Below the pieces are notes generated by a model. The model was given only the letters and a program-made list of their open reading frames with translations, ran no database searches and was not told the origin of the DNA. Source: Patescibacteria group bacterium (GTDB lineage: Bacteria > Patescibacteriota > Minisyncoccia > Phycocordibacterales > WO2-35-19). Taken from it: a DNA stretch of 64,000 nt. How positions within the stretch are numbered: position 1 is the stretch's first letter; each line of letters begins with the position of its first letter. Both the position numbers and the translations under genes were made by a program. Of the stretch, positions 1-64,000 are shown piece by piece. The stretch lies in NCBI GenBank assembly GCA_038056395.1, contig JBBUFS010000003.1:4344-68343 (forward strand). Direction: 5' to 3'.

Positions 1-859
1 TCAAATCCTGACTTTTCTCATCTTTTTTTGATGACTTATCTAAAATTTCCTTGGCCTTATCCATTTCTTTTTCAAGCTGACGCAATTTCTCGGCCAGTGG
101 TTTTCTTTCTGTTTCTATTTTTTCTTCTTCTGCTTCCAAATAAATTTGCTCGCGTTTCAAATATTCCCTATAAAATTTTGTGAGCTTTACTCTAAGTTCT
201 TCAGCTTTCTCAACTTTTTCCACTTGTTTTTTGAGAAATTTTATATGGGGCGCTATTTCCCTCCTTAACGACTCTACTTGTTTTATATTTTCTTCCGTTT
301 TCAGTAATTTTCTCTCACTTTCTTCTCTTTTATACTGGTAAATTTTGAGTCCCAAAGCGTCTTCTATTATTTCTTTTCTTTCCTTGATATTGGCTGAAAG
401 TATCCTGTCAGCTTCTCCCTGTGAAATTATATGGTGTCCGGAAGCGCCTATGTGGGCCTGCGACAGCAGTTCAATGATATCTTTCAATCTTACCAATGAA
501 CCATTTAAATAATACTCATTACCGCCATCTCTGTTGACTATTCTTTCTATAATTAACTCTTCAAAATCCAGTTTGTTATCTTTAATGTTGAAATTATTTT
601 TTGTATTATCAAAAACAAGCTTTACTACAGCTCTGTTAGAACGGCTCATCTCGGATGAGCCGTTCCATATCAAATCTTCACCGCGCTTGCCGCGCATTGA
701 CTTCACGGACTGTTCTCCTAGGGCAAAACGAAAAGCCTCGGCAACATTGCTTTTGCCGCTTCCATTTGGTCCTACGATAGCCGTGATGGGCGATTTAAAA
801 TTTAGTTCTGTCTTTTTAGCAAAACTTTTAAACCCGCTTATCTCCAAACTTTTTAACAT
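1..859 (-). CDS. smc: Chromosome segregation ATPase SMC, N-terminal part; gene runs off the window at position 1
   Basis: Minus-strand reading frame open to window edge, ATG at 859; MLKSLEISGFKSFAKKTELNFKSPITAIVGPNGSGKSNVAEAF with Walker A GPNGSGKS, then coiled-coil-like sequence. Confidence 0.85.
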   Translation of the reverse strand, partial: MLKSLEISGFKSFAKKTELNFKSPITAIVGPNGSGKSNVAEAFRFALGEQSVKSMRGKRGEDLIWNGSSEMSRSNRAVVKLVFDNTKNNFNIKDNKLDFEELIIERIVNRDGGNEYYLNGSLVRLKDIIELLSQAHIGASGHHIISQGEADRILSANIKERKEIIEDALGLKIYQYKREESERKLLKTEENIKQVESLRREIAPHIKFLKKQVEKVEKAEELRVKLTKFYREYLKREQIYLEAEEEKIETERKPLAEKLRQLEKEMDKAKEILDKSSKKDEKSQDL

Positions 860-868
860 ACAAACATT

Positions 869-1564
869 TTACCAGTTTTTTTCTTTCAAAGCATTTCTGG
901 CGGCGGATTGTTCGGCACCTTGTTTAGAGTCACCTTCGCCTTCGGCTACTATTTTTTCACCAACAAAGACGGCGACGGTGAATTTTTTATCATGGTCAGG
1001 GCCGATTTCTTTTATAGTTTTGTATGACGGGGTTGTTCCCTCTATATCCTGCGCTTTTTCCTGGAATTTGCTTTTGGCGTCTGCCCAAAGTTCTTCTTTC
1101 ACTACTTGATCTGTCATGGGGGCGATATGCTCCAAAATAAAACCTTTTGCCTTTTCATAACCTAAGTCAATATAAATAGCTCCGATAATTGCTTCTAAAG
1201 CGTTAGCCAATATGTATTGTCGCGCTCGGCCTATATCTTTGGCTTCACCTCGGGAGAGAAACAAATAATCATTGATATTTAATTTTTTAGCCACCTCAGC
1301 GCAAGTTTGGGCATTAACCAAAGCGCTACGAATAGAAGTCATATCTCCTTCGTTTTTGTTAGGATATTCATCGTATAAATAATGGGTAATAACAAGTTCA
1401 AGCACCGCATCACCCAAAAATTCAAGCCGCTCATTGTGCTTGCCCTTTAAATTTTTATGTTCATTCAAAAAAGAGCGATGAGTGAACGCTTGTTTTAGTA
1501 TTTCTTGATTATTAAATTTTATTCCTATCCTTCCTTCAAATTCTGAAAAATCTTTTTCGTTCAT
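869..1564 (-). CDS. rnc: Ribonuclease III
   Basis: 231 aa; RNase III signature NERLEFLGDAVLELVI plus C-terminal dsRBD. Confidence 0.92.
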   Translation of the reverse strand: MNEKDFSEFEGRIGIKFNNQEILKQAFTHRSFLNEHKNLKGKHNERLEFLGDAVLELVITHYLYDEYPNKNEGDMTSIRSALVNAQTCAEVAKKLNINDYLFLSRGEAKDIGRARQYILANALEAIIGAIYIDLGYEKAKGFILEHIAPMTDQVVKEELWADAKSKFQEKAQDIEGTTPSYKTIKEIGPDHDKKFTVAVFVGEKIVAEGEGDSKQGAEQSAARNALKEKNW

Positions 1565-1577
1565 AAACTTTGTACTT

Positions 1578-2459
1578 TTAACTTTTAACTAACAGATTTA
1601 TGGCTTTGGTCACTATAGGCAAAATATCATCATAAAAATTCAAGTCAAGTATTTCCACTAATTTAAACCACTTAACATCATCAAGTCCGCCTTTCTTTTC
1701 TTTGTTTTCAAGAGTTAAGTCTTCAAACGGCGCTTCAGCTAAAAAGTATACAATATGTTTTTTTAATTTGCCCTTTTCCGGATGAAAAGTCTCGTAGCTA
1801 TTTTCACCAAGGCGATCTTTCGGCTTTATTTCTATGCCAAGTTCCTCTTTGGCTTCGCGCACAACAGCTTCTTTTTCACTCTCTCCTTCTTTTAATTTCC
1901 CTTTAGTCAGAGTCCAATGGCCGAAAACATCATGGACTAAAGCCACATAGACTTCTCCTTTATGGCGAGCATAAACAACCGCCCCAACCAAAGTTTCCTT
2001 GGTGACCGGTTTTTGGTCGGCGCTTTTTGCGTCTTTGCCTGGTTCGCCCATTTCCTTGTAGACAGCGCCAAGAACGCCGTTGACAAACTTGCCGCTGGTT
2101 TCTCCGCCAAATTTCTTAGCCAGTTCTATGGCTTCATTGATAGCTACTTTGGGCGGCACTTGTTCCCTGTCGGCGAATAGAAGCTCGTAAAGGCCGAGGC
2201 GCAGTATATTCCTGTCCATTACGCTTATTTTTTCAATGGGCCATTCGGGAGCGGCTTTGGTGATAACATTGTCAAGGTCTTTTTGCTTGGAAATTACTCC
2301 ATTCAAAAGACTTTTCATAAAATGCTCGGATTGAACGCCGGGAGCAAATTCCAAAGTATCTCTCGTCAGTACTTCGTCGGGATTTATTTTTTGACCGCTA
2401 AAATCCCACTCGTAGAGAGTTTGAAGAACTGTTGATCTTGCAAGGTGCCGATTAGCCAT
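1578..2459 (-). CDS. nusB: NusB antitermination factor fused to a C-terminal Nudix hydrolase domain
   Basis: N-terminal about 140 aa NusB-like (RSTVLQTLYEWDF...AINEAIELAKKFG); C-terminal half carries a complete Nudix box GKLKEGESEKEAVVREAKEELGI. Confidence 0.8.
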   Translation of the reverse strand: MANRHLARSTVLQTLYEWDFSGQKINPDEVLTRDTLEFAPGVQSEHFMKSLLNGVISKQKDLDNVITKAAPEWPIEKISVMDRNILRLGLYELLFADREQVPPKVAINEAIELAKKFGGETSGKFVNGVLGAVYKEMGEPGKDAKSADQKPVTKETLVGAVVYARHKGEVYVALVHDVFGHWTLTKGKLKEGESEKEAVVREAKEELGIEIKPKDRLGENSYETFHPEKGKLKKHIVYFLAEAPFEDLTLENKEKKGGLDDVKWFKLVEILDLNFYDDILPIVTKAINLLVKS

Positions 2460-2483
2460 TACAATATTTTAACAAATCCAAAA

Positions 2484-2711
2484 CTATTTGCTAGCCTTTG
2501 CTTTTTCTTTAGCTTTCTTTTCTTTCTTGGCAATTTTAGCATGAACATCTACAACCTGCCTGCCTTTGTATTTACCACAGACAGAGCAAACTGAATGCTG
2601 GGCTTTTGGACTGCCGCATTCTTTGCATAAAGTCAAAGCCGGGGCCACCAAAGCATGATGACTCCTTGTATTGCCCCTTTGGCTCCTATTATGTCTCATT
2701 CGAACTACCAT
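2484..2711 (-). CDS. rpmF: 50S ribosomal protein L32
   Basis: 75 aa, MVVRMRHNRSQRGNTRSHHAL... with CxxC...CxxC zinc ribbon. Confidence 0.9.
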   Translation of the reverse strand: MVVRMRHNRSQRGNTRSHHALVAPALTLCKECGSPKAQHSVCSVCGKYKGRQVVDVHAKIAKKEKKAKEKAKASK

Positions 2712-2757
2712 GGTTCTATATTAATATATTTCCCAAAATAAGGCAATATATGATTTT

Positions 2758-2802
2758 ATATAAAAGGAAACCGCCAGCAGATGTTATTTACACTACTGGC
2801 GG
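2758..2802 (-). terminator. Hairpin terminator of the GC-rich orphan gene; stop codon lies in the loop
   Basis: CCGCCAG (2771-2777) pairs with CTGGCGG (2796-2802); on the minus strand it is followed by TTTCCTTTTATAT. Confidence 0.55.
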
Positions 2803-3336
2803 CGGTTCTTTGGTACACAGGATCTCAGTGAGTTCCTTGTGCCATTTAAGCACATACCCAGAAAATGATGACGAATTGGTACAATCATTATCGCCGTAGT
2901 CAATTAGGCAATATTCCGATGGGCTCTTTTTGACAAAGTTTTCGCCCGTGTAGTAATGCGGATCCAATTCGCCGATATCTCCACCCGTGTTCCTTCCCAT
3001 CTCTCCAACCACGCGCAACCAATCCTTAATGGTGAGTTCTTCTCCAAACTCTCTTTTCTGTATGTTTACCAAACCAAACAGAGAAAAGTATGTTGGGGCA
3101 AGGAAGGGCGCGCGGCAGCGTCTCCAACATTTATACTCAGTTTGGTTCTGGTGTAGCCCTTTGCAGAACGCAACCCAGTCGGTTTTGACAATTCTGGAGA
3201 TGGAATTCAAATCACCCCTAAGCAGTCTCTTGACGACGGTTTTGATTATCCATCCAAACGGTTCAGCGCTCGGGAACTTTAACACCAGATTTCCGATCAA
3301 CAAAACAGCACGAGTACTTCCGTATACTATTTTCAA
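2788..3336 (-). CDS. GC-rich orphan protein, possibly a minimal protein-kinase-like (RIO/Kdo-kinase-like) fold
   Basis: 182 aa, TTG start with AGGAGA 5 nt upstream. Motif order VLK ... NQTEYKCW ... DPHYYTGENF ... CLIDYGD resembles kinase Lys / alphaC Glu / catalytic loop / DFG-like. No search was possible. Confidence 0.55.
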   Translation of the reverse strand: MKIVYGSTRAVLLIGNLVLKFPSAEPFGWIIKTVVKRLLRGDLNSISRIVKTDWVAFCKGLHQNQTEYKCWRRCRAPFLAPTYFSLFGLVNIQKREFGEELTIKDWLRVVGEMGRNTGGDIGELDPHYYTGENFVKKSPSEYCLIDYGDNDCTNSSSFSGYVLKWHKELTEILCTKEPPPVV

Positions 3337-3393
3337 TCTGTTCTCCTATCTAAACAGAAAATAACACAAAAAGTATTATTTAGTCAAATATTC

Positions 3394-3513
3394 TAACCTC
3401 TCCCCGTCCCTCTCCTTACCTTAAGGAGGGGGTGACTACTATTTATTATTCAGCCGTTGAGTGGAACTTGTTGCGCGGTTCCCTCCTTAAAATAAGGAGG
3501 GTTAGGGAGGTTA
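3394..3513. repeat. Degenerate closed member of the cloverleaf repeat family (outer stem plus two CCCTC..GAGGG hairpins around a 48-nt insert)
   Basis: TAACCTC (3394-3400) pairs with GAGGTTA (3507-3513). Hairpins CCCTCTCCTT/AAGGAGGGGG at 3408-3432 and CCCTCCTTA/TAAGGAGGG at 3481-3501. Confidence 0.6.
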
Positions 3514-4161
3514 GGTTTGAGAAAGTTTCTTACAAAAACTTTTGCGATGGATTTCGGAAAGACCGTGTTTGAGGAGGAGGGAGTAATGGAGCTTTGTACC
3601 ATACCCTTTGTGAATTGGAAACATATAGAGAGGGAATTTCCCGCCCAGGCGGCACATTAGGCGGTCGCGGCGGACTTTGGCGACAATGGAGGCACAGGCA
3701 ATAAAAATATCTTTACTATCGCCTCCAATTATGGTTTTTTGATTTTTAAATTCTTTTGGCGCTTTGAGCAGACCATCCAACTTAATATTAAAAGTATCAA
3801 AGGTGCCCTTTGAGTTTTGTAAAGTGTGTTGTAATTTTTTTAAACATCTTTTTATTCCCAATCCTGTCGCATAAGAAATTCCTTTTTTGTCTATTATCTT
3901 ATTTGAAATGTGGGAGACTTTAAAATTTATTTTTCTTGTCCCGCGAAGCTTTAGCGAAGTGGGATTTTTCCTTAATTTCAAAAATTCTTTATAAATTTCT
4001 TTTCTTCTTTTTGGAGAAAACTGCTTTGAATCTTTTATTTTGCCACCCAGTATTTTTATAAGCTTGCTTCTCAAATTTTGAGGGGCTAGAAATGCCGACA
4101 AAGTTATAGGTCCCGCCAAGGGCCCTCTCCCCGCTTCGTCAATCCCAATTATGTAGATCAT
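3511..4161 (-). CDS. rnhB: Ribonuclease HII
   Basis: 216 aa, MIYIIGIDEAGRGPLAGPI... typical RNase HII N-terminus. Contains two repeat-derived segments (listed separately). Confidence 0.9.
   Translation of the reverse strand: MIYIIGIDEAGRGPLAGPITLSAFLAPQNLRSKLIKILGGKIKDSKQFSPKRRKEIYKEFLKLRKNPTSLKLRGTRKINFKVSHISNKIIDKKGISYATGLGIKRCLKKLQHTLQNSKGTFDTFNIKLDGLLKAPKEFKNQKTIIGGDSKDIFIACASIVAKVRRDRLMCRLGGKFPLYMFPIHKGYGTKLHYSLLLKHGLSEIHRKSFCKKLSQT
3797..3840. repeat. 44-nt segment inside rnhB duplicated at 56597-56640
   Basis: TCAAAGGTGCCCTTTGAGTTTTG is identical at both loci (23 nt); 38 of 44 nt match overall. Confidence 0.8.
3938..3965. repeat. Family B GC-rich repeat inserted in frame in rnhB (encodes PTSLKLRGT)
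   Basis: CCGCGAAGCTTTAGCGAAGTGGGA versus CCGCGAAGCTTCTGCGAAGTGGGA in rplU (59211-59234). Confidence 0.75.
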
Positions 4162-4167
4162 GTATGA

Positions 4168-4173
4168 ATTATA
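4168..4173 (-). promoter_or_regulatory. -10 hexamer TATAAT 6 nt upstream of the rnhB ATG (leaderless-type)
   Basis: Minus strand reads TATAAT-tcatac-ATG; no Shine-Dalgarno. Confidence 0.5.
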
Positions 4174-4195
4174 ACTTAACTTTAAATATGGCGGA

Positions 4196-4238
4196 GCCCC
4201 CTTCCCCTTAGCAAGGGGAAGGGTTTGGGGATGAGGTC
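4196..4238. repeat. Fragment of the cloverleaf repeat family (central hairpin plus 3' outer-stem-like GGGGATGAGGT)
   Basis: CCCTTCCCCTTagcAAGGGGAAGGG followed by TTTGGGGATGAGGT; compare 42407-42431 and 42467-42482. Confidence 0.65.
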
Positions 4239-4246
4239 TTTTGTAT

Positions 4247-4252
4247 TATAAT
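4247..4252 (+). promoter_or_regulatory. -10 hexamer TATAAT 6 nt upstream of the dnaE ATG (leaderless-type)
   Basis: TATAAT-gccaat-ATG(4259); no Shine-Dalgarno. Confidence 0.5.
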
Positions 4253-4258
4253 GCCAAT

Positions 4259-7200
4259 ATGAAATTTACTCATCTCCATACCCACTCCCACTATTCCCTG
4301 CTTCAAGCTTTACCTAAGATTCCAGAGCTTATAGAAGCGGCTAAAAAGGAGGAGATGGAAGCTTTGGCGCTGACAGATAACGGCAATATGTACGGCGCTA
4401 TTGAATTTTATAAGGAGTGCAAAAAAGCCGGCATTAAGCCGATTATTGGCGTGGACGCTTATCTGGCCGGCCGCACCCGATTTGACAAACAGGCCGGTAT
4501 TGATAAAGATAGATTCAGATTGATTTTGCTTTGCAAAAATGAAACAGGTTATAAAAATCTTTTGAAATTAGTGTCAGCATCTTATTTGGAAGGATTTTAT
4601 TATAAACCGCGTATTGATTTTGAAATTTTAAAGAAGTATTCGGAAGGACTCATCTGCATTTCTTCGTCCTGGAGCGGGGACATTTCCACCGCTTTAAGAA
4701 ATAAAAATGTGGAACTGGCCAGAGAGTTGGTGCAGAAATATAAAAAAATTTTTGATGGAAATGATGATGGCGATTTTTACATTGAAATCACTAAACATCC
4801 GGAGCTGTCTGGACATAACGAACATATGGATATCTTGGCAGAGTTTGCCAAAGAAAATTCAATTGGAATCGTGGCTGCTCACGATGTTTATTATATCGCG
4901 CCGGAAGACAAAGAAGCTAAAAATACTTTAATGGCGGTAAGTCAAGGTGCTCCGCAGAGTAATGGCGAAAGGGGTGCTTGGGATAATGAAGATGAGGATT
5001 TCTCTTTTCTCTCGGAAGCTGAAATTGGGGAAAGGTTTAAGAATATGCCAGAAGCAATTTTCAACAACCATAAAATTACCGCTCTTTGCAATTTGGAATT
5101 GGAATTAGGTAGATGGTCTTTCCCCGACTTGAAGGTGGAGTCTGGAAAGAGTTATAACGAAGAATTGCGCGATCTAGCTTACAGCGGATTGGAAAAACGC
5201 GGCCTGCCGCGGAGCAAAGAGGTGATAGAAAGACTGGAATACGAGCTCAATATCATAGTAACAAAAGGGTATTGCCCGTATTTTTTGGTGGTGGCTGACT
5301 TAATGAATTACGCTCATGAGCACGGCATATTAACAAACATAAGAGGATCGGTCTCTGGATCGCTGGCAACCTACGCTTCCAATATTACAAATATAAACCC
5401 GTTGGAATACGAAATACCTTTTGAAAGATTTTTGAATCCGGACCGGCCCTCCGCGCCGGACATAGATATAGATTTTGCGGATAACAGGCGCGATGAAATA
5501 GTGGAATACGTCAAGAAAAAATATGGCGAGGATAAAGTAGCCCAAATAGGCACTTTTGGCACTATGATGGCTCGCGGCAGTGTAAGGGACACGGCTCGGG
5601 CTCTTGGTTTTGCCTACACCATTGGAGACAAAATAGCCAAACTTATCCCCATGGGCCAGCAAGGTTTTCCTATGACCATTGATCGCGCTCTAGCTGAAGT
5701 GCCGGAACTGGCAGAGCTTTATAAAAAAGACGCCGATTCAAAAAAAATAATAGATATGGCCAAAAAAATTGAAGGCTGCGCCAGACATATCGGAGTGCAT
5801 GCGGCTGGCGTAGTTATCAGCCCAACCGATTTAACCGACTTTACTCCTCTTCAATATGATCCAAAAGGCGAAGGCAAAATAATTACTCAATATGATATGT
5901 ACAGTGTAGATGAAAACGGCGCCGGGCTTTTGAAATTTGATTTTTTGGGGCTAAAAAATCTTTCCATTATTGCGGCCACTATTGCTTTAGCTAAAAAAAC
6001 AAAAGAGACAGAAATAGATTTGGACAAAATGCCGATTGACGATAAGAAAACATTTGAAATGTTAGCTCGGGGGGAAACAGAGGATCTTTTTCAGCTCAAT
6101 GGCGACGGTATGACCCGATTTTTGGTAGAACTCAAGCCTACTTCTATACACGATATAAACGCTATGGTAGCCTTGTACCGTCCGGGACCGATGCAATTTA
6201 TTCCAAATTATATAGAACGCAAGCATGATCCTTCCAAAATCACCTATCTTGATCCGGCCCTGGAGCCAATACTCAAAAAAACTTATGGCATTTTGGTTTA
6301 TCAGGATGATTTGTTGATGATGGCCCATAATTTAGCCGGCTATACTTGGGGCGAGGTTGATAAATTTCGCAAAGCGGTCGGCAAAAAAATTCCCAAAGAA
6401 ATGCAGGAACAAAGAGAGAAGTTCATAAAAGGTTGTATGGAATATTCAAAGTGGAATGAAAAGAAAGCCAAAGAAATTTGGAGCTGGATAGAACCCTTTG
6501 CCGCTTATGGTTTTAACAAAGCCCACTCTGTTTCCTATGGGAGAGTGGCTTATCAAACCGCCTATCTCAAAGCAAATTTTCCCGGAGAATATATGACTTC
6601 GGTGCTTTCGACTGAATCAGGAGATACCGAAAAAGTGGCTCAGTCCGTAGCCGAATGCAAAAGAATGAACATTGAAATTTTGCCACCGGATATAAATGAA
6701 AGTTATTCTGACTTTACTTTAATCAAAAAGGAAGTAAAAGATAGTAAAGAAACCATAAGATTTGGATTAACGACAATAAAGAATTTTGGCGAAGGAATTT
6801 CACACACAATAACTGCTGAAAGAAAAGAAAGAGGCAAATTCAAATCAATGGAAGATTTTTTAATCAGAATTCAGGACAGAAATTTAAACAAAAAATCTTT
6901 GGAAGCTTTGGTCAAGTCCGGCGCTTTTGATAATTTTGGAGAAAGGGGTAAAATGCTCGCTAACACGGAAACATTTTTGGAATACAGCAAAGAATCAGCT
7001 GGCAATAAAGACCAGGAATCTCTCTTTTCCTCTGTTGCTGTTTCAGGAGACTATTCTCCTATTCATTTAACGCCTGCAAATCCGGCTACTCCGGCTGAAA
7101 AACTAGCTTGGGAAAAAGAACTTTTGGGTTTGTATGTTTCAGGGCATCCATTGGAGCAATTCAAGGAAAAACTCTTGGCTCAAAAAAACACGATTAAAAA

Positions 7201-7468
7201 TATAAAAGAAAAGTCAAAAGAAAATGAAATAGTAGTAGTCGGCGGCCTCATAGAAAATATGCGCGATATTCTTACCAAAAACGGCGACAAAATGTTTTTT
7301 ATAAAATTTGTTGATTTAACCGATGAAATTGAATTGGTTGTCTTCCCCCGCGTTCTCCAAGAATTTTCTAGCATTTTTGTTCCCGACCAATGCATTGCCG
7401 TCAAAGCCCGCGTCTCCCTCCGCAACGGCGAAAAGACTCTCATTGCCGAAAAAGCCAAGAAGTTATAA
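4259..7468 (+). CDS. dnaE: DNA polymerase III alpha subunit
   Basis: PHP domain start MKFTHLHTHSHYSLLQA, polymerase core and OB fold. Start moved to ATG 4259 (the ORF track starts at TTG 4241). Confidence 0.93.
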   Translation: MKFTHLHTHSHYSLLQALPKIPELIEAAKKEEMEALALTDNGNMYGAIEFYKECKKAGIKPIIGVDAYLAGRTRFDKQAGIDKDRFRLILLCKNETGYKNLLKLVSASYLEGFYYKPRIDFEILKKYSEGLICISSSWSGDISTALRNKNVELARELVQKYKKIFDGNDDGDFYIEITKHPELSGHNEHMDILAEFAKENSIGIVAAHDVYYIAPEDKEAKNTLMAVSQGAPQSNGERGAWDNEDEDFSFLSEAEIGERFKNMPEAIFNNHKITALCNLELELGRWSFPDLKVESGKSYNEELRDLAYSGLEKRGLPRSKEVIERLEYELNIIVTKGYCPYFLVVADLMNYAHEHGILTNIRGSVSGSLATYASNITNINPLEYEIPFERFLNPDRPSAPDIDIDFADNRRDEIVEYVKKKYGEDKVAQIGTFGTMMARGSVRDTARALGFAYTIGDKIAKLIPMGQQGFPMTIDRALAEVPELAELYKKDADSKKIIDMAKKIEGCARHIGVHAAGVVISPTDLTDFTPLQYDPKGEGKIITQYDMYSVDENGAGLLKFDFLGLKNLSIIAATIALAKKTKETEIDLDKMPIDDKKTFEMLARGETEDLFQLNGDGMTRFLVELKPTSIHDINAMVALYRPGPMQFIPNYIERKHDPSKITYLDPALEPILKKTYGILVYQDDLLMMAHNLAGYTWGEVDKFRKAVGKKIPKEMQEQREKFIKGCMEYSKWNEKKAKEIWSWIEPFAAYGFNKAHSVSYGRVAYQTAYLKANFPGEYMTSVLSTESGDTEKVAQSVAECKRMNIEILPPDINESYSDFTLIKKEVKDSKETIRFGLTTIKNFGEGISHTITAERKERGKFKSMEDFLIRIQDRNLNKKSLEALVKSGAFDNFGERGKMLANTETFLEYSKESAGNKDQESLFSSVAVSGDYSPIHLTPANPATPAEKLAWEKELLGLYVSGHPLEQFKEKLLAQKNTIKNIKEKSKENEIVVVGGLIENMRDILTKNGDKMFFIKFVDLTDEIELVVFPRVLQEFSSIFVPDQCIAVKARVSLRNGEKTLIAEKAKKL

Positions 7469-7469
7469 T
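7464..7469 (+). promoter_or_regulatory. TATAAT 8 nt upstream of the thrS ATG, overlapping the dnaE stop
   Basis: aagTTATAATatttaaatATG. Confidence 0.35.
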
Positions 7470-7477
7470 ATTTAAAT

Positions 7478-9313
7478 ATGGCAAAAACTGAACAAATTGA
7501 AAAAATTAGGCATTCCCTGTCGCACCTTATGAGTATGGTGGTGCAGGAGTCGTATCCGGAGGTGAGACTGGGAGTGGGACCAGTTATTGAAAATGGTTTT
7601 TACCAAGATTACGACTTACCTGAGATAATTAGTCCAGAAATTTTGCCGAAGTTGGAAAAGAGAATTAAGGAGCTCATAAAAGAAAATATAAAATTTGAAC
7701 AGCATGATATGGAATTTGATGAAGCTCTCAAATTTTACAAAAATGATCCTTATAAAACAGAACTTATAAATAATTTGAAAGATGGAGAAACCCCTTCGAC
7801 TGCGCTCAGGGCAGGCAAAGTCAGTTTTTATAAATCAGGAGAATTTGATAATCTTTGCGCTGGTCCTCATGTTGGTTCTACCAAAGAAATTGACCCGCAA
7901 GCTTTTAAACTTACTCACATCGCAGGCGCTTATTGGCGCGGCGATGAAAAAAATAAGATGCTCACCCGCATTTACGGACTGGCTTTTGAATCAAAAGAGG
8001 AGCTTGAAGAACACTTAAAAAATCAGGAAGAGGCTAAAAAAAGAGACCATAGAAAATTGGGCAAAGAATTAGATCTTTTTCATATTGACGAAGTTGTTGG
8101 TTTGGGACTTCCTTTATGGCACCCCAAAGGCGCTTTGTTGTGGAGAATTATTGAAAATTTTTGGTACGAAGAGCATTTAAAAAATGGCTACGGTTTAGTA
8201 AGAACACCTCATATAGGCAACAGAGTGCTTTGGGAAACTTCGGGACATTGGGGTTTTTATAACAAATCAATGTATCCACCCATGGAAGCTGGGCAAAGTC
8301 TGGAAGAAAAACAACAAAACAAAAAAGCGGAAAACTCTGAAGAATATTTGCTTAAGCCCATGAATTGCCCTTTTCATGTTCAAATTTATAAAAATAATCC
8401 TAAATCCTATAGAGAACTTCCCCTCCGCTGGGCTGAATGCGGCACGGTTTATAGATTTGAAAAGAAAGGAGAGCTTTCGGGTTTGGTTAGAGTCAGAGGT
8501 TTTACTCAAGATGATGCCCATATTATATGCAGAAAGGATCAGGTTGAGGATGAGCTTAAAAAAGTTATAGATTTTATTCTTTTCATTTATAAATCTTTTG
8601 GATTTGATATTGATAAAGTGAAAGTTTATCTTTCTTTGCGAGATCCAAAAAATAAAGATAAATATGCCGGCAATGACGCTGGTTGGGAATTTACAGAAAA
8701 TGTTTTAAGAGAAGTAGCCAAAGATAAAAAACTTGATTTCAAAGAAGAATTAGGAGAAGCGGCTTTTTATGGACCCAAACTTGATTTCAAAATTAAAGAT
8801 GTTTTGGGTAGAGAATGGCAATGTTCCACTCTCCAATTTGATTTTAATCTGCCCGAAAGATTTAATATGGTTTTTACAAACAATGAAGGCAAAGAAGAAA
8901 GACCTTATATGCTTCATCGCGCCTTGTTTGGTTCTTTTGAAAGATTCATAGGACTTTTGATAGAACACTATGCCGGCAACTTTCCTCTTTGGTTATCGCC
9001 TGTGCAGGTTAAAGTAATACCGGTGCGCGAATCGCACAACGCTTACGCGCAAGAAGTTTATGATTTGTTAAAAGAAAACGGCATTCGCGCCGAAGTTGAT
9101 TTGGAAGATGAAAATTTGGGTAAAAAAGTCCGCGCCGCCAAAAACGAAAAAATTCCTTATTGGATAGTTCTTGGTGACAAAGAAATTGAATCAAAAGAAG
9201 TCACTGTTGAATCCCGAAGCGCCAGCGAAGGTGCTGACAAAGGAAGCATTGGGCTCATGTCTCCTCAAAAATTCCTAGAACTTCTCCAAAAAGAAATAAA
9301 AGATAAAAAATAA
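7478..9313 (+). CDS. thrS: Threonyl-tRNA synthetase (no N-terminal TGS domain)
   Basis: 611 aa; begins in the editing/SAD domain (HSLSHLM), class II core (PMNCPFH, RVRGFTQDDAHI) and anticodon-binding domain. Confidence 0.92.
   Translation: MAKTEQIEKIRHSLSHLMSMVVQESYPEVRLGVGPVIENGFYQDYDLPEIISPEILPKLEKRIKELIKENIKFEQHDMEFDEALKFYKNDPYKTELINNLKDGETPSTALRAGKVSFYKSGEFDNLCAGPHVGSTKEIDPQAFKLTHIAGAYWRGDEKNKMLTRIYGLAFESKEELEEHLKNQEEAKKRDHRKLGKELDLFHIDEVVGLGLPLWHPKGALLWRIIENFWYEEHLKNGYGLVRTPHIGNRVLWETSGHWGFYNKSMYPPMEAGQSLEEKQQNKKAENSEEYLLKPMNCPFHVQIYKNNPKSYRELPLRWAECGTVYRFEKKGELSGLVRVRGFTQDDAHIICRKDQVEDELKKVIDFILFIYKSFGFDIDKVKVYLSLRDPKNKDKYAGNDAGWEFTENVLREVAKDKKLDFKEELGEAAFYGPKLDFKIKDVLGREWQCSTLQFDFNLPERFNMVFTNNEGKEERPYMLHRALFGSFERFIGLLIEHYAGNFPLWLSPVQVKVIPVRESHNAYAQEVYDLLKENGIRAEVDLEDENLGKKVRAAKNEKIPYWIVLGDKEIESKEVTVESRSASEGADKGSIGLMSPQKFLELLQKEIKDKK
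7793..7820. repeat. Family A repeat inserted in frame in thrS (encodes PSTALRAGK)
   Basis: CCTTCGACtgcgCTCAGGGCAGGCA versus CCTTCGACaagCTCAGGGCAGGCA at 40933-40956 and ACTTCGACaagCTCAGGACAGGCA at 61753-61776. Confidence 0.75.
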
Positions 9314-9317
9314 GAAA

Positions 9318-9713
9318 ATGGAAAATCTAAATCATCAAAAAGAAACTCGTCACGAGATTGAAGGTAATCCATATTACGAAGAAACCCACAGAAAAAATTT
9401 GGAATTTATGAAAAAGTTGATTGAACATGATTTGGGGATAGAATTAACAAACACCGAATTAATTAAATTATCGTTCATAATCGAAGATATTATTAGACAA
9501 ATGAGACGACAGGCAAAGGAAGTTGAAACTGGTTTTAGTACAATAGCTGGCTTTGAAGAAGTAACAGAAAAATTTTTAAGAGAATGTTACGGAGTTACTT
9601 ATGAAGAAATAGCGAGGCTTTTTCCGAGATCTGAAAATGAAGAGGAGGATGAGAAAAATAAAGAATTAAAGAAAAAATATTTTAGAAGAAAACAAGCCGA
9701 ACTTTATAACTAA
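9318..9713 (+). CDS. Hypothetical protein
   Basis: 131-aa ORF immediately after thrS; charged helical composition; no recognisable motif. Confidence 0.5.
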   Translation: MENLNHQKETRHEIEGNPYYEETHRKNLEFMKKLIEHDLGIELTNTELIKLSFIIEDIIRQMRRQAKEVETGFSTIAGFEEVTEKFLRECYGVTYEEIARLFPRSENEEEDEKNKELKKKYFRRKQAELYN

Positions 9714-11809
9714 ATATCAATAGTGGCCAGTTTGGCGTTGGATTGGATGAAGCTTTTGCGGGCGGGGACATCTGTGCCCATAAGGATGTCAAAAATGCGG
9801 TCGGCTTCTTGGGCGTCATCAACATTTATTTGTTTTAGAATTCTTCTTTTTGGATCCATTGTGGTCTCCCAAAGCTCTTCGGCATTCATTTCGCCCAAAC
9901 CTTTGTATCTTTGAACAGACAGCCTAGAGGTTTTAGCTGAGAGCTTAGAGGTTTCATTTTCGGATTCATTTTCTTCTGTTTGCCCAATTTCCTCGTTTTC
10001 AAATCTTTCTTCGCCCGCCGACTTGTCCATCGTAGCTTCAGCGAAGTTGGAAGCTTCGGCGGAGGCGGGGCCTATTATTCTGGCTTTTTCATCATCGCTA
10101 TAGGCATAAAATATTTCCTTTCCTTTCTTTATTTTATAAAGTGGCGGCTGAGCGATGTAAATATAACCTCCGTCAATAATGGGTCTGAAATATCTGTAAA
10201 GCAAAGTCAAAATAAGAGTGCGAATGTGGGCGCCGTCAACATCGGCATCTGTCGCTATTATTACTTTATGATATCTAAGTTTGGAAATATCAAAAGTATC
10301 TCCTATGGCAGTTCCCAAAGCTACAACCAAATTTTTAATTTGTTCAGAACCAAGCATTCTGTCCAGACGCGCTCTTTCTATATTTAAAATTTTGCCGCGC
10401 AAAGGCAATATAGCCTGTGTCCGCCTGTCTCTGCCGGTTTTGGCAGTGCCTCCTGCTGAATCCCCTTCCACAATGAAAAGCTCTGACTCTTCAGCCGATT
10501 TGCTTTGGCAATCAGCCAGTTTGCCCGGCAAAGTCATACCTTCTAAAGCCCCTTTTCTTAAAATTGAGTCCTTGGCGGCTTTAGCTGCCTTTCGTGCCCT
10601 CAAAGCCAAAACTACTTTATTAATTATGGCCCTAGCATCATCCGGATTTTCTTCCAAAAAGGCGTCAAAAGCTTCTCCAAAAACTCCCTCCACCATGCCT
10701 CTGGCCTCCACGCTGCCGAGTTTGGCCTTGGTTTGTCCCTCAAACTGTATTTCCCGAAGCTTAACCGAAATAACAGCGGTTAATCCTTCCAAAACATCAT
10801 CCCCCGTGAAAACATCATCTCCATTTTTGGTAAGATTATTTTTTTTAGCGTAATTGTTCAGAGTTCTGGTTAGAGAAGTTTTGAAACCGGTAATATGAGT
10901 ACCACCTTCACTGGTATAAATATTATTGGCAAAAGGCATAATTCGGGCCGATATGTCATCTACATACTGCAAAGCCACCTCCACTCCCTCAAATTTTTCA
11001 TTTATTTTTTCAACATAAAAAATATTTTTATGGATTGGTTTTTGGTTGTGATTGTAAAATCTAATCAAAGAGATAAGTCCTCCGTCAAAATAAAAAGTCA
11101 TAGACGGGGCTTCCAGCCTTAAGTCTCTCAAATAAAATACTTCATCATCTTTAATTTTCACCTCCCGCAAATCCAAGACAGATATTTTAAGGCCCCTTAC
11201 CAGATAAGCCTGCTGGCGCATATGATGAACAATTCTTTCAAAATCAAAATTTATTCCTTCTTTAAATATTTCAGCATCTGGTTCAAAAGTAATAATAGTG
11301 CCGTGGAGCTTGGAGGGACCAATTCTTTTTACTGCCATCTTTCTCTTTCCTTTTGAATATTCCTGAACATACATCCCTCCGTCTCGATGCACTTCCGCTT
11401 TCATATAAACGGAAAGAGCATTAACTACGGATGCGCCGACACCATGCAATCCTCCAGAAATTTTATAACCCTCTCCCCCGAATTTTCCTCCGGCGTGGAG
11501 AGTTGTCAAAATTGTTTCCAGAGCGGAAACTTTTGTCTGCTTATGAATATCAACCGGAATGCCTCGGCCGTTGTCAGCTACCCTAATGCGATTGCCGGGC
11601 AGGAATGCCACCTCAATATCATTGGCAAAATTACCCATAGCCTCATCACGGGAATTATCAAAAATCTCCACAATTAGGTGGTGCAGGCCGTCCGGTCCGG
11701 TGGTGCCGATATACATTCCCGGCCGACGGCGGACAGGCTCCAAACCCTCCAAAACGGTAATATTTTCAGCGCTATACCCGCCTTTTTTAGTCTTGTTCTC
11801 CTTTGTCAT
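9710..11809 (-). CDS. gyrB: DNA gyrase subunit B
   Basis: 699 aa; GHKL ATPase (LEGLEPVRRRPGMYIG), Toprim (EGDSAGG), C-terminal QRYKGLGEM; acidic insertion near the C-terminus. Confidence 0.95.
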   Translation of the reverse strand: MTKENKTKKGGYSAENITVLEGLEPVRRRPGMYIGTTGPDGLHHLIVEIFDNSRDEAMGNFANDIEVAFLPGNRIRVADNGRGIPVDIHKQTKVSALETILTTLHAGGKFGGEGYKISGGLHGVGASVVNALSVYMKAEVHRDGGMYVQEYSKGKRKMAVKRIGPSKLHGTIITFEPDAEIFKEGINFDFERIVHHMRQQAYLVRGLKISVLDLREVKIKDDEVFYLRDLRLEAPSMTFYFDGGLISLIRFYNHNQKPIHKNIFYVEKINEKFEGVEVALQYVDDISARIMPFANNIYTSEGGTHITGFKTSLTRTLNNYAKKNNLTKNGDDVFTGDDVLEGLTAVISVKLREIQFEGQTKAKLGSVEARGMVEGVFGEAFDAFLEENPDDARAIINKVVLALRARKAAKAAKDSILRKGALEGMTLPGKLADCQSKSAEESELFIVEGDSAGGTAKTGRDRRTQAILPLRGKILNIERARLDRMLGSEQIKNLVVALGTAIGDTFDISKLRYHKVIIATDADVDGAHIRTLILTLLYRYFRPIIDGGYIYIAQPPLYKIKKGKEIFYAYSDDEKARIIGPASAEASNFAEATMDKSAGEERFENEEIGQTEENESENETSKLSAKTSRLSVQRYKGLGEMNAEELWETTMDPKRRILKQINVDDAQEADRIFDILMGTDVPARKSFIQSNAKLATIDI
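10034..10070. repeat. Probable family-B-like repeat within the gyrB C-terminal insertion
   Basis: AGCTTCAGCGAAGTTGGAAGCTTCGGCGGAGGCGG resembles GGAGCTTTCAGCGGAGGCGG (22780-22799) and the family B core. Confidence 0.4.
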
Positions 11810-11816
11810 TGCTCAC

Positions 11817-11822
11817 ATTATA
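11817..11822 (-). promoter_or_regulatory. -10 TATAAT 7 nt upstream of the gyrB ATG (leaderless-type)
   Basis: Minus strand TATAAT-gtgagca-ATG. Confidence 0.5.
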
Positions 11823-11856
11823 GCAAATTTTAATCTACTTTGCTACACTAAATCAA

Positions 11857-12999
11857 ATGAAAGAATACATTATCCCAACTGACGAGGAAAATAAAATGCT
11901 CAAAACCTTGGAGGAGCGAAAAGATGCAGATGCTTTGCGTATGAAGCGTTATTTGAGCATGCCCGATTTGTCCCGAACCACAGGCAGTCCCATTGCTGAA
12001 ATTGTGGAACGCATAGTCAAAGCTCCCTATTTTAAGGATTTGGATGTTATTAAAACTCCGGAAATTGTGCCTGCCGATGTCAGTTTTGACTTGTTTGATT
12101 TCCCCGCTGATCACCCGGCGCGTAGTCATTCTGATACTTATTTTGTAGATAATAATCATATTTTGAGGACCCAAACCACTGTCTGCTGGTATTACTATTT
12201 GATAGATGAAGAAATAAAAAGACGAATGGCCAAAAATGAATCAATGGGATGTTTTAGTTTTGGCAAAGTTTATCGCAAGGATGAAATTGATCGCTATCAT
12301 ATGAATGTTTTTCATCAAATAGACGGCTGGTATTTAATTCCAAAAACTACCGGAATCATTGGCCAGAAAGATTTGGAAGAAGCTCTCGGTAATATAGCCA
12401 AAGCCGTCTTCGGACCAGATACTAAATATCGTTTGAACAAAGATACTTTCCCTTACACTGATCCATCTCTGGAAATGGAAGTTGAAATAGAAGGCAAATG
12501 GGTGGAGGTGGTCGGTTGCGGTGTCGTCAAAGGCAGCGTACTCGAAAAGTTGGGAGTTGATTCATCAAATTACACCGGCTGGGCTTTTGGTTTTGGTCTG
12601 GAACGTTTGGCTATTGCCAGCATGTCTTTGCCGGACATCCGTCTGCTTTGGTCTGAAGATGATAGAGTTAAAAAACAGCTCAAGCTCGGACAAAAATATA
12701 AAGAAGTGAGTAAATACCCGCCAATAGTTCGCGATATTTCCCTTGTGGTGGATAAAAATTTTGTGCCAAATAATTATTTTGATTTAATTCGTGAAGTGGT
12801 TGGGGAAGATATGATTGAAGAAGTCAAGCTGATTGATAAATATGAAGACAAAAATAAATTTGGCATAGGCAAAATAAGTTACACTTACCGAATTATTTAC
12901 CGTTCATTGGAAAAAACTTTGACTAGCGTCTGGGTTGATGCTATGCATAAAAAACTTGAACAAAAAACGGCTGAAGTTTATGGGGCCAAAATTCGCTAA
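11857..12999 (+). CDS. pheS: Phenylalanyl-tRNA synthetase, single-chain mitochondrial-type architecture (alpha catalytic core plus C-terminal FDX-ACB-like domain)
   Basis: FPADHPARSHSDTYF, FGKVYRKDEIDRYHMNVFHQIDG, GWAFGFGLERLAI (class II motifs 1-3). The C-terminal about 95 aa (YPPIVRDISLVV...ISYTYRIIYRS) resembles the ferredoxin-fold anticodon-binding domain. Confidence 0.8.
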   Translation: MKEYIIPTDEENKMLKTLEERKDADALRMKRYLSMPDLSRTTGSPIAEIVERIVKAPYFKDLDVIKTPEIVPADVSFDLFDFPADHPARSHSDTYFVDNNHILRTQTTVCWYYYLIDEEIKRRMAKNESMGCFSFGKVYRKDEIDRYHMNVFHQIDGWYLIPKTTGIIGQKDLEEALGNIAKAVFGPDTKYRLNKDTFPYTDPSLEMEVEIEGKWVEVVGCGVVKGSVLEKLGVDSSNYTGWAFGFGLERLAIASMSLPDIRLLWSEDDRVKKQLKLGQKYKEVSKYPPIVRDISLVVDKNFVPNNYFDLIREVVGEDMIEEVKLIDKYEDKNKFGIGKISYTYRIIYRSLEKTLTSVWVDAMHKKLEQKTAEVYGAKIR

Positions 13000-13014
13000 A
13001 TTCTAAAAATATAC

Positions 13015-13020
13015 TATAAT
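13015..13020 (+). promoter_or_regulatory. -10 TATAAT 6 nt upstream of the GT2 ATG (leaderless-type)
   Basis: TATAAT-tagaat-ATG(13027). Confidence 0.5.
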
Positions 13021-13026
13021 TAGAAT

Positions 13027-14271
13027 ATGCATATTGTTTCAGAATCCATCACCTATATTTTTCTTTTTATTGCTCTTTATTTGGAAGTGTTCTTTTTGAT
13101 TACTTATTTTGAATTTGGGGATGCTCCCTTCGCTAAAGCTTTGGAGGATCAAAGAAAGAATCCAAAAAAATTGCCCAGCGTTTCTATTATTGTGCCCGTT
13201 TGGAACGAGGAAACTACTGTCCTGAAAACAATTTTTTCTCTACTTAAACTTACTTATCCAAAGGATAAGTTGTCTATTTTCATAGTAGACGATGGTAGCA
13301 CCGACAAAACTTGGAATGTCATCCAAAGATTTGTATGTAACAAACAAATAAAACTTTTAAGAAAAGAAAATGGCGGCAAATATACAGCTCTAAATTATGC
13401 TTTAGAATTCGTGAACACCGAGCTAGTCGGTTGTCTGGACGCTGATTCGTTTGTCCATCCGGAAGCTTTAAAAAGAATTGTCGCTCAATTTGATAATGAA
13501 GAAATAATGGCCGTTACTCCTTCCATAAAAATATTTGAGCCGAAAGGTTTGCTCGGACTTATCCAGAAAGCCGAATATATGTTCGGTATTTTTCTGAGAA
13601 AAGTCTTTTCGGACTTGAATGCCGTTTACATAGCGCCCGGTCCCTTTTCAATTTTCAAAAAATCTGTTTTTGAAAAAATAGGAGGTTACAAGCATTCCTA
13701 CAATACCGAAGATATGGAAATTGCCATGCGAATGCAGAGAAACAACATGAAAATCGGCAATGCCCACAGTGCTTATGTCTATACCGTCGCCCCGGCCGGC
13801 TTGAGAGCTCTCTATAAACAGCGCTTGCGATGGGTTTATGGCTTTATTAAAAATGCCATTGATTATCGGGATATGTTTTTCAAGCCGCAATATGGCAATT
13901 TGGGGATGGTTGTTTTGCCAGCTGCCGGCTTTTCCGTTCTCTCCACCATGTATTTTTTTGGCGCCATGGTTTTAAGCTGGTTTGAAACTTTAACTACTCA
14001 AATAATCAAAATTTATACTGTTGGCATTTCTTTTAACAGTTTTAATTTTGATTTATTTTATGTGAATACCGACATTTTGGTTTTTGTTTCTTTGATTGCG
14101 ATTTTGGGAACGCTTTTGATAATCGTGACTTCCAGGAAGTTGGCGGAAGAAAAAAATAAATTCGGCCTGGACAGCATCCTTTTTTTGGCGCTTTATACCT
14201 TTATTTGCCCTATTTGGATAAGCAAAGCGGTTTACAATGTAGTCTTCTCTAAAAACACAAAATGGAGGTGA
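13027..14271 (+). CDS. Processive family-2 glycosyltransferase (PgaC/NodC/cellulose-synthase-like), integral membrane
   Basis: 414 aa; DDGSTD, DAD, TED and QRLRW (QxxRW) motifs with N- and C-terminal TM segments. Confidence 0.8.
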   Translation: MHIVSESITYIFLFIALYLEVFFLITYFEFGDAPFAKALEDQRKNPKKLPSVSIIVPVWNEETTVLKTIFSLLKLTYPKDKLSIFIVDDGSTDKTWNVIQRFVCNKQIKLLRKENGGKYTALNYALEFVNTELVGCLDADSFVHPEALKRIVAQFDNEEIMAVTPSIKIFEPKGLLGLIQKAEYMFGIFLRKVFSDLNAVYIAPGPFSIFKKSVFEKIGGYKHSYNTEDMEIAMRMQRNNMKIGNAHSAYVYTVAPAGLRALYKQRLRWVYGFIKNAIDYRDMFFKPQYGNLGMVVLPAAGFSVLSTMYFFGAMVLSWFETLTTQIIKIYTVGISFNSFNFDLFYVNTDILVFVSLIAILGTLLIIVTSRKLAEEKNKFGLDSILFLALYTFICPIWISKAVYNVVFSKNTKWR

Positions 14272-14981
14272 GCTGGAAAAAATACGCCTACACTTTTCTG
14301 ATTACGGCGGTTATTTTTATAACCGCGATTTTTGCCAGCAATTATTTCAGCCAGAAAAAAATGAATGAGATTAAAAACATTGAAAGCAGGATATCAGTTG
14401 ACATCTTAGCCTCTGAAACCCAATTTTCCTTGCTCTCGGAGCTTTCATGCAAAGAGATTTCCAGCGGCCTTCTTTCCAAAGAACTGGCTGCTCTTGGGGA
14501 TCGGCTTTCTTATACCGAAGAAAACCGCGGCCGGGACGACCCTGAAGTATTGAACCTCAAAAAATATTATTCCCTGCTCCAGATAAAAGATTTCCTTTTG
14601 ATGCAAAAAATCAAGGACCGTTGCGGTTCAGGCGGGGCAAATAACGGCCTTTTCATAATGTATTTTTATTCAAACGAAGGCGATTGTTCGGACTGCGAAA
14701 GAGAAGGTTTTGTCCTGACTAAATTAAGGGAAGATTACCCAGAACTGCGGGTTTATTCTTTTGATTATAATTTGGACCTTTCTGCCCTCCGAACACTGAT
14801 AAGCATCTACAACATTGATGAAAAATTGCCGGCTGTTTTGATAAACGATAAGATTTATTACGGCTTTAAATCTGTTGACGAAATAAAAGATTTTCTGCCT
14901 GTTCTTAAAGAAATAGACAAGCAAAAAGCCAAAGAAGAAACTCTTAAAACCAAACAAGCCACTTCCACCAAACCCAAATAA
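14262..14981 (+). CDS. Membrane-anchored thioredoxin-like protein (CSDC motif)
   Basis: 239 aa, N-terminal TM helix. Trx-like segment MYFYSNEGDCSDCEREGFVLTKL...LPAVLIND; 10-nt overlap with the GT2 gene. Confidence 0.45.
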   Translation: MEVSWKKYAYTFLITAVIFITAIFASNYFSQKKMNEIKNIESRISVDILASETQFSLLSELSCKEISSGLLSKELAALGDRLSYTEENRGRDDPEVLNLKKYYSLLQIKDFLLMQKIKDRCGSGGANNGLFIMYFYSNEGDCSDCEREGFVLTKLREDYPELRVYSFDYNLDLSALRTLISIYNIDEKLPAVLINDKIYYGFKSVDEIKDFLPVLKEIDKQKAKEETLKTKQATSTKPK

Positions 14982-15003
14982 CTTTTAAATTTTGTTGTTA
15001 TGC

Positions 15004-15009
15004 TATAAT
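15004..15009 (+). promoter_or_regulatory. -10 TATAAT 7 nt upstream of ATG 15017 (leaderless-type)
   Basis: gcTATAAT-aattttt-ATG. Confidence 0.5.
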
Positions 15010-15016
15010 AATTTTT

Positions 15017-16225
15017 ATGAAAAGAAAGATAACTATTATATTCGCAATAATCTTGGTGTTAGTCGCTGTCGGCGGCGCCCGTCGTTCATTTCAATCAAAA
15101 TACGAGGCTCTGCAACCAAAAAGCCCTTCTCTATCCTCATCACCCCTACCACCCTCACCACCACCTCCACCCCAGACATCAGAAATAACGCTCGTCAAAT
15201 TAACGGACGAAGGGGGTCGGGTGGACTGGTATCGCGGCAGTCAGGCCAAGCATAGTTTGATTGCTTATGATCCTATTGTAAATTTTCGGCAGGACACTGA
15301 AATTTACACCATGGAACCGGACGGCGGCGACAAATTTTGCGTAACCTGCGATTCCTCCGTGCCTAAAGGGTTTATCGGCCAGCCGGCATGGCATCCGAAC
15401 GGACAACTTATTTTATTCCAGGCTGAAAATTCAAACTCCAAACACGGTTTTTACAATCATATGGCTTGGGGTTTTAACAACGACTTGTGGATTATCAATA
15501 AAGACGGCTCTGGCGCTCAGAAAATTTGGTCCACGCTAAAAAGCAGTTCGGTATTGCACCCGCACTTCAGTCATGACGGCAAAAAAATCGTTTTTGCCGA
15601 ACGCAAGCCCGGAAGCGCTCTTTCTCCGTATTGGCGCAAAAACGGCCCGGACGGACAAAATCCTTGGATTGATTGGCAGATTCACATTGCCGACTTTGAT
15701 TTAAGCAAAACTGGCGAAAGCGCGCTTTCCAATCATAAAATTCTGTACAGCGATAGTGGCGACTTTTTTGAAACCCATGGTTTTACCGAGGATAATCAGC
15801 GAATCGTATTTTCCATGACCGCTAACGGCAAACCTTACGAGGACGACATCTATACCGCTCGTTTGGATGGTTCGGATAAAATTAATCTTATTAACAGCCC
15901 GTCCACATGGGATGAACACGGCAGTTTCTCGCCCTCCGGCAAAACATTAGCCTTTATGTCTAGTCGAGCCGACAACGGTTGGACGGCGCCTGAATCCACA
16001 GGCGCCACTCTTCGAACTGAATTGTATATAAAAAATATTGGCGACGGAAAAATTATCCGATTGACCGACTTCAACAAAGATATGGACGATTCGCGCTTTC
16101 TGGTTTCTGATTTGGATTGGAATCGAGGCGGCAATAAAATTGTTTTTGTCGGCGGCGAATTTGACGCCAATAGCCGGCCGAAGCACCCCCAAATCTGGGT
16201 ATTGTCGTTTCTTAAACCGCAATAA
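15017..16225 (+). CDS. Secreted TolB-like (PD40/WD40-like) beta-propeller protein
   Basis: 402 aa; signal anchor, Pro-rich linker SSPLPPSPPPPPQ, repeated DGKKIVF / DNQRIVFS / SPSGKTLAF propeller motifs. Confidence 0.65.
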   Translation: MKRKITIIFAIILVLVAVGGARRSFQSKYEALQPKSPSLSSSPLPPSPPPPPQTSEITLVKLTDEGGRVDWYRGSQAKHSLIAYDPIVNFRQDTEIYTMEPDGGDKFCVTCDSSVPKGFIGQPAWHPNGQLILFQAENSNSKHGFYNHMAWGFNNDLWIINKDGSGAQKIWSTLKSSSVLHPHFSHDGKKIVFAERKPGSALSPYWRKNGPDGQNPWIDWQIHIADFDLSKTGESALSNHKILYSDSGDFFETHGFTEDNQRIVFSMTANGKPYEDDIYTARLDGSDKINLINSPSTWDEHGSFSPSGKTLAFMSSRADNGWTAPESTGATLRTELYIKNIGDGKIIRLTDFNKDMDDSRFLVSDLDWNRGGNKIVFVGGEFDANSRPKHPQIWVLSFLKPQ

Positions 16226-16237
16226 AAAATAGGATTT

Positions 16238-16313
16238 TGGAGCCAGAAGTCGGACTCGAACCGACGACCACCCGTTTACAAAACGGGAGCTCTACCAACT
16301 GAGCTATTCTGGC
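16238..16313 (-). tRNA. tRNA-Thr (anticodon UGU), CCA encoded
   Basis: GCCAGAATAGCTCAGTTGGTAGAGC...CCCGTTTTGTAAACGGG...GGTTCGAGTCCGAC TTCTGGC T CCA; cloverleaf folded manually. Confidence 0.9.
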
Positions 16314-16714
16314 ATTTTAAGATTTTCCTCTATTTTTCCTTTTTCACCGCTGTCCTTATTTTCCGTTATCTTCTTCAAGTAAAACGAAGCTGAGCCGTTG
16401 CCGCTTATATTTTTGCGGCCCATCATTATGGCGCTTTGCCTGGCTCTGTATTCGTTCATTATTTTTTCTTCCACTTTGTCAAGCAAATTCTTGCAGATTG
16501 TTTTGGTTTGGACAAGGGCGATATAGCGCAAGCTTTGAATTAACTGCAATCCCCTAAATTTTAAGCTTGAAACAAGAATTTCCGACTTGGCGTCAAGCCG
16601 GCCCATAAATTCCAGTACCATATTTTTCCTACCGCGTCTAAGTTCGACAGCCTTAAGAACCAGCAAGGCTGAAGCAACCAGAAGAGATAAAGCAAATACT
16701 ACTATAGTCGCCAT
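16304..16714 (-). CDS. Hypothetical membrane-anchored protein
   Basis: Start moved to MATIVVFALSLLV (ATG 16714) to avoid overlapping tsf. The stop TAG lies within the first 10 nt of tRNA-Thr. Confidence 0.45.
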   Translation of the reverse strand: MATIVVFALSLLVASALLVLKAVELRRGRKNMVLEFMGRLDAKSEILVSSLKFRGLQLIQSLRYIALVQTKTICKNLLDKVEEKIMNEYRARQSAIMMGRKNISGNGSASFYLKKITENKDSGEKGKIEENLKMPE

Positions 16715-16724
16715 TTTTTTAAGT

Positions 16725-17306
16725 TTAATTAATGGAAAATCTGGCAAATCTTCCTATTTCCATTCTCTCCCCGAATTTTTGGGAAACTTGCTCAACCAGC
16801 GCGCGGATATTAATCTCCGGATTTTTAATGAATATCTGCTCAAGCAAAACCTTCTCTCCAAAATAAGAAGTTAGTTTGCTTTCCAATATTTTCCCTCGAA
16901 TTTCTTCAGGTTTGCCCGTTAAATCTTTTTCAAAAAGCTCTCTGGCCTTAGCCTTATCTTCTTCTTTAATGTCTTCCATTTTCAAATATTCCGGAGCCAA
17001 AGCGGTAACATGCATGGCAATATCTTTAGCTAAGGCTTTGAATTCATCATTGCGGGCCACAAAGTCGGTCTCGCATAAAAGTTCCAGCATAGACCCTACC
17101 GAGCCGTTTCCGTGGATGTAGGAGGCTATAACGCCCGCCCCCAAGGTCCGGCCGGCTTTTTTATCTGCGGTTTGCTTGCTTATTTTGCGCAATATTATCT
17201 TGGCTTTTTCTAAATCTCCCTCGGCCTCCTCCAAAGCTTTTTTGCACTGCATCACAGAGACGCCAGTTTCATCCCTAAGTTTTTTTATTTGATCAGTTGT
17301 TATCAT
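16725..17306 (-). CDS. tsf: Elongation factor Ts
   Basis: MITTDQIKKLRDETGVSVMQCKKALEEAEGDLEKA (UBA-like N-terminus). Start set at ATG 17306, 4 nt after the rpsB stop. Confidence 0.9.
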   Translation of the reverse strand: MITTDQIKKLRDETGVSVMQCKKALEEAEGDLEKAKIILRKISKQTADKKAGRTLGAGVIASYIHGNGSVGSMLELLCETDFVARNDEFKALAKDIAMHVTALAPEYLKMEDIKEEDKAKARELFEKDLTGKPEEIRGKILESKLTSYFGEKVLLEQIFIKNPEINIRALVEQVSQKFGERMEIGRFARFSIN

Positions 17307-17310
17307 AAAT

Positions 17311-18012
17311 TTAAACTGTTTTCTTCCCTTTATTATAACTCTCGGCAATTTTTTCCACAAAAAATCTAATGCTGGCCATATTTGAATCATTAGCCAGAAT
17401 GGGATAATCAATATTCGCAACATTATTATCTGAACCGCACAAAGCAATAACCGGAATATTCAAGTTTTGAGCCTCTCTTAAAGCAGTTTCTTCATATCTA
17501 GGATCAACAATAAAAAGAGCTTTTGGTAAAGCGACCATATCTTTTATACCGCCAAACATTTTTTGCAGTTTTTCTATTTTCTTGTCTATCAAAAGCCTCT
17601 CTTTTTTAGTATATTTTGCCAGCTCCCCTTTTTCTTTTTGAGACAAGAGATTAAGCATCATATCTATCCTTTTCCTTATTTCTGGAAAATTAGTCAGAGT
17701 GCCTCCGATCCAGCGACCGGCCAAATAAGGCATATTTATTTTTTCAGCCGTTTCTTTTATGATCTCTTGAGCTTCATTCTTGCCGCCGACAAAAAGAATA
17801 ACAGAATTAGCCGCCGCCAAGGAAGCAACTAATTCCATGGCTTTGTTTAAAGAATCTTGAGTTTTTTCCAAATCAAAAATATCCACCCTATTTTTAGAGC
17901 CGAATATGTAAGGAACTGCACTGGGATGCCTTCTGGATTTCCCAAACCCAAAATGAGCTCCTACCTTGAAGAGCTCATCCAAATTTTGCTCTGTTTTTAC
18001 TGTCTCTGCCAT
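17311..18012 (-). CDS. rpsB: 30S ribosomal protein S2
   Basis: 233 aa; LFKVGAHFGFGKSRRHP..., conserved rpsB-tsf gene order. Confidence 0.93.
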   Translation of the reverse strand: MAETVKTEQNLDELFKVGAHFGFGKSRRHPSAVPYIFGSKNRVDIFDLEKTQDSLNKAMELVASLAAANSVILFVGGKNEAQEIIKETAEKINMPYLAGRWIGGTLTNFPEIRKRIDMMLNLLSQKEKGELAKYTKKERLLIDKKIEKLQKMFGGIKDMVALPKALFIVDPRYEETALREAQNLNIPVIALCGSDNNVANIDYPILANDSNMASIRFFVEKIAESYNKGKKTV

Positions 18013-18070
18013 ATCTTAAAATCTTATCAAATTTAAAAATTTTAGCAAGTTTTAATTTTATTATTTGTAT

Positions 18071-18106
18071 AAAACAAAAGCCCGTCCTCCTCGCGGATTG
18101 GGGCTT
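18071..18106 (-). terminator. Rho-independent terminator after the 356-aa orphan gene
   Basis: Minus strand AAGCCC-loop-GGGCTTTTGTTTTAT. Confidence 0.55.
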
Positions 18107-18126
18107 CGAGAAACCAGTATTTGGAG

Positions 18127-19197
18127 CTATTTCATTTGCTTTAATACACTCTGTTCTCTATTAACTTGAACCTGATGATACTTTGTTGCTTCTTCTTCCT
18201 TTATACGACAGTTTTTGACGACTTCAGTGAGCTTTGAAACTAGATCGGCGTCATCACTGAATTCGGTCAGCATTGCTTTTGCTGCATGCTTCGTGTTGCT
18301 GTCGTGAACGAAGAACGGATCGATAGTTCTGAAAGCCACATGCCGAGCGAAGCGGTGACGGAGTTCTAGATACTGGCCGCCAGAGAGAATCTTGAGAATT
18401 TTTCCGACATTCCAGTCGTTGAACAAACGCTTTTCACCAATGCCAGACAATCCCAGAACGAAATCAATCTGAAAAGCGAGGAGTTCCGCGCTGTACCTGA
18501 TCGTGCCGTCACTTCCGACTAAAGGAAGCTGAATTTGCTCCACATACCACTGCAGAGCGTTTTCGTGATTTTCCCGCGGCCTCTCTTTGCCCTTTTGTTC
18601 CGCCATGATGATTTCGTGCATTTTGACGGAGGCAGCCCGTTTCCATTTCTCAGGAATTTCTTCATTGAGAATTGGATAGAGCGGGTTGTATCCCGAACAG
18701 TCGTCCATATTGCTGAAAACGACTGGGTCGCGAAGCTCATAGCAACCGAAGACCTCCTCCGCCTCCCGAGAATTTTCGGGTAGGATTGCGAGGAAGTCCA
18801 GAACATATCGGTTGTAGTAAGTCAGTGCCGAGTGAATTTTCTCCTCGTCCGCATATTCACGCGCGACTTCCACATACATTGTGATAAGCCAACGCTCAAA
18901 TTCACGGAGCTTGTCGGGAAGCTCGCTCGATTTGACCGGCCGTTCGGTCAGAAAAAGCAAATTGGTCAAAGAACTGTTGTTTGGCCACTTGAAGGGTAAA
19001 AACTGGAAGTGAGGAACGAGCAGAATTGTGATTGCTCGCATTTTGAACTCATCGCGCACATCCGATTTGATGAGAGTAGCGAGGTCTCGCCATTCTCTTT
19101 GTTTTAAGTCCAACCATGCCTTCCAAATCTTGTCCTCTCGGTCAAGTTGGAGAGAGCGCGACAAAAAAGCTCGCACTATTGAAGCCGATATTCTCAT
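18127..19197 (-). CDS. GC-rich orphan protein, 356 aa, unknown function
   Basis: Long ORF with GGAGGcaaaaATG ribosome-binding site, own promoter and terminator. Visibly higher GC than flanking rpsB and prfA; no motif recognised. Confidence 0.7.
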   Translation of the reverse strand: MRISASIVRAFLSRSLQLDREDKIWKAWLDLKQREWRDLATLIKSDVRDEFKMRAITILLVPHFQFLPFKWPNNSSLTNLLFLTERPVKSSELPDKLREFERWLITMYVEVAREYADEEKIHSALTYYNRYVLDFLAILPENSREAEEVFGCYELRDPVVFSNMDDCSGYNPLYPILNEEIPEKWKRAASVKMHEIIMAEQKGKERPRENHENALQWYVEQIQLPLVGSDGTIRYSAELLAFQIDFVLGLSGIGEKRLFNDWNVGKILKILSGGQYLELRHRFARHVAFRTIDPFFVHDSNTKHAAKAMLTEFSDDADLVSKLTEVVKNCRIKEEEATKYHQVQVNREQSVLKQMK

Positions 19198-19225
19198 TTT
19201 TGCCTCCTATGGCAAGTCTGGCGGA

Positions 19226-19254
19226 AAGATACTACATTTACTTGAAAGCGTCAA
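19226..19254 (-). promoter_or_regulatory. Sigma70-like promoter for the 356-aa orphan gene
   Basis: Minus strand TTGACG (19254-19249), 17-nt spacer, TATCTT (19231-19226). Confidence 0.45.
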
Positions 19255-19265
19255 TGATACAACTA

Positions 19266-19544
19266 TTACCCAAACAAATCAGAGTGACTGCCGATATTTA
19301 CAAGTATTAAAATGAGGTAATCTTTTTCTATTTTATAGATTAATAACAAATTTGGTTTAATGTGACATTCTCTTGAATTTTTCATTTTCCCAGATAATTG
19401 GTGGTCTTTATGTCTTTCTTCTAATTTTTCTCCTCTGGCAAGGGTATCAATAATATTTTTAACTGCTTCTGCATCAAATTTTCCAGACCTTGCATATTTT
19501 TTTAAGGACTTTCTAAATTTACTTGTCTTTCTGATCTTATACAT
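19266..19544 (-). CDS. yafQ: Type II toxin, YafQ/RelE-family mRNA interferase
   Basis: 92 aa; KFRKSLKKYARSGKFD...HKDHQLSG...ECHIKPNLLLIYKIE typical YafQ pattern. Confidence 0.8.
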   Translation of the reverse strand: MYKIRKTSKFRKSLKKYARSGKFDAEAVKNIIDTLARGEKLEERHKDHQLSGKMKNSRECHIKPNLLLIYKIEKDYLILILVNIGSHSDLFG

Positions 19545-19545
19545 C

Positions 19546-19818
19546 TTAATTTTTCAAAATATCATCAAAAAGTTTTTCAGCAGAATCATATGACTTTCCG
19601 TGTTTTAATGCCCAGTTCGTTTCCCTAATCATCTCTTCTTCTTGTTCTATGGTAAATCCATTTTCAGTTCTGATTCTGAATGGAATAGATTTTGTATTGA
19701 GTATTTGTTTAAAAAACATTTTTACACTAGAAGAAACATCCAAACCCATCTTTTTGAGCTCTTTACTAGTATCTTCTTTTAACTTTTTATCTATTCTTAT
19801 GCTTAATGTGGAATTCAT
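19546..19818 (-). CDS. dinJ: Type II antitoxin, DinJ/RelB family
   Basis: Start set at MNSTLSIRIDKKLKEDTSKELKKMGLDVSSSVKMFFKQIL (RHH fold); directly upstream of the toxin. Confidence 0.75.
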   Translation of the reverse strand: MNSTLSIRIDKKLKEDTSKELKKMGLDVSSSVKMFFKQILNTKSIPFRIRTENGFTIEQEEEMIRETNWALKHGKSYDSAEKLFDDILKN

Positions 19819-19870
19819 ATTATTATGATTATTTAATAATACCTTCAGTATATACAATGTAATTACATTG

Positions 19871-20749
19871 TCAAGCAGTCTTAAAAGCATCAATAATACC
19901 GCCTATCTGGCCTTTCATGATATTTTCAATGCCATGCCAATTTTTATTTAACCGATGATCGGTTACTCTGTCTTGAAGGACATTGTAGGTTCTGATTTTT
20001 TCTGACCGGTCGGCTAAACCAACTTGTTTTTTGCGATTAGCGGCATATTTGCTGTCCTCTTCCGCTCTTTGTTTTTGTTCAAGTTTGGCCGAAAGAATCA
20101 TTAGAGCTATTTCTTTATTAGCGCTCTGACTTCTTTCAGATGTTGAACGCACCGTAAGGCCGGTTGGTTTGTGAGTCAAACGAACCGCGGTTTCTACTTT
20201 GTTTACATTTTGGCCACCCTTGCCTCCAGAGCGAGAGAACTCAACTTCCAAATCGGCTGGATTTATTTCAAATTTTGTTTTCTTGCGAATTGGCAATATG
20301 GCTACCGAGGCGGTGGAAGTATGAACCCTTCCCATTTTTTCAGTTTTAGGCACTCTCTGTATCCTGTGAATGCCTGTTTCGTATCGTAATTTTTTATAAA
20401 CATCTTTGCCCCGTATTTCAAAACTAGCTTCTTTATAGCCACCCAAAGGCGATTCGGCCTCATCTACAATTGAAACAGACCATCCCTTTGAATCAGCGTA
20501 TTTACGATACATGTTAGCCAGTTCTTCCGCAAAAAGAGCGGCTTCTTCCCCGCCTACGCCCGCCCTTACTTCAAGCACTATTTCATTAGGAAACTCTTCA
20601 TCCTCCACTGGCCCATCTTCCAAAATCTCGTCCATTTGTTTTATTAAAACTTCCTGCGTCAAAATATCAACTCCTTCTTTGATTAGTCGCTCTAAACTTT
20701 CTGCCAAATATTTGGTCTTGGGATTTGATTTATATTTTGAGAGATCCAT
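19871..20749 (-). CDS. prfA: Peptide chain release factor 1 (short N-terminal domain)
   Basis: RVPKTE (PxT tripeptide), [20 protein letters not shown] (GGQ), [14 protein letters not shown]; 292 aa. Confidence 0.88.
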
Positions 20750-20976
20750 TACTTTTTCTTTGAGACTTTTGGTTTGGCGGCAGCTCTTTTGGCTCTGAAT
20801 CTCTCTACTCGGCCGGCGGCGTCAATCACTTTTTCATTGCCGGTAAAAAATGGGTGGCAAGCGCTACAAATTTCCACCTTTATTTCTTTTTGAGTGGAAC
20901 CAACAGTAAATTTATTACCGCAAGAGCAGCTTACTTTGGCGTCGCTATAATATTGCGGGTGTATTTCTGTTTTCAT
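20749..20976 (-). CDS. rpmE: 50S ribosomal protein L31
   Basis: [23 protein letters not shown]...[10 protein letters not shown]; TAATG overlap with prfA. Confidence 0.92.
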
Positions 20977-21004
20977 GTTTTTAATATAACATATTTAAAT
21001 TTTT

Positions 21005-21224
21005 ACACAAATACGAAAGGCCGCTGTCTGATGTTTTGTGTCCGGAGACACCATCAAGTCGCGGCCCTTTCTGGCTAGGCACTAGCCCGCTTTTTACCGG
21101 GAAAAACAGAGTCACCAGTCCCCGGCCTTTCTTGGTGACCTTTACTTGCCGGCGTAAGTCTGCCGGCAAGACACGAAAAGAAAAATCTTTCTGATAAAAT
21201 CCTCCTTTCACGTCTAAGCTTCTA
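21005..21224 (-). ncRNA. Candidate structured RNA or long 5' leader of rpmE-prfA, class unknown
   Basis: Five GC-rich hairpins at 21019-21066, 21074-21086, 21086-21101, 21111-21139 and 21145-21170. They are closed by 21013-21020 pairing with 21204-21214, downstream of a consensus promoter. Confidence 0.45.
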
Positions 21225-21230
21225 AAGGAA

Positions 21231-21259
21231 AGCATATCAATATGCACCATTTTTGTCAA
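21231..21259 (-). promoter_or_regulatory. Sigma70-like promoter TTGACA-17-TATGCT
   Basis: Minus strand TTGACA (21259-21254), 17-nt spacer, TATGCT (21236-21231). Confidence 0.5.
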
Positions 21260-21346
21260 CAAAATGTTACATTAAAATAATTTAAATTGGGGATATCTAA
21301 AAAAAGCTTTATTTTAAGCCATTATTTTATTACCATTTTTTATTGA

Positions 21347-22729
21347 CTAAAATCCTTCCAGTGGGTCAATCATTGTCAGCTGGATATTTTCAGCTTTGGC
21401 GAGCACTTGAGTGCCATAAAACGAATTGGCTGGTTTTTTGCTGTCGCAAGAACGGCCAGAGTAATATCTGCAAGCAGCATTGCGTTCGGCTGTATATCCC
21501 CCACCTGAAGCGCCTAAGTCCGCCATATAAACAGCAGTAGCCAATATGGCATGTTCAGGATTCCAAGGATTTATATCATTTGCATTGAGCCCCAAATTGT
21601 TGCCAAGGCGGTCTTTAAAAAGTTCCCAGGTGGAGGGGATAAATTGGGAAGGCCCCATGCCTCCGCCATAACCGCGGCTGGAGCTCCATTTAGTGCCCGG
21701 AGGGCAGGAAACAGGCGTCATTTTCCAATCTTTACCAAGCCGGCTAGTTATATTTTTAAAAGGTTCGGTATCTCGCGGAGCTTTCATTACCTTTTCAAAA
21801 AAAGTGCCAGTATTTTTACCAGTCCCATCCCCAGTATCTAAATTATTAACTAAACAGGAACCCTGGTTTTTGCCCAAATCGGATTCTTGGGTGAGAATAG
21901 CCAAAATAAGGGCTGGGCGAACGCCAGTTTTTCCTGACGCTAAAGCGGCATATTTGAGAGCGTCGCCAAAAGGAATACCTTCAGTGTCGCGCAAAGAAAA
22001 AAGAGCAGCCCTGATTTGAGCGGCCTTTTTCTCTTTTTCCGCGATTACCTGCTGGTAAGTTTTTTCCTGAGTCTTATTTATTTTTATGAGAGTCTGCTTC
22101 TCTTTTTCATTTTGCTCTACCCTCCTTTTTTCTTCTTCTATTTTGGCTTTGGTATCCGCTTCGGCGGTCCTTTTTTCATCAAGAATTTTTCTCTCACCAT
22201 CAGTCTTTGCCTGCAACGCTCTTATTTCGTTAAACTGCTCTTCCAGAGAATTTTTTATGGAATTGTAGGAATCTATATCTTCAAAAAATTTGGATAAATT
22301 TTTATTGGAAAGCATTACTTCTACCAGAGAATACGAATCTAACTCGTTGGTTGACCTTAAAATTCCAGCCAACGATTCTTTGCCCCGGTTCATTTTCTCT
22401 TCAAGTTCATTGATGGTTTTGGTCTTCAGTCCGATGTCGCGGGTCAGCTGTTCAATTTGAATCTGCCTTTTCTTTATAAAAGCTTTTGCCTCGCTTATTT
22501 TTGCCTGCAAAATAACCGCGTCTCTTTCCAGCGAAGCGGTGCCTTTTTTTGTCTGGGATAATACCGATTCCCATTGGGCGATTTCTTTTTCAGTGGTTTC
22601 CAGCTCGCTTCGCCATTTGGCTTCCTGCTCGGCAATTTGCTGTTCTGTCAGAGCATAAGCGAAATTGAAAACCAAAAATTGAAAATTGAAAATTATAGTA
22701 AAAATAAAAATAAAACTGCATTTTTTCAT
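21347..22729 (-). CDS. Secreted coiled-coil protein with C-terminal MltB/SLT-like lytic transglycosylase domain
   Basis: 460 aa; signal peptide, about 230 aa coiled coil, then ILAILTQESDLG ... GPSQFIPSTW. Confidence 0.65.
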   Translation of the reverse strand: MKKCSFIFIFTIIFNFQFLVFNFAYALTEQQIAEQEAKWRSELETTEKEIAQWESVLSQTKKGTASLERDAVILQAKISEAKAFIKKRQIQIEQLTRDIGLKTKTINELEEKMNRGKESLAGILRSTNELDSYSLVEVMLSNKNLSKFFEDIDSYNSIKNSLEEQFNEIRALQAKTDGERKILDEKRTAEADTKAKIEEEKRRVEQNEKEKQTLIKINKTQEKTYQQVIAEKEKKAAQIRAALFSLRDTEGIPFGDALKYAALASGKTGVRPALILAILTQESDLGKNQGSCLVNNLDTGDGTGKNTGTFFEKVMKAPRDTEPFKNITSRLGKDWKMTPVSCPPGTKWSSSRGYGGGMGPSQFIPSTWELFKDRLGNNLGLNANDINPWNPEHAILATAVYMADLGASGGGYTAERNAACRYYSGRSCDSKKPANSFYGTQVLAKAENIQLTMIDPLEGF

Positions 22730-22749
22730 ACATTTTCATTATAACAAAT

Positions 22750-23430
22750 TTATTCTTTTGGAGCTTCCTTCGGCTCGCTGGAGCTTTCAGCGGAGGCGGC
22801 TTCATCTTTTTTGCCTTTCTTTTCAACTTCTATTTGAGTTAGGTCAGGAACAACTTCTTCAACTTTTTCTTCAGCTTTTGGAGTAGCTACTGTAACAATT
22901 ACTTCCTCCGGATTTTCCATCAGTTCAACCCCTTTAGGCATAACAATATCTTTGGCCAAAATTTGGCCTTCCAGTTCAGTAATAGGAGAAATGTCAACTT
23001 CAATCTGATGCGGCAAATTTGAAGGTTCAGCTTTGACCTTAATTTCATGCAAAATTTTCATAAGCACTCCGCCCAGATCTTTCACCGCAGGGGAAATACC
23101 GATAAATTCAAGCGGCACTGCAATTTCAACCTCATGCCCTTTTTCAAATATATAAAAGTCGGCATGCCGCGGCTCGTCCGTTATTGGGTCTAAATCCACA
23201 TCATGAATAAGAGCTTCTAATTCGCCGTCCGCAGTATCTAACTTAATGACTGTGGATTCTCCCGCATTTTTCCAGGCTTTTAAAAATTCATTCTTTTTTA
23301 TTTGAATGGGAGTGGATTCTTTTTTGTGTCCATAATAAACAGCAGGCATTAACCCAGTTTTCCTCAAGCTTTCTAATTTTCCTATTTTTTGTCTTTTGTC
23401 AGCTTTTAATGTGATGGTCATGGGGACCAT
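22750..23430 (-). CDS. rplY: 50S ribosomal protein L25/Ctc
   Basis: LKADKRQKIGKLESLRKTGLMPAVYYG...; long form with acidic C-terminal tail. Confidence 0.85.
   Translation of the reverse strand: MVPMTITLKADKRQKIGKLESLRKTGLMPAVYYGHKKESTPIQIKKNEFLKAWKNAGESTVIKLDTADGELEALIHDVDLDPITDEPRHADFYIFEKGHEVEIAVPLEFIGISPAVKDLGGVLMKILHEIKVKAEPSNLPHQIEVDISPITELEGQILAKDIVMPKGVELMENPEEVIVTVATPKAEEKVEEVVPDLTQIEVEKKGKKDEAASAESSSEPKEAPKE
22775..22800. repeat. Family-B-like repeat in the rplY C-terminal tail
   Basis: CGCTGGAGCTTTCAGCGGAGGCGG versus CGCCGGAGCTTTGAGCGAAGGCGG in gap (30758-30781). Confidence 0.5.
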
Positions 23431-23437
23431 CCTAACA

Positions 23438-24322
23438 TTAAAAATTTAAACCTGCAAACAACGCCATTCTTTTTTCCACCACCGCTTGCATGGCGTCGCG
23501 GGCGGGACGGAGATATTTATAGGGAGCGAGCTCGTCTGGATTTTCAGAGAGTGATTTTTGCAGGCCTTGTTTATAAGCCAGACGCAATTCTGTGTTTATG
23601 TGAATTATTGAAATGCCAGCGGCAATAGCTTGTTTAAATTCCTCATCAGTTATACCAGAGCCGCCATGCAAAACCAAAGGCACCCCGCAAGCCTCGCGAA
23701 TATTTTTTATTCTCTCTATATCCAATTTTTCAAAATTAATATTTAGATTTTTAGCCATACCGTGAATATTCCCCACTGCCGGAGCAAAAAGGTCTATCCC
23801 TGTTTCTTTAACAAATTTGGCGGCTTCTTCTGGTTCAGTGAATACATATTCCGAAGAAGAAGCGCCTTCTGGTACTTTATCCCAAACTTTTGACGACTTG
23901 CCTATAAAACCAAGTTCGGCTTCTATTAAAATTTCAGGATTTTTTAAATTTCGGTATTCAATTACCTCTTTTGTTGTTTTTAAATTTTCTTCAAAACTTT
24001 TTTCAGCCTCATCGATGATTACAGAATCAAAACCGGCGTCTATCACTTCCTTAGCTCTCTCAAAAGAATAAGTATGATCGGCGTTTAAAAATACAGGAAT
24101 GTCTCGGTCACCCTCGACACCTACGCTCTTTACAAGAGCTACGGCTTGTTTTATGCCTATAAAATCTCTTTCGCCTTCCGAAACTCCTATTATCACGGGC
24201 AAATCCAATTTCTTGGCCGCGTTCACAACTGCCCAAAACCCTTCAGTATTTGAAATATTAAAATGCCCAATGGCTGTCTTTTTCTCCTCAGCTTCTTTTA
24301 TATATTCGCGCAAGGTTTTCAT
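23438..24322 (-). CDS. fba: Class II fructose-bisphosphate aldolase
   Basis: HFNISN, NADHT, LVLHGGSG motifs. ATG 24322 is preferred (GATAAT 8 nt upstream); alternative GTG at 24328. Confidence 0.9.
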   Translation of the reverse strand: MKTLREYIKEAEEKKTAIGHFNISNTEGFWAVVNAAKKLDLPVIIGVSEGERDFIGIKQAVALVKSVGVEGDRDIPVFLNADHTYSFERAKEVIDAGFDSVIIDEAEKSFEENLKTTKEVIEYRNLKNPEILIEAELGFIGKSSKVWDKVPEGASSSEYVFTEPEEAAKFVKETGIDLFAPAVGNIHGMAKNLNINFEKLDIERIKNIREACGVPLVLHGGSGITDEEFKQAIAAGISIIHINTELRLAYKQGLQKSLSENPDELAPYKYLRPARDAMQAVVEKRMALFAGLNF

Positions 24323-24368
24323 ATCCACATATTATCATATTTTTATTTTTTAAAAATTTCTATCAGTG

Positions 24369-24374
24369 TATAAT
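24369..24374 (+). promoter_or_regulatory. -10 TATAAT 7 nt upstream of ATG 24382 (leaderless-type)
   Basis: TATAAT-tgtgtgt-ATG. Confidence 0.5.
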
Positions 24375-24381
24375 TGTGTGT

Positions 24382-25368
24382 ATGGATTTTATTTCCATCG
24401 GCGATATCACCACTGATGCTTTTATTCGGCTGAAAGACGCTAAAATTATTTGTGACCCCGGCGGCAAAAAATGCGAATTGGCTTTAAGATTTGGTGATAA
24501 AGTGCCTTATGAGTTTGTGGAAGAAGTAAGAGCAGTCGGCAATAGCGCCAACGCCGCGGTTTGCGCCGCCAGATTGGGGCTTGATTCGGCCATGGTCACG
24601 AATGTCGGCGATGACCATAATGGCCACGAATGCATCGCTACCCTCCGCAAAAACGGCGTGGCGAGCTATTTTGTTTCTGTCCAAAAAGATAAGGAAACTA
24701 ATTATCACTATGTTTTATGGTTTGAAGAAGACCGCACCATTTTGGTTAAACATCACGAATATGATTACAAACTGCCTGATATTGGTGTGCCAAAATGGAT
24801 TTATCTTTCTTCCATCGGAGAAAACTCTTTGGAATATCATAAACAAATTGAAGAATATTTAAGAAAAAACCAAGAAGTAAAATTTGCTTTTCAGCCCGGC
24901 ACTTTTCAGATTAAAATGGGAATTGAAAACCTGAAGGATTTATATAGTCGCTGTGATATATTTTTTTGCAATATAGAGGAAGCTAAAAAAATTTTAAATA
25001 AACCAGACGAATCAGATGTTAAGAATTTACTGAGAGAAATGCATAATATAGGTCCTAATGTTGTAGTTATCACCGATGGTCCCAAAGGCGCTTACGCCTA
25101 TGATGGTTATGAAGGATTTTTTATGCCGCCTTTCCCCGATGCCAAACCTCCTTACGACCGCACCGGCGCGGGGGATGCTTTTTCTGCCACTTTTACCTCA
25201 GCCATTGCCTTGGATAAATCTTTATTTGATGCATTTTTGTGGGCTCCGGTCAATTCAATGTCCGTTGTCCAATATGTCGGCGCCCAAAAAGGCCTACTTT
25301 CTCAAGAAGACATTCTAAAATGGCTTTCCCAAGCTCCGCAGGATTATAGGCCGCAGAAGATTATGTAA
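24382..25368 (+). CDS. PfkB-family carbohydrate kinase
   Basis: ISIGDITTDAF..., DRTGAGDAF anion-hole motif near the C-terminus. Confidence 0.85.
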   Translation: MDFISIGDITTDAFIRLKDAKIICDPGGKKCELALRFGDKVPYEFVEEVRAVGNSANAAVCAARLGLDSAMVTNVGDDHNGHECIATLRKNGVASYFVSVQKDKETNYHYVLWFEEDRTILVKHHEYDYKLPDIGVPKWIYLSSIGENSLEYHKQIEEYLRKNQEVKFAFQPGTFQIKMGIENLKDLYSRCDIFFCNIEEAKKILNKPDESDVKNLLREMHNIGPNVVVITDGPKGAYAYDGYEGFFMPPFPDAKPPYDRTGAGDAFSATFTSAIALDKSLFDAFLWAPVNSMSVVQYVGAQKGLLSQEDILKWLSQAPQDYRPQKIM

Positions 25369-25384
25369 CTCACTCCACTTTTTC

Positions 25385-25883
25385 GACCCCACCCCGAATG
25401 CCTTACGGCATTCTGCCCCTCACCTTGCGAAGGTGAGGGGAAAAATTAAAACCAAAATAACTTTTAATTTTATCCAAAACTTTTTCAATATCATTTTCAA
25501 CCTCATTATTTTGAAATCTTAAAACTTTATAATCAAGTTCTCTAAAATATTTATCTCTAATCTCATCATATTCTTTGGCTTCTTTTGTGTTATGTATTTC
25601 TCCGTCTAATTCAACTATTAATTTCTTTTGTGGGCAATAAAAATCCAAAATGTAACCTCCTATACTGTGCTGTCTTTTGAATTTATAACCCAGTTTTTCG
25701 TGTCTCAATTCAAACCATAATATTTCTTCTGTTTTTGTTTGATTTTTTCTTAATTCTTTTCTTCTTTCTTTAAGAACCTCATTGTTGTGAATAAGTTTAG
25801 ACATTTTGATTTTTGTTCCCTTCTTATCCCCTCACCTTCGCAAGGTGAGGGGTAGTTCCGCTTTAGCGGAACGGGGTGGGGTC
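25385..25883 (-). mobile_element. Composite palindromic element carrying a DUF559 nuclease gene (cloverleaf repeat split around an ORF)
   Basis: Outer arms GACCCCACCCC (25385-25395) and GGGGTGGGGTC (25873-25883). Hairpins at 25396-25413, 25416-25440, 25828-25852 and 25855-25872. Same module order as the solo element at 42375-42463. Confidence 0.65.
25403..25804 (-). CDS. DUF559 (Vsr/restriction-endonuclease-like) domain protein
   Basis: 133 aa; EEILWFELR...LGYKFKRQHSIGGYILDFYCPQKKLIVELDGEIH typical DUF559. The last about 13 aa (SPHLRKVRGRMP) are encoded by the flanking repeat. Confidence 0.8.
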   Translation of the reverse strand: MSKLIHNNEVLKERRKELRKNQTKTEEILWFELRHEKLGYKFKRQHSIGGYILDFYCPQKKLIVELDGEIHNTKEAKEYDEIRDKYFRELDYKVLRFQNNEVENDIEKVLDKIKSYFGFNFSPHLRKVRGRMP

Positions 25884-25887
25884 GTTC

Positions 25888-26880
25888 CTATTTTCTTTTT
25901 ATTACTCTTTCAATTGCCGCTTCTATACTTAAAACGCCCATACCATAATATTCAATCAGCTCGGAAGCAGTGCCGGATTGGCCAAATTGGTCATGAACGC
26001 CAATAAGTTCCATAGGCACCGGATAATTTTGAACCAAAACTTCGGCAATGGCAGAACCCAAACCGCCAACCACCTGATGTTCTTCCACGCTGACGATAGC
26101 TCCGGCTTCTTTGGCTAAATTTTTGATCGCTTCAAAATCAAGAGGCCTTATGCTTGAAATATTCAAAACTTTTATCGGGACGCCTTTTTGAGCAAAATTT
26201 TTGGCGGCCATTATTGCGTTATAAACCAAAGGTCCGGTTGCAATAATTCCAACTTGGGCGGTCATAGGAGGCGCATAAAAAATTGAGCTTTTACCTATTT
26301 CAAAAGGTGTTTCTCCCGTTGTTATTATAGGAGTTTTTTCTCTGGCTAAGCGAATATAAACTGGCTTATTTATTTTAACCGCTTCAACGATCGCTTTTTT
26401 AGCTTCAATGGCATCACAGGGAGAAAGCACAACCATATTCGGCAAAACTCGCATTAAAGCGATATCTTCTAGAGCTTGATGAGTTCCTCCGTCGGCTCCC
26501 ACCGAAACTCCGGTGTGACTGCCGACAATTTTAACCGGCCTGTCATTATAAGCGATGGTTGTTCTGATTTGTTCCCAATTTCTGCCCGGGCTAAATACAG
26601 CGTAAGAAGCAGCAAAGGGAATCTTACCCATAGCAGCCATGCCGCTGGCAATGGTCACTAAATTCTGTTCAGCCACACCAACTTGAACAAATCTTTCAGG
26701 ATATTTTCTGGCAAATAAATACATTTGGGTTGATTCATTCAAATCGGCGCAAAGCCCCACCACATTTTTGTTTTGATCTCCGGCCATAACTAACCCCTCG
26801 CCAAAGCCAACTCTTGTTGAAATTTTTTCTACATCCGCATCAAAAAGTTTTGTATTTAATTTTAAGTTTTGATTAAGCAT
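25888..26880 (-). CDS. Transketolase, C-terminal (pyrimidine-binding) subunit of split enzyme
   Basis: 330 aa; GFGEGL..., EQNLVTIASGMA, HQALEDIALMR. Confidence 0.9.
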   Translation of the reverse strand: MLNQNLKLNTKLFDADVEKISTRVGFGEGLVMAGDQNKNVVGLCADLNESTQMYLFARKYPERFVQVGVAEQNLVTIASGMAAMGKIPFAASYAVFSPGRNWEQIRTTIAYNDRPVKIVGSHTGVSVGADGGTHQALEDIALMRVLPNMVVLSPCDAIEAKKAIVEAVKINKPVYIRLAREKTPIITTGETPFEIGKSSIFYAPPMTAQVGIIATGPLVYNAIMAAKNFAQKGVPIKVLNISSIRPLDFEAIKNLAKEAGAIVSVEEHQVVGGLGSAIAEVLVQNYPVPMELIGVHDQFGQSGTASELIEYYGMGVLSIEAAIERVIKRK

Positions 26881-27715
26881 TTTTTAATTCCTCAATAGCT
26901 TTTTCTCCTTCTTCTTTATTTATTAGCTTACTGTGCCATTCGTATTTGTTTTCCATAAAAGAAACTCCTTTGCCTGAAATAGTGTTGGCAATTATTACCG
27001 AGGGTCTGTCAAAAACGGCTTGAGCTTGCCCTACCGCCTCCACAATTTCCTTAAAATTATGCCCATTAATAGTTTGTGCATGCCAGTTGAAAGATTCCCA
27101 TTTTTGTTTTAGTGGTTCCAACGGCATTATGTCTTCGGTATAACCTTCTATTTGAATATTATTTCTATCTATTATAACCGTTAAATTTTGAAGTTTTTCT
27201 TTGGCGCTAAGCATTATAGCTTCCCAAATATTTCCCTCCTCAAGTTCCGCATCACTAATGATGCAATAAAATTGTTTGTATGAATATTTGCCATTATCAA
27301 TTCTGTCAGCTAAACACATACCCGCCGCCTGAGAAAGGCCTGAACCAAGCGGGCCTGACGAGGTTTCAAGAAGCGGTAGAAATCTTCTATCAGGATGCCC
27401 CTGCAATCGTGAACCGAACTTTCTCAGAGTTTTTAATTCTTCAAGAGGAAAATACCCGGCATGAGCCAATGTTGCGTAATAAACAGGACAAATGTGGCCG
27501 TTTGAAAGCACCAGCCGATCTCTTTCTTCCCACATTGGATTTGTCGGATCATGCTTCAAAATTCCAAAATAAAGAATGGTAAAAATATCAGCCATTCCTA
27601 ACGCTCCGCCAGGATGTCCACTCCCAGCCTCCACCAGCATTTCAATAACCGAGATCCTTATATCTCTTGCCTTCTCCTCCAGCCATTTTATTTTTTCATC
27701 CGTCAGTTGGAGCAT
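26873..27715 (-). CDS. Transketolase, N-terminal (TPP-binding) subunit of split enzyme
   Basis: 280 aa; SGHPGGALGMADI, GHPD, SDAELEEGNIWEA. Confidence 0.9.
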   Translation of the reverse strand: MLQLTDEKIKWLEEKARDIRISVIEMLVEAGSGHPGGALGMADIFTILYFGILKHDPTNPMWEERDRLVLSNGHICPVYYATLAHAGYFPLEELKTLRKFGSRLQGHPDRRFLPLLETSSGPLGSGLSQAAGMCLADRIDNGKYSYKQFYCIISDAELEEGNIWEAIMLSAKEKLQNLTVIIDRNNIQIEGYTEDIMPLEPLKQKWESFNWHAQTINGHNFKEIVEAVGQAQAVFDRPSVIIANTISGKGVSFMENKYEWHSKLINKEEGEKAIEELKNA

Positions 27716-27716
27716 C

Positions 27717-28388
27717 TTATAATGATTGAAGTTTAATTATAGCTTCTTTTATGTTTGGAGCGTTGAATATGGCCGAGCCGGAAATGAAGCGGGAGACGCC
27801 GGCGTCTTTTAGTTTGGGAATAGTTTCTTCATTTACTCCTATGTCAATCTGAATTGTGGTTGAGGGGTGTTTTTCGTGAAAGTATTTTATTTTATTCATA
27901 ATAGAATTGTCCAGTTCTATGCCACTGTGGCCAATTTTGTCGTTGCCCATAAATTGGACAAAATCTGTTTGAGGCAAAAATGGCTGGAGAAGATCCACAT
28001 CCACCGAAGGTTTTATACCTAAACCAGCCTCGCAGCCCAAATTTTTAATGGTATCAAGACATTCTTTTATATGGTCAGTAGAATCAATATGAATAACAAA
28101 ACTTTTGGCGCCTAAAGAAATAAAATCATCCAAATATTCAACTGGATGCAAAATCATCATATCTATTTCCAAAATAAAATCATCAATGTGCGGAAATTTT
28201 TCTTCACCTCTGGCAAATTTCATGAGATCATCCGAATTTTTCTCTACAAAAGGCCATGTCTTTACGGGAGCATATTTTCCATCCACAATATCCACTTGCA
28301 CCTTTTTGACCAATCCCAAAAGCTTGTCCAATTTTTCTCTGACAATATTGAGGTCTTGGGGAATGATTGATGGGATAATTTCTATCAT
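27717..28388 (-). CDS. rpe: Ribulose-phosphate 3-epimerase
   Basis: 223 aa TIM-barrel; IIPSII..., VQVDIVDG, context with rpiB and tkt. Confidence 0.8.
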   Translation of the reverse strand: MIEIIPSIIPQDLNIVREKLDKLLGLVKKVQVDIVDGKYAPVKTWPFVEKNSDDLMKFARGEEKFPHIDDFILEIDMMILHPVEYLDDFISLGAKSFVIHIDSTDHIKECLDTIKNLGCEAGLGIKPSVDVDLLQPFLPQTDFVQFMGNDKIGHSGIELDNSIMNKIKYFHEKHPSTTIQIDIGVNEETIPKLKDAGVSRFISGSAIFNAPNIKEAIIKLQSL

Positions 28389-28396
28389 GATTGTTT

Positions 28397-28840
28397 TTAA
28401 TTTTCAATTTGCTCAATTCTTCTTTTGTGTCTTTCCTCACCAGAAAATTTTGTTTCTAGCCAAAGTTTAACTGCTTCTTTGACTTCATTCATAGACAAAA
28501 ATCTTGCGCCTAAAGATAAAACATTTGCATCGTTGTGTTCACGCGATAATTTTATTATTTCAAGATTACCCCCATAATATTCTGCCACTCTCACATTTGG
28601 AAATCTGTTTGCCACCATTGCTTCTCCTTGACCGCTACTCCCCAAAACTATTGCCATTGAGCCGTCTGTGGCCCCAGAGACTGCCTGCGCGGCTTTTTTT
28701 ATAAATTCAGGATAATCATCCTCTGGATTAAATTCATAAGCTCCACAATCTTCGACTTCGTAACTAAATTCTTTAACATACTTAATCAAAGCATTTTTCA
28801 TATCAAATCCAGCATGATCGCTTGCAAAAAAAATTTTCAT
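28397..28840 (-). CDS. rpiB: Ribose-5-phosphate isomerase B
   Basis: MKIFFASDHAGFDMKNALIKYV..., GSSGQGEAMVANR. Confidence 0.9.
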   Translation of the reverse strand: MKIFFASDHAGFDMKNALIKYVKEFSYEVEDCGAYEFNPEDDYPEFIKKAAQAVSGATDGSMAIVLGSSGQGEAMVANRFPNVRVAEYYGGNLEIIKLSREHNDANVLSLGARFLSMNEVKEAVKLWLETKFSGEERHKRRIEQIEN

Positions 28841-28858
28841 ATTGTTTATAAATAAATT

Positions 28859-29359
28859 TTACAATTGTGGCAAAGTTTGATTTCCGCATACATCTCGTGC
28901 TTCAATATTCCCATTAGGCATCTCAGTAACTTTATAACACTCGGAACTTCTCTTGCACATAGTTGTAGAATCACTAAAAGCAGTCTCTGATTCTTTTGTC
29001 TTTAAAATCCCAATTCTAGTTTTACCTCCATACCCACTCTCCTGAGCATTCAAGTATCCTTCTTTAGATACTCTAACACTTACTCCATTACCTTTGTAAT
29101 TAAGAGAAAAATATCCTGATTGATTTGTGATATCATCATAACTTTCCGTACTTCCACCCCAATGAAATGTCAGAACATCTAATAAAGTTGCTTGTTTTGC
29201 CACTTTTACTTCCGCATTAGATACTGGTAAATCTGTCTCGCAGTCGTAAACGGTGCCTTCAAATTTTTGAGACCCATAATCACCCCATAAAGTTTTTATC
29301 ACAAATAAAATCGCTACAATTATAACCAAAACCAAAATAATTTTTATTAATTTTTTCAC
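28859..29359 (-). CDS. Secreted hypothetical protein with carboxypeptidase-regulatory-like beta-sandwich
   Basis: 166 aa; signal anchor; GTVYDCETDLPVSNAEVKV pattern. Confidence 0.45.
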   Translation of the reverse strand: MKKLIKIILVLVIIVAILFVIKTLWGDYGSQKFEGTVYDCETDLPVSNAEVKVAKQATLLDVLTFHWGGSTESYDDITNQSGYFSLNYKGNGVSVRVSKEGYLNAQESGYGGKTRIGILKTKESETAFSDSTTMCKRSSECYKVTEMPNGNIEARDVCGNQTLPQL

Positions 29360-29368
29360 ATTTTTATG

Positions 29369-29917
29369 CTATTTGTAAAAATCTTCTTCTTCATAATAAT
29401 ACGACTGCTCTACACCCTTAATAAAGACTTCGCGGTCATCAATTTTATCGGTCAAAGCAACGCGCAAAAGCTCGCGAATCTCGAGGTTGTTCACCGGGCT
29501 GCGCTGCATGGCGTTCAAATAGTCGGCTTTGTCGATCTTGGCCCAATCAACGCACCGCCCGATATTTTTTTTCAAAATTAAATCAAGCCAAATCCTCATA
29601 CTCCTCCCATTGCCTTCCATAAACGGATGAGCGATATTCATCTCCACATATTTAGCCACAATTTCTTCAAAAGTACTTTCCGGCATTTCTTCGATTCTAG
29701 CTAAACTTTCAGCAAGATATAAAGAAGAAGCGAACCGGAAACCGCCCTTGCTTATATCTTTAGTGCGAACTTGCCCAGCGAAATCATACAGTCCCAGAAA
29801 TAAGTATTTGTGAATTTGTTGCAAACCCTTGGTGGTGCCGATTTCAAAACTTTCAATTTCTTGGCTACCAAAAAGTTTTGTAGCTCGTTCTTTGCTGATT
29901 TCGTCAACATTTTGCAT
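29369..29917 (-). CDS. fic: Fic-domain AMP transferase, small NmFic-like (class III-like) form
   Basis: Fic motif [13 protein letters not shown]-terminal SYYYEE resembles the (S/T)xxxE(G/N) inhibitory helix. Start set at ATG 29917. Confidence 0.8.
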
Positions 29918-29923
29918 ATTAAT

Positions 29924-29929
29924 ATTATA
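29924..29929 (-). promoter_or_regulatory. Extended -10 (TGgTATAAT) 6 nt upstream of the fic ATG (leaderless-type)
   Basis: Minus strand gTGgTATAAT-attaat-ATG. Confidence 0.5.
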
Positions 29930-29939
29930 CCACAATAAA

Positions 29940-31004
29940 CTATAAATATTCCCCTATTTTCAAGACATGTTTTATTAAAGTGGCGGTGTAACCCATTTCG
30001 TTGTCATACCAAGCGCAGACTTTTACCAAATTTTTATCTATCACCTTGGTTAAATTAAGGTCGGCAATTGATCCGTAAAGAGAACCAATAATATCGGCAG
30101 AGACAATTGGGTCTTCAGTTATTGTAAAAATGCCTTGCCACCTTGCCTCTCCCGCTGCTTCTTTGAGAATTTTATTTATTTCTTCCACACTGGTTTCCCT
30201 TTTTGAAATAAAAGTAACATCAACGATTGACCCCGCAATTACAGGAACTCGCATAGCCAATCCGTCAAATTTACCTTCTAATTCTGGAATAGCTTTAGTG
30301 ACGGCAATAGCCGCGCCGGTGGTTGTTGGCACGATATTCTGGGCAGCGGCGCGCCCCTCCTTCCAATCTTTTTTGTTTGGTCCATCTACTATGCTTTGAC
30401 TGGTTGTATATCCATGCACCGTGTTAAGCACCGCTTTTTCAATGCCTATTTTTTCATTTAAAATCTGAATAAGCGGCGCGCCGGCATTGGTGGTGCAAGA
30501 AGCATTTGAACTTATAATGCTTTTTTCTAATTTTTCATCATTTATACCCATCAAAACCATAACTTGAGTTTCGTCTATCGGTTCGTCTTTGACTGGCGCG
30601 GTTATAAGCACCCTTTTAGCTCCAGCATCAATATGAGCTTTAGCTTTTTCAAAAGAATTAAAGGCGCCCGTTGATTCAATAACCACATCTATTTCCAAAT
30701 CTTTCCACGGCAACTCTTTTGGTTCTTTTAAGCTAAAAAATTTAACTTCCATCGCCTCGCCGGAGCTTTGAGCGAAGGCGGGTTTTCCAATTATCAGCGC
30801 GTCTTTGTTTGCTTTCACAGAAACAGGAAATTGCGCAGCTCCATAGGCTGTATCATACTTTAAAAGATAGGCAATATTTTCTATATCACCCAAATCGTTT
30901 ATAGCCACCAGTTCTATTTCTGGCGTATTTTGCGAGAGTCTTATAAACGCTCTTCCAATCCTCCCCGCGCCATTCACGGCGACTTTAATTTTTTTATCCT
31001 GCAT
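29940..31004 (-). CDS. gap: Glyceraldehyde-3-phosphate dehydrogenase, type I
   Basis: [19 protein letters not shown], 354 aa. Confidence 0.93.
30753..30783. repeat. Family B repeat inserted in frame in gap (encodes [11 protein letters not shown])
   Basis: CGCCGGAGCTTTGAGCGAAGGCGG; compare CCGCGAAGCTTTAGCGAAGTGGG in rnhB. Confidence 0.6.
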
Positions 31005-31011
31005 ACACTAA

Positions 31012-31017
31012 ATTATA
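31012..31017 (-). promoter_or_regulatory. -10 TATAAT 7 nt upstream of the gap ATG (leaderless-type)
   Basis: Minus strand TATAAT-ttagtgt-ATG. Confidence 0.5.
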
Positions 31018-31070
31018 TCAAAAACAAAAAATCAATGTGCAAGAAATTGGGTAAAAGAAAAAATTTAGTT

Positions 31071-33392
31071 TTACGCCGTTTTGGCTTCAGCAACAGCCGT
31101 TATATCGCCAATTTCACAAACTCCGCCAACGCAGGCCAACTCTTTGGCGCCAATGGTTTGGTCGCTTTTTTCATAGAGAACAAGTTTTGAGAAATCAAGA
31201 TGGCTGATAGTTTTCAGGCGCTGTTCATATTCTTCTTTGGTGATTTCTTCATAGGGAGCAAGCTGGTAGACATGGTTATCGCGTGGCAAAAATGAAAGAC
31301 CGCCCATGATATCCCAGTTCTTGTAAACAAAATCCGCAACGGAAGTCCATTCATCATCCCCGACATAAACGGTAACCGACGGGTTATGCTCGGTGAAATT
31401 TCTCTTCAGCCTTTCCCACTCTTTCAGCATTTCAATGGCGGTAACATCTTTGTTCACAAGAGCTCCTTCCGGAGCTTTGCATGGAAATTCCAAAACCATT
31501 TTAGATGCGTTTGAAGTGGAATAACCGACTTCAGGCAATGCTGGTACGCCCTGGTCCTTGACAAGCTGAAGAAGGGGGTCGTTTATGGAAATTCTGACTC
31601 GGCGGATATAATATTTTGAATACCAAGTGTGCATACCGGAACCAACCCCCAGAAGCTGCCCTGAATTACCATGAGGTTTGACACAGGTAATGGAAGTTGA
31701 TTCATTTACACCCAGACGTTTTGCATATTTTTTGTTTGTTTTAATGGCTTCGTCACGGAGAGTCCGCAGATTTTTGTCGTCTCTGACTATTTTGTTGTCG
31801 TAATAGCCGGTAATTGAGACCCCGAGGAGCTGTTCTTTTTCGCAATTCTCTTTCCACTCTTTTGATAAGTATTCAAAATTTGTAAGGGTTGCTTGATAAG
31901 TGCCTAAAATAGTCGCCAAACGCATCTTTCTTTTTAAGTTTTCCATATCGTCATGCGGACGAACAACGATGGAAGTGAGATTGCAAAACTGTTTTGACTG
32001 AAGATAAATTTCTCCGCACGGATTCATTCCTATTTGTTTTGCGTCTTTTACAATTTCCCAGCGCCGGCTTGGCATTTGCGCCTGCAGGCTGCCGCGGTTA
32101 AAAATGCCCCGCTCTCCGGCATGAGAAGTAACCAGTGCGGTCCATTCCTGCAAAAATTCTTCAGCCGAAGGCCTTACTTCATAAACGGCGGAGTTATTTG
32201 CCATTGAACGCTGGCCTTCCGTTTGCCAGAAATTGCCCTTTTTTGCATCCCGCATTTCATAATCATCAAAAGCGGACAGAGAAATAAGGGCTGAACGCCG
32301 CATACCACCGGCATCAACTATAAGTCCGATTTCACAAATAATATCGTGGAGATCCAGAGTAGTAAGCCTGCGTCCTTGGCGGGAAAGTATTTTACGCTTG
32401 GTAAATTTCATTAAATCCTGAAGCACGCCTGGTCCAGATGCCCTGCCCCCCATCGTGCTAAGTTTTGCTCCGGCCGGCCGGATAAGGGAATAATCAATCT
32501 CAACATCTTTTCCGTGTTCCCAAGCTTCACAGGCCTTGACAAATCCTTGGCACCAGCCGATTTTATCATCCTCAATCGTTATTTTAGGGGCCATTTCGCC
32601 TGTTTGTTTTTGAATTTGGGGAAACTTGCCTACATTTTCCGGCTCAACCGAAAACCCGCATCCGGCGCCGCACATTGATACATACATTATTTCAGAAAGG
32701 TCCCGCCAACTTGTCGGGGCGATATAGGCGCAATTATAGGCGCACACATTTGTCCTCCTTGCCGCTTTGCCGGATGACCAAAGAAGCCTCATTGAGGGGC
32801 AGACTTCCTGATTTAATATTGCATCTTTTAATTCCGAATACTCTGTCTCCGTAAATTTGTCGCCCATATTCTCTCTCATAAAATCTATAAAGCGGCCAAT
32901 TGATTCCATCCATGTTTCTCTGCGGCCGAGCTCTTCGCGCCACTTTGAATAAAATTGGTAGAAAATAAATTCCTGATAGGGCGTTTTAAAATACTTGCTG
33001 CTCTCGGCCATTTTTCTTTTCACCTCCTCAGGCACTATCATACTCTGTTCGCGAAGCCTTGTTCTCTCCTGCCTGTAAAGAATATAATTTTTTGCCGTGT
33101 TTACATATTCAGAAAGCATAAGCTTTCTTTCTACCGTATCCTGTATTCCTTCCACCCCGGGTATGAAATTTTTGAATTTTTTATTTATGCGCGCCAAATC
33201 CGACAATACTTTGTTTGCCACTTTTCTAGCTTCAACCTCAGAACCCTCATTGGAAGCTTTCATGGCTTTGTTTATGGCTGTCACAATCCTTTCAAAATCA
33301 AAAGGAGCAATAGAGCCGTCCCGTTTTTGAACTTTTTTTATGATATCAATTTTAGCCGGCTTTTTTGGTGTTTTTTTGATTTTTTGAGGCAT
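31071..33392 (-). CDS. nrdJ: Class II (adenosylcobalamin-dependent) ribonucleotide reductase with N-terminal ATP-cone
   Basis: 773 aa; ATP-cone VQKRDGSIAPFDFERI, NPCGEI active-site loop, C-terminal CVGGVCEI. Confidence 0.88.
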   Translation of the reverse strand: MPQKIKKTPKKPAKIDIIKKVQKRDGSIAPFDFERIVTAINKAMKASNEGSEVEARKVANKVLSDLARINKKFKNFIPGVEGIQDTVERKLMLSEYVNTAKNYILYRQERTRLREQSMIVPEEVKRKMAESSKYFKTPYQEFIFYQFYSKWREELGRRETWMESIGRFIDFMRENMGDKFTETEYSELKDAILNQEVCPSMRLLWSSGKAARRTNVCAYNCAYIAPTSWRDLSEIMYVSMCGAGCGFSVEPENVGKFPQIQKQTGEMAPKITIEDDKIGWCQGFVKACEAWEHGKDVEIDYSLIRPAGAKLSTMGGRASGPGVLQDLMKFTKRKILSRQGRRLTTLDLHDIICEIGLIVDAGGMRRSALISLSAFDDYEMRDAKKGNFWQTEGQRSMANNSAVYEVRPSAEEFLQEWTALVTSHAGERGIFNRGSLQAQMPSRRWEIVKDAKQIGMNPCGEIYLQSKQFCNLTSIVVRPHDDMENLKRKMRLATILGTYQATLTNFEYLSKEWKENCEKEQLLGVSITGYYDNKIVRDDKNLRTLRDEAIKTNKKYAKRLGVNESTSITCVKPHGNSGQLLGVGSGMHTWYSKYYIRRVRISINDPLLQLVKDQGVPALPEVGYSTSNASKMVLEFPCKAPEGALVNKDVTAIEMLKEWERLKRNFTEHNPSVTVYVGDDEWTSVADFVYKNWDIMGGLSFLPRDNHVYQLAPYEEITKEEYEQRLKTISHLDFSKLVLYEKSDQTIGAKELACVGGVCEIGDITAVAEAKTA

Positions 33393-33523
33393 ATTTTTAT
33401 AAAAAATTAAAAATTTTGCGCTTTTTTGTTAAATTTTGATAAAAATTTAAAAATTCTGGTACCTCATTCTACAATTTTTACGCCACTATAACCTGTGGAT
33501 AACAGTGCAGAAAACAGAAAAAA

Positions 33524-33970
33524 TTAAAAGGCAACAAAATCTCCAATTTTAATGTTATTTTTCAGCAAAAATCCGGCTGGGATTTCCAGGACATACAAAA
33601 TTGGAACTGGAGAATTAAAAACTTTTGGATAAGTTTCCGGCAAAACATTTTCTGCCAGATATATTATTTTTTTATCTTTATTCAGCCAGGCAATATCTAT
33701 GGGAAATTTCATATCTTTCATCCAAATGCCGTAATATCCCTCTTTATCAAACACAAAAAGCATTCCTTCTTTCTCTCCCAGCCCCTCTTTTCCTGAAAGT
33801 CCTCGTGTCCTTTTTGCATCCGTATCAGCTATTTCAATTATTTTTAATATTTTTTGGCTTTTTTCAGATTTTTCTACTGATTTTTGCTCAATTTCTTTAT
33901 TTTTATCTCTTAAACCAAAAGAAACAATCAAAAACACTATTGATAATGCAAAAATAACTGTTTTTTTCAT
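33524..33970 (-). CDS. DUF192 domain protein (secreted)
   Basis: 148 aa; RTRGLSGKE...GMLFVF...GIWMKDMKFPIDIAWL. Confidence 0.75.
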   Translation of the reverse strand: MKKTVIFALSIVFLIVSFGLRDKNKEIEQKSVEKSEKSQKILKIIEIADTDAKRTRGLSGKEGLGEKEGMLFVFDKEGYYGIWMKDMKFPIDIAWLNKDKKIIYLAENVLPETYPKVFNSPVPILYVLEIPAGFLLKNNIKIGDFVAF

Positions 33971-33984
33971 AATTCATATTATAA

Positions 33985-34016
33985 CAAAAAACCCTTCGAT
34001 AAACTCAGGGTTTTTT
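33985..34016. terminator. Bidirectional hairpin terminator; stem-loop resembles the 5' half of family A
   Basis: AAAAAACCCTtcgataaactcAGGGTTTTTT between convergently ending genes. Confidence 0.6.
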
Positions 34017-34036
34017 GCGATTAAATGTAAACGATG

Positions 34037-34315
34037 TTATCGTCTAAAATTATCTCTGCGAGGACGGGCCTCTTGAGGGCGAGCCTCATTTACGGTCAGG
34101 GCCCTTCCTTCAATATCCTTGCCATTCCATGCATCGATGGCGGCATTGGCTTCGGCATCATTTGTCATAGTTACAAAACCAAAACCCTTGGAGACACCTC
34201 TTTCCCTGTCCATAATAACGACAGCCTCGGTGACCTCGCCGTTTTTGGAGAACATGTCTCTCAAATCGGCATCGGTGGTTTTGTAAGGCAAATTGCCTAC
34301 GAAAAGCTTTTTCAT
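34037..34315 (-). CDS. RRM-type RNA-binding protein
   Basis: MKKLFVGNLPYKTT (RNP-2), KGFGFVTM (RNP-1), RG-rich tail. Start set at ATG 34315. Confidence 0.88.
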   Translation of the reverse strand: MKKLFVGNLPYKTTDADLRDMFSKNGEVTEAVVIMDRERGVSKGFGFVTMTNDAEANAAIDAWNGKDIEGRALTVNEARPQEARPRRDNFRR

Positions 34316-34636
34316 TGCGTACTTTGTTACATTGCGATTAAAACGACCAATGGTTCGATTGCTCTCACCATAAAGCGGTTCCGCCTGCTGTTCGCGATAC
34401 AAAGCCCGCAAAACAAACAAAGAGAACTTAACACTTACTTTAATAATATATACCTATGCCTCCCAAAAGTCAACCCCATTGCACATTTAAATACAGATGC
34501 TATCATGTACGAGTTATTAAAAAAGTTCCGAAGCATAACCTTCCGCAATACCGAAATAGCCCAACCTTCACTAAAGTTACGGCGGGCAAGGCAAGAGAAT
34601 GCGGAAAAGCGACGGTTTTTGTTTTGCAAAATTATT

Positions 34637-35731
34637 ATGGTTAAAAAAATTGTTGAAAAAAAAGAAGAAAAGCAAGAAAGCAGAATGTCCAAATTTTTGG
34701 ACGGCTCGGCGCTACCGCCAGCCAAAGATTCAATTGTGGAAGGCGCGGTCATAGCTATTGCCAAGAATTCTATTTTCGTGGATTTGCCACCTTGGGGCAC
34801 CGGGGTTATTTTTGGCAAAGAATACATCAACGCACGCGATTTAATAAAGAAGATAAACATTGGAGATAGAATTACCGGCAAAATAGTCGGCAATGACAAT
34901 AAGGAAGGATATATAGAAATATCTCTGAAAGAAGCTAAGCAAGCTCTTATTTGGAGCGACGCCGAGGAAGCGATTAGAGACAAGAAAGTATTTGAAATAC
35001 CAGTTAAGGAAGCAAATAAGGGGGGCTTGATGCTAGTTTGGCAAGGCATTACCGGCTTTTTGCCGGCCTCCCAATTAAAGATGGAGCATTATCCGCGAAT
35101 TTCTGATGGAGACAAAGACAGAATATTGGAAGAATTGCGAAAATTAGTAGGTCAAAAACTTTCGGTGGCTATTATTGCCACCAACGCTAAAGAAGGTAAA
35201 CTTATTTTTTCCGAGAAAGACCCCGATAGCGGCGAGAAAGAAAAAATAATTGATAAATACAGCTTAGGAGATGAATTAGAAGGAGAGGTGACCGGCATCG
35301 TTGACTTCGGAATTTTTGTTAAAATAGAAGAGGGTTTGGAAGGTCTGGTTCATATTTCAGAAATAGATTGGGGCCTCGTTGACGATCCGCACAGGTTTGC
35401 CAAAGTGGGAGATAAAATAAAAGTAAAAATAATTGAAATAAAAGACAGCAAAATTTCCCTTTCCATTAAAGCTTTAAAGGAAAATCCGTGGACCGAAGCG
35501 TCTAAAAAATACAAAAAAGATGATGTGGTCAGCGGAGTAGTTATTAAATTCAACAAACACGGCGCTTTAGCTTCCATTGAAGAGGGGGTGGCCGGCCTGA
35601 TTCATATTTCCGAATTCGGCACCGAAGAAAAACTGCGCGAAAAACTAGAGCTTGGCAAGACCTATAATTTTAAAATAAATATTTTTGATCCCAAAGAGCA
35701 AAAAATGGCATTGTCATTTGTTGAGAAATAA
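34637..35731 (+). CDS. rpsA: Ribosomal protein S1-like protein (four S1 domains)
   Basis: Start set at MVKKIVEKK (34637). Repeated GxV...GxFVxL S1 motifs. The upstream part of the ORF-track frame is antisense to the RRM gene. Confidence 0.8.
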   Translation: MVKKIVEKKEEKQESRMSKFLDGSALPPAKDSIVEGAVIAIAKNSIFVDLPPWGTGVIFGKEYINARDLIKKINIGDRITGKIVGNDNKEGYIEISLKEAKQALIWSDAEEAIRDKKVFEIPVKEANKGGLMLVWQGITGFLPASQLKMEHYPRISDGDKDRILEELRKLVGQKLSVAIIATNAKEGKLIFSEKDPDSGEKEKIIDKYSLGDELEGEVTGIVDFGIFVKIEEGLEGLVHISEIDWGLVDDPHRFAKVGDKIKVKIIEIKDSKISLSIKALKENPWTEASKKYKKDDVVSGVVIKFNKHGALASIEEGVAGLIHISEFGTEEKLREKLELGKTYNFKINIFDPKEQKMALSFVEK

Positions 35732-35746
35732 TTATATGGGTCTTTT

Positions 35747-35792
35747 TAATTGAATGCATTCATCGCCTTGTCTCGTCCGTCAGTAATGGGTT
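35747..35792. repeat. Diverged duplicate of the pth 3' end
   Basis: TTAATTgaatgcATTCATCGCctTGTCTCGTCCGTCaGTaATG versus 36952-36996 TTAATTaaacatATTCATCGCtcTGTCTCGTCCGTCgGTgATG (about 38 of 46 nt identical). Confidence 0.75.
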
Positions 35793-35816
35793 CCCCTGAT
35801 GGGCACCATCAAGGGG
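35793..35816. repeat. REP-like hairpin flanking the RAYT gene (left)
   Basis: CCCCTGATGGgcaCCATCAAGGGG; contains the RAYT stop codon. Confidence 0.75.
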
Positions 35817-36489
35817 ATTCAAACTCGGCATATTCAAGTTCGAGTTCAGAATGTTTTTTCTGCTGAATATTTTCAAAAGAATCTTCTACCATCTTCTTAT
35901 AACTACTGGGATCTTTAAGTTGATCTAAAATAATTTTGTTTTTACAAATTTTTTCAGAATTAATACTTAAATATTCTACATAACTACTCCACCGCCAACT
36001 AATGTCTTTTTTTATCAAGTTAGCAATTCTTGGATTTAAATGAATATAAGCAGAGAGCCACAATAAATATTCATTACTATCTATAAGTACAGATTTAAAT
36101 TGGTCCTGAAATAAAGAACCGACTCGATTGTATTTTAGATTGAAGTATTTTGAATAACTACTACACACTTTTAAAATAAGTCTGCTTACAGAAACATCGC
36201 TATTTTGTTTGATTAAAATATGAAAATGATTTGGCATCAAACAGTAGGTAATAAGCGAAAAAGATCCAGGTGGAAGCATTTTTCTGATGTATGGTGTGTG
36301 ACTTTTTCCTCGATAGACCTTATTTTTTAATTTGGAAACTTTCTTATTTGGAAATAAATTTTCTTTTAATCGATTAAAGAAAACATTAAAATCTTGTTCA
36401 TCTTTAAATATAGCCATCTTATCAACTCCACGATTATAGATATGGTAATAACAACCTGGTGCAAAATTCTTATAATCTCTGGTACCCAT
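35809..36489 (-). CDS. REP-associated tyrosine transposase (RAYT, IS200/Y1 HUH family)
   Basis: YHIYNRG..., HUH motif MPNHFHILIKQ, C-terminal RWSSYVEY Tyr motif. ATG 36489 is preferred (TATAAT 7 nt upstream); alternative ATG at 36498. Confidence 0.85.
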   Translation of the reverse strand: MGTRDYKNFAPGCYYHIYNRGVDKMAIFKDEQDFNVFFNRLKENLFPNKKVSKLKNKVYRGKSHTPYIRKMLPPGSFSLITYCLMPNHFHILIKQNSDVSVSRLILKVCSSYSKYFNLKYNRVGSLFQDQFKSVLIDSNEYLLWLSAYIHLNPRIANLIKKDISWRWSSYVEYLSINSEKICKNKIILDQLKDPSSYKKMVEDSFENIQQKKHSELELEYAEFESP

Positions 36490-36505
36490 GAAAAACATTA
36501 TAACT

Positions 36506-36530
36506 CCCCTTGATGGTGCCCATCAAGGGG
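36506..36530. repeat. REP-like hairpin flanking the RAYT gene (right, inverted copy)
   Basis: CCCCTTGATGGtgcCCATCAAGGGG; reverse complement of the left copy except for one extra A. Confidence 0.75.
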
Positions 36531-36585
36531 ATCTGTGGAAAACAAAAAGTGCCAAGGACGCGCCTTGACACTTGATTGCCCAAAG

Positions 36586-36900
36586 TCAGACATTGGGCAA
36601 TGTTTGCTCTTCCATAATTGCTTTGTATTGAGCATTAAGAGATCTCATAAATATTTTCAAAAATCTTTTGTCAGACAAACTCTCGAGTGAGAGCATGACT
36701 TTTCTAAGATCTCCGAGATAATCATCTATCTCGGGATGCTCTGATGAATCATTGGAAGCCAAAAGGGTCTGCCTCACAAATTCTTCGACCACCTTTTGAA
36801 TACTCGTTACTTTTTTGACAGAATGGAGTTTCAATTTCGTGTGTAAATCTCGATCAAGAAAAATGCTTACTTTTACCTTTTCCACCCTCGTTTTCTCCAT
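36586..36900 (-). CDS. Ribbon-helix-helix (CopG/Arc-like) domain protein
   Basis: KVKVSIFLDRDLHTKLKLHSVKKVTSIQKVVEEFVRQTL. ATG 36900 with GAGGAGA 7 nt upstream. Confidence 0.5.
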   Translation of the reverse strand: MEKTRVEKVKVSIFLDRDLHTKLKLHSVKKVTSIQKVVEEFVRQTLLASNDSSEHPEIDDYLGDLRKVMLSLESLSDKRFLKIFMRSLNAQYKAIMEEQTLPNV

Positions 36901-36951
36901 GTACAAATCTCCTCTATTTGCAGACTACTCTTTTTAAATAAATAATCAACT

Positions 36952-37554
36952 TTAATTAAACATATTCATCGCTCTGTCTCGTCCGTCGGTGATGAGAGTC
37001 TGGATGGCTTCGCTTACTTTTTTAAAGATTTTTTTTATAATTTCCAGTTCAGCCGGTTTGAATTTATTCAATATAAAATCAATGACCGCTTTCTCGCCTT
37101 GAGGTTTTTTAATTTTTCCGCTCGGAGTTGCGGATGAAATGCCAATTCTTATTCTGACAAATTCTTTTGTCTTGACTGCTTTAACGACTGAGTCCAATCC
37201 CCTATGCCCACCCGTACCTTTATTGTAAGAAATTTTTAATGTTCCCAAAGGCAAATCAATATCGTCATGCACCACAATCAAATTTTCCAGACCTTTTTTA
37301 GAAGTTTTTAATTTTGGCTTAACAAAATAAGAAACGGCTTGCCCTGATTTATTCATAAATGTCTCCGGCAAAATTAAAGTGGCTGGTTCTTTTCCTATTT
37401 TTGATTTTGAAATTTGAGATTTGGATTTTTTATCAAATTCCCATTCCGGAAAATTTAAATCTTTATATAATTTCATAACCGCCTCCCTTCCGGTATTGTG
37501 GCGAGTATTTAAATATTCCTCTCCTGGATTGCCCAAACCTATGATGTAAAACAT
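36952..37554 (-). CDS. pth: Peptidyl-tRNA hydrolase
   Basis: MFYIIGLGNPGEEYLNTRHNTG..., 200 aa. Confidence 0.92.
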   Translation of the reverse strand: MFYIIGLGNPGEEYLNTRHNTGREAVMKLYKDLNFPEWEFDKKSKSQISKSKIGKEPATLILPETFMNKSGQAVSYFVKPKLKTSKKGLENLIVVHDDIDLPLGTLKISYNKGTGGHRGLDSVVKAVKTKEFVRIRIGISSATPSGKIKKPQGEKAVIDFILNKFKPAELEIIKKIFKKVSEAIQTLITDGRDRAMNMFN

Positions 37555-37560
37555 AAAATT

Positions 37561-37588
37561 TTGAATTAATTGGTATATGTAATATAAT
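37561..37588 (+). promoter_or_regulatory. Promoter TTGAAT-16-TATAAT ending 7 nt before the lepB ATG (leaderless-type)
   Basis: TTGAAT (37561-37566), TATAAT (37583-37588), ATG 37596, no Shine-Dalgarno. Confidence 0.55.
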
Positions 37589-37595
37589 AGCTCAA

Positions 37596-38159
37596 ATGAA
37601 CGAAGAAAATCAAACTTCTAAAGAAAATCCAAAATCTTCTTTTTGGGAACTGGTGCGATATGCTGTTATCGCTCTGCTTATTGTAGTGCCATTTCGCATT
37701 TATGTGGCCCAGCCGTATGTGGTGAGCGGGGCTTCGATGGACCCGACATTTAGAGATGCCGATTATTTGATTGTGGACCAGCTTAGCAAAAGATTTGAAG
37801 AGCCAAAAAGGGAATCCGTTATTATCATAAAATACCCCAGAGACCCTTCCAAATTTTTTATAAAAAGATTAATCGGCTTTCCCGGCGAAACGATTGAAAT
37901 AAAAGGGGGTGTGGTTAATGTTTTTAATGAAGACAATAAGGAAGGCCTAAAATTGAATGAGCCTTATATCGTTTTTAAAAAAGATGAAAACTTTTCTATA
38001 AAGTTGGGAGTTGACGAATATTTTGTGATGGGAGACAATCGAGCCGGCAGCTCCGATTCAAGAGTTTGGGGGCCATTGCCTAAAAAATATATTATTGGCA
38101 GGCCGATTGTAAGATTATTACCGTTGGAAAAAATAAATATCTGGCCAGGAATTTATTAA
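37596..38159 (+). CDS. lepB: Signal peptidase I (bacterial Ser-Lys type)
   Basis: SGASMDPTF, KRLIG, GDNRAGSSDSR. Confidence 0.9.
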   Translation: MNEENQTSKENPKSSFWELVRYAVIALLIVVPFRIYVAQPYVVSGASMDPTFRDADYLIVDQLSKRFEEPKRESVIIIKYPRDPSKFFIKRLIGFPGETIEIKGGVVNVFNEDNKEGLKLNEPYIVFKKDENFSIKLGVDEYFVMGDNRAGSSDSRVWGPLPKKYIIGRPIVRLLPLEKINIWPGIY

Positions 38160-38163
38160 AATT

Positions 38164-39315
38164 ATGGACCACAAACCAATTCAAGACAGAAATGTCAAGG
38201 AAATGACCGGGATAGATAAGATTGCAAAGTTTTATGGCTTTCAGCCGATTATTCCGCCGGCAATAGAAAAACAAGATTTTGAATGTGTTAAGAATTTTGA
38301 TCAATCTTCGCATCCGGCAGAAAAATCGGCTCTTTTGCGTATGTATTTTGAAGAAAGAATGATGTCTTTGCCGCAGCCAAACATGTTTTATTGCGAAAGG
38401 CCGTTTCGCGGGTCAAAAGAAAAGAAAAAACCTCTTCGGCTGGAAGGGGCAATAGTTTCCTTGGGTTCTTCTAAAAGCATCTGCGAATGCCTTGCCATCC
38501 AAACCGGCATCGCCATATTAAATGAGGCGGGCTATAAAAATATGGAAGTTCAGATAAATTCAATTGGAGATAAAGATTCAATGAATGAATTTCAAAAAAA
38601 ATTAGCTTTGTTTGTCAGAAAAAATTTCAATGCTTTCCCAGCCGATTTGAAACAGGCTATTAAAAAAGATTTGTTCGTTGTATTGAAAGAATGCCGGGAT
38701 GATTGTCAAAGTTTTCAAGCTGAATGCCCCAAATCGATAGATTTTTTATCCGAATCAAGCAGACTGCATTTTAAAGAAGTGCTTGAATTTTTGGAGATTA
38801 TGGATATTCCTTATCAAATAAATCATCATCTGGTCGGCGATCTGGATATCGGGTCGGAAACTATATTTTCCATATTAGACGCTCAAGATGGAAAAAATGA
38901 ACTGGCTTACGGTTTCCGTTTTAACCGGCTGGCAAAAAAAATAGGCTGCAAAAAAGATTTGCCCTGCAGTATTTTGAATATTTCCGCCAAGCTCAAAAAA
39001 AATTTAAAGAAAGTCAGAGCCAAAATAAGCAAACCCCAGTTTTATCTAGTTCAATTCGGTCCTGATGCCAAATTAAAAAGTTTCCTTATATTGGAAGAAC
39101 TTTATAAAGCCGGAGTAAGCGTTATCCATTCAATAGCCAAAGACAAATTAGGCGGTCAAATAAGCACCGCCGAGATTTCAGAGGCTCCCTATATAATCCT
39201 TATCGGCCAAAAAGAAGCTTTGGAAAATTCAGTCATCATCCGTAATACCGCCACCCGCGCCCAAGAAGTCGTCCCCATCTCCGAGCTGGCCGTCAAAGTC
39301 AAAGAGTTGGGTTAA
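38164..39315 (+). CDS. Histidyl-tRNA-synthetase-like paralog with degenerate catalytic motifs
   Basis: HisRS/HisZ-like N-terminus and motif-2-like FYCERPFRG. HisRS GGRYD is replaced by YGFRFN and motif 3 is not recognisable. HGTP anticodon-binding domain retained. Confidence 0.6.
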   Translation: MDHKPIQDRNVKEMTGIDKIAKFYGFQPIIPPAIEKQDFECVKNFDQSSHPAEKSALLRMYFEERMMSLPQPNMFYCERPFRGSKEKKKPLRLEGAIVSLGSSKSICECLAIQTGIAILNEAGYKNMEVQINSIGDKDSMNEFQKKLALFVRKNFNAFPADLKQAIKKDLFVVLKECRDDCQSFQAECPKSIDFLSESSRLHFKEVLEFLEIMDIPYQINHHLVGDLDIGSETIFSILDAQDGKNELAYGFRFNRLAKKIGCKKDLPCSILNISAKLKKNLKKVRAKISKPQFYLVQFGPDAKLKSFLILEELYKAGVSVIHSIAKDKLGGQISTAEISEAPYIILIGQKEALENSVIIRNTATRAQEVVPISELAVKVKELG

Positions 39316-39368
39316 ATGTTGGAATCAGTTTTTTTGCATAAAAAATAAAGATGTGATAGGATATTTTC

Positions 39369-39605
39369 ATGGCGGTAAATGTGGAAATAACAAAAAGCGG
39401 CAATGACAATAATTTGGGGCTGATCAGGAAGTTCACTAAAAGAGTGCAGGGCTCCGGCATTTTGGCGCGTCTGCGAAGCCGAAGATATAGCGTCAGAAAA
39501 CTTTCTGAATATGTCAAAAAGAAAAGAACCCTTAAAAAAATATCTGAAAGAGCCAGAATCCGAGAGCTTATCAAAATGGGCAAAATGCCCGGCACGCTGG
39601 AATAA
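39369..39605 (+). CDS. rpsU: 30S ribosomal protein S21
   Basis: 78 aa basic protein; LIRKFTKRVQGSGILARLRSRRYS...KKKR. Confidence 0.75.
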   Translation: MAVNVEITKSGNDNNLGLIRKFTKRVQGSGILARLRSRRYSVRKLSEYVKKKRTLKKISERARIRELIKMGKMPGTLE

Positions 39606-39959
39606 ATGAAGATAAAGCTGCCTATTGAAAAAATTAAAAATGATATTTTAGGAAAACGGTATGAGCTTTCCGTTGTTTTTACAGGTAAAAACAAAATAAA
39701 ATCTTTAAATAAAAAATATAGAAAAAAAAATGTGGCGACAGATATTTTATCTTTCAATTTATCTCCGTCTATGGGGGAAATCTTTATTTGTCCGGAAATT
39801 GCAAAAACAAAATCAGCCAAATTTGATATGACATTCCCAAATTACTTGCTGTTTTTAGTTATCCACGCAATTTTTCATTTGAAAGGAATGGAACATAGTA
39901 GTAAAATGGAAAGATATGAGCTCGCGTATTACAGCCGGTATAGATATAGGCACTTATGA
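39606..39959 (+). CDS. ybeY: rRNA maturation endoribonuclease YbeY
   Basis: HAIFHLKGMEH (HxxxHxxGxxH). Confidence 0.85.
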   Translation: MKIKLPIEKIKNDILGKRYELSVVFTGKNKIKSLNKKYRKKNVATDILSFNLSPSMGEIFICPEIAKTKSAKFDMTFPNYLLFLVIHAIFHLKGMEHSSKMERYELAYYSRYRYRHL

Positions 39960-41112
39960 AGTGCGGGTAGTGGTTGCGGAACAGACGGCCCAAAATTATT
40001 TGCCAAATATTATAGGCACCGGCAGAGCCGAATCAAAAGGCCTTCGGCACGGGTATATAATAAACACCGCCGATGTTGCCAAGAGCGTATCCTTAGCCAT
40101 AAAACAAGCCGAGAAGTCTTCCGGCATCAAAATAAAAAAAGTGTTTATTTCTATAGGCGGAGTTGGTCTTTCCGGCCTAAATTCTCAAGGTTCGGCCATT
40201 GTCGGCCGGGCCGACCAGGAAATAACAGAAACAGATGTGGAACAGGCCATTGCCGCCGCCGAAGAATCCATACCAAGCGCTTTAATGCAGAACCGGAAGA
40301 TAATATATTCCATTCCCACCTCCTGGAAAATAGACGGAAAACCGGTATTGGGCAGAGTTCTCGGCATGAAAGGGGTAAAACTGGAAACTAAAGCCCTTTT
40401 CATCAGTTGTATTGAACTTCATCTGGACGATTTGGTGGAAGCGGTAGAAAACACCGGAGTGGAAGTAATTGATGTGGTTGCTTCTCCCATTGCCGCCAGT
40501 TTTGTAACTCTTTCAAAAAGCCAAAAGATTGCCGGCTGTGTGCTGGCTAACATAGGAGCAGAGACGGTATCAATTGTAGTATTTGAAAATAATATACCGA
40601 TATCTTTGGAAATATTTCCCATTGGCGGTTCAGATATCACCAACGATATCGCCCTCGGTCTTAAAATATCTTTAGAAGAGGCCGAGTCTATAAAACTGGG
40701 AGGAGTTACTGCCACTAATTATTCAAAGAAAAAATTGGAAGAAATTATTTCGGCTCGTCTGGGGGATATATTTGAATTGATTGAAGCTCATCTTAAAAAA
40801 ATCGGCAAGTCAGGTGTTTTGCCGGCCGGCATAATAATAACTGGCGGCTCTTCTTCCATCGGCCTGATTGAAGATTTAGCCAGAAGCTATCTTCGCCTGC
40901 CTTCCCGCATCGCCTCTTTGAATATTGGCAACCCTTCGACAAGCTCAGGGCAGGCAGGAAAATTTCAAATAAAAGATTCTTCCTGGTCTGTCGCTTATGG
41001 ACTCTGCATCATCAGTAATCTGCCAGACGAAGAAGAAAGGCTCGGCCTTAAAAAACATAGCCAAAATTTATTTAAAAAAGTGCTCCAAACCCTAAAACAC
41101 TTTCTGCCATAA
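39916..41112 (+). CDS. ftsA: Cell division protein FtsA
   Basis: ITAGIDIGTYEVRVVV, actin-like ATPase, upstream of ftsZ; 44-nt overlap with ybeY. Confidence 0.9.
   Translation: MSSRITAGIDIGTYEVRVVVAEQTAQNYLPNIIGTGRAESKGLRHGYIINTADVAKSVSLAIKQAEKSSGIKIKKVFISIGGVGLSGLNSQGSAIVGRADQEITETDVEQAIAAAEESIPSALMQNRKIIYSIPTSWKIDGKPVLGRVLGMKGVKLETKALFISCIELHLDDLVEAVENTGVEVIDVVASPIAASFVTLSKSQKIAGCVLANIGAETVSIVVFENNIPISLEIFPIGGSDITNDIALGLKISLEEAESIKLGGVTATNYSKKKLEEIISARLGDIFELIEAHLKKIGKSGVLPAGIIITGGSSSIGLIEDLARSYLRLPSRIASLNIGNPSTSSGQAGKFQIKDSSWSVAYGLCIISNLPDEEERLGLKKHSQNLFKKVLQTLKHFLP
40933..40958. repeat. Family A repeat inserted in frame in ftsA (encodes PSTSSGQAG)
   Basis: CCTTCGACAAGCTCAGGGCAGGCAGG. Confidence 0.75.
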
Positions 41113-41155
41113 TTCAAGCTTTGCGTTTTTATGGCTTTTTTGATACTCTACATTC

Positions 41156-42304
41156 ATGCCTCAAATAAAACCGGAAGTAGAAGTCTTTGCCAGAATAAAG
41201 GTAGTAGGTGTAGGCGGTTCCGGCAAAAATGCCATTAATCATATGATTAACTCCAAGGTAAGGGGGGTGGAGTTTATTGCCATAAATACGGATGCTCAGG
41301 ACCTGCATCATTCGGAGGCGAAAAAGAAAATACATATTGGAAAAAATTTAACAAAAGGCTTAGGCACCGGCATGAATCCGGAATTGGGCAAACGAGCCGT
41401 GGAAGAAACCAAGGAAGAGGTACAGGAAGCTCTAAAAGGGGCCGATATGGTTTTTATCGCCTATGGCGCGGGGGGAGGAACTGGCACTGGCGCCGGACCA
41501 ATCATTGCCCGGACCGCCAAAGAATTGGATGCTCTAACAGTGGGTGTAGTCACTAAACCGTTTTCTTTTGAAGGCCAGCAAAAAATGCGGTTGGCCGAAG
41601 CCGGGCTGGAAGAGCTTCGTCAATCAGTTGATGCTCTTATAGTTATTCCAAATGACAGACTCCTGGCCACCATTGATAAAGAAACTTCAGCCAAAAATGC
41701 CTTCGCTATGTGCGACGATATTCTAAAACAAGCGGTTGAAGGCATCTCCGACTTGATTACCATGCCCGGTATCATAAATATAGATTTTGCCGATGTTAGA
41801 GCGATTATGGAAGGCGCCGGCGGAGCTTTGATGGGCATCGGTCGGGCCAGTGGCGAAAAAAGAGCCGAGGAAGCAGCCAAACTGGCCATTAATTCACCGC
41901 TTCTGGAAGTTTCCATAAATGGCGCTAAGGGGGTGCTCTTTTCCATTGCCGGAGGTGACGACTTAACTATGTTTGAAATACACGATGCCGCCAAATTCAT
42001 TACCGAGTCGGTAGATCCAAATGCTAAAATAATATTCGGCACCGTTCGTGATGAAAAACTCAAAAAAGGTGAAATAAAGATTACCGTCATCGCCAGCGGT
42101 TTTCCGGAGAGTTATATGAAGAAAAATTTGTTTGGAGATAAGGGGGAAGAAGATGGCAAAGGCAAAATATTTAATTCCGTATTCAGAACTGACAAAGGAG
42201 ACAAAAAAGAAGAAGAGCCGGAAGGAAAAAAACAAAATATTATAGAAGATGACGATGAATGGGGCGCCGTGCCGGCATTTTTAAGACGTTCTAAATTAAA
42301 ATAA
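41156..42304 (+). CDS. ftsZ: Cell division protein FtsZ
   Basis: [23 protein letters not shown] tubulin signature. TGaTACTCT lies 6 nt upstream of the ATG. Confidence 0.95.
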
Positions 42305-42312
42305 ATTCCTTC

Positions 42313-42357
42313 CCAGGGGGTGACCCTTGAAATGCCCCTGCCCCAAAGGGTCACCAC
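42313..42357. repeat. Family E hairpin repeat
   Basis: GGTGACCCTT (42319-42328) pairs with AAGGGTCACC (42346-42355). Second copy at 56641-56685. Confidence 0.7.
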
Positions 42358-42374
42358 CAACTTTTTTGTTTTTC

Positions 42375-42463
42375 CTACCTCACCCCGTTCCGCTAAAGCG
42401 GAACTGCCCCTCCCCTTTGCAAGGGGAGGGGCAATCCGACGCAAGTCGGATGGGGTGAGGTAG
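42375..42463. repeat. Solo cloverleaf (four-way-junction) GC-rich repeat
   Basis: 12-bp outer stem CTACCTCACCCC/GGGGTGAGGTAG encloses three hairpins: GTTCCGCtaaaGCGGAAC, CCCCTCCCCTTtgcAAGGGGAGGGG and ATCCGACgcaaGTCGGAT. Confidence 0.8.
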
Positions 42464-42505
42464 TAAGGGTTGGGGATGAGGTAGTAATATGATACAATAA
42501 ATTTT

Positions 42506-43432
42506 ATGTACGATTTAATTATTATAGGCGGGGGGCCGGCGGGAGCGGCAGCGGGGGTATACGCGGCTAGGAAGCAAATAAAGACGGCGCTGATTGCCGA
42601 ATCTTTTGGCGGCCAGTCTGTGGAGTCAGAAGAAATCCAAAATTGGATAGGCACCGTAGCTATTTCCGGCATTGATTTGGCTAAAAATTTCAAGGAACAT
42701 GTCAAATTTTATGCTGGAGGTTTTGTTGATATCAAAGAAGGCGAAAGAGTCGGCAAAATCGAGCGTATTGAAAGTAACGGATTTTTGGTTACCAGCAATA
42801 ATGGTGTTTATAAAACAAAAACTATTTTTATGGCCACCGGCGGCTCAAGGAGAAAATTGGAAATAACCGGCGCCAAAAAATTTGAAGGCAAGGGAATCAC
42901 TTATTGCGCCTCCTGCGACGGGCCGTTTTTCACTGACAAGGATGTAGTGGTCATTGGCGGCGGCAATGCCGGATTTGAAACGGCCGCCCAATTATTAGCT
43001 TATTGCAAGAGTGTCACTTTGATTTCTCGAGGGGAATTTCATGCCGACCCTGTTACTGTTGAAAAAGTGCTGGCTGATTCAAAAATGAAAGCTCTGACTA
43101 ATACTTTGCCAGTGGAAATAAAAGGGAACGATTTTGTAAAGTCTTTCGTTTATCAAAGAACCGCTCCTTTTGTGGATAATGTTGAAATTGAAACCGAGAG
43201 CATTTTCGTGGAAATCGGCCACATTCCGGCCACTTCTTTTGTGAAAGGTTTGGTGGAGATGGACGAATATAAACGCATCAAAGTTGACCCCAGAACTCAA
43301 CGAACCAGCCTGGATGGAATTTGGGCAGCTGGTGATTGTACTGATGCTCTATATCACCAAAACAATATCGCCGCCGGCGATGCTACAAAAGCTTTAGAGG
43401 ATATTTATCTGGAATTGCAAAGGATGAAATAA
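42506..43432 (+). CDS. trxB: Thioredoxin-disulfide reductase
   Basis: IIIGGGPAGAAAG, CASCDG redox centre, GGGNAG. TGaTACAAT lies 7 nt upstream of the ATG. Confidence 0.88.
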   Translation: MYDLIIIGGGPAGAAAGVYAARKQIKTALIAESFGGQSVESEEIQNWIGTVAISGIDLAKNFKEHVKFYAGGFVDIKEGERVGKIERIESNGFLVTSNNGVYKTKTIFMATGGSRRKLEITGAKKFEGKGITYCASCDGPFFTDKDVVVIGGGNAGFETAAQLLAYCKSVTLISRGEFHADPVTVEKVLADSKMKALTNTLPVEIKGNDFVKSFVYQRTAPFVDNVEIETESIFVEIGHIPATSFVKGLVEMDEYKRIKVDPRTQRTSLDGIWAAGDCTDALYHQNNIAAGDATKALEDIYLELQRMK

Positions 43433-43444
43433 CAACACACTTTT

Positions 43445-43503
43445 TATATTAGACGCTGGTTTGTCCCGCCGTAACTTTAGCGAAGGAGGAGCGTTTAGTA
43501 TAG
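43445..43503 (+). repeat. Hairpin repeat (copy 1) with a family-B-like insert in its loop; likely trxB terminator
   Basis: TATATTAGACGCT ... AGCGTTTAGTATA pair with two G-U wobbles on the plus strand only. Loop carries GTCCCGCCGTAACTTTAGCGAAGGAGGA. Confidence 0.6.
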
Positions 43504-43530
43504 AATTTTTAAATTTTTGTTGCATTATTT

Positions 43531-44046
43531 TCATTTTGCCGGAGTGCCAAACATTTGAACCACAAAGACGGCTTGACGGCCTTTATAGATGCCGGTGGAA
43601 GTGGCAATGCCTATTTCGGTATATTTTGGATTCATAATATTTAAAAAGTGGCCGCGAGAATTCATCCAAGCAGTTTCTATGTCTTCACTGTTTTCAAAAT
43701 TGACGGCCAAATTTTCTCCGGCATAAACATATTTGTAGCCGGCTTGATCAAGCCAATACCAAGGATTTTTGCCATCTGGAGTATTGTGAGCAAAATAACT
43801 CTTGGCCGCCATATCATCGGCTTTCATCTGAGCCGCTTTTTCAAGAAACGGATTTACTTTTAATTCTGAAATATTCGCGGCCGCCCTGTTTTGGTTTGTC
43901 AGAGCAACCAGCACGCTCGCATAAATCGCCGAGAGTGAATCAATAACCCCGATTCGCAAACCAGGCACAATTCCAATTAAAACAACCAAAATCACCAAAC
44001 AAATAATAGCGATTTTTAATTTCATAATTTCTTTAATCCCCTTCAT
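43531..44046 (-). CDS. Membrane-anchored CAP/SCP/PR-1-like domain protein
   Basis: 171 aa; YFAHNTPDGKNPW...GENLA...GHFLNIM. Confidence 0.75.
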   Translation of the reverse strand: MKGIKEIMKLKIAIICLVILVVLIGIVPGLRIGVIDSLSAIYASVLVALTNQNRAAANISELKVNPFLEKAAQMKADDMAAKSYFAHNTPDGKNPWYWLDQAGYKYVYAGENLAVNFENSEDIETAWMNSRGHFLNIMNPKYTEIGIATSTGIYKGRQAVFVVQMFGTPAK

Positions 44047-45130
44047 TCCTTGATTTTATAACAAATCTCCAAAAAATGTAAGCGATTAAAAGTATAATAA
44101 GGATCCAAAGCCACCACGAGAACAAACTGTTCCAGCCACCGGAAAATGCGGCGGCTAAATTGTTTTCGTTAGAAGTTGACGCTACGCTGCCACTTTCTGA
44201 GACAGCTCCATTATTATCAGAACTGGCTCCAAGTATTTCTCCCCAAGAAAATCCCAAAGGAGCCGACTTCGTCAAAGGATTCGTTGTACCAATGTCAGAA
44301 ATAGGCACCGTAAACTCATGTTCATAACTTATAGTTGGCGGTGAAGCGCGGGATACCACTCTGTAGACATAAGTTTCGCCCGGTAGAAGACCGGTCAGCA
44401 AAACAGAATGGTTTATTACCTTTATTAAGCCCTCCGGCGTAATGGATGGATAGCCGAATTTTGGCAATGTCAAATCCAAAGTGTATGGGCCGCCAGATGC
44501 AAGGCCGTAAATAACTTGGGAAGTAGCTGGTTTATTTGTCTCCCAGTGGACGATGACCTCCGTTGTTTGCGGAAGCGGAACTTCGTTTCTCTCGTTATAA
44601 ATCATTAGATGCGAGCCGCCTGAACTGCCCCCCGAAGTGCCGCCTCCAGTGCCGCGTTCAGGAGTTATAACAATGTCGTTGGTGCAATGCTGGCCGCCTC
44701 CGGAAAATCCGACGCAAACATCAAACTTGAGAGTCTTGCCTTGATAATTGTCGTTGGCATTTTCCAAAAAAGTTATTTTTAAATTATATGTTTTGGAACC
44801 GTCCGTTCCGATTGAAGAAAGAGGTACCGGACCGGCATTTAAAAAAGCTTCAAAATTGTTATTGTAAATTTCTGTTGAGCCATCAAGTATTCTTAAATTC
44901 ATTTGACTGGCTAAATTGCCGTTATTTGAAATATTGACTGCTTCCACATAAGCATTTCGTATAACCGTATCGCTGTTTCCAACGGTAATATTCGCCTCTT
45001 TACTATCTCCCGGCACAAAATTTAAGGCTTCAAACAGAGGATTTGGACTAAAAATTACCGAGAGGGGCGGATTAGCCGCAAAAGCCGAGAAAGGAAGTAA
45101 AAATAAAATTGGAATTATAAATTTTTTCAT
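44033..45130 (-). CDS. Surface protein: signal peptide, TasA/camelysin-like N-domain, Gly linker, FN3 domain, C-terminal TM anchor
   Basis: 365 aa; ...NYQGKTLKFDVCVGF (TasA-like C-motif), GTGGGTSGGSSGGS, VIVHWETNKPATSQVIYG...GETYVYRV, WWLWILIILLIAYIFW. Confidence 0.55.
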   Translation of the reverse strand: MKKFIIPILFLLPFSAFAANPPLSVIFSPNPLFEALNFVPGDSKEANITVGNSDTVIRNAYVEAVNISNNGNLASQMNLRILDGSTEIYNNNFEAFLNAGPVPLSSIGTDGSKTYNLKITFLENANDNYQGKTLKFDVCVGFSGGGQHCTNDIVITPERGTGGGTSGGSSGGSHLMIYNERNEVPLPQTTEVIVHWETNKPATSQVIYGLASGGPYTLDLTLPKFGYPSITPEGLIKVINHSVLLTGLLPGETYVYRVVSRASPPTISYEHEFTVPISDIGTTNPLTKSAPLGFSWGEILGASSDNNGAVSESGSVASTSNENNLAAAFSGGWNSLFSWWLWILIILLIAYIFWRFVIKSRNEGD

Positions 45131-46458
45131 ATTGTTTCTGGTTCTATAATTACTGGTGTTTCAATAATTGATTCTGGAATTGGTTCGTCCACGACCTCTG
45201 AAATTATTTCTGGCTCAGGCGGTATTATGACTGGTTCTGCTATTTCTGGTGTTATACTGGCTGTTTCTGCAATAATTTCCGGTGTTGTTGTAGCTACTAA
45301 ATCACCAATTATATTTTCAGTACTTGTAGCGATTGGTTCTGTGCTAGTGGATGTTTCTACAACTAAAATATCTAACGCTACCTCACTGCTACTGCCTCCT
45401 AAAATTTCTTCCGCTTTATTCGGCCCGCCCGGTGTCGGAATCGGGTCAACCCAAGCGCCTGTGCCGTCTGGAATTCTAGCAAAAGATTTATTTATTGGCA
45501 CACCAGAGGAAGCATAAGAATAAAAATCTTGCTGTACTCCACTGCTATTAAAAAGTGTTATTGTTTCAGTGCCAGAATTATTTAAGAATTCTTTATTCAT
45601 ATAAACCACTAGCCAGCCCTTAGGCGCGATTATTGTGCTTGATGCGTGTATGGAAAAATCATATGTATTATTTAATAAAATATCTACTTTTCCTGTCGCG
45701 CTGGCATCTCTTATATACCAGCTACTTAAATCAAAACTGTTTGTCGAGCTGTTATTGTAAAGCTCAACCCATTCTCCATCTGGCGCATCTGCAGAATCAT
45801 TTCCAATCGGATTAGGCAAAAATTCATTTAAAACCACATCCGGCACAATCGGCACAGTTGGTGCTGTTCCAATTTGGATTGAACCGTCTATCTCGGCCAC
45901 ATCGCTAAAACCTTGCAAACTGTTTGGCAAATTTGTTTGCCAAGCTATGTAAGATATTTTGAAATTGCATATTTTGCCTAAATCAGCAGATGGAATAGAA
46001 TCAGTCGCCGTAAAAGTAAAATCCCATTGGACGGGACCAATCGGCGCGCTGGCAAAAGAAATAAAATTTTTCAGGGGCGAAGAAATAATTTGAGGAGAAC
46101 TTGAGGCAGATATTGCAATGTAATCGCAGGCGGTCTGGTCGGTGTCCAAAATTGTTGAGCTGGCAAAATATTGGTAGTTCAAATTTGCCGGATTTGATTT
46201 TGATAATGTAATCGTAGTTGTTGTGGCATTACCAGAATTAACTATGCCAGAGATATTTCTGCCGGAAATATTAATATCTAAAATGCCGGCTGAAAAATTA
46301 TTGCCAATCGAGTTTTCGATATCATTAAAATAAGCGTTGGTGGAATAAACATTGAAAGTCAGTATTCCTATTATTAAAAGCGCAGCTGGCGCAAATTTAA
46401 ACAGCGTTTTTTCAAATTTCTTAAATATCTTTTTCCTTTTTCTTCTGGTGCTAAACAT
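45127..46458 (-). CDS. SipW-type signal-peptide protein with lamin-tail domain (LTD) and acidic P/E/I-rich tail
   Basis: 443 aa; STNAYFNDIENSIGNNFSAGILDI (TasA-class signal region), VVLNEFLPNPIGND...GEWVELYN (LTD). Confidence 0.65.
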   Translation of the reverse strand: MFSTRRKRKKIFKKFEKTLFKFAPAALLIIGILTFNVYSTNAYFNDIENSIGNNFSAGILDINISGRNISGIVNSGNATTTTITLSKSNPANLNYQYFASSTILDTDQTACDYIAISASSSPQIISSPLKNFISFASAPIGPVQWDFTFTATDSIPSADLGKICNFKISYIAWQTNLPNSLQGFSDVAEIDGSIQIGTAPTVPIVPDVVLNEFLPNPIGNDSADAPDGEWVELYNNSSTNSFDLSSWYIRDASATGKVDILLNNTYDFSIHASSTIIAPKGWLVVYMNKEFLNNSGTETITLFNSSGVQQDFYSYASSGVPINKSFARIPDGTGAWVDPIPTPGGPNKAEEILGGSSSEVALDILVVETSTSTEPIATSTENIIGDLVATTTPEIIAETASITPEIAEPVIIPPEPEIISEVVDEPIPESIIETPVIIEPETI

Positions 46459-46987
46459 TTCCTTCTAAATTATTTGAAATTTTGGAATTTTTTATCTTCT
46501 TGACTTCTTTCATTATTTTCTTAACTTCATCATAAACAATATAAAGAGCTGGTAAAACAATGATCAAAATTAAACCGAGCGGTTTTCTGACAAAATCAAC
46601 CGCATACCCAGCAAGAGGCACGGAAATATAAACTTTACCAATAATATCTCTTACCGCGACCTCCTTCATGTCCTCGGCATTGTTAGCGTCGCCTTTGGTC
46701 TTATAAATTGTCTGGCCTTCCTGGACGCGAATCTCCGCAATGCGGTGAGTGGTCGGTATTTGAGTTTTTGTATTTAGACCGAAAGTTACAATGTCGCCGA
46801 TTTTATAATTTGCGGTCGGCTTCACCAGTACCAAACTCCCCGTATGTATGCTCGGCTCCATTGAGCCGGAGAGCACCGTCAAAACCTTTATGCCAGTAAC
46901 GGGAAAAATAAAAACGATGAGCAGTATGGCAACAGCAAAAATAAAAGCAAGAACTACATAATAAATTATTTTTGATAATTTTTTCAT
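46451..46987 (-). CDS. sipW: Signal peptidase I, archaeal/ER-type (SipW-like)
   Basis: VLSGSMEPSIHTGSLVLV, PTTHRI, YKTKGDANN, PLAGY, C-terminal TM; matches the SipW pattern. Confidence 0.85.
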   Translation of the reverse strand: MKKLSKIIYYVVLAFIFAVAILLIVFIFPVTGIKVLTVLSGSMEPSIHTGSLVLVKPTANYKIGDIVTFGLNTKTQIPTTHRIAEIRVQEGQTIYKTKGDANNAEDMKEVAVRDIIGKVYISVPLAGYAVDFVRKPLGLILIIVLPALYIVYDEVKKIMKEVKKIKNSKISNNLEGNV

Positions 46988-47007
46988 ACTTTTTCAAGCC
47001 TCACTCT

Positions 47008-47039
47008 CCCTCCTCACTTTTTAATAAAAGTGGGGAGGG
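47008..47039. repeat. 14-bp GC-rich hairpin between the fibre-subunit gene and sipW
   Basis: CCCTCCTCACTTTTtaatAAAAGTGGGGAGGG; related to the CCCCTC..GAGGGG hairpins. Confidence 0.65.
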
Positions 47040-47075
47040 GTTAGAAGCTTCAAAATCTATAACTGATTTATCCGG

Positions 47076-48092
47076 TTATGATTTGTAGTAGTCAATCAAT
47101 CCAGTGTCAAACAGATAATTCGCGCCATTCCAAGCGTGAAATGTGGCAGTGCCAGCATCCAAATCTGAACTTGGGACAAGCCATACTTTCATGTTTGTGA
47201 ATGTATTAGGGTCGGTTACAACCTGAGTAAAGCCCGTAATGTTGTTACTCCCATCAACCGTAACATTTGCTAAGACAACACCAGTTCCTGGCCATCCGGC
47301 ACCGGAAGGGGTTGAGAATAATTCAGGATAAGTAATCAAAGAATGAGGTCCTGCAACTACTGTTTTTCCTGTTAAGCTATTAATCTTGAGAATAGAATCT
47401 TTTACTCCGTAAGTAAAGGTTACTTGTGGAGCCGTATCGCTTCTCACTCTCCAAGGAGCCACTTGGTCTTTATCTTCCAAAACCGCCGTGCCTGTCAACT
47501 GTTCACCAGTCAAAGTGATATCGAAAGTCATCTTATCGCTTTGAGCCCAATTTCCAGTCTCAGCAATCATGTGATAACTCTCTGTTACATCCATACTCCA
47601 TCCGGCTGGAATCATGCCCAAAAATGTGCCGTTGCCATTGATTTGGTTAATGGTTTTGTTTAGATTATAAAGAGTTTGATTCCACTGTGCTACACCTTGT
47701 CCATTCTTTAATACGACAGACAAGTCATACTGGATAGTTGTATCAATAGCATTTTGTAGCTCTACTGGAAGTTGATTGGTTTCGTAATAATTTATTTCTG
47801 GGTCATTTGTTCCATTTTCTTCGGTCACAATATTGTCAACTTTTTTCCACACATTTACAGGATTGGTTCCTGAGTTATGGATTGTAAAGTTAGAGTAAGC
47901 AACTTGGCTAGGCTTCATATCAGTTAAAGCAAATGGGGCCGTTTCTTCAAAGCTGGAGGTTATATCAATTGTCCCGGCTGTGAAAGTGTTTCCAGTTGAA
48001 GTTTCTGTATCGGAAAAAAAAGCCCCCGTAGCGCCTAAAACTAAGGCGCCAACGACAGCCAATACTCCGACACTTCCTAATATTTTTTTCAT
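47076..48092 (-). CDS. TasA/camelysin-like putative fibre subunit with SipW-cognate signal peptide
   Basis: 338 aa; MKKILGSVGVLAVVGALVLGATGAFFSDTETSTGNTFTAGTIDI. Confidence 0.75.
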   Translation of the reverse strand: MKKILGSVGVLAVVGALVLGATGAFFSDTETSTGNTFTAGTIDITSSFEETAPFALTDMKPSQVAYSNFTIHNSGTNPVNVWKKVDNIVTEENGTNDPEINYYETNQLPVELQNAIDTTIQYDLSVVLKNGQGVAQWNQTLYNLNKTINQINGNGTFLGMIPAGWSMDVTESYHMIAETGNWAQSDKMTFDITLTGEQLTGTAVLEDKDQVAPWRVRSDTAPQVTFTYGVKDSILKINSLTGKTVVAGPHSLITYPELFSTPSGAGWPGTGVVLANVTVDGSNNITGFTQVVTDPNTFTNMKVWLVPSSDLDAGTATFHAWNGANYLFDTGLIDYYKS

Positions 48093-48396
48093 ATTTAATT
48101 TAAATTTATAATTAATAATTAAAGAACAAATTTTTATCTCGCGCCAGATTTAACCGACCGTCAATATTGGCGCAAGGTTCAGTATCTTAATAATAATGCC
48201 GTTCCTCAGTAATTTAGATTACTAGCACTAATTTTAAAATGCAAAACAATTATCCCCAATTAATCCCCATTATCAAAAATGACTTTTAGACGGCTATTTC
48301 AGCTTTAAACAACAACTCAAATAGAAAAGGACAAAATTACTATTTTTTAGCATTGTCCTTTTGTTTAAGAACTACACAATATATCAAAATAAAATC

Positions 48397-48424
48397 TATA
48401 TTAGACGCTCAGCGTTTAGTATAG
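48397..48424 (+). repeat. Hairpin repeat (copy 2, without loop insert)
   Basis: TATATTAGACGCTcAGCGTTTAGTATAG; same arms as 43445-43503. Confidence 0.6.
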
Positions 48425-48497
48425 TATTTTTATAAAAATATTGTTTAATTTTATTTAATAAATTGATGTTAGGGAAAAAATTTGATAAATTTATAAG

Positions 48498-48571
48498 GCG
48501 CGGTTAGCTCAGTTGGTTAGAGCGCGTCTTTGACGTAGACGAGGCCGTGAGTTCAAATCTCTCACCGCGCA
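48498..48571 (+). tRNA. tRNA-Val (anticodon GAC)
   Basis: GCGCGGT TA GCTCAGTTGGTTAGAGC G CGTCTTTGACGTAGACG AGGCC GTGAGTTCAAATCTCTC ACCGCGC A; folded manually, one T-T mismatch in the T stem. Confidence 0.88.
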
Positions 48572-48572
48572 C

Positions 48573-49766
48573 ATGAAAAAGTTTTTTGTCGCAGGAATGA
48601 TGTTGATTTTTAGTGTGGCGGTTTTAGTTTTTGTTTTAAGAGGTAATGAGACGCCAGTTCCCCACCGCAATTTTATAGACGCGCAGATATCCCAGTATTC
48701 CGACAAAAATATTACCCCAAATGCGATTGCGATTAATCCAGAATTCAAAAATATTGTTTTTGACGCAAGTTCGAAGCCATCACTCTTTTCAAATCAACCC
48801 CTCAATTTTACTCGGGACAAGCTCGCCACAGTAATTAGAGCCATCAAATCTTTTACTTCGCCGGCAAAAAAAGAGGAGATAAAAACAAAAGAATACGGAA
48901 CATGGATTTGGACGCCTATTATGCAGATGACGCCCGAATATATGGAATCAATACTTTCCGGCGCAGAAGCGGATGGGGTGAACGCCATATATGTCTCCAT
49001 TGATACTTATCTGGATATTTTCGTGATGGAAAAAGGACAAGAAAGAGAAAAACAAAAAGAAGCATTCTCAGATAAACTGGAAGATTTTATAATTCGCGCC
49101 AACGAAAATGGCATAGCTGTGGATGCTGAAGCCGGCTGGCGCAATTGGGCAGAAGAAGGCAATGAATACAAAGCCTTTGCAGTGGCAAATTTTGTTAAAA
49201 ATTTCAACGCCGAACATAAAAATAAATTTCGGGGCTTTCAATATGATGTGGAACCGTATCTTTTGGATTCTTATGCAGAAAATAAAGCTTCTGTCTTAAA
49301 AAATTTTGTTAAATTGGTGGACCAAACAGAAAACTTTTTGAAAGAAAACGAGCTTAAATTTTCAGTGGTAGCGCCTGATTTTTATGACGGTCAAGACGCT
49401 CTCACCCCCAAATTTTCATACAATAGAAAAAAAGATTTTGCTTTTGGGCATTTATTAAATATTTTAGATAGAAGGCCGGACAGCTCAATTATTATAATGT
49501 CATACAGAAATTTTTCCGACGGATATGATGGCGCTATAGCTGTATCAAAAAATGAAATGCAGACGGCAAATGACGGAGTCCATAAAACCAAAATAATCAT
49601 TGCCCAGGAAACAGGCGATGTACCGCCACCGTACATCACTTTCCATAACACTTCCAAAAAATACTTTTCCAGGCAAATAGAAAAAATCAACGCCACTTTT
49701 AATTCCCATCCCAACTTCGGCGGTATCGCTATCCACTATGTAAATGCCTTTTTAGCGATGAGATAA
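48573..49766 (+). CDS. Membrane-anchored hypothetical protein, possibly glycoside-hydrolase-like TIM barrel
   Basis: 397 aa; MKKFFVAGMMLIFSVAVLVF anchor; YGTWIWTP...GVNAIYVSIDTYLD pattern. The ATG lies 2 nt after tRNA-Val. Confidence 0.55.
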   Translation: MKKFFVAGMMLIFSVAVLVFVLRGNETPVPHRNFIDAQISQYSDKNITPNAIAINPEFKNIVFDASSKPSLFSNQPLNFTRDKLATVIRAIKSFTSPAKKEEIKTKEYGTWIWTPIMQMTPEYMESILSGAEADGVNAIYVSIDTYLDIFVMEKGQEREKQKEAFSDKLEDFIIRANENGIAVDAEAGWRNWAEEGNEYKAFAVANFVKNFNAEHKNKFRGFQYDVEPYLLDSYAENKASVLKNFVKLVDQTENFLKENELKFSVVAPDFYDGQDALTPKFSYNRKKDFAFGHLLNILDRRPDSSIIIMSYRNFSDGYDGAIAVSKNEMQTANDGVHKTKIIIAQETGDVPPPYITFHNTSKKYFSRQIEKINATFNSHPNFGGIAIHYVNAFLAMR

Positions 49767-49835
49767 ATTATTAAAAAAGTCAAACTTGATTTTTTGGCGC
49801 ATTAGTGCAAATATATCTCCGGAAGGAGTGTTGTC

Positions 49836-50411
49836 TTGAAAAGAACATTTGTTGTTCCAGAGAGTTTGGCAATTATTGCCAAAGAAGTTGTTGTCGCAGT
49901 AATAACCTCTATTCCCAATGGTTGGGCAGTCTTGCGGGGATGTTTGCATGCTCCCAAGAAAATGCTTGACTCAGGAGAGGCCTTGATGTCAACAAAGCTC
50001 GTTTTTGATTCGTCAATCGCGCAAATGATTGCGAAAACAAAAACCGACCAGGTGGCAGACATTTTTGGGGTTCTGATTGAAGGCAAGAAACCAGAATCCA
50101 TAGAATTTGGTCGAAACTTTGGATATTGTGAAGTCATGCCTATGAGGCAATCCAAACTTATGGCGGCTTACTTTATTCAACTCGGCTATCGCGGCCGCCT
50201 GACTTTCAGATGGCGAGACCAAGAAGGCGGGGAAGATGTCCATTTTGGATGCATGATCTGGCTACCATCCGATAAACCAGATATCGCGCCAATCTTTAAG
50301 ATTGAAAGCAATTGCGAGGACTACCCAGATAGTGGCGGAACTGTTGCCCCCACCATAAAGATTTGTGAAGAAATGAGGCTTTCCGAGAAAGAACCTGAAG
50401 TAGTAAAGTAG
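49836..50411 (+). CDS. GC-rich orphan protein, 191 aa
   Basis: TTG start with GGAAGGAG 8 nt upstream; own terminator; no motif recognised. Confidence 0.6.
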   Translation: MKRTFVVPESLAIIAKEVVVAVITSIPNGWAVLRGCLHAPKKMLDSGEALMSTKLVFDSSIAQMIAKTKTDQVADIFGVLIEGKKPESIEFGRNFGYCEVMPMRQSKLMAAYFIQLGYRGRLTFRWRDQEGGEDVHFGCMIWLPSDKPDIAPIFKIESNCEDYPDSGGTVAPTIKICEEMRLSEKEPEVVK

Positions 50412-50422
50412 TTGGGTCATCG

Positions 50423-50461
50423 CTCGCCGGCAAGACAAGATCTTGCTCGGCGAGTTTTTTT
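50423..50461 (+). terminator. Rho-independent terminator
   Basis: CTCGCCGGCAAGA-loop-TCTTGCtCGGCGAG followed by TTTTTTT. Confidence 0.75.
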
Positions 50462-50630
50462 ATGGAAGATGTCAAAGGGCATCTTTGACATTTGACTAAC
50501 TTAAATTATTGTGGCGGAGACGATTGCCGGAACTTTGAACCGAAACTACGGCTCAACTATAGCAATATTGATAGGATTATACGAAAATTGAGGAGGTTTT
50601 ACCAAGAAAAGCCCGAACTATTCGAGGTAC

Positions 50631-50807
50631 CTACTTTTGCTCAGAAGGTTTACTGATTGCATCCAGAATCTGCTCAACCTGGTCATTAGTAACTTTAGAG
50701 CCTGGAAGACGAAGTGATGAACCGGTAGAAGCGACAAGAGTCGCGCGGCGAAGCTCTGCCAAACGCTCTGGCGAGATACTCAAATGCTTTTTGTTTTGCT
50801 TTGCCAT
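50631..50807 (-). CDS. Small hypothetical protein (58 aa)
   Basis: MAKQNKKHLSISPERLAELRRATLVASTGSSLRLPGSKVTNDQVEQILDAISKPSEQK. The ATG lies 6 nt after the Nudix-remnant stop. Below the ORF-track cutoff. Confidence 0.3.
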   Translation of the reverse strand: MAKQNKKHLSISPERLAELRRATLVASTGSSLRLPGSKVTNDQVEQILDAISKPSEQK

Positions 50808-50813
50808 ACTTGC

Positions 50814-51083
50814 TTAGTTCAGTTTACCTTCTTTAAGTAATTCAATGGTCGACTTTCCTGTTTGAATTTTTAATGTTACCTCATTTGGGGTTGCAAGAAA
50901 ATCCCTGATTCGTTCGACCTGTTTCGGGACAGTATTGGCTGGAAGTTTGCCTACCTCAAAATATTCAATTTGATCTGCCTCGTCATTAAACGTGATTTGC
51001 CCACTTGTTATTTTACACACAAAAGAGAAAACCATATCATCCTTACCCGATTTACTGTAGACACCTGCCAGTTTATTGAGATT
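50814..51083 (-). pseudogene. C-terminal remnant of a Nudix hydrolase gene (Nudix box missing)
   Basis: Open frame LNKLAGVYSKSGKDDMVFSFVCKITSGQITFNDEADQIEYFEVGKLP matches the post-Nudix-box region only. The frame is cut by a stop at 51084-51086, next to the GIY-YIG cassette. Confidence 0.55.
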
Positions 51084-51102
51084 TCATTTAGTTCGAATCC
51101 CT

Positions 51103-51351
51103 TTAGGGTTCACCCATTTTAGCAAAATGCTTGTTGACAAATGCTCGACCCGACCCAGATTTTAAATACTTTTCAAATTCAAATGCTTTGTATTTATCTT
51201 CGGTTGCAAAATAGAACTCTAGAGTTATTGGTAAACTGTTAGCTGTTGCGGGTACGTTACCTTTCGTATGCCTATCTAAACGATCGGCAATGTTGTCGGT
51301 ACAACCGATATAATACCCATCTTTACATTTTAGAGAATATACATAGTGCAT
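51103..51351 (-). CDS. GIY-YIG nuclease family protein (82 aa, stand-alone)
   Basis: MHYVYSLKCKDGYYIGCTDNIADRLDRH...; GIY-YIG motifs YVY..YIG, R, E. Confidence 0.8.
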   Translation of the reverse strand: MHYVYSLKCKDGYYIGCTDNIADRLDRHTKGNVPATANSLPITLEFYFATEDKYKAFEFEKYLKSGSGRAFVNKHFAKMGEP

Positions 51352-51361
51352 GTTGGCTCAG

Positions 51362-51428
51362 GTCGCCTTCGCGTCCCTTCAGCGGACTTCGTCACGCCGA
51401 AGGTCCGCTACTGCGGACCGAAGGCGGT
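51362..51428. repeat. GC-rich multi-hairpin element (family F, CGCCTTCGCG type) upstream of the GIY-YIG gene
   Basis: GCCTTCG (51365-51371) pairs with CGAAGGC (51419-51425). Inner hairpin GGTCCGCtactGCGGACC at 51402-51419. Confidence 0.6.
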
Positions 51429-51576
51429 GTCTTGGCGATTCAAACTTTAGGGTTGAATCGTTGCAAGGGTATTTTAGCAAATTTTTTGGCTAGCACGTTG
51501 AGGCCTTCGGGTCACAATATTATTTAATGGACAAAAACTGTTTTCTTTGTTATTTTTCTGTTCGGAGGTAGTAGTT

Positions 51577-52038
51577 ATGCAGTTTTATGCGGCTTACCAA
51601 GGCAACATCAGTCCAGAAGATATGCAGATGTTTGCCGAGATTTCAGAGATACTTCGTTGTCTCCCTGATTTGACTTTCGATCTTGACGATCCAGAATGGA
51701 GAAATTGCAAAAATCAAATCTCGTGCCATCTGATTTCCCGCGCACTAGCAAGACATTTTGATGTCTCTGTCTGTGACGGATATTTTACACCAGGCTGCCA
51801 GCACAGCTGGCTGAAAACCAAAGGAGGATCAAGCATTATTGATGCTTATCCCGTGGCTGGAGCGGCTCCATTTATTGTGTCAGCCAAGTGGCCATCTCCT
51901 TGGGCCAAGTTGTACCAGGAATCAACCAGATTCCAAGAAAAATTTCAGACTCCCGAATTTGCTTCCCGTCTCGAACAGACTGTTCGTTCTGTTGCAGAAA
52001 TAATACAGCAACCGGATTCTAAGCCGCCATCTTCGTGA
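51577..52038 (+). CDS. GC-rich orphan protein, possibly transglutaminase/papain-like Cys-His-Asp fold
   Basis: ATG 51577 with GGAGG 7 nt upstream. ISCHLISRALARHF ... GCQHSWLKT ... SIIDAYP ordering resembles a TGase-like catalytic triad; tentative. Confidence 0.55.
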   Translation: MQFYAAYQGNISPEDMQMFAEISEILRCLPDLTFDLDDPEWRNCKNQISCHLISRALARHFDVSVCDGYFTPGCQHSWLKTKGGSSIIDAYPVAGAAPFIVSAKWPSPWAKLYQESTRFQEKFQTPEFASRLEQTVRSVAEIIQQPDSKPPSS

Positions 52039-52052
52039 GGCGGCTTTGTTTT
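52021..52052 (+). terminator. Rho-independent terminator with the stop codon in the loop
   Basis: AAGCCGCCatcttcgtgaGGCGGCTTtgtttt. Confidence 0.7.
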
Positions 52053-52088
52053 GAGTACTCGGGTCTGTCCGATACCAAAAACTAAAGG

Positions 52089-52173
52089 CGGAGGGTACAG
52101 GATTTGAACCTGTGATGCCTTGCGGCATATTCGCTTTCCAAGCGAACGCACTAGACCACTATGCGAACCCTCC
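52089..52173 (-). tRNA. tRNA-Ser (anticodon GGA), long variable arm
   Basis: GGAGGGT...TTCGCTTGGAAAGCGAA...TATGCCGCAAGGCATC...ACAGGTTCAAATCCTGT ACCCTCC G; folded manually. Confidence 0.88.
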
Positions 52174-52265
52174 AAATAATTACATACAATTTAGCATTAA
52201 ATTGGAATTTTGAAAAATGTTTTAAAAAGATTATAATTAATAGTATATTAATTAATATAAAAAAT

Positions 52266-52511
52266 ATGGAAAACGCAGGTGAAAAACTTTATACAACTCC
52301 AAAAGGTGAAGAAATACGCAGTACAGAACGATTCACCACTCCAGAAGAAAAGAGTGAGATTTTAAAAAAACAACAGGAATATGATCACGCATATTCTTTG
52401 TGGCTTTTGGGTAAGGGTCCTAATCCAAATGAGCAGAAAGGAGCGGCGAGTAAAGTTATTGAGTTTCCAGGAAAAAGAAAAGGTTATGAAGAAAAAAGGA
52501 AGGCGGCTTAA
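52266..52511 (+). CDS. Small hypothetical protein (81 aa)
   Basis: Start set at MENAGEKLY (TAATAT 7 nt upstream); charged, no motif. Confidence 0.4.
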   Translation: MENAGEKLYTTPKGEEIRSTERFTTPEEKSEILKKQQEYDHAYSLWLLGKGPNPNEQKGAASKVIEFPGKRKGYEEKRKAA

Positions 52512-53146
52512 CTAACTTCAACTTCTGGAAGTTTAGAATACGCCGTTACTTTATTGCGGTCGGAGTGTTTAGAAGCGTAGAGAGCTTGGTCTGCCGCATT
52601 TAGGAGTTGGTCAAATTCGGGAAATTTACGGGAAGTTGCTACCCCGACGCTTACGGTTATTTTAAAATCTTTAAGTCTGTCTATATCTGAAAAATCTATT
52701 TGCTCTATTTTTTCTCTGATGAAATTGGCTTTAAGTTCGGCTTGGTCCTCATCGGCCCCTATCATAGCCAGAGCCATTTCTTCCCCGCCCCAGCGGCAAG
52801 TGGGATCATATCCCCTTATGTAACTCCCTATGACTGCGGCCACTCTTTTTAGGACAACATCTCCGATATCATGGCCGTAAGAATCGTTGACATTTTTAAA
52901 ATGGTCAATATCGAAAATTATCAAGGCCACTGATTTTATTTCCGGATCGGCCAAACGAATTTTTATTTCCTCCTCAAATGGGCCTCTTCTCATTAAGCCG
53001 GTCAGGGAATCAAAAGAAGCCTCTTGAGCCTCTTGGTATTTTTTGGCAAGTTGGAGCATTATCTCTTTGTGAGCTTCTAACAATACTTCGTTTTTTTCTT
53101 CTAATTCTCTTATTGTTTCAGATCCAGCATCTTCCAGATTTTTCAT
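52508..53146 (-). CDS. GGDEF-domain diguanylate cyclase with N-terminal coiled coil
   Basis: DSLTGLMRRG, FDIDHFKNVNDSYGH, RWGGEEMAL (GGEEM active-site variant). Confidence 0.85.
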   Translation of the reverse strand: MKNLEDAGSETIRELEEKNEVLLEAHKEIMLQLAKKYQEAQEASFDSLTGLMRRGPFEEEIKIRLADPEIKSVALIIFDIDHFKNVNDSYGHDIGDVVLKRVAAVIGSYIRGYDPTCRWGGEEMALAMIGADEDQAELKANFIREKIEQIDFSDIDRLKDFKITVSVGVATSRKFPEFDQLLNAADQALYASKHSDRNKVTAYSKLPEVEVS

Positions 53147-53165
53147 AGTTATTGTTAAATATAAA

Positions 53166-54062
53166 TCAACTTATCATTCCGCGCAATATCCTTATTCTTT
53201 CCCCTATCGGCGGATGGGTTTGGAAAAGATTTGTTACGGAAGATTTTTTGCCAGCCAGTGGATTTGAAATAAAAAGATGAGCGGTGGCAGCACTGACTGT
53301 TTTCATAGGCAGATTGTAAGCGGAAATTTTTTCAAGCGCTTTGGCCAAACCTTCCGGATAGCGGGTAAGCAAGGCGCCGGAAGCGTCGGCCAGATATTCT
53401 CGTCGGCGGGAAATGGCTAATTTTATCAAAGTGGCAATAATGAGCGAAAGAACTATCAAAACAATTCCCAAAATTGCCAAAACACTACCAGCACGGCCGC
53501 TATCATTATCCCTACTTCCGCCACCCCGAAACATACCTCGCAAAAACATATCAGAAATTATAGAAACAAAACCAACCAAAACAACCACGGCGCTCATAAG
53601 CAAAATATCGCGGTTGCCTATGTGAGAAAGTTCGTGGGCAATCACTCCTTCCAGTTCCGTTTTTTCAAGTTTTTGCAAAAGTCCCGTAGTGGCACAGATT
53701 ACTGCATGATTTTTATCTCGGCCTGTGGCAAAAGCGTTTGGCGCCTGGTCGTCAATAACATAAATTTTTGGCATAGGCAATCCGGCGGCAATAGAAAGAT
53801 TTTCGGTCACAGTGTAGAGGTCAAAAAATTCTTCTCTGCTTGCAGGTTTGGCTTTTGAAATTCCCAAAACTATTTTATCAGACCACCAAAAACTGGCCGC
53901 ATTCATAAACAAGCTGAAAATAATGGCCACATAAAAAATTCCAGGATTGTTGTAATAAAAAGAAATAAAATAACCCAATCCCGCAATTACAACCAAAAAA
54001 AGCCCCATTAAAAAATAAGTTTTAGCAATATTTGAGCTTTGATGGGTATAAATTGAGGGCAT
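53166..54062 (-). CDS. htpX: Zinc metalloprotease HtpX
   Basis: HELSHIGNRD (HExxH), four TM segments. Start set at MPSIYTH (ATG 54062); the ORF-track upstream extension overlaps the neighbouring gene. Confidence 0.88.
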   Translation of the reverse strand: MPSIYTHQSSNIAKTYFLMGLFLVVIAGLGYFISFYYNNPGIFYVAIIFSLFMNAASFWWSDKIVLGISKAKPASREEFFDLYTVTENLSIAAGLPMPKIYVIDDQAPNAFATGRDKNHAVICATTGLLQKLEKTELEGVIAHELSHIGNRDILLMSAVVVLVGFVSIISDMFLRGMFRGGGSRDNDSGRAGSVLAILGIVLIVLSLIIATLIKLAISRRREYLADASGALLTRYPEGLAKALEKISAYNLPMKTVSAATAHLFISNPLAGKKSSVTNLFQTHPPIGERIRILRGMIS

Positions 54063-54068
54063 GTTTAT

Positions 54069-54074
54069 ATTATA
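54069..54074 (-). promoter_or_regulatory. -10 TATAAT 6 nt upstream of the htpX ATG (leaderless-type)
   Basis: Minus strand TATAAT-ataaac-ATG. Confidence 0.5.
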
Positions 54075-54079
54075 ACATA

Positions 54080-54117
54080 AAAAGTTAGGCGGCCGCACGA
54101 GAATTCGTGAAGCCGCC
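54080..54117 (-). terminator. Terminator of the zinc-finger orphan gene
   Basis: GGCGGC (54088-54093) pairs with GCCGCC (54112-54117), inner CACGA/TCGTG. The minus strand is followed by TAACTTTTT. Confidence 0.65.
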
Positions 54118-54138
54118 AAATTGAATCGATGCTGGCAG

Positions 54139-55023
54139 TCATCTTTTACCTCTCCGCACCAGATCATGAAGAGCTGCGAGCGAAGCAAGGATGACAAGCT
54201 GCTGCGTGGGGCTGTCCACATTGTGGGAAGAGAATTCATACCCCGTACCTCTTTCAATTCCATAACCTGCGTTATGGGACGGATGCAGACCGCAAGCGTC
54301 TCCGGGGAGATCGGTGCAAAGCCACCCCACGCCGTTTGAAAGGTTGGCGCGGAATGAATGCTCGTAGAATTCCATTATTCGGCCATCCATTTTCTCCCAA
54401 ACAACACGCATGGCCGAGACCATCTCCGGGATTTCTCCAGGTCCACGCTGCCTCATCCATTCCACTACTTCTCTGCTGTACTCTCCTCCGATAGAGCCGC
54501 CATGAGAACCCTTGATGGTGACAGTGTTGATGCTCATGAGTTGCAGCAAGGAACAGGAAGTTTCAACTTCCGGAAAATTCATGAACTCAAAAAGAGTAGT
54601 GAGCGTAGCCGAGACTGCAAAGGCTTCGGTATAATCATAAACGATCTTCTTGCCTTCACCGTCGCAATACAAACATTCCTCGCCCTCAAACACTCCGCTT
54701 TTGCCCGATCCATCACAGGACAAACAGTCCTTACCGGTATTTTTCCTGACCAACGGAGTCGGCACGGTATACTCAAGGAAACCGTTTGCCTCGCCGAGAA
54801 ATTGCAAGGATTCTTCAAAACCAAAGTTCTCGCCGAATTTATGGCCGAACTTGGAAAAACCAAATTCTTTTGCATAATGCCCAACAATCGGAGCATCAGC
54901 CTTAAACTGTTTGACCTCGTTCACGAAGTCCTGATGGATTCGCAAAACAATTCCTTCCCCGCGCCAAGAAAGCTCGTACCAGCATGGAATAGCATTTCGC
55001 GCGACCATTTTAAAGTCTCTCAA
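54139..55023 (-). CDS. GC-rich orphan protein with DnaJ-type CxxCxGxG zinc-finger pair
   Basis: 294 aa; CLSCDGSGKSGVFEGEECLYCDGEGK. TTG start with GAGGAGGA 7 nt upstream; own terminator. Confidence 0.65.
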   Translation of the reverse strand: MRDFKMVARNAIPCWYELSWRGEGIVLRIHQDFVNEVKQFKADAPIVGHYAKEFGFSKFGHKFGENFGFEESLQFLGEANGFLEYTVPTPLVRKNTGKDCLSCDGSGKSGVFEGEECLYCDGEGKKIVYDYTEAFAVSATLTTLFEFMNFPEVETSCSLLQLMSINTVTIKGSHGGSIGGEYSREVVEWMRQRGPGEIPEMVSAMRVVWEKMDGRIMEFYEHSFRANLSNGVGWLCTDLPGDACGLHPSHNAGYGIERGTGYEFSSHNVDSPTQQLVILASLAALHDLVRRGKR

Positions 55024-55145
55024 TGTTCTATCCTCCTCTTAATGATATTAAGGATATATTTACAAAAAGCAACTCTGGGAATGGTTATCCCCTTTTTAAC
55101 CACAATTTATTAAGATTGAAATTTTGAAGTTTTTGCGCATTAAGA

Positions 55146-55151
55146 TATTAT
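55146..55151 (+). promoter_or_regulatory. -10 TATTAT 6 nt upstream of the dnaB ATG (leaderless-type)
   Basis: TATTAT-ctttgt-ATG(55158). Confidence 0.4.
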
Positions 55152-55157
55152 CTTTGT

Positions 55158-56534
55158 ATGCCAGAAATAAAATCGCATATAAGAATTCCGCCGCATAATT
55201 TGGAGGCCGAGAAAGCGCTACTTGGTTCGGTGATGCTGAGGCCGGAAGTGATGTTTGAAATTACGGACTTGGCGCACGCGGTTTCTTTTTATTCAGAAAA
55301 GCATCGTCTTATTTTTGAGACAATGTTGGATCTTTTTTCAAAAAGAAGTCCGACAGATTTATTATCTGTTTCTGCAAGATTGAAGGAAAAAAATTTGCTA
55401 GACGAAATAGGCGGCAACAGTTATTTGGGCGAGCTGGTCAATTCGGTGCCCTCGGCAGCCAATGCAAATTATTACGCCCAGATAATTCAAAAAAAACATA
55501 TCGCCAGAAATTTGATTGGCGCCGGGGATTTTGTGTCTTCTTTGGGGTATGACGAAGCCGAAGAATTGGAAAATCTCTTGGATCAAGCCCAAAAGAAAAT
55601 TTATGATGTGACAAACATTTCAAGCATACATAAATTTGTAGAACTTAAAGAAGAATTAACGGAGGCATGGGAAAGACTTGATCGATTGCATAATTCAGGA
55701 GACGGCTTACGAGGTGTGCCAACCGGTTTTAAAGAGCTTGACGAAAAACTTTCCGGTTTGCAAAAATCTGATTTGATAATTTTAGCGGCGCGACCTTCCG
55801 TTGGTAAAACTGCTCTGGCTCTTGATATTGCTCGCCAGACAGCCGTTTATCACAATACTCCGGTTGGCATTTTTTCATTGGAAATGAGTTCCCAGCAATT
55901 AGTTGATAGAATGCTTGCTTCCCAATCAAATGTTGACGCCTGGAAATTGCGTACAGGAAAATTGATCAGAGAAGACGATTTTTCAGCTATTCGCCAATCC
56001 TTGGATGTCCTTTCCAAAGCGCCCATTTTTATAGACGATCAGCCGGGCAACAATATTTTGAAAATGCGCTCAGTGGCCAGACGGCTCAAAAATGAAAAAG
56101 GGTTGGGACTGATTATTGTAGATTATCTGCAGTTGATGGCCACTAATAAAAATTATGATTCTATGGTCAATCAAGTAACCGAAATTTCCCGCTCTTTAAA
56201 AAATTTGGCACGCGAACTTGAAGTGCCTGTCATGGCCCTTTCCCAGCTTTCCCGCGCCATTGAACAGAGAGGTGGCAAGCCAAAGCTCTCCGACCTGCGC
56301 GACTCCGGTTCCATTGAACAGGATGCCGATGTTGTTATGTTTATACACCGCGAAGATAAACAAAAAAATACAAACGAAGCCGAAAAAACAAACATAGCCG
56401 AAATTTTGATTGAAAAGCATCGCAACGGCGCCACCGGCCGTGTTGAACTTTTCTTTAACGAAAAAAAGGCCTCATTCCTGCCCCTTGAAAAAGCCCAATT
56501 CACCGGCGCCGAAAGCGAGTTTAGAGAGTTTTAA
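55158..56534 (+). CDS. dnaB: Replicative DNA helicase DnaB
   Basis: PPHNLEAEKALLGSV, Walker A ARPSVGKT, SQLSRAIEQR. Confidence 0.95.
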   Translation: MPEIKSHIRIPPHNLEAEKALLGSVMLRPEVMFEITDLAHAVSFYSEKHRLIFETMLDLFSKRSPTDLLSVSARLKEKNLLDEIGGNSYLGELVNSVPSAANANYYAQIIQKKHIARNLIGAGDFVSSLGYDEAEELENLLDQAQKKIYDVTNISSIHKFVELKEELTEAWERLDRLHNSGDGLRGVPTGFKELDEKLSGLQKSDLIILAARPSVGKTALALDIARQTAVYHNTPVGIFSLEMSSQQLVDRMLASQSNVDAWKLRTGKLIREDDFSAIRQSLDVLSKAPIFIDDQPGNNILKMRSVARRLKNEKGLGLIIVDYLQLMATNKNYDSMVNQVTEISRSLKNLARELEVPVMALSQLSRAIEQRGGKPKLSDLRDSGSIEQDADVVMFIHREDKQKNTNEAEKTNIAEILIEKHRNGATGRVELFFNEKKASFLPLEKAQFTGAESEFREF

Positions 56535-56535
56535 C

Positions 56536-56593
56536 GACCCCACCCCGTTCTGCTAAAGCAGAACTGCCCCTCACCTTGCGAAGATGAGGGTGG
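56536..56593. repeat. 5' half of a cloverleaf-family element (outer arm plus two hairpins, no closing arm)
   Basis: GACCCCACCCC GTTCTGCtaaaGCAGAAC tg CCCCTCACCTTgcgAAGATGAGGG. Confidence 0.7.
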
Positions 56594-56596
56594 AAG

Positions 56597-56640
56597 TCAA
56601 AGGTGCCCTTTGAGTTTTGAGACGTATGGTGTAATTTTTT
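56597..56640. repeat. Copy of the 44-nt rnhB-internal segment
   Basis: TCAAAGGTGCCCTTTGAGTTTTG...GTAATTTTTT; see 3797-3840. Confidence 0.8.
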
Positions 56641-56685
56641 CCAGAGGATGACCCTTGAAGAATTTTGTCCCAAAGGGTCACTCTC
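56641..56685. repeat. Family E hairpin repeat (copy 2)
   Basis: CCAGAGGATGACCCTTGAAgaattttgtcccAAAGGGTCA; compare 42313-42357. Confidence 0.7.
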
Positions 56686-56720
56686 AAAATTTTTGTGTGA
56701 TTTTATGCTATATTTTAAAT

Positions 56721-57548
56721 GTGAAATTGTATTCCAAAAAACCAGTTGCTTTTCAGGGAGAACACGGGGCCTTCAGCGAAATGGCAGTTTTTAATCTGTT
56801 CAATAAATTAATCAAAACAGAACCAAGCCAATCGTTCCATGATGTGTTTGACAAGGTAAAAAGTGGCAAATGCGAATATGGAATTGTGCCGGTTGAAAAT
56901 ACACTAGGAGGAATTGTTTATCAAGTTTGGGATCTTTTAAATGAATACGGATTGAATGTAGTTGCAGAAACAAAAATCAAAATAAAACATTGTTTGATTG
57001 TAAATCCAGATACAAAAATCACCGACATAAAAAAAGTTTATGCCCACTATCAAGCAGCATTGCAGTGTAATAATTTTTTGATAAAACATAAGAATTGGGC
57101 GATAGAAAATGCTTATGATACAGCTGGTAGTGTAAAAATTATAAAAGATCTCCCCAGCGGAGAAAAGTTTGAAACAGCCGCTATCGCTTCAGAAAGAGCC
57201 GCTAAAATTTTTGAAATGGAAATATTAAAAAAGAACATACAAGATTCAAATGAAAATTACACCAGATTTATGATAATTAGCCGAAAACCAGTAAAAGTGG
57301 GTGATAAATTTACTTCCGTTTTGTCCATAAAACATAAGCCGGGAACTCTGCTTGAAATTTTAAAAATTGTGAATAAATATAAAATAAATTTAACATCTAT
57401 TCATTCTAGGCCCAATAAGAACAGGCCTTTTCAATACAATTTCTTTTTAGAAGGTATTTTTAAAAATTCTATAGACCAATTTACGTCTGAAATAAGAAAA
57501 AAATGCAATACTTTTAATATATTTGGAATATACGAATCTAATTTATAG
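56721..57548 (+). CDS. pheA: Prephenate dehydratase (PDT plus ACT domains)
   Basis: VAFQGEHGAFSE, VPVENTLGG, C-terminal ACT. GTG 56721 is preferred because the upstream ORF-track residues are repeat-encoded. Confidence 0.8.
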   Translation: MKLYSKKPVAFQGEHGAFSEMAVFNLFNKLIKTEPSQSFHDVFDKVKSGKCEYGIVPVENTLGGIVYQVWDLLNEYGLNVVAETKIKIKHCLIVNPDTKITDIKKVYAHYQAALQCNNFLIKHKNWAIENAYDTAGSVKIIKDLPSGEKFETAAIASERAAKIFEMEILKKNIQDSNENYTRFMIISRKPVKVGDKFTSVLSIKHKPGTLLEILKIVNKYKINLTSIHSRPNKNRPFQYNFFLEGIFKNSIDQFTSEIRKKCNTFNIFGIYESNL

Positions 57549-57558
57549 TAATTAAAAC

Positions 57559-58221
57559 ATGAATTCTATAGAAAAACTGATTCAAATATTTTCCAATTTT
57601 CCAGGCATTGGGCCGAGACAGGCCAGGAGATTTGTTTATTATTTATTGACCAGAGCAAACAGAACTTTGAGTGAATTGGCAGAAAATATAAAAGATTTAA
57701 AAGATGATGTGGTTATATGCGAAGATTGCCACAGATTTTTTGAATTACAACATAAAAATCACAACAACAATGACGGCCATTGTAAGTGTAAAATTTGTTC
57801 TGATCAAAACAGGGATCATTCAACACTGATGGTAGTGCAAAGAGATGTGGATTTGGAATCTGTAGAAAAAAACGGGGGATTCAACGGTATTTATTTTGTG
57901 CTTGGCGGTTCGGTGCCGATATTGGAAAAAGAGCCGGAAAAAAGGATAAGGGTTAAAGAGCTAAAGGCGTTTTTGGAAAAGAAACTAAACCCGCCTTCGC
58001 AAAATGCTTCGGCGCGGCTAAGGGAAATTATTTTAGGAATGAACTGGAATCCAGAAGGAGAAAATACTGGTGACTATGTGGTAAAAATGTTAAACACCGA
58101 GTGTTCAACATTAATTAAAAAAGTAAAAATATCACATTTAGGGAAAGGTCTTTCTATGGGTTCTGAACTAGAGTATACTGATCCTGATACATTAAAAAAT
58201 GCGTTAAGAAATAGGTCATGA
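57559..58221 (+). CDS. recR: Recombination protein RecR
   Basis: FPGIGPRQARRFVYYLL (HhH), Cys4 zinc finger, Toprim; TGA stop. Confidence 0.88.
   Translation: MNSIEKLIQIFSNFPGIGPRQARRFVYYLLTRANRTLSELAENIKDLKDDVVICEDCHRFFELQHKNHNNNDGHCKCKICSDQNRDHSTLMVVQRDVDLESVEKNGGFNGIYFVLGGSVPILEKEPEKRIRVKELKAFLEKKLNPPSQNASARLREIILGMNWNPEGENTGDYVVKMLNTECSTLIKKVKISHLGKGLSMGSELEYTDPDTLKNALRNRS
57990..58018. repeat. Probable family-F-like repeat in frame in recR (encodes PPSQNASARL)
   Basis: CCCGCCTTCGCaaaatGCTTCGGCGCGG shares CGCCTTCGC with 51364-51372 and 63724-63733. Confidence 0.4.
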
Positions 58222-58820
58222 CAATTCAAAAATCATATCCTTATATTTTGATAATCGGCAGCATCATTGGCCTTGCGGCTTCTTTTCTGCTGACTTTGGA
58301 CACTATTAAACTTATTCAAAATCCAGTTGCTGACATACCATGCAACATCAATCCTTTCATAAGCTGTGGCAATGCCGCTATTTCCTGGCAGGGACATGTT
58401 TTCGGATTTCCAAATTCCATCTTGGGGTTGGTGGCTTTTTCCATGCTTTTAGCGGTCGGAGTAATGCTTTTCTCAGGCGGCCGCGCCAAAAAACCGCTTT
58501 GGCTTTTGGCCAATCTCGGGCTATTGACGGCGGTTGCTTTTGTCATCTGGTTTATTTATGAAAGTTTGTATTCACTGGGCTCTCTTTGCGTCTATTGCAT
58601 GATTATCTGGGCAGTCATTTGGCCGCTTTTTCTTTATACCACCGTTTGGAATTTCAAAGAGGAACATTTTATTTTGTCTTCATTAAAAACAAAAACCCAA
58701 AATAAAATTGATATGATTATGAATTTTATCTCTCGCAATTACATTCAAATCCTAATAATCTGGTATCTTATCATTCTTCTTCTCATTCTTTTTCAGTTCA
58801 AAGATTTCTTTTTTAATTAA
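58218..58820 (+). CDS. Vitamin K epoxide reductase (VKOR) family membrane protein
   Basis: CNINPFISCG and LCVYCMIIW cysteine pairs, multiple TM helices. Confidence 0.8.
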   Translation: MTIQKSYPYILIIGSIIGLAASFLLTLDTIKLIQNPVADIPCNINPFISCGNAAISWQGHVFGFPNSILGLVAFSMLLAVGVMLFSGGRAKKPLWLLANLGLLTAVAFVIWFIYESLYSLGSLCVYCMIIWAVIWPLFLYTTVWNFKEEHFILSSLKTKTQNKIDMIMNFISRNYIQILIIWYLIILLLILFQFKDFFFN

Positions 58821-59260
58821 GAAATTTTATCTATCTTCACTTTAAAATATGGCTGGCGGTGGCCGTTCTTTTTAAAATAACGGCTTTTTTGCTTGTATTT
58901 GATAACTATGACTTTGGCATTGCGGCCGATTTCAACCAAAGTTCCGGAAACTTTCGCTCCATCTAGGTAAGGAGCGCCGATATCGGTGGCATCAGCGCCA
59001 TTATCAACCAAAAGAACTTTATCAAAAACTACCGTATCCCCCTCCTTTGGCTCGACGGAGCCTTTGGCGGAGTCGGCTTTCAATTTCTCTATTTTTATTG
59101 TATCTCCCACAGCCACTCTGTACTGCTTGCCCCCGGTCTCAATAACGGCAAAAGCGCCATTATTTACAGGTTCAGTTTTGGCTACCTTTTTTGATTCTTT
59201 TTTGCCCGCTCCGCGAAGCTTCTGCGAAGTGGGAATTTCTCTTATTTCTGCCATAACCAT
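58817..59260 (-). CDS. rplU: 50S ribosomal protein L21 with N-terminal extension
   Basis: FAVIETGGKQYRVAVGDTIKIEKL core. About 45-aa extension containing repeat-encoded IPTSQKLRGAG. Confidence 0.88.
   Translation of the reverse strand: MVMAEIREIPTSQKLRGAGKKESKKVAKTEPVNNGAFAVIETGGKQYRVAVGDTIKIEKLKADSAKGSVEPKEGDTVVFDKVLLVDNGADATDIGAPYLDGAKVSGTLVEIGRNAKVIVIKYKQKSRYFKKNGHRQPYFKVKIDKIS
59204..59235. repeat. Family B repeat in frame in the rplU N-terminal extension
   Basis: CCGCGAAGCTTCTGCGAAGTGGGA; 22 of 24 nt identical to rnhB 3941-3964. Confidence 0.75.
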
Positions 59261-59305
59261 ACCACTTTACAGGATTTCCTTATTTTTTGCAACAGAAAGG
59301 GCGGC

Positions 59306-59572
59306 TCAAGCCGCCCCGCCAAATTTATCTTCCGGCCCAAAGGGTTTGACCTGTTTGCCCCCGGGGATTCCTATGTCGACCCTTCTTTTGGTGGCAAGAA
59401 GCCACTCTTTGTACTGCTCGCTATACATAGGATCGTAGGGAATGATAAACTTACGCAACTCTTCCACAGAGAACAAAGAAGAATTCCTCTCCATGAGATA
59501 TTCTTTCAAAGAGCGAATCACTTCTTTTGTATCTTCCGGATATTCCGGGGGGTCGAAAACTTCGTAACTCAT
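59306..59572 (-). CDS. GC-rich orphan protein, 88 aa
   Basis: GAGGAGG 7 nt upstream of the ATG. The stop TGA lies in the loop of hairpin GGGCGGCtcaaGCCGCCC (59299-59316). Confidence 0.55.
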   Translation of the reverse strand: MSYEVFDPPEYPEDTKEVIRSLKEYLMERNSSLFSVEELRKFIIPYDPMYSEQYKEWLLATKRRVDIGIPGGKQVKPFGPEDKFGGAA

Positions 59573-59599
59573 TACCGAACCTCCTCTGTCTCATTTATA

Positions 59600-60679
59600 T
59601 CACCCCTCATCCAGCTTGTCGAGTTTTAAAGATGATTCTCCTGAATTTATTTTGTCTATTATTTTTGTCAGCCGTCTGTCTCTTACTCCAGATACATTTT
59701 CATATTCCTTATCCGCAGATTTAATTTTCTGTCCCAAAGAATCTAGAGCCTGACTAAATTTAGAGTATTCATTTTGAAATACTTTTATATGGGAGATTAT
59801 TTTATGTAAATCTTTCTGATATTTAAAGTTTTCGTAGGATTGTTGCACCATTCTCAAAATTGCGGTAAAACTAAATGGCCCACACATTACAACTTTATTT
59901 TTCATAGCATCTCTCCAGACATCATCAAATCTTTCGTATATAAAACTGAATATCATTTCATTGGGAATAAACATAACAACAAAATCAACTGTGTTTTCTT
60001 CTGGATTAATATAATCTCTTGTAGTTACTTCCTTTATTTTATTTTTTATATCAGTCTTAAATTCAGAAATATATTTTTTCTGTTGCTCTTTATCATCAGT
60101 TTCTTGAAGTCTTTGAAGAGCTTGGAATGGGAATTTCACATCAATATTAATTTTTACGCCATCCGGTAAAAACACAGTAAAATCTGGCTTGCTTCCGCCA
60201 CCCAACTGTTCTTGAGATGAATAGTTCTGACCTTTTACGAAACCAGCCATCTTTAACAAATCCTCAGCAACTTCTTGACCAAAATTGCCTCTTAATTGGT
60301 TGTTTGATAATACTTTTCTTAAATTATCCGTTGTAATCTGAAGTGATTCGGTTATTTTTTTATGTTCATCTATAACGGTTTTCAGATCTATAAATTCTCT
60401 TACTCTATCTTTGTCACTGTCCTCCAATCTTTTTTGGCTCTGGCTTACTTCATTTCTCATTTGGTCCACAACTTTTTCTATTAGATCTTTCTTTGACTGC
60501 ATAGATTGTTCATTTAGCTTTATTTTTGAGTCAACGTTTTCATTTATTCTGTCACGTTCATCATCTATCCATTTTTTAAACTCCTCCAAACTCATATCAC
60601 TTCGCGGTTTCTTTCTTAGTAAGGCAAAAATAGCCAACAAAAGCCCGACAGACAGAACTATTAAAGCGATGTTTTGCAT
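59600..60679 (-). CDS. rmuC: DNA recombination protein RmuC
   Basis: N-terminal TM, coiled coil, DFVVMFIPNE nuclease-like core. Start set at ATG 60679. Confidence 0.85.
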   Translation of the reverse strand: MQNIALIVLSVGLLLAIFALLRKKPRSDMSLEEFKKWIDDERDRINENVDSKIKLNEQSMQSKKDLIEKVVDQMRNEVSQSQKRLEDSDKDRVREFIDLKTVIDEHKKITESLQITTDNLRKVLSNNQLRGNFGQEVAEDLLKMAGFVKGQNYSSQEQLGGGSKPDFTVFLPDGVKINIDVKFPFQALQRLQETDDKEQQKKYISEFKTDIKNKIKEVTTRDYINPEENTVDFVVMFIPNEMIFSFIYERFDDVWRDAMKNKVVMCGPFSFTAILRMVQQSYENFKYQKDLHKIISHIKVFQNEYSKFSQALDSLGQKIKSADKEYENVSGVRDRRLTKIIDKINSGESSLKLDKLDEG

Positions 60680-60685
60680 AAAAGA

Positions 60686-60691
60686 ATTATA
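60686..60691 (-). promoter_or_regulatory. -10 TATAAT 6 nt upstream of the rmuC ATG (leaderless-type)
   Basis: Minus strand TATAAT-tctttt-ATG. Confidence 0.5.
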
Positions 60692-60775
60692 ATCCAAAGC
60701 CGATAAAGCACAAATTATAAAAACAAAAATGGAGAGCCGCCGCAACGACTCCCCACCCAATAATGCTCCTTATTA

Positions 60776-61282
60776 TCAAAGCAATCCTTTAAGTTCCTCA
60801 AAGACGCCCCTTGAATATGTGTCGTGGGTCTTTGGATCGTCCGGATTGAACAAGGTATTGACCATCACCAAAAATCCCGTGTTCTCCTCAAGCGCCTGAA
60901 AGGTGTGCATAATGAACGGGGGGATTCTTACACCCATCCCGTTTGAGAGCTTAAATATACTTATATTGCTGAAAAGGTCTTCACAAACACATTCAAGAGT
61001 CCCGTTGATTACAACGAAAATTTCCTTTCGTATTCGATGGAACTCATTGCCACCGATGCCATTCTTCGGCATATCGCGCACAGAATATACGCGGATGCCA
61101 CGAATGTCCTCCGGGATTTCTTTCAGCTCTTTCTCGTTGTAAGTAAGATAATCCATCAACGTTTCCAACGGCAATCTGAAATGAACATTCAAATTTCCGC
61201 CAGACTTGCTTTTCCAAGGTCCAGTGCTCGCTGTTAGGTTTACTTCACCAACAGACGGAATTTTATTTGGCAGTTGTAGCAT
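60776..61282 (-). CDS. Cupin-fold protein, WxcM/FdtA-like (sugar ketoisomerase-like)
   Basis: GGNEFHRIRKEIFVVINGTLECVCEDL ... IPPFIMHTFQAL. ATG 61282 with AAGAGG upstream. Visibly higher GC than neighbours. Confidence 0.5.
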   Translation of the reverse strand: MLQLPNKIPSVGEVNLTASTGPWKSKSGGNLNVHFRLPLETLMDYLTYNEKELKEIPEDIRGIRVYSVRDMPKNGIGGNEFHRIRKEIFVVINGTLECVCEDLFSNISIFKLSNGMGVRIPPFIMHTFQALEENTGFLVMVNTLFNPDDPKTHDTYSRGVFEELKGLL

Positions 61283-61407
61283 AGAACACCTCTTTCTAGA
61301 GAATATATTAAACATATTCTTTAAAATGTCAATGAAATCGAAATATGATGATATTTTGCTTTTTCCCTTTAAATTGATAAACTTTAACCGTGATTAATAA
61401 ATAATCT

Positions 61408-61881
61408 ATGCACGAGGAAATTCAAGAGCAAATAAAGGAAGCCATGCGGGCTAGAGACCAAGTGAGGTTGACGACTTTGCGGGGTATGCTGGCCGCTTTT
61501 ACGAATGAATCAGTGGCTTTAAAAAGAACTCCTAAAGATAAATTATCCGACGGCGAGGCAGTCGCCGTAATCAGGAGATTGGTAAAACAGAGAAAAGATT
61601 CTATAGAGCAGTTTGAAAAAGGAGGACGCAAAGATTTGGCGGACAATGAAAAGGCGGAACTTAAAGTTTTGGAAGAATTTTTGCCGGCCCAGATGAGTGA
61701 GGAGCAAATTGAAAAGATTGCAAGATTGAAAATTGAAGAATTAAAAATCACCACTTCGACAAGCTCAGGACAGGCAGACAAAAGCAAAATCGGAATTCTG
61801 ACCGGAGCTGTTATGAAGGAATGCAAAGGCCAAGCCGACGGCGCTCTGGTCAAAAAAATTGTTGAAAAAGTTTTGGAATAA
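61408..61881 (+). CDS. yqeY: GatB/YqeY domain protein
   Basis: IKEAMRARDQVRLTTLRGMLAAF..., 157 aa. Confidence 0.85.
   Translation: MHEEIQEQIKEAMRARDQVRLTTLRGMLAAFTNESVALKRTPKDKLSDGEAVAVIRRLVKQRKDSIEQFEKGGRKDLADNEKAELKVLEEFLPAQMSEEQIEKIARLKIEELKITTSTSSGQADKSKIGILTGAVMKECKGQADGALVKKIVEKVLE
61753..61778. repeat. Family A repeat inserted in frame in yqeY (encodes TSTSSGQAD)
   Basis: ACTTCGACAAGCTCAGGACAGGCAGA. Confidence 0.75.
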
Positions 61882-61897
61882 AATTACACAATATTTT

Positions 61898-61928
61898 TAA
61901 AATGGAAGAGGGTTCCCCTCTTCCATTT
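61898..61928. terminator. Bidirectional terminator between yqeY and truB
   Basis: AAAATGGAAGAGGGttcCCCTCTTCCATTTT. Confidence 0.8.
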
Positions 61929-61945
61929 TAGTTTTGTGTTATAAT

Positions 61946-62719
61946 TTATTTTATTGAATCTTCTATTTTGTAATTGCCTACTCGCGTACGGCGGATGGAA
62001 AGGGTAGTAGCACCACAGCCGAGAGTGTTGCCCATATCGTTTACTAGCCCTCTAATATAAGTACCAGATGATACATAGGCGCTGAATTTACCGATAAAAT
62101 ACCCCACCCCTCGCTTCGCGTGGCCCTCCCCTTGGTCAGGAGAGGGAAAACCAAAAAGCACCTGTTTCCACAAAGTTAAAATTTCGTGCTGTCTGAAATC
62201 ACCTGTTACTTTTGAGATATCCATTAAAAGTCTACTGAAAAGTTCTTTGCTGTTTAATAAATCTAATCCATGAAATTGAATTTTGTGGATAGTGATATTT
62301 TTAATGGGAACATCCTCAGAATCTTTTTTCTTCCGAGACTTTCTAGAAGCAATCATCTTTGATGAATAAAATGGATATTCCTGTTCTCTTTCGCCTTCAT
62401 AAATCATTGTAACTCTTCTGACATCACTCTCCAAAAGTTCATGCAATTTTTCCACTCGCATTATTTTTCCTAAAATATCATACGAATCAGTGGCAAAGCC
62501 GAAAATGGAAACAAAATCGTATTCTTTATCAAGCCCCAAAAATTCTTCTTTCCTTTTTACATCTTCGCCACTCGCCATAAGCAAGACTCCTTCGGCTAAC
62601 GGGTCAAGCCGCCCCATATAAGTCATTTTTTGCCCTTTCAATTCAGGCGTGGCTTTGGCAAACCTTTGGATACACTCAAGCGGTGTCTCTCCGCGATTTT
62701 TATAGAGATTGTATATCAT
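61946..62719 (-). CDS. truB: tRNA pseudouridine-55 synthase TruB
   Basis: MGRLDPLAEGVLLMA catalytic Asp motif; 257 aa. Confidence 0.88.
   Translation of the reverse strand: MIYNLYKNRGETPLECIQRFAKATPELKGQKMTYMGRLDPLAEGVLLMASGEDVKRKEEFLGLDKEYDFVSIFGFATDSYDILGKIMRVEKLHELLESDVRRVTMIYEGEREQEYPFYSSKMIASRKSRKKKDSEDVPIKNITIHKIQFHGLDLLNSKELFSRLLMDISKVTGDFRQHEILTLWKQVLFGFPSPDQGEGHAKRGVGYFIGKFSAYVSSGTYIRGLVNDMGNTLGCGATTLSIRRTRVGNYKIEDSIK
62102..62147. repeat. Cloverleaf-family fragment in frame in truB (encodes PSPDQGEGHAKRGVG)
   Basis: CCCCACCCC tcgcttcgcgtgg CCCTCCCCttggtcaGGAGAGGG; outer-arm motif plus CCCTC hairpin. Confidence 0.65.
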
Positions 62720-62732
62720 AAGATTTTGTTTT

Positions 62733-63992
62733 CTAAGTTTTGTATATACTCAAGAATTCTTCTTTAAATTCAAAAAATTTGTCTTTCAAAATCGCCGCGC
62801 GAATTTGAGACATTAAATTGTTTAGGAAGTAAAGATTGTGAATAGTGGCCAGAGTGGCGGCCAGCATTTCTTTGGCGCGGAAGAGATGGGATAGATAGGC
62901 GGCAGTGTAATTTTTGCATGTATAGCATTCGCAGCTCTCCTCAATTTTTGATATTTTATTTTTATATTTTGAATTAGTGATGTTTATTTTACCGCCTTTC
63001 GCATAGAGGGCGCCATTGCGAGCCATCCGAGTAGGCGCCACGCAATCAAAAGTATCGCACCCGTTTTCAACTCCCAAAATCAAATCAATGGGTTCCCCCA
63101 CCCCCAAAAGATGTCTCGGCTTTTCTTCGGGCAAAATTTCGTTGATCCATTTTACAGCTGTGGCTATATCCTCTTTAACAAAAGAGCCGCCTATGCCAAA
63201 ACCTTCAAAATCCATACCAGAAATAATTTTGGCGCTTTCTTTTCTTAAATCTTCATAACGCCCGCCTTGGACGATGCCAAACAGAGCTTGTCGCCCTGAA
63301 TTTTCAATTTTCAATTTACGATTTTCAACCAAACATCTCTCTGCCCACCTATGCGTCCTTCCCATCGCCTTTTTTAAATATTCTTTGGAAGCATGCGGCG
63401 AAGTGCATTCGTCAAAAGCAAAAATGATATCAGCTCCTAAATCATTTTGAATTTGAATTGATTTTTCAGGCGTAAAAAAATGCCTGCTGCCATCTATGAC
63501 TGATTTGAATTCAACCCCATCTTCCGTAATTTTAGCTTTTCTTTCTTCGCCCGCCTTAGCTTTAGCGGCGGGTCTTAATCTTTCCATTATTTCTTCATCT
63601 GGGGTATTAGTGCCTATAAACTTACTCAGTTTATTTCCATAGGCCGCCCCCAGAGAGAAAGCTTGGAAACCGCCGGAATCAGTCATTATCGGTCCAGACC
63701 AATTCATAAAATTATGCAGGCCGCCCGCCTTCGCGAGGCCATAGCCCGTTTCGGCGTGGCGAAGGCCCGCCTTTTTTATTATTTTTTCACCAGGCTCCAG
63801 ATAGAGATGATAGGTATTTGCCAAAACTATTTGAGAACCGGCGCCAGCCACTTGTTCAGGCGCAAGAGATTTCACAGTGGCTTTGGTGCCAACCGCCACA
63901 AAAGCCGGAGTTTGCACTTCTCCATGGGGTGTAGACAAAATCCCCGCTCTGCCGAGAGAATTTTTTATTTTCCTTTCTATTTTAAAACCCAT
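62733..63992 (-). CDS. tgt: Queuine tRNA-ribosyltransferase (tRNA-guanine transglycosylase)
   Basis: TPAFVAVGT, DSGGFQ, zinc site CxCxxC...H (CECYTCKNYTAAYLSHL). Confidence 0.92.
   Translation of the reverse strand: MGFKIERKIKNSLGRAGILSTPHGEVQTPAFVAVGTKATVKSLAPEQVAGAGSQIVLANTYHLYLEPGEKIIKKAGLRHAETGYGLAKAGGLHNFMNWSGPIMTDSGGFQAFSLGAAYGNKLSKFIGTNTPDEEIMERLRPAAKAKAGEERKAKITEDGVEFKSVIDGSRHFFTPEKSIQIQNDLGADIIFAFDECTSPHASKEYLKKAMGRTHRWAERCLVENRKLKIENSGRQALFGIVQGGRYEDLRKESAKIISGMDFEGFGIGGSFVKEDIATAVKWINEILPEEKPRHLLGVGEPIDLILGVENGCDTFDCVAPTRMARNGALYAKGGKINITNSKYKNKISKIEESCECYTCKNYTAAYLSHLFRAKEMLAATLATIHNLYFLNNLMSQIRAAILKDKFFEFKEEFLSIYKT
63548..63574. repeat. Family-B-like hairpin in frame in tgt (encodes RPAAKAKAG)
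   Basis: CCCGCCttagctttagcGGCGGG. Confidence 0.5.
63719..63771. repeat. Family F GC-rich element in frame in tgt (encodes GLRHAETGYGLAKAGG)
   Basis: GGCCGCCCGCCTTCGCGAGGCCATAGCCCGTTTCGGCGTGGCGAAGGCCCGCC; shares CGCCTTCGCG and GCGAAGGC with 51362-51428. Confidence 0.6.
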
Positions 63993-64000
63993 TTTCTACT

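Follow-up and report, generated by a model that had tools for sequence, protein, structure and literature searches.

The question raised by this locus is why the genes for RNase HII (rnhB) and ribosomal protein L21 (rplU) carry an almost identical stretch of DNA, read in the same frame. Both genes lie in the window, by which we mean the whole 64,000-nt stretch of DNA from a Patescibacteria group bacterium that was analysed. Searches for homologues agree with this assignment to Patescibacteria (CPR) and point to a position close to Candidatus Zambryskibacteria. The sequence-only reading had placed the shared stretch, called family B, at 3941-3964 (CCGCGAAGCTTTAGCGAAGTGGGA) and 59211-59234 (CCGCGAAGCTTCTGCGAAGTGGGA), with 22 of 24 nt identical and with NPTSLKLRGTR (rnhB) and IPTSQKLRGAG (rplU) as translations. 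Coordinates, letters and translations are all correct, and none of 100 dinucleotide-preserving shuffles gave any match like this one. The length of the repeat had to be amended, as the unit is 30 nt and not 24, and the two 24-mers are parts of 30-nt copies. We consider it likely, with a probability of roughly 0.75, that they are copies of a CAAG/CTTG-tagged hairpin repeat that is dispersed in CPR genomes at about tens per Mb and is tolerated at permissive sites of proteins. The features at issue are the following.

3511-4161, minus strand: rnhB, the RNase HII host gene (216 aa; Pfam RNase_HII PF01351 over residues 5-211, E=1e-28).
3935-3964, minus strand: family B unit in rnhB, read on this strand as TCCCACTTCGCTAAAGCTTCGCGGGACAAG (profile E=1.5e-11).
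58817-59260, minus strand: rplU, the ribosomal protein L21 host gene (147 aa; Pfam L21 PF00829 only from residue 37).
59153-59260, minus strand: Lys-rich N-terminal extension of L21 that hosts the insert (residues 1-36; predicted disordered).
59204-59234, minus strand: family B unit in rplU, read on this strand as TCCCACTTCGCAGAAGCTTCGCGGAGCGGGC (profile E=7.7e-8).

The rnhB copy has an intact stem and encodes PTSLKLRGT(R), residues 67-76 of the protein, as a net insertion of 27 nt relative to empty orthologues. The rplU copy encodes PTSQKLRGAG (residues 10-19) and is, compared with empty orthologues, a clean insertion of 30 nt. It carries the loop variant AGAA and a decayed right stem arm (GCGGAG), as expected of a relic under selection at the protein level only. 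This repeat does lie inside an N-terminal extension of L21, as had been noted, but the extension itself is nothing foreign: it is the normal Lys-rich tail of the clade, which varies in length and content among relatives, and the 10-residue block alone is the repeat. The L21 annotated by NCBI is shorter.

The unit follows the consensus [C/T]CCCACTTCGC-TAAA-GCTTCGCGGG[G/A]-CAAG, also written [C/T]CCCACTTCGC-TA-AAGCTTCGCGGG[G/A]CAAG as bounded by information content. It is GC-rich and its boundaries are sharp: information content equals background outside positions -2 to +27, and the flanks are unrelated. A 6-bp outer stem, a 3x3 TTC/TTC internal loop, a 2-bp GC clamp and a TAAA tetraloop make up the hairpin, and the CAAG tail (CTTG on the other strand) is unpaired and present on one side only. 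According to direct counts on 118 ungapped copies, the outermost stem pairs covary (C:G 78 and T:A 34 at positions -2/+23; C:G 106 and A:T 7 at -1/+22), and folding predictions agree with this architecture. The stem pairs thus vary jointly, and the bases of the loop, the internal loop and the tail are invariant across phylum-level lineages. When folded as RNA, the CTTG-first strand is the more stable (-12.8 kcal/mol, z=-2.3, versus -7.5 for the other strand), since it has a G.U pair where the other has an A.C mismatch. The direct GCGAAG duplication pointed out in the sequence-only reading is present, although the imperfect palindrome and its CAAG tail characterise the unit better. We also considered the d(GCGAAGC) mini-hairpin, which occurs on the plus strand and is very stable as DNA, as a key feature of the element. 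It is probably incidental, because it is absent from a second dispersed family, CCACCTCCGCTAAAGCTACGGTGG, whose architecture is the same. This second family was found in at least 120 metagenome stretches, in several frames, and in other lineages it sits in L21 at nearly the same position. Intermediates between the two, e.g., TTCCACCTTCGCTAAAGCTTCGGTGGACAAG (L073), show compensatory stem changes with core and tail fixed. Judged from these sequences, family B and the second family form one superfamily, in which centre and tail are conserved and the stems covary.

Weaker relatives were also looked for in the window. A search with a profile built from 118 copies returned the two strong copies and two marginal partial ones (13128-13141 and 10034-10047). 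A strict regular expression for the architecture (stem-N3-GC-N4-GC-N3-stem'), run over the window, matched the rnhB copy alone; it is too strict for a census because the stem of the rplU copy has decayed. A scan of the window for GC islands was not selective at about 40% GC. Two relatives deserve individual mention.

43460-43490, plus strand: probable degenerate intergenic relative, TTTGTCCCGCCGTAACTTTAGCGAAGGAGGA, in CTTG-first orientation on this strand.
13124-13154, plus strand: marginal or degenerate relative inside the ORF at 13027-14271, CTCCCTTCGCTAAAGCTTTGGAGGATCAAAG, read as ..FAKALEDQ.. (profile E=0.005).

The former had been claimed as a third copy of the repeat. It aligns with the unit at about 25 of 30 positions with one gap, TTG tag included, but the ungapped profile gives it E=0.3, and it is one of only two places in the window with the pattern GTCCCGC-N4-7-TTTAGCGAAG. 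On this sequence likeness it is probably a degenerate intergenic relative.

The claim that the repeat is a dispersed nucleotide element in unrelated genes was borne out well beyond the window, with the 30-nt unit found in over 100 unrelated settings, in various frames and orientations. The exact core CCACTTCGCNNAAGCTTCGCGG occurs in at least 119 stretches of a one-genome-per-species collection, compared to about 1 expected by chance (our own estimate for 20 specified bases in 596 Gb). The exact-core matches listed come from 92 assemblies or loci, nearly all of them CPR/Patescibacteria, with Parcubacteria, Microgenomates, Saccharibacteria and Berkelbacteria among the lineages. Their record titles include Zambryski-, Staskawicz-, Nomura-, Vogel- and Paceibacterota, Saccharibacteria and Berkelbacteria and, for Microgenomates, Levy-, Woese-, Shapiro-, Davies-, Beckwith- and Gottesmanbacteria; a minority of the listed third-party MAGs carry the labels Gammaproteobacteria, Pseudomonadales or Clostridia, as deposited. 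Exact-core copies reach at most 9 per MAG among the matches listed, and the profile finds about 20 extra copies per 0.93 Mb, or about one per 45 kb. Copies of one genome are only slightly more alike than copies of different genomes (3.1 versus 3.8 differences per 30 nt), and there is thus no sign of recent bursts. Among 139 profile matches there were no inverted pairs of the REPIN type, one tandem pair and one nested pair, the latter with one unit in the loop of another (L032). Viral contigs gave 0 matches to the element and hence no evidence of a phage vector. Our search of the literature on palindromic, repeat, in-frame and extension elements of CPR found no description of this element. That the core is almost the same in very deep CPR lineages is out of the ordinary for selfish REPs; it could reflect a conserved function, and we count it against the idea of a repeat merely tolerated in permissive sites.

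Most copies are intragenic: 90 of 121 fall in spanning ORFs of at least 100 aa and 74 of 121 do so after start-codon trimming (61-74%), the remaining 39% lying outside such trimmed ORFs. The 74 trimmed cases divide into 47 sense and 27 antisense copies. The frames used by the 90 are PTSLKLRG (34), REALAKW (20), HFAKASRG (17), AKLQRSG-type (10), PRSFSEVG (8) and one other. PTSLKLRG, the frame common to rnhB and rplU, is therefore the commonest one anyway, and its occurrence in both genes of the window is by itself unremarkable. A TAAA loop creates a stop codon in two of the six frames, and none of the 11 copies read in those frames has this loop, compared to 55 of the 79 in open frames (Fisher p=1e-5). 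The avoidance of TAAA where it would make a stop argues, from sequence, that copies inside genes are translated. The 20 longest host ORFs were tested and all 20 are conserved housekeeping genes, among them:

class I tRNA synthetases, AlaRS, UvrA, a UvrD/AddA-type helicase-nuclease, topoisomerase I (two) and RecG (two);
ribonucleotide reductase, an RNase R/II-type enzyme, BipA, TGT, an ATP synthase subunit, Mur ligase and trigger factor.

Orthologue alignments of RNase HII and L21, which had been proposed as a check, show the segment present in some sequences and absent from others, with clean empty sites. Some L21 tails among 120 homologues read MAEIREIKKESK... and have no insert. Filled tails carry a 10-residue block at one spot (PTSQKLRGAG, PNSRKLRGAG or PTSPRLRGAS), and yet others have STSAKAT(A/V)DK there. 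At the nucleotide level, the empty site, GAAATC followed directly by AAAAAAGAATCA (L008), and the filled site, GAAATC[CCCACTTCGCAAAAGCTTCGCGGGGCGGGC]AAAAAA (L009), differ by a gain of exactly 30 nt. The alternative block is another 30-nt hairpin, TCCACCTCCGCTAAAGCTACGGTGGACAAG, placed 3 nt further on (L007). No target-site duplication beyond a 1-nt ambiguity was seen at the empty and filled L21 sites, and no conserved target sequence in the flanks.

The RNase HII site is empty in 103 of 121 sequences (…LKLRKN-GK-VFF…), holds blocks of the PTSLKLRG(T/A)(R/S) type in 7 and other short inserts in 11. Carriers are scattered: the nearest relatives of the window protein and of P0167 and P0182 (79-84% identical) have no insert, and identity among the carriers themselves is only 60-76%. 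From carrier to carrier, the insert matches at 23-27 of 27 nt, including 6-9 of 9 third codon positions, compared to 63-72% for the rest of rnhB and 47-54% for its third positions. Being far more alike than its host gene, third positions included, the segment is conserved as DNA and not as peptide. This is the opposite of conservation at the protein level in relatives that lack the nucleotide motif, the outcome that the sequence-only reading had named as contrary to a repeat. Similar events are visible in other proteins. In two TopA genes the copies point in opposite directions and lie about 15 residues from each other in the alignment, and one RecG gene has a clean 9-residue gain. For RNase HII, one ancient insertion followed by many precise losses is a less probable alternative, and this possibility, like the lack of recent bursts within genomes, counts against the permissive-site interpretation.

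Protein models suggest where such inserts can be accommodated. An AlphaFold2 model of RNase HII, based on an alignment of 45 sequences and with a mean pLDDT of 80, places the insert between the helix at residues 50-64 and the strand at 79-85. Residues 67-73 are the sole segment with pLDDT below 50, and T. maritima RNase HII (PDB 3O3F) has no counterpart of the insert when the two proteins are aligned. The AlphaFold model of L21 shows no secondary structure over residues 1-36, with pLDDT below 50 over residues 1-29. Judging by these models, either protein would tolerate 10 more residues at its site.

Alternative explanations of the shared segment can be weighed against these data. Chance similarity, or an artefact of assembly or sequencing, has a negligible probability: apart from the result of the shuffles, different studies contributed hundreds of independent assemblies in which the unit recurs, in frame and within a restricted taxonomic range. 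It is also very improbable that PTS-KLRG is a short functional peptide motif, e.g., a binding or cleavage site, acquired convergently by both proteins. The peptide is basic and hydrophilic, and the one frame shared by the window genes is the commonest frame overall, which would favour a motif. However, the four other frames and orientations give the unrelated peptides HFAKASRG, REALAKW, PRSFSEVG and AKLQRSG, many copies stand outside start-trimmed ORFs, synonymous positions are conserved, and the segment is absent from most orthologues and located in a low-confidence loop or tail where present. These findings effectively refute the peptide reading. An improbable account, if less so than the preceding two, is that the rnhB and rplU segments are ancient vertical insertions that were held constant by selection or gene conversion, were often precisely lost and have no ongoing mobility. 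Hairpins are prone to precise deletion by slippage, some of the other short RNase HII inserts look like decayed relatives with a CAAG tail (P0123: CCCCTCGACTAAGCTCAGGGCAAG), and the absence of recent within-genome bursts agrees with such a history. Yet carriers that stand among closer non-carriers would demand many independent precise losses, and 27/27 nt identity in hosts that are 71% identical would demand strong nucleotide-level selection on a coding loop. A purely vertical origin also sits badly with a unit found in over 100 genes and spacers that are unrelated, in either orientation in a single gene family, and in one case inside another copy of itself.

More serious, although still unlikely, is the possibility that the hairpin is primarily a functional nucleic-acid element, either a tRNA/tmRNA 3'-trailer involved in processing, termination or protection or a protein-binding site, with intragenic copies as spill-over or exaptation. 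This would be compatible with mobility. Its main support comes from five copies that adjoin tRNA/tmRNA 3' ends, compared to 0.2 expected (maximum of 3 in 1000 random placements). The element's own CCA is, or directly follows, the RNA 3' end in 4 of the 5. In three of them (L031, L052 and L071) the RNA's own CCA is that of the element, and the right arm is GCGGTG, which pairs with the discriminator and CCA. The unit begins directly after the discriminator in L050, and L019 shows the tRNA-end arrangement of the other adjoining copies plus a second hairpin nested in the loop. Stem covariation around an invariant loop, internal loop and tail across phylum-level lineages, and the good folding of the CTTG-first strand as RNA, would also fit a functional element. 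On the other hand, tRNA-adjacent copies amount to about 4% of all, and they have the orientation that folds worse as RNA, with its A.C mismatch. The window's own three tRNAs are without the element. ORF copies occur in both orientations (47/27), which would be neither tolerable nor needed for an RNA signal, and copies outside ORFs show no consistent position relative to gene ends. Rfam at gathering thresholds returned only tRNA, tmRNA and rRNA matches in the window and five element-bearing loci, and no family for the hairpin. An intrinsic terminator was considered and rejected, since no conserved T-run or U-tract follows the unit and most copies are intragenic. The association with tRNA 3' ends could stem from a trailer-hairpin function, from a rule of targeting or from the way the family originated. 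It is unaccounted for by a repeat tolerated in permissive sites, against which it counts as a hint of function or of a targeting rule.

Returning to the dispersed hairpin repeat as the preferred reading, its machinery was searched for by a rough tblastn with approximate Y1-transposase queries, a weak screen that found RAYT-like HUH proteins in the window and at four element-bearing loci. The gene in the window is as follows.

35809-36498, minus strand: RAYT-like gene (NCBIfam REP_Tyr_transpos NF047646, E=8e-12, 45 bits).

This match is below the NCBIfam cutoff of 80 bits, and Pfam gave no match for the RAYT-like genes. Four of the five are flanked by paired hairpins or inverted repeats in a REPtron-like manner; those of the window gene are inverted copies of the GC hairpin TCCCCTTGATGGTGCCCATCAAGGGGA, which is not family B. 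The genome thus has machinery of the REPtron type. A link to family B was considered and is unsupported by the gene flanks, which hold other, genome-specific hairpins: no family B copy is adjacent to a RAYT-like gene in the window or the four loci, and the distances to family B copies are 2.8-4.8 kb. The lack of a linked transposase, of a target-site duplication or target motif and of viral matches is counted against a mobile repeat in permissive sites.

It is reasonable to think that the element would be copied into new sites as DNA, and that copies would survive purifying selection when they land in permissive surface loops or disordered tails, where they would add about 10 residues. A length of 30 nt and four open frames out of six may make survival within genes possible. 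The PTS-KLRG peptide would then be a by-product of the most tolerated frame and not a functional motif, and the hairpin may decay after insertion, as the rplU copy and the P0123 variant suggest. By analogy with tagged REPs, the leading candidate for copying is a trans-acting enzyme of the HUH/RAYT type acting on single-stranded hairpins; gene conversion or hairpin-mediated recombination would be alternative routes. A bolder proposal, which we regard as speculative and rather doubtful, is that family B and its relatives are a new class of minimal 30-nt mobile hairpins that remodel essential proteins across CPR, with copying tied to CCA/tRNA 3' ends or to HUH activity on the CTTG-tagged single-stranded DNA hairpin. 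If so, the invariant 5' CCA and the placement exactly at tRNA/tmRNA 3' ends would reflect copying, e.g., through a tRNA-3'-end/CCA-dependent, RNA-mediated or primed step, and the tRNA-trailer copies would be source or master copies.

The dispersed-repeat reading has consequences for the interpretation of CPR proteins. Puzzling short inserts or "extensions" in RNase HII, L21, aminoacyl-tRNA synthetases, UvrA, TopA and RecG of CPR may be repeat-derived instead of functional innovations, which would bear on annotation, on alignments and phylogenies of CPR marker proteins and on the reading of CPR ribosome peculiarities. Dispersed hairpin repeats occur even in streamlined genomes of about 1 Mb. 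With its 30 nt, conserved tag and tRNA-end association, the element may also offer a compact system for studying movement without an obvious transposase.

The closest known elements are the tagged REPs (GTAG/CGTC), which are GC-rich imperfect palindromes of 20-40 bp that carry an unpaired 4-nt tag at just one end (PMC3733652). Some of them lie inside ORFs, notably those of replication, repair, tRNA-synthetase and helicase genes, where they encode about 10 residues; roughly one and the same site may hold different REPs in different orthologues, and CGTC REPs are without an identified transposase (PMC3733652). Counted with them are intragenic REPs and RPE-4 and RPE-6 of Rickettsia (Di Nocera et al., 2013, PMC3733652). 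Family B resembles tagged REPs in being a short GC-rich imperfect palindrome with a one-sided 4-nt tail, in its copies inside ORFs and in its similar hosts. However, its tag is CAAG/CTTG and not GTAG or CGTC, and, unlike REPs, which are mainly extragenic and number hundreds per genome, it is mostly intragenic and present at about 20 per Mb. Inverted dimers (REPINs) are frequent in REPs and none was seen for family B. A cognate RAYT is flanked by the same REP, whereas family B is not found at the RAYT-like genes of the window and the four other loci. REPs are normally specific to a species or lineage, in contrast to the family B core, which is near-identical across phylum-level CPR lineages. 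Enrichment at tRNA 3' ends, with CCA in common, also sets family B apart from tagged REPs.

RPE-1 is reportedly a selfish palindromic repeat found in frame in essential genes, translated, surface-exposed and present or absent among orthologues. It measures about 100-150 bp (30-50 residues) and is confined to Rickettsia, a bacterium with a reduced genome. Family B is likewise in frame in ORFs, translated and variably present among orthologues, but it is 30 nt long and CPR-wide, and is thus set apart from RPE by size and host. MITEs are more distant, with their length of about 100-400 bp, terminal inverted repeats and target-site duplication, in contrast to 30 nt without duplication in family B. 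A reading as uptake sequences (DUS/USS) was rejected: these are lineage-specific 9-12-mers present about once per kb, whereas family B, at about one per 45 kb, is a structured 30-nt unit. The GC cluster of yeast mitochondrial var1 is a short GC-rich element lying in frame in a protein gene, and coding palindromes have been described in the mitochondria of Nematomorpha (PMC6649704). These share with family B the short GC-rich hairpins tolerated in frame in an AT-rich compact genome, but they are organellar, have other sequences and are often longer or perfect palindromes. Although it fails several REP-defining features, family B belongs to the REP/RPE kind.

In other genomes, copies of family B, a 30-nt hairpin repeat also found in rnhB and rplU of the window, exactly abut the 3' ends of tRNA or tmRNA (L031, L052, L071, L050, L065 and L019), and five copies were observed at such ends versus 0.2 expected. 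The CCA is common to the tRNA or tmRNA and the abutting copy, whose right arm is adapted for pairing with the discriminator base. At L071, a degenerate family B copy also lies 40 nt upstream of the tRNA-Ile whose 3' end bears family B.

The NCBI record of L21 (P0006, 108 aa, 99% identical to the window protein) is annotated from a downstream start and omits the entire N-terminal extension. MAEIREIK is conserved in many orthologues, which favours the longer ORF (58817-59260) over this shorter start. The upstream Shine-Dalgarno-like AAGGA and the first ATG are about 16 nt apart.

The window carries additional repeats:

3797-3840 (inside rnhB) and 56597-56640 (intergenic): second repeat, about 44 nt, two copies 89% identical
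4199-4223, 25377-25440, 25828-25886, 42368-42466, 56528-56591 and 62123-62147: further GC-rich hairpin repeat families, mostly intergenic
30738-30785 and 57987-58034 (both coding): inverted similarity, 48 nt, 75%, containing CGCCTCGCCGGAGCTTTGAGCGAAGGCGGG
43490-43531 and 48411-48452: shared sequence, about 42 nt, AGCGTTTAGTATAG.ATTTTTA…

The second repeat contains its own small palindrome (TCAAAGG-TGC-CCTTTGA), and the peptide that it encodes in rnhB, KKLQHTLQNSKGTFD, is found again in orthologues P0125 and P0150. The loop that holds this peptide, a second one in RNase HII between ..LKK and IRLDG, is hypervariable, and short peptides recur in it, among them VNTKRSASN and INLTPNPSPKSRRGE. Examples among the GC-rich families are CCCCTCACCTTGCGAAGGTGAGGGG, whose loops are of the GNRA type, and compound units that contain CCGCTAAAGCGG and measure about 63 nt; several of the families have the GCTAAAGC loop in common with family B. 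The 48-nt inverted similarity has a layout like that of family B and could represent another in-frame hairpin family. Of the two copies of the 42-nt sequence, a possible promoter-like element, one adjoins the degenerate third family B copy and the other (48411-48452) precedes tRNA-Val (48498-48572) by about 45 nt.

Among the metagenome contigs L129-L248, family 2 (CCACCTCCGCTAAAGCTACGGTGG), the second dispersed hairpin family, is also present in GC-rich soil contigs, with another hairpin (TCCGCCGTAGCCTTGGCGAAGGCGGA) immediately after it. Therefore, the hairpin superfamily may not be confined to the AT-rich genomes of CPR and may reach further in the form of composite multi-hairpin repeats.

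A RAYT-like block of 1.16 kb (35789-36950) is organized as follows:

35745-35788 and 36951-36994: direct repeats, 44 nt, bracketing the block
35792-35816 and 36506-36530, mutually inverted: flanking GC hairpins, 27 nt, TCCCCTTGATGGTGCCCATCA(A)GGGGA
35809-36498, minus strand: RAYT-like HUH tyrosine-transposase homologue, 229 aa, matching NCBIfam NF047646 (E=8e-12, below cutoff)
36586-36906, minus strand: small 106-aa ORF adjoining the RAYT-like gene

The second direct repeat is the 3' end of a 200-aa ORF (36952-37554) taken for a putative pth. RAYT-like homologues at four other loci (L103, L074, L037 and L126) carry flanking hairpins of their own. The block in the window looks like a REPtron-like insertion that duplicated its target.

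Follow-up and report, generated by a model that had tools for sequence, protein, structure and literature searches.

Rickettsia palindromic elements (RPEs) are strongly palindromic repeats of ~100–150 bp that add 30–50 residues to proteins and are confined to Rickettsia, and the mobile GC clusters of yeast mitochondria are palindromes of 30–50 bp with a short target duplication, exemplified by the optional cluster in var1. The RPEs were reportedly described by Ogata et al. in 2000. REP/REPIN repeats form GTAG- and CGTC-tagged superfamilies (Di Nocera et al. 2013, PMC3733652), and RPEs are related to the CGTC-tagged REPs (PMC3733652). MITEs (Correia, Nezha and others) carry terminal inverted repeats, are flanked by target-site duplications and typically measure 100–400 bp (PMC10969869).

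Here, we show that a GC-rich, interspersed repeat with a conserved span of ~27–30 nt, hereafter family A, interrupts three essential genes in frame within a 64-kb stretch of Patescibacteria DNA (the window), delineate its stem and loop, trace it across bacteria and viruses, and weigh how it may have spread.

Family A is inserted in frame in thrS, ftsA and yqeY

The motif CCTTCGAC-N3/4-CTCAGGRCAGGC occurs in thrS, ftsA and yqeY (Table 1) with the sequences and coordinates that an earlier note on this DNA had given, and all three host ORFs remain open, as also claimed there. CTTCGACAAGCTCAGGGCAGGCA is matched exactly at 40934–40956 and with one mismatch at 61754–61776, and no match is expected by chance (0 in 100 shuffles). 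Both a profile and a covariance model recovered the three genic copies and 33987–34015, with no other strong match in the window, for a total of four copies in 64 kb, present as single units only and three of them intragenic. Every copy lies on the + strand, which for the genic copies is the sense strand of the host gene. The thrS copy has a spacer of 4 nt (TGCG) instead of 3 nt, and the reading frame of its 3’ half differs (LRAG versus SGQA), as previously noted; with their flanks the three peptides are TPSTALRAGK (thrS), NPSTSSGQAG (ftsA) and TTSTSSGQAD (yqeY).

Table 1. Family A copies and host genes in the 64-kb window
Feature	Position	Strand	Details
thrS, threonyl-tRNA synthetase (host gene)	7478..9313	+	Identified by Pfam
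Family A copy in thrS	7793..7816	+	CCTTCGACTGCGCTCAGGGCAGGC; 24-nt insertion PSTALRAG; 4-nt spacer
Partial/degenerate copy	33987..34015	+	CCCTTCGATAAACTCAGGG; stem lengthened by A6/T6; covariance model E = 0.006
Uncertain diverged superfamily copy in rpsA	34346..34375	+	TGGT/ACCA stem, TCGATTGCTCTC loop; candidate called from its covariance model match only, E = 0.016
ftsA (host gene)	39916..41112	+	Identified by Pfam
Family A copy in ftsA	40933..40956	+	CCTTCGACAAGCTCAGGGCAGGCA; 24-nt insertion PSTSSGQA
yqeY, GatB/YqeY domain protein (host gene)	61408..61881	+	Identified by Pfam
Family A copy in yqeY	61753..61776	+	ACTTCGACAAGCTCAGGACAGGCA; 24-nt insertion TSTSSGQA; stem partly decayed

Each genic copy in the window is an exact, sense-oriented insertion of 24 nt (eight codons). 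The closest orthologues (80–92% identical) miss exactly these nucleotides, as do solved homologues, bearing out the proposal of in-frame insertion into unrelated essential genes. The thrS insert is missing in an 89%-identical orthologue (P0003/L003) and in P0005–P0013; the ftsA gene differs from its sister orthologue (P0121/L125) by a clean 24 nt between AAC and GGA; and the yqeY insert is missing in P0242–P0244 and L127. Homologous residues are likewise missing in Staphylococcus aureus ThrRS (1nyq) and Bacillus subtilis YqeY (1ng6), which are gapped at the insert positions.

Each insert would be translated into eight extra residues, and the insert positions in these essential proteins are indel-tolerant. 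A loop position was seen for YqeY only, in whose AF2 model the sole segment with pLDDT < 50 (residues 117–122) sits between helices 98–111 and 128–138, a predicted disordered inter-helix loop at the insert. The FtsA AlphaFold model was too poor for use (pLDDT 43.8, shallow alignment).

The hairpin at 33985–34016, which had been described as a terminator, does fold (z = −4.4). However, an intrinsic terminator needs a GC-rich stem and a T tract 3’ of a gene, whereas this hairpin lies between the divergent starts of a minus-strand DUF192 gene (33970) and plus-strand rpsA (34034); because of this position, and since a terminator scan finds none there, a terminator is not supported. The proposal that 8–11 housekeeping genes of the window carry such inserts was partly checked, and further GC-rich repeat inserts were seen in RNase HII, GyrB, L21, GAPDH and RecR. 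For a useful census of GC islands in the window, a threshold of 14/20 proved too permissive.

A four-base-pair stem closes a conserved loop

The repeat unit consists of (G)A-CCCT, a loop of TCGAC-N3/4-GCTC, AGGG and a terminal CAGGC: a 4-bp stem closing an 11–12-nt loop of conserved sequence, followed by a 5-nt YRRRC tail. The tail occurs as CAGGC, CGAAC or TGAAC, and the 5’ flank is (G)ACC. Among 121 copies chosen by their loop only, 72.6% of stem cells were paired versus 58.1% in shuffles (0/500), and in this same set the stem covariation score was 0.344, compared with 0.141 for shuffles and at most 0.19 for slid partners. Alternative stems include CCC/GGG, TGC/GCA, GGC/GCC, TGG/CCA and TCC/GGA, and among the primary hits a T at the fourth pair is matched by A in 41 of 47 cases. 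The folding energy of the window copies is no better than that of shuffles (z +0.6 to +1.3). Covariation backs a 4-bp stem only, and family A is not a long RPE-like palindrome.

Several by-eye likenesses were dropped as having no real match: Tn3 terminal repeats, the hammerhead core, dif/att sites, and segments of rRNA, SRP RNA and RNase P RNA. A likeness to the tRNA T-arm was dropped as well, position 53 being C here and not G.

Family A is a nucleotide-level element found across bacteria and viruses

In a genome scan, the motif appeared in at least 15 bacterial phyla among the matches listed, and 110 environmental viral-contig stretches carried it, compared with 1 and 0 for reversed and shuffled control patterns. 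Family A is therefore not lineage-specific, and a motif shared by this many phyla and by viral contigs behaves like a very small, widespread mobile element. Similarity did not fade as more copies were added, since hundreds of them retain it at the nucleotide level. Pfam-confirmed genic copies were found in ThyA, a Ser/Thr kinase, PfkB, DNA ligase, CCA/polyA polymerase, NUDIX, HsdM and a phage portal protein. Other copies lie in intergenic DNA and in a group II intron. No match was found in 28 Gb of scanned Escherichia coli genomes.

Three further candidates were set aside. The only match in cultured phages, of 20 nt in one Pseudomonas phage lineage, was taken as chance; two inverted copies separated by 1.6 kb on a viral contig (L135) were rejected as an autonomous element, as they enclose small ORFs only and their flanks share no ends; and a copy on a Trichlorobacter plasmid proved to lie within a transposase gene instead of at an IS end.

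Could the conservation reside in the encoded peptide? PST..SGQA is indeed the commonest frame among coding copies. However, identical DNA is also read as PST..LRAG (LRAG in thrS) or IRRAQGK (in the gyrB gene of a relative, L001), synonymous sites are conserved, and many copies are non-coding. Moreover, the motif nucleotides are retained even where they impose codons rare in GC-rich hosts, with A/T-ending codons kept in genomes of 65–70% GC. Synonymous conservation, differing frames, and the intergenic and group II intron copies together identify family A as a nucleotide-level element, as the earlier note had argued, rather than a PSTSSGQA-type linker. A related reading is a DNA-uptake-type motif enriched by biased uptake, and Patescibacteria are presumed to rely on taking up DNA. 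Uptake sequences, however, are species-specific, arise by substitution and occur in both orientations, whereas family A copies are insertions, cross phyla and are sense-biased. Since the frame differences and the comparisons of filled and empty sites contradict both a conserved protein motif and an uptake motif, we consider the pair extremely improbable.

The orientation of genic copies bears on a second alternative. All five distinct gene sites in the Patescibacteria set are sense, and sense copies outnumber antisense ones by 56:16 in viral ORFs (≥200 aa) and by 36:22 in genome ORFs (≥250 aa). A mini-hairpin acting in transcripts by binding protein or RNA, possibly spread via reverse transcription, would explain this orientation as well as the occurrence within a group II intron; Leeuwenhoekiella has two sense copies in or close to such an intron. 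The conserved loop with its covarying stem fits this reading too, as does a Sphingobium locus where the unit makes up both arms of a REP-like inverted dimer located in a 3’ UTR position. We nevertheless regard an RNA-linked element as distinctly unlikely: neither a reverse transcriptase nor a partner was found, no Rfam family matched, and antisense genic copies exist in HsdM of Gelidibacter and in the phage portal gene. Furthermore, selection alone can yield a sense bias, because one antisense frame contains a stop and the others encode Cys- and Leu-rich peptides.

Insert presence is patchy among close relatives

Relatives of the window carry further copies, including the 24-nt copy in L001 gyrB, in its different reading frame, and one in an SMC-like gene of L129. 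On the FtsA tree, the window FtsA has an insert-free sister, and across 116 FtsA sequences the insert states show a scattered distribution; L129 and L130, which share 93% nucleotide identity, are polymorphic for an insert. Such patchy presence among close relatives implies repeated gain and/or precise loss in the same protein loops.

Repeated loss would be required if each gene had received one ancient insertion that then descended vertically and decayed. The present pattern would then stem from numerous precise deletions, or from alleles exchanged between related Paceibacteria by homologous recombination, and the element would now be immobile in the lineage. Parts of the data look this way. 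The thrS copies of the window and L001 have the unusual 4-nt spacer CTGN in common, and their 4 differences in 24 positions roughly match the divergence of the gene; shortened and degenerate forms occupy the insert site in many FtsA relatives (SSAQAG and others); and the L129 copy has drifted towards A/T. Against it, the FtsA tree would need many independent precise losses, even between sisters, and the insert position is shifted by one codon between the window and L001 in thrS and between the window and L128 in yqeY. In addition, the ftsA inserts of the window and L126 are far more alike than synonymous sites, with 23 of 24 positions identical against an identity of just 52% at third codon positions of the gene. 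Taken together, we find purely ancient insertion very unlikely.

The junctions themselves raise another possibility, in which no dedicated enzyme takes part: during template switching or microhomology-mediated repair at breaks or stalled forks, another genomic copy or imported DNA would serve as the template for a new unit, and selection would then act on the products. In comparisons of filled and empty sites, no junction has a target-site duplication and no terminal inverted repeats were detected. The L129/L130 difference is not a clean insertion but a swap of 8 nt for 29 nt, and the thrS site additionally lost 3 nt beside the copy. Unit length varies among copies (18, 21, 24 and 27 nt), and the base before the insert is mostly C or AC, resembling the element’s own 5’ end. 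These features, and the lack of a visible transposase, are as expected of a repair patch; the non-clean events, with the 18-nt FtsA version, fit repair-templated insertion as well as transposition. Yet several junctions are perfectly clean between codons, and repair leaves unexplained why one 24-nt sequence with a covarying stem and a conserved loop recurs across phyla. We therefore judge a templated repair patch unlikely.

A REP-like mini-hairpin probably accounts for family A

Our preferred reading is that family A is probably a non-canonical REP-like mini-hairpin repeat, mobilized in trans and selected to in-frame, sense and loop positions. An activity supplied in trans, which may recognize the folded single strand, would place copies of a non-autonomous hairpin element at new locations, as for REP/RAYT or IS200/IS605 elements, whose insertion likewise produces no target duplication. 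Purifying selection would then purge copies in essential genes unless their length is a multiple of three, their orientation is sense, their frame is tolerated (PST..SGQA, PST..LRAG or IRRAQGK) and they fall in a surface loop. DNA transposition does not predict a sense bias, which we attribute to this selection. A stem of just 4 bp around a 12-nt loop is, however, far from a canonical REP, REP families are normally species- or genus-specific, not cross-phylum, and four copies are few for 64 kb. No transposase or other candidate mobilizing gene was found among the ~35 window ORFs checked or in the gene tables of relatives.

Family A seems to be undescribed. At gathering thresholds, Rfam returned only tRNAs and one group II intron for the window, 18 low-GC loci and 18 Acidobacteria loci. 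A full-text literature search with the DNA strings and the peptides of all frames gave nothing relevant, and the literature on CPR repeats and insertions yielded only the known rRNA insertions. Conservation of the loop across phyla would imply a conserved or horizontally travelling partner, such as a nuclease, transposase or RNA-binding factor. Family A could conceivably be the core of an undescribed pan-bacterial, phage-borne mini-hairpin element of ~24–30 nt, possibly the smallest widely distributed mobile DNA, an idea we put forward tentatively. If true, it would mean in-frame colonization of coding sequence even in the most reduced bacterial genomes.

A 24-nt repeat appears to keep reshaping essential proteins (ThrRS, FtsA, GyrB and YqeY) in ultra-small genomes, which bears on protein novelty and on the tolerance of mutational load in reduced genomes, and a loop common to at least 15 phyla and viruses points to a widely shared recognition or mobilization system. 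On a practical level, the inserts disturb marker-gene alignments used in Patescibacteria phylogeny and their translations in three frames (PSTSSGQA, LRQAQG and FDKLRAG) seed spurious hypothetical proteins, while the insertion points offer naturally tolerated tagging sites in essential proteins.

Comparison with known systems

MITEs resemble family A as short non-autonomous repeats able to land in genes, but family A has no terminal inverted repeats, no target-site duplication and not the length of 100–400 bp. The GC clusters of yeast mitochondrial DNA are likewise short GC-rich sequences in an AT-rich genome, polymorphic among strains and at times located in frame within genes; they differ in being palindromes with a target duplication that are restricted to yeast mitochondria.

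REPs share more. Both are GC-rich interspersed units (20–40 bp in REPs) that form a stem-loop with a short conserved unpaired tail, occasionally lie in frame in genes, are represented in several phyla as superfamilies and make no target duplication, and CGTC repeats too lack a dedicated transposase. REPs frequently form inverted, head-to-head dimers in extragenic positions; for family A one inverted dimer was seen, in Sphingobium, and the window has single units. In contrast to REPs, with stems of at least 8–9 bp and loops of 4–5 nt, family A has a 4-bp stem and an 11–12-nt loop, bears neither a GTAG nor a CGTC tag but the YRRRC tail, and the loop is its most conserved part. Its window copies are mostly intragenic, and the window ORFs scanned, from 64 kb of the genome, include no RAYT gene.

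The RPE likeness drawn in the earlier note stands as to behavior and fails as to form. Like RPEs, family A enters conserved, often essential genes in frame in a small AT-rich genome, at structurally tolerant sites that are missing in orthologues, and has non-coding copies as well. Unlike RPEs, it is a unit of 24–30 nt that adds eight residues, has a 4-bp stem in place of a palindrome, and extends from its Patescibacteria host to many phyla.

Insertions in three essential genes

The window has a GC content of ~40% and comes from a Parcubacteria/Paceibacteria-like member of Patescibacteria: its ThrRS is identical to an NCBI protein filed under 'Patescibacteria group bacterium', and a homologue search placed the nearest relatives of its FtsA and YqeY in Zambryskibacteria/Paceibacterota. 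Family A, a GC-rich repeat, lies within ORFs assigned by Pfam to ThrRS, FtsA and YqeY, all three still open. A 23-mer of the motif occurs twice in the window at no more than one mismatch and never in 100 shuffles; scanning with a profile built on ~250 motif copies and with a covariance model detected the three gene copies, one partial and one doubtful copy, and no more in the window.

Family A copies and other GC-rich features of the window
Feature	Position	Strand	Remarks
Family A, thrS	7793-7816	+	TPSTALRAGK; 4-nt spacer
Family A, ftsA	40933-40956	+	NPSTSSGQAG; 3-nt spacer
Family A, yqeY	61753-61776	+	TTSTSSGQAD; 3-nt spacer
Partial family A copy	33987-34015		profile and covariance model
Doubtful family A copy	34346-34375		model match
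Second GC-rich patch, 3' part of thrS	9212-9238		TCCCGAAGCGCCAGCGAAGGTGCTGAC; reads SRSASEGAD
RNase HII gene	3511-4161	-
27-nt hairpin repeat, in frame in RNase HII gene	3939-3965		TCCCGCGAAGCTTTAGCGAAGTGGGAT
Related copy of 27-nt repeat	59189-59247		N-terminal extension of ribosomal protein L21
gyrB	9710-11809	-
45-nt insertion in gyrB	10025-10069		GTCCATCGTAGCTTCAGCGAAGTTGGAAGCTTCGGCGGAGGCGGG; variable C-terminal region
48-nt repeat, GAPDH	30738-30785	-	75% alike to recR copy
48-nt repeat, recR	57987-58034	+
Cloverleaf-like element	42372-42466		intergenic, downstream of ftsZ
Related cloverleaf-like copies	25377-25440, 25828-25886, 56528-56591		downstream of other genes
44-nt direct repeat	3797-3840		in RNase HII ORF
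44-nt direct repeat	56597-56640		intergenic; 89% identical

Comparison with homologous proteins (P-numbers) bore out the claim of the earlier note that the segments are insertions. Among 120 ThrRS homologues, P0003 (89% identical) and P0005-P0013 have KEAGE(T/K)KVSFY where the window has KDGETPSTALRAGKVSFY; the closest FtsA homologue, P0121 (92%), has IGNGKFQIK in place of IGNPSTSSGQAGKFQIK, and I(T)DKSK in P0242-P0244 is the YqeY counterpart of ITTSTSSGQADKSK. In filled versus empty DNA sites each insert measures exactly 24 nt, with no target-site duplication at any of the three: AAC-CCTTCGACAAGCTCAGGGCAGGCA-GGA versus AAT-GGA in ftsA, ACC-ACTTCG...CAGGCA-GAC versus ATA-GAC in yqeY, and ACC-CCTTCG...CAGGGCAGGC-AAA versus ACC-AAA in thrS, where one codon nearby is missing. 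The inserts, presumably translated, occupy indel-tolerant positions in essential proteins: gaps fall exactly there in S. aureus ThrRS (1nyq) and B. subtilis YqeY (1ng6), and the ftsA site shows the most length variation among 116 FtsA sequences. The proposed surface-loop location holds for YqeY alone, in a confident predicted model (pLDDT 86.7) that places the insert in an exposed loop between helices 98-111 and 128-138 and has its sole disordered segment, residues 117-122, within it; for ThrRS and FtsA it narrows to an indel-tolerant site, the predicted FtsA model being too poor to use. The second thrS patch, at the end of the S. aureus ThrRS alignment, may be another insert.

The partial copy, in a hairpin at 33985-34016 that folds well owing to its A6/T6 flanks, had been read as a terminator. 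The start codons of two divergent genes, DUF192 on the minus and rpsA on the plus strand, flank it, and a terminator scan found none there, which argues against that reading.

A nucleotide-level element with a small stem

Family A is a nucleotide-level element, as the earlier note held, and not a protein motif. Translation gives ..LRAG in thrS and ..SGQA in ftsA and yqeY. A 24-nt copy in gyrB of a relative (locus L001), CCCATTCGACGAGCTCAGGGTAAA, is read in a third way (PIRRAQGK) and is missing from the window gyrB; an SMC-like gene of locus L129 holds a further copy. Between the window and locus L126 the ftsA insert is identical at 23 of 24 positions, whereas the genes are 77% and their third positions only 52% identical. 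Outside coding genes, copies have settled between genes and within or close to a group II intron. In hosts of 60-70% GC the motif retains the A/T-ending codons CCT, ACA, TCA and GGA. In Leeuwenhoekiella aestuarii (L042, 6146-6448) two sense-strand copies accompany a group II intron, one 30 nt past the matched region and the other within the D1-D4 region, so the element settles in structured RNA too.

Thermodynamic folding of the window copies was no better than that of shuffles, and the unit is therefore not a palindrome like the Rickettsia palindromic element (RPE). Among 121 additional copies, picked only by T-TCGAY-N3/4-CTC-A, the three flanking pairs were all Watson-Crick in 47%, with CCC/GGG, TGC/GCA, GGC/GCC, TGG/CCA, TCC/GGA and CGG/CCG as alternative stems. 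Paired cells amounted to 72.6% against 58.1% in shuffles (0 of 500 reached the observed value), and the covariation score was 0.344 against 0.141 in shuffles and at most 0.19 with slid partners. A fourth pair covaries in the primary hits (T with A in 41 of 47). Pairing and covariation thus define the unit: a stem of 4 bp closes a conserved loop of 11-12 nt, and a YRRRC tail follows. Sphingobium has an intergenic inverted dimer made of two such units, in whose left arm compensatory changes preserve that arm's own small stem.

All five distinct gene sites of the Patescibacteria set (thrS, ftsA, yqeY, gyrB and SMC-like) carry the motif in sense orientation. Sense:antisense counts were 56:16 in viral contigs (ORFs of at least 200 aa) and 36:22 in genomes (at least 250 aa). 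Since ORF calling is noisy where GC is high and one antisense frame has a stop, the neutral expectation is ~60:40.

Turnover among relatives

The presence of family A is patchy among relatives. In a neighbour-joining ThrRS tree the carriers (the window and P0004) are successive outgroups to sequences without the insert, and P0023, from a third lineage, carries a copy although its 93%-identical relative P0027/L130 has none. On the corresponding FtsA tree, sequences with the full insert (PST.SGQA), with a shortened 18-nt form (SSAQAG) and with none are interleaved, even between sisters. Insert positions shift by one codon from lineage to lineage, and some events are delins and not clean insertions (8 nt replaced with 29 nt in one). 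As read from these trees, the interleaved states and scattered carriers require that the same loops gained inserts repeatedly, lost them precisely more than once, or both.

Close Paceibacteria pairs (L243 and L244, L129 and L130) differ from each other by several further GC-rich indels of 18-36 nt in coding genes, for example GGCCTGCCCGCCAGTAGGCAG and CCAGCCTCCGCTAAAGCTACGGCGGACAAAGCA; in-frame GC-rich insertion and deletion is therefore general in these genomes.

Distribution

An exact-pattern scan, with one genome per species, returned at least 120 loci. By record title, the matches listed include Acidobacteriota, Chloroflexota, Pseudomonadota, Bacteroidota (among them the isolates Gelidibacter, Aequorivita and Leeuwenhoekiella), Nitrospirota, Planctomycetota, Verrucomicrobiota, Myxococcota, Desulfobacterota-type lineages, Binatia, Dormiibacterota, Eremiobacterota, Latescibacterota, Methylomirabilota and Patescibacteria. 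In IMG/VR the motif occurs in 110 stretches, the reversed pattern in 1 and a shuffled one in 0; plasmids of Sphingobium and others carry it, and 28 Gb of E. coli genomes contained none. The motif, with its covarying mini-stem, thus crosses phyla. Outside it the flanks conserve only a few bases (G, A, C, C upstream, T(C)(T) downstream). Pfam-confirmed hosts are thymidylate synthase (Ottowia; FYVA-PSTGSGQA-KLSCQLYQR), Ser/Thr kinase, PfkB kinase, NUDIX, HsdM, phage portal protein, ATP-dependent DNA ligase (Curtissbacteria) and CCA/polyA polymerase (Parcubacteria).

Two Burkholderiales contigs (L075, L122) encode (P/A)ST(G/S)SGQA at the same spot, before a shared FP.K motif near the N-terminus of ORFs whose translations, read by eye, resemble Bug-type periplasmic binding proteins. 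It looks as if one site had been hit twice or a copy inherited.

Other repeats of the window

The 27-nt repeat in the RNase HII gene differs from family A. Its site is empty in L001, and the repeat is present in L130 and missing in the 93%-identical L129; this family is therefore polymorphic too, at one fixed site. The 45-nt GyrB insertion is missing in L001, L004, L129 and L130. The 48-nt repeat lies within two more housekeeping genes, GAPDH and recR; read in sense orientation, its GAPDH copy matches the layout of family A box for box, a likeness suggesting one superfamily for the families of the window. The cloverleaf-like GC-rich element, three hairpins within an outer stem, has no Rfam match, and the 44-nt direct repeat (TCAAAGGTGCCCTTTGAGTTTTG...) begins with a small hairpin.

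Mechanism and relation to known systems

The unit would owe its mobility to an activity that acts in trans on its folded single strand, by analogy with REP/RAYT or IS200 systems, and selection would explain why copies are in frame, in sense and confined to loops. Neither the roughly 35 window ORFs checked nor the gene tables of the relatives include a mobilising gene; insertion templated by repair is possible, as is an RNA-linked mechanism. No Rfam family matches the motif, and the literature searched holds no mention of it or its peptides; the chance that it represents an undescribed pan-bacterial mini-element is substantial. Family A has neither the terminal repeats and target duplication of MITEs nor the long stem and GTAG/CGTC tag of REPs; its behaviour matches that of intragenic REPs (Di Nocera et al., PMC3733652). 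The RPE precedent invoked earlier fails in length and long palindrome, but in their behaviour within genes the two are alike.

Follow-up and report, generated by a model that had tools for sequence, protein, structure and literature searches.

A Vsr-like DUF559 nuclease gene between inverted, BoxC/PIT/TMECO-like hairpin repeats in groundwater Patescibacteria

Between tkt and the convergent pfkB, this groundwater Patescibacteria genome carries a cassette in which a DUF559 (Vsr-like) gene is enclosed by two inverted, structured repeat units of about 58 nt (Table 1), the upstream one beginning 4 nt past the tkt stop codon and the downstream one 16 nt past the stop of pfkB. Each unit consists of an arm, GACCCCACCCC, a variable 7-bp hairpin and an invariant hairpin of the form CCCCTCACCTT-NNN-AAGGTGAGGGG, so that on the plus strand the downstream unit reads cGACCCCACCCC, hairpin GAATGCCttacGGCATTC and CCCCTCACCTTgcgAAGGTGAGGGG. 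The outer arms of the cassette are complementary at 13 of 13 positions, and the 32-nt arms of its two halves are 94% complementary. An earlier note, made from the letters alone, had described seven modules on the minus strand at 25385-25883, and all seven lie where it placed them, base for base. It had also described the central hairpin as duplicated around the gene; two copies are indeed present but they are not direct repeats, as the loop of the first is gcg and that of the second, cgc, is its reverse complement, which makes the two halves inverted copies of one unit. Within the window, by which we mean the whole 64-kb stretch of DNA that was analysed, the 11-mer CCCCTCACCTT occurs 8 times (0.66 expected) and the arm 4 times (0.30 expected). 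The A-rich leader that precedes the gene is the counterpart of the A-rich tail found behind lone units, on the basis of tail composition in 85 units.

Table 1. Features of the DUF559 cassette, other repeat copies and the Y1 transposase gene in the window
Feature	Position	Strand	Evidence
Upstream (5') repeat unit	25828..25885	-	Covariance model R1 84.2 bits, E=1e-21; inverted-repeat search
Upstream unit arm GACCCCACCCC	25883-25873	-	Sequence; one nt longer as cGACCCCACCCC, 25884-25873
Upstream variable hairpin GTTCCGCtaaaGCGGAAC	25872-25855	-	Sequence
Upstream invariant hairpin CCCCTCACCTTgcgAAGGTGAGGGG	25852-25828	-	Sequence
A-rich leader gataagaagggaacaaaaatcaaa, 23 nt, from invariant hairpin to DUF559 ATG	25805..25827	-	Sequence
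DUF559 ORF, 133 aa as read	25403..25804	-	Pfam PF04480
Conserved part of DUF559 protein, residues 1-117	25804-25454	-	Homologue lengths
Second central hairpin (loop cgc)	25440-25416	-	Sequence
Downstream variable hairpin GAATGCCgtaaGGCATTC	25413-25396	-	Sequence
Closing arm	25395-25385	-	Sequence
Downstream (3') unit, inverted relative to upstream unit	25383..25440	+	R1 86 bits, E=4e-22; inverted repeats
Gene-less cloverleaf: two overlapping inverted units, shared central hairpin CCCCTCCCCTTtgcAAGGGGAGGGG	42374..42464	+	R1 66.9 bits (+), 72.4 bits (-)
Lone unit: arm, hairpin GTTCTGCtaaaGCAGAAC, central hairpin with one mismatch	56534..56591	+	R1 74.1 bits
Short variant without variable hairpin: CCCTTCCCCTTagcAAGGGGAAGGG ttt GGGGATGAGGTC	4199..4240	-	R1 34.9 bits, E=5e-8
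Diverged unit: TACCCCACCCC ... CCCTCCCCTTggtcAGGAGAGGG	62098..62147	+	R1 24.1 bits, E=4.5e-5
Degenerate relative: AACCTCTCCCC ... two CCCTCC-type hairpins ... GGGAGGTTAGG	3393..3513	+	R1 12.3 bits, E=0.08; weakly supported
Y1_Tnp protein, 229 aa	35809-36498		Pfam E=1e-9; best NCBIfam match REP-associated tyrosine transposase, 45 bits

As homologues of the encoded protein measure 115-120 aa, the last ~16 codons of the open reading frame and its stop are read-through into the downstream hairpin, in agreement with the earlier proposal that the repeat supplies the end of the gene. Relative to the related locus L001, a 2-nt indel abolishes the native stop. The window cassette was also considered as a possible deletion derivative of one that carried DUF559 plus a nucleotidyltransferase (NTase) gene: its tail, tttggttttaattttt, resembles the end of the NTase gene in locus L002, but its alignment to the sequence immediately behind the L001 DUF559 stop is just as good, and the NTase end in L116 is unlike it. 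No further copies or fragments of DUF559 were found within the window. Several other identities for the flanks were considered and rejected. Intrinsic terminators, which the earlier note had raised as an ordinary explanation, do not fit, as no hairpin followed by a T-run lies in sense orientation for tkt, DUF559 or pfkB, and A-runs come after the hairpins. A target-site duplication does not fit either, as every cassette has its central hairpins in inverted orientation (gcg/cgc), and the sequence outside the arms showed no direct repeat in the window, L001 or L002. The cassette thus resembles IS/MITE pairs in having terminal inverted repeats, the 58-nt units, but differs from them in carrying neither a transposase domain nor a target-site duplication. 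Searches against Rfam, with E allowed up to 1, gave no match at 25350-25920, and in the whole window only tRNAs exceeded the thresholds.

The DUF559 assignment of the earlier note is borne out by the Pfam match (119.2 bits, cut-off 20.6; E=9e-35; residues 12-114). D54, E65, D67, H71 and D80 are invariant in 34 DUF559 sequences, with D, ExD and H being the catalytic residues, and judging from its sequence the gene looks intact and apparently encodes an active Vsr-like endonuclease. The conserved protein is a single domain of 117 aa, free-standing between tkt and pfkB, with no intron or intein context. Foldseek searches with its AlphaFold model (pLDDT 87) matched the structural-genomics DUF559 protein NGO0050 (PDB 3HRL, E=3e-7) and the homing endonuclease I-Bth0305I (3R3P, E=9e-5, TM 0.64/0.76, 25% identity), with Vsr itself a distant match (E=0.057) and RAP-domain mitoribosomal proteins also among the fold neighbours. 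By this predicted model, I-Bth0305I is the closest characterised structural relative; phmmer detected no match to it when the window protein was searched against PDB sequences.

To our knowledge, DUF559 is among the most widespread uncharacterised nuclease families, one that includes E. coli YcjD and has a structure solved without a function, and we know of no function for either 3HRL or YcjD. Our literature search on DUF559 and ycjD returned nothing that ties the family to repeats or mobility and, for stand-alone DUF559 proteins, no published nuclease activity; PADLOC gave only weak matches of the window protein to generic restriction or homing-endonuclease models of defence systems. The protein shares Pfam family, fold and conserved catalytic residues with Vsr, NGO0050 and YcjD, but Vsr acts together with a cytosine methyltransferase on T:G mismatches, whereas no partner methyltransferase lies beside the window gene. 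A Vsr-like catalytic domain is likewise shared with EDxHD proteins and I-Bth0305I, although these are multidomain and reside in phage group I introns, inteins and fractured genes, unlike the free-standing DUF559 of a bacterial intergenic repeat. I-Bth0305I is a homodimer that cuts a pseudopalindrome at its centre (PMC3239194, PMC2677866), which is what a target at the central hairpin would require.

The window holds one DUF559 gene and about eight units. The related copies listed in the earlier note are recovered by the covariance model, except that the one it placed at 3394-3513 gains weak support (Table 1). The gene-less cloverleaf, with arms CCTACCTCACCCC and GGGGTGAGGTAGG, folds as DNA at -44.3 kcal/mol (z=-12.9); the lone unit lies directly behind the stop of the gene at 55158-56534; and the short unit has a BoxC/TMECO-like layout, with 9 of 11 triads compatible. 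What is repeated is the half, not the cloverleaf as the earlier note had it, and most copies are lone halves right after the stops of unrelated genes: 48 of 85 units are found within 30 nt behind a co-directional ORF, 36 of them at -2 to +6 nt from the stop, with units occurring in both orientations relative to genes. Complete cloverleaves with the same side hairpins nevertheless form a subfamily present at different loci (L027, L060, L077, L093 and L098). The variable hairpin keeps Watson-Crick pairing, with G:U in 2 of 343 cells and both strands equally paired, a near-absence of G:U that fits a constraint at the DNA level; GNRA/UUCG-type tetraloops are found in it. An alignment of 49 units has no GTAG/CGTC tag among its invariant columns.

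The BoxC/PIT/TMECO class of repeats has been on record since 1992; its members adopt triplex folds in vitro and mark loci that are unstable, and the class is reportedly also treated in Bergler 1992 and in Hoyne and Maher 2000. Holder et al. 2015 (PMC4666352) dealt with these intrastrand-triplex repeats in E. coli as well as other bacteria, and there no associated protein is reported, no mobility function was found nearby and a link to DUF559 goes unmentioned. Our units have the same succession of C-rich stem, loop and complementary G-rich stem, followed by a further G-rich block as a mirror of the first one, and both kinds of repeat are intergenic, dispersed and linked to locus rearrangement. 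They differ in that loop 2 is 3 nt in BoxC/PIT/TMECO but ~20 nt, holding the variable 7-bp hairpin, in Patescibacteria, where units also often overlap in pairs to form the cloverleaf. The window units accordingly miss the published pattern CCCTCNCCC-N3-6-GGGNGAGGG-N3-GGGNGAGGG, with the ~20 nt and its hairpin replacing N3 and with stems CCCCTCACC/GGTGAGGGG; 9-10 of 11 purine-motif triads are compatible, and hairpin and arm variants co-vary. The unit is a variant of this hairpin-plus-G-block, intrastrand-triplex-type repeat and not a new kind. A likeness to whalefall-1 (RF01762; Weinberg et al. 2010, PMC2864571), a motif known from no source but a whale-fall metagenome, is seen on the G-rich strand of the unit, where a CUCUCC-type hairpin, CA, a covarying hairpin and AGGGUGAGGAC follow one another in identical module order; whalefall-1 is classed as an ncRNA with no gene association, however, whereas the pairing statistics of the unit point to DNA. 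As an identity for the unit it was set aside, as Rfam matches it only at 42376-42434, with 26.9 bits against a gathering threshold of 37 bits, and not at 25350-25920.

In related genomes and metagenomes, at least 13 DUF559 cassettes occupy at least five genomic sites, all with the inverted-unit bracket (window, L001, L002, L003, L045, L054 with two, one a pseudogene, L057, L075, L080/L114, L091, L111, L112 and L116), and their proteins are 59-91% identical to one another. The earlier note had set in advance, as a way of refuting its reading, that DUF559 copies might lack the arms; every examinable DUF559 of the clade has them, including 4 of 4 that were looked up by protein only. The distance from hairpin to ATG is 13-36 nt and the loop orientation gcg/cgc in all related cassettes. 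DUF559 keeps its side and orientation while the accompanying gene, which frequently follows it, varies: an ANT(2'')-like NTase, an HTH protein, DUF1653, a TIM barrel, unknowns or none. Searching metagenomes with nothing but the hairpin yielded 80 loci. Close inverted pairs with exact hairpins, of which there are seven, all enclose DUF559 except for one non-coding pair of 243 nt, and ~60 of the 80 loci are lone units beside unrelated genes, typically 1-6 nt past a stop codon. The ratio of lone units to cassettes is about 10:1. Four inverted-unit cassettes are without DUF559 (L058, L078, L083 and L087), their cargo matching no Pfam families, and a 9-kb stretch of L054 holds three cassettes.

At two junctions, pth|S1 and tkt|pfkB, occupation recurs with differing contents. 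A cassette sits at pth|S1 in L001, L002, L057, L075 and L111, a RAYT-like gene in the window itself, and an unsplit cloverleaf, that is, an "empty" orthologous site, in L098. A presence-or-absence comparison of orthologous loci, which the earlier note had suggested for the pfkB/tkt junction, is positive at pth|S1 but not among identical strains, as contigs with an identical DUF559 or tkt protein are all occupied and give no strain-level polymorphism. Since the central hairpin is self-complementary, deletion between its two copies would also yield a cloverleaf, and the empty and occupied states of pth|S1 give no direction of change. The window DUF559 shares 85%, 83% and 82% identity with copies from two further sites, against 73%, 71% and 67% for copies at its own tkt|pfkB site, where the tkt proteins are 80%, 82% and 68% identical; by these comparisons DUF559 similarity does not follow genomic site, and lineages move between sites. 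Different cassettes do not have their neighbouring variable hairpins in common, so that no co-conversion tract is visible. Carriage by phages was rejected, as the exact hairpin is absent from 2.9 million viral contigs.

The association extends well beyond this clade. Across phyla, perfect GC-rich hairpins are found in 22 of 35 spacers adjacent to DUF559 but in 8 of 34 other spacers (p=0.0015), GGGTGAGG-type 8-mers occur near DUF559 10 times (1.03 expected) and C/T-armed hairpins 21 times (0.63 expected), in 12 of 17 loci. The P values for all these cross-phylum patterns are optimistic because the patterns were defined after seeing the data. In E. coli, an exact TMECO that matches the published pattern exactly adjoins ycjD, whose segment is an indel polymorphism; sampled genomes with ycjD have a median of 19 matching places and those without it 9, a difference confounded by phylogroup, and lineages lacking ycjD still carry 10-18 copies. 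The pairing of nuclease and repeat is well supported, and its recurrence from candidate-phyla bacteria to E. coli ycjD/BoxC makes DUF559 a candidate protein partner of such repeats. Of the pairing that the earlier note proposed, the RAYT/REP-like organisation of nuclease and structured repeat stands, with the amendments made above to the unit and its class.

A role of the nuclease in cutting or moving the repeats is inferred, and the account we tentatively put first, at somewhat short of an even chance, is free-standing homing of the nuclease gene into a multi-copy repeat target. The nuclease, probably a dimer, would recognise the unit by its C-rich palindrome, CCCCTC...GAGGGG, or by the folded form that it adopts, and break the DNA there; resection would leave both 3' tails ending in CCCCTCACCTT, and each tail could then invade one inverted unit of an occupied copy and prime synthesis inwards, so that the nuclease gene and adjoining content would be copied into the broken repeat. 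Breaks repaired from other units would account for the capture of second genes, the shuffling of variable hairpins and the known instability of repeat-bearing loci, with gene-less cloverleaves and lone units as targets and decay products. Against homing stand the lack, in the 117-aa window protein, of the large DNA-binding domain of I-Bth0305I, the four cassettes without DUF559, the uniform occupation in identical strains, the variable hairpins that cassettes do not have in common, the undirected comparison of empty and occupied sites and the RAYT-like transposases in the same genomes, and the model alone leaves the lone units beside unrelated genes unexplained.

A far wider claim, which we consider rather unlikely in its full extent, is that stand-alone DUF559/YcjD proteins are the missing trans-acting partner of BoxC/PIT/TMECO repeats throughout bacteria, breaking them in a structure- or palindrome-specific manner, spreading their own gene, shuffling and multiplying the repeats and causing locus instability, as a replicator distinct from transposase-based elements and from intron- or intein-borne homing genes. 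Were the nuclease to act on these repeats, two long-standing unknowns, DUF559 and BoxC/PIT/TMECO, would explain each other, and E. coli K-12, which has 23 sites and a single gene to consider, ycjD, would offer a test bed; a PD-(D/E)xK nuclease with host repair would then be a third route of maintenance besides HUH transposases (REP/RAYT) and IS/MITE pairs. Reduced Patescibacteria genomes also carry active-looking selfish cassettes, recurrently at the same two housekeeping junctions.

Among the alternatives, an unlikely one is that units forming non-B DNA (hairpin or triplex) break or stall replication unaided and accumulate any accessory gene, with DUF559 merely a common small gene of selfish or defence type that has no specific link to them. 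Comparison of E. coli strains shows more rearrangement at TMECO/BoxC loci, with no mobility gene nearby (PMC4666352), and the varied contents of pth|S1 and tkt|pfkB, among them the RAYT-like gene of the window, the cassettes without DUF559 and the heterogeneous second genes would all be expected of such hotspots. Left unexplained is the constancy of DUF559 as a member, with side and orientation unchanged and the ATG 13-36 nt from the hairpin while the other gene varies, as is the same hairpin type beside DUF559 in distant phyla whose repeats are otherwise different.

Quite unlikely, in our estimation, is the version of the earlier note, a RAYT/REP-like replicator in which a mostly vertical DUF559 disseminates the units, the cloverleaf being a REPIN-like doublet, lone units decaying singlets and the gene flanked as RAYTs are. 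As in REP/REPIN-RAYT systems (PMC3116915, PMC3337134), inverted copies of a dispersed palindromic repeat enclose one small gene; singlets and doublets of the repeat occupy spacers, in many cases close behind genes, and greatly exceed the gene in number, as do the roughly tenfold more numerous gene-less copies here and the units of the window; the cloverleaf subfamily looks as if copied whole, and the medians in E. coli with and without ycjD point the same way. However, RAYTs are HUH Y1 transposases and their repeats bear a GTAG/CGTC tag, whereas the unit has none and its nuclease is of the PD-(D/E)xK type, which makes no covalent intermediate and so cannot cut and rejoin DNA by the known RAYT mechanism; dissemination would need host repair, and the model collapses into the homing one. 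Some contigs, such as L054, moreover carry several DUF559 copies, unlike single-copy RAYTs, a variable second gene lies inside the bracket, DUF559 lineages change sites and E. coli lineages without ycjD keep their copies.

A live, if improbable, rival to homing is the RAYT-like (IS200/RAYT-like, Y1) transposase of the window, which would mobilise the units in trans, with the DUF559 cassette a passenger between two REP-like units. Its gene is bracketed by inverted 25-nt hairpins that share the 11+3+11 format and the CCCCT...AGGGG foot of the central hairpin, and homologues are present in five other distinct loci among those compared (L001, L053, L056, L058 and L086; L057 duplicates L001, and L025 duplicates L086). 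No cloverleaf unit flanks any of the examined Y1 genes, though, each of which has different hairpins of its own; the hairpin beside the window Y1 occurs at those two places only in the window and not once in ~780 kb of related loci, the NCBIfam score of the Y1 protein is below the family cut-off, and the unit is tagless.

Very improbable is an action at the RNA level, with units as transcribed structures (whalefall-1-like ncRNA, 3'-UTR stabilisers or insulators) or DUF559 operators and a nuclease that may act on RNA like RAP-domain proteins: the positions behind stops, the tetraloops, the RAP-domain fold neighbours and the judgement of its discoverers that the whalefall-1 architecture is likely RNA (PMC2864571) favour it, but the scarcity of G:U and the equal pairing of both strands are unusual for a selected RNA helix, no sense-orientation U-tract terminator is present, PIT elements have neither promoter nor terminator activity in E. 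coli (PMC4666352), units lie in both orientations relative to genes, and the Rfam match is sub-threshold and absent for the copies at 25385-25883.

The Y1 transposase gene, with flanking hairpins of its own, is a possible mobiliser that the earlier note had left out.

The earlier note's observation of a nuclease gene within a structured repeat, in a Zambryskibacteria-like Patescibacteria population from Hainich groundwater, is real: the minus-strand module order that it gave for 25883-25385 is borne out by the sequence and by an inverted-repeat search, and the cassette motifs occur far above chance in the window (8 copies of the 11-mer vs 0.66 expected, and 4 of the arm vs 0.30). The central hairpin had been described as duplicated around the gene; its second copy has the loop cgc and is therefore the reverse complement of the first, the 32-nt arms are 94% complementary, and the cassette is made up of a unit and its inverted copy rather than of a cloverleaf with a duplicated centre. 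That the repeat supplies the last codons and stop of the gene holds true as read-through: DUF559 homologues have 115-120 aa, as against the 133 codons of the window ORF, and a 2-nt indel, seen on alignment to the related locus L001, has abolished the native stop, so that the last ~16 codons run on into the repeat.

Features of the repeat family and the bracketed genes in the window
Feature	Position	Strand or orientation	Basis
Outer arm GACCCCACCCC	first module of 25883-25385	minus	sequence
Hairpin GTTCCGCtaaaGCGGAAC	after outer arm, cassette 25883-25385	minus	sequence
Central hairpin CCCCTCACCTTgcgAAGGTGAGGGG	after hairpin GTTCCGCtaaaGCGGAAC; second copy past ORF	minus	sequence
A-rich leader, 23 bases	between first central hairpin and ORF	minus	sequence
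DUF559 ORF, 133 codons	between the two central hairpins	minus	PF04480, E=9e-35
Hairpin GAATGCCgtaaGGCATTC	after second central hairpin	minus	sequence
Closing arm GGGGTGGGGTC	last module of 25883-25385	minus	sequence
Two cassette units	25383-25440, 25828-25885	inverted	covariance model
Cloverleaf	42374-42464		covariance model; folds at -44.3 kcal/mol, z=-12.9
Lone unit	56534-56591		covariance model
Short variant unit	4199-4240		covariance model
Diverged unit copy	62098-62147		covariance model
Weak unit matches	3393-3431, 47010-47044		covariance model
Y1 transposase gene	35809-36498 (bracketed segment 35793-36529)	minus	inverted 25-nt hairpins CCCCTTGATGGtgcCCATCAAGGGG

Scanning metagenomes for exact matches to the central hairpin yielded 80 loci, whose flanks were compared. 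At the sequence level, the repeating entity is shown to be a ~58-nt unit, composed in order of cGACCCCACCCC, a 7-bp tetraloop hairpin, TG, an invariant hairpin (loop GCG) and an A-rich tail. About 60/80 of these hairpin-selected loci hold a lone unit, about 10/80 a full cloverleaf (two overlapping inverted units with one common hairpin) and 7/80 a pair of inverted units within 1.3 kb of each other. A covariance model made from 49 distinct units and run over the window recovered the related copies previously placed at 42375-42463, 56536-56593, 4196-4238 and 62102-62147, and matched weakly, at 3393-3431, a degenerate closed copy claimed at 3394-3513.

Across the 49 units, the variable hairpin has double substitutions at 7/7 pairs; the share of paired cells is 93.6%, and G:U accounts for only 2/343. 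Such Watson-Crick-only pairing fits an RNA helix less well than it does a DNA palindrome in which both strands are read. In alignment A2, which draws its 49 units from the window and from loci L001-L104, changes in the hairpin are in every case fully compensated, G:T pairs are absent, and 4-5/7 of the stem positions differ even between orthologous loci, the arm and central hairpin being invariant. The pattern suggests module swapping between copies or palindrome-generating repair, rather than stepwise compensatory mutation. Furthermore, 48/85 units have a co-directional ORF ≤30 nt ahead, and for 36 of those 48 the distance from its stop is -2 to +6 nt, a placement that seems much tighter than compact spacers alone would require. 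The arm usually starts 1-6 nt past the stop codon (for example, window 25884-25888 and 56534-56536), and in six cases among these 85 units, from window and loci, a TGA stop overlaps the GA of the arm.

Among the loci compared, what stays constant inside the inverted-unit bracket is DUF559. Close inverted pairs of exact hairpins (n=7) enclose a DUF559 gene 72-91% identical to that of the window, one 243-nt non-coding pair excepted, with one hairpin 13-36 nt ahead of the ATG and the second 268-820 nt beyond the stop; the covariance model adds two further cassettes in locus L054, one with a DUF559 pseudogene. The expectation that DUF559 relatives carry the arms is upheld at genome loci retrieved by protein similarity (L001, L002 and L003) and in 4/4 look-ups by protein in which the hairpin was not used (L111, L112, L114 and L116), with variant hairpins and arms in L112 and L116. 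The second gene, between DUF559 and the distal unit, varies (ANT(2'')-like NTase, HTH, DUF1653, TIM-barrel, unknowns) and is missing from the window cassette. Four inverted-unit cassettes are without DUF559. The 14-kb L054 contig holds three family elements (5448-6206, 8047-8914 and 13797-13927): a truncated DUF559 pseudogene with an 89-aa membrane ORF, an in-frame fusion of DUF559 with another ORF (231 aa, as in P0094) and a gene-less doublet. In locus L004 (about 2830-2940), the upstream unit of a DUF559 cassette coincides exactly with a run of N in the assembly, and a copy of the arm stands on each side of the run; such repeats seem to cause breaks or confusion in metagenome assemblies.

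Judged by sequence, the unit is a new variant of the known E. coli BoxC/PIT/TMECO class. Members of that class follow the pattern CCCTCNCCC-N3-6-GGGNGAGGG-N3-GGGNGAGGG, form an intrastrand purine-motif triplex in vitro, mark unstable loci and have neither a known function nor a mobility gene tied to them (PMC4666352); the Patescibacteria unit shares this logic and differs in that its loop 2 houses the variable hairpin. In the predicted triplex, 9-10/11 triads between the arm and the purine strand of the hairpin are compatible, and variants of the two co-vary (GGAGAAGGG with GGGATGAGG, GGAGAGGGG with GGGGTGAGG); such logic would explain why lone units keep an arm without a complementary partner. 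In the literature searched on DUF559 and ycjD, a link of DUF559 to repeats of this type appears unreported (PMC4666352). Rfam whalefall-1 (RF01762), only an environmental candidate RNA (PMC2864571), has the same module order as the copy at 42376-42434, which it matches at 26.9 bits, below the 37-bit threshold.

Two other repeat families lie close by. One (window 42313-42372 and 56642-56700) consists of a long hairpin, GGTGACCCTTGAA...AAGGGTCACC, with a T-run after it, and so resembles a terminator; it adjoins the unit's arm in many related loci (for example, L034, L067, L084 and L094), in mosaic spacers like those of enterobacterial BIMEs. The other, GTCAAAGG(G/T)(C/G)CCCTTTGA(C/G), directly follows the lone unit in the window (56598-56616) and stands on either side of a RAYT-like Y1 gene in L001 (5584-5611 and about 6290), and is therefore probably the cognate REP of that transposase.

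Cassettes occupy at least five sites, among them the tkt|pfkB and pth|S1 junctions and a Pyr_redox/ftsZ neighbourhood. The presence/absence comparison of orthologous loci that the earlier note proposed bears fruit at pth|S1, where L098 has an unsplit cloverleaf between clearly orthologous flanks and five loci (L001, L002, L057, L075 and L111) hold a cassette, a difference from which gain or loss cannot be read because deletion between self-complementary hairpins would regenerate the cloverleaf. Contigs of identical strains showed no such polymorphism. DUF559 similarity does not track genomic site: copies from other sites share 85%, 83% and 82% identity with the window protein, those at tkt|pfkB 73%, 71% and 67%, although the transketolases beside the latter are 80%, 82% and 68% identical. 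DUF559 with an NTase, found at both junctions (L002 at pth|S1, L116 at tkt|pfkB; NTases 39.5% identical), may represent an ancient two-gene module or have been captured more than once; these ANT(2'')-like genes (PF10706) lie at 3365-3853 and 2865-3374, respectively.

The pairing of DUF559 nuclease and repeat is strongly supported by these comparisons, and we favour a mechanism in which a nuclease break at the hairpin would lead to homing-like copying of the cassette. Residues D54, E65, D67 and H71 are invariant in the DUF559 alignment, the AlphaFold model has a pLDDT of 87, and structure matches are, in order, the DUF559 protein 3HRL (E=3e-7), the I-Bth0305I catalytic domain (E=9e-5) and Vsr (E=0.057). 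The homing endonuclease I-Bth0305I works as a homodimer, cleaving a 14-bp pseudopalindrome at its centre (PMC3239194), and by analogy a DUF559 dimer could plausibly sit on a CCCCTC...GAGGGG palindrome.

Mobilisation in trans by a Y1 (RAYT-like) transposase is possible: at pth|S1 in the window, a 229-aa IS200/RAYT-like Y1_Tnp gene lies between inverted hairpins, each 25 nt long and built in the format of the central hairpin, but Y1 homologues elsewhere have different hairpins, none carries the unit, and a RAYT-REP-type flanking signature is lacking. The window and fetched loci hold no further copy of CCCCTTGATGGtgcCCATCAAGGGG. A 106-aa ORF accompanies this Y1 gene at a junction where relatives have a DUF559 cassette or an empty cloverleaf. 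A pure hotspot model agrees with the literature on TMECO instability (PMC4666352) but leaves the fixed position and orientation of DUF559 unexplained. Evidence against an RNA or terminator role comes from the Watson-Crick-only pairing statistics, from the lack of a hairpin with T-run in the sense orientation of tkt, DUF559 or pfkB, and from published tests in E. coli, in which PIT elements were without promoter or terminator activity (PMC4666352).

The hairpin-DUF559 association extends to other phyla. In loci retrieved by protein similarity only from Gracilibacteria, Peribacteria, Bacteroidota, Balneolaceae, Alphaproteobacteria and Ruminococcus, perfect GC-rich hairpins occur in 22/35 DUF559-adjacent spacers vs 8/34 other spacers (p=0.0015). 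The GGGTGAGG-type 8-mer (10 vs 1.03 expected) and C/T-armed CCCCTC...GAGGGG-type hairpins (21 vs 0.63 expected; 12/17 loci) were picked after seeing the data, and their P values are therefore optimistic. In E. coli K-12, the DUF559 gene ycjD ends inside a C-rich hairpin, with an exact TMECO about 170 nt away; 3' of the gene, part of its 3' end is repeated, and the exact TMECO/BoxC comes next (L109, NC_000913 1351196-1351800; L110). E. coli genomes carry this element in a median of 16 copies, and the ycjD segment replaces the eefRABCD operon in 3343/5426 complete genomes (about 62%). Across a spread sample of 60 E. coli genomes, TMECO-like places number 11-25 (median 19) with ycjD and 1-18 (median 9) without it, a correlation that is confounded by phylogroup. 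In a Ruminococcus MAG (L019), a perfect 51-nt inverted repeat (2938-2988 and 3427-3477), whose complete identity suggests a recent event, surrounds a DUF559 gene; the repeat consists of two hairpins and TGAGGGATTGTT, and the bracketed protein is 43% identical to that of the window.
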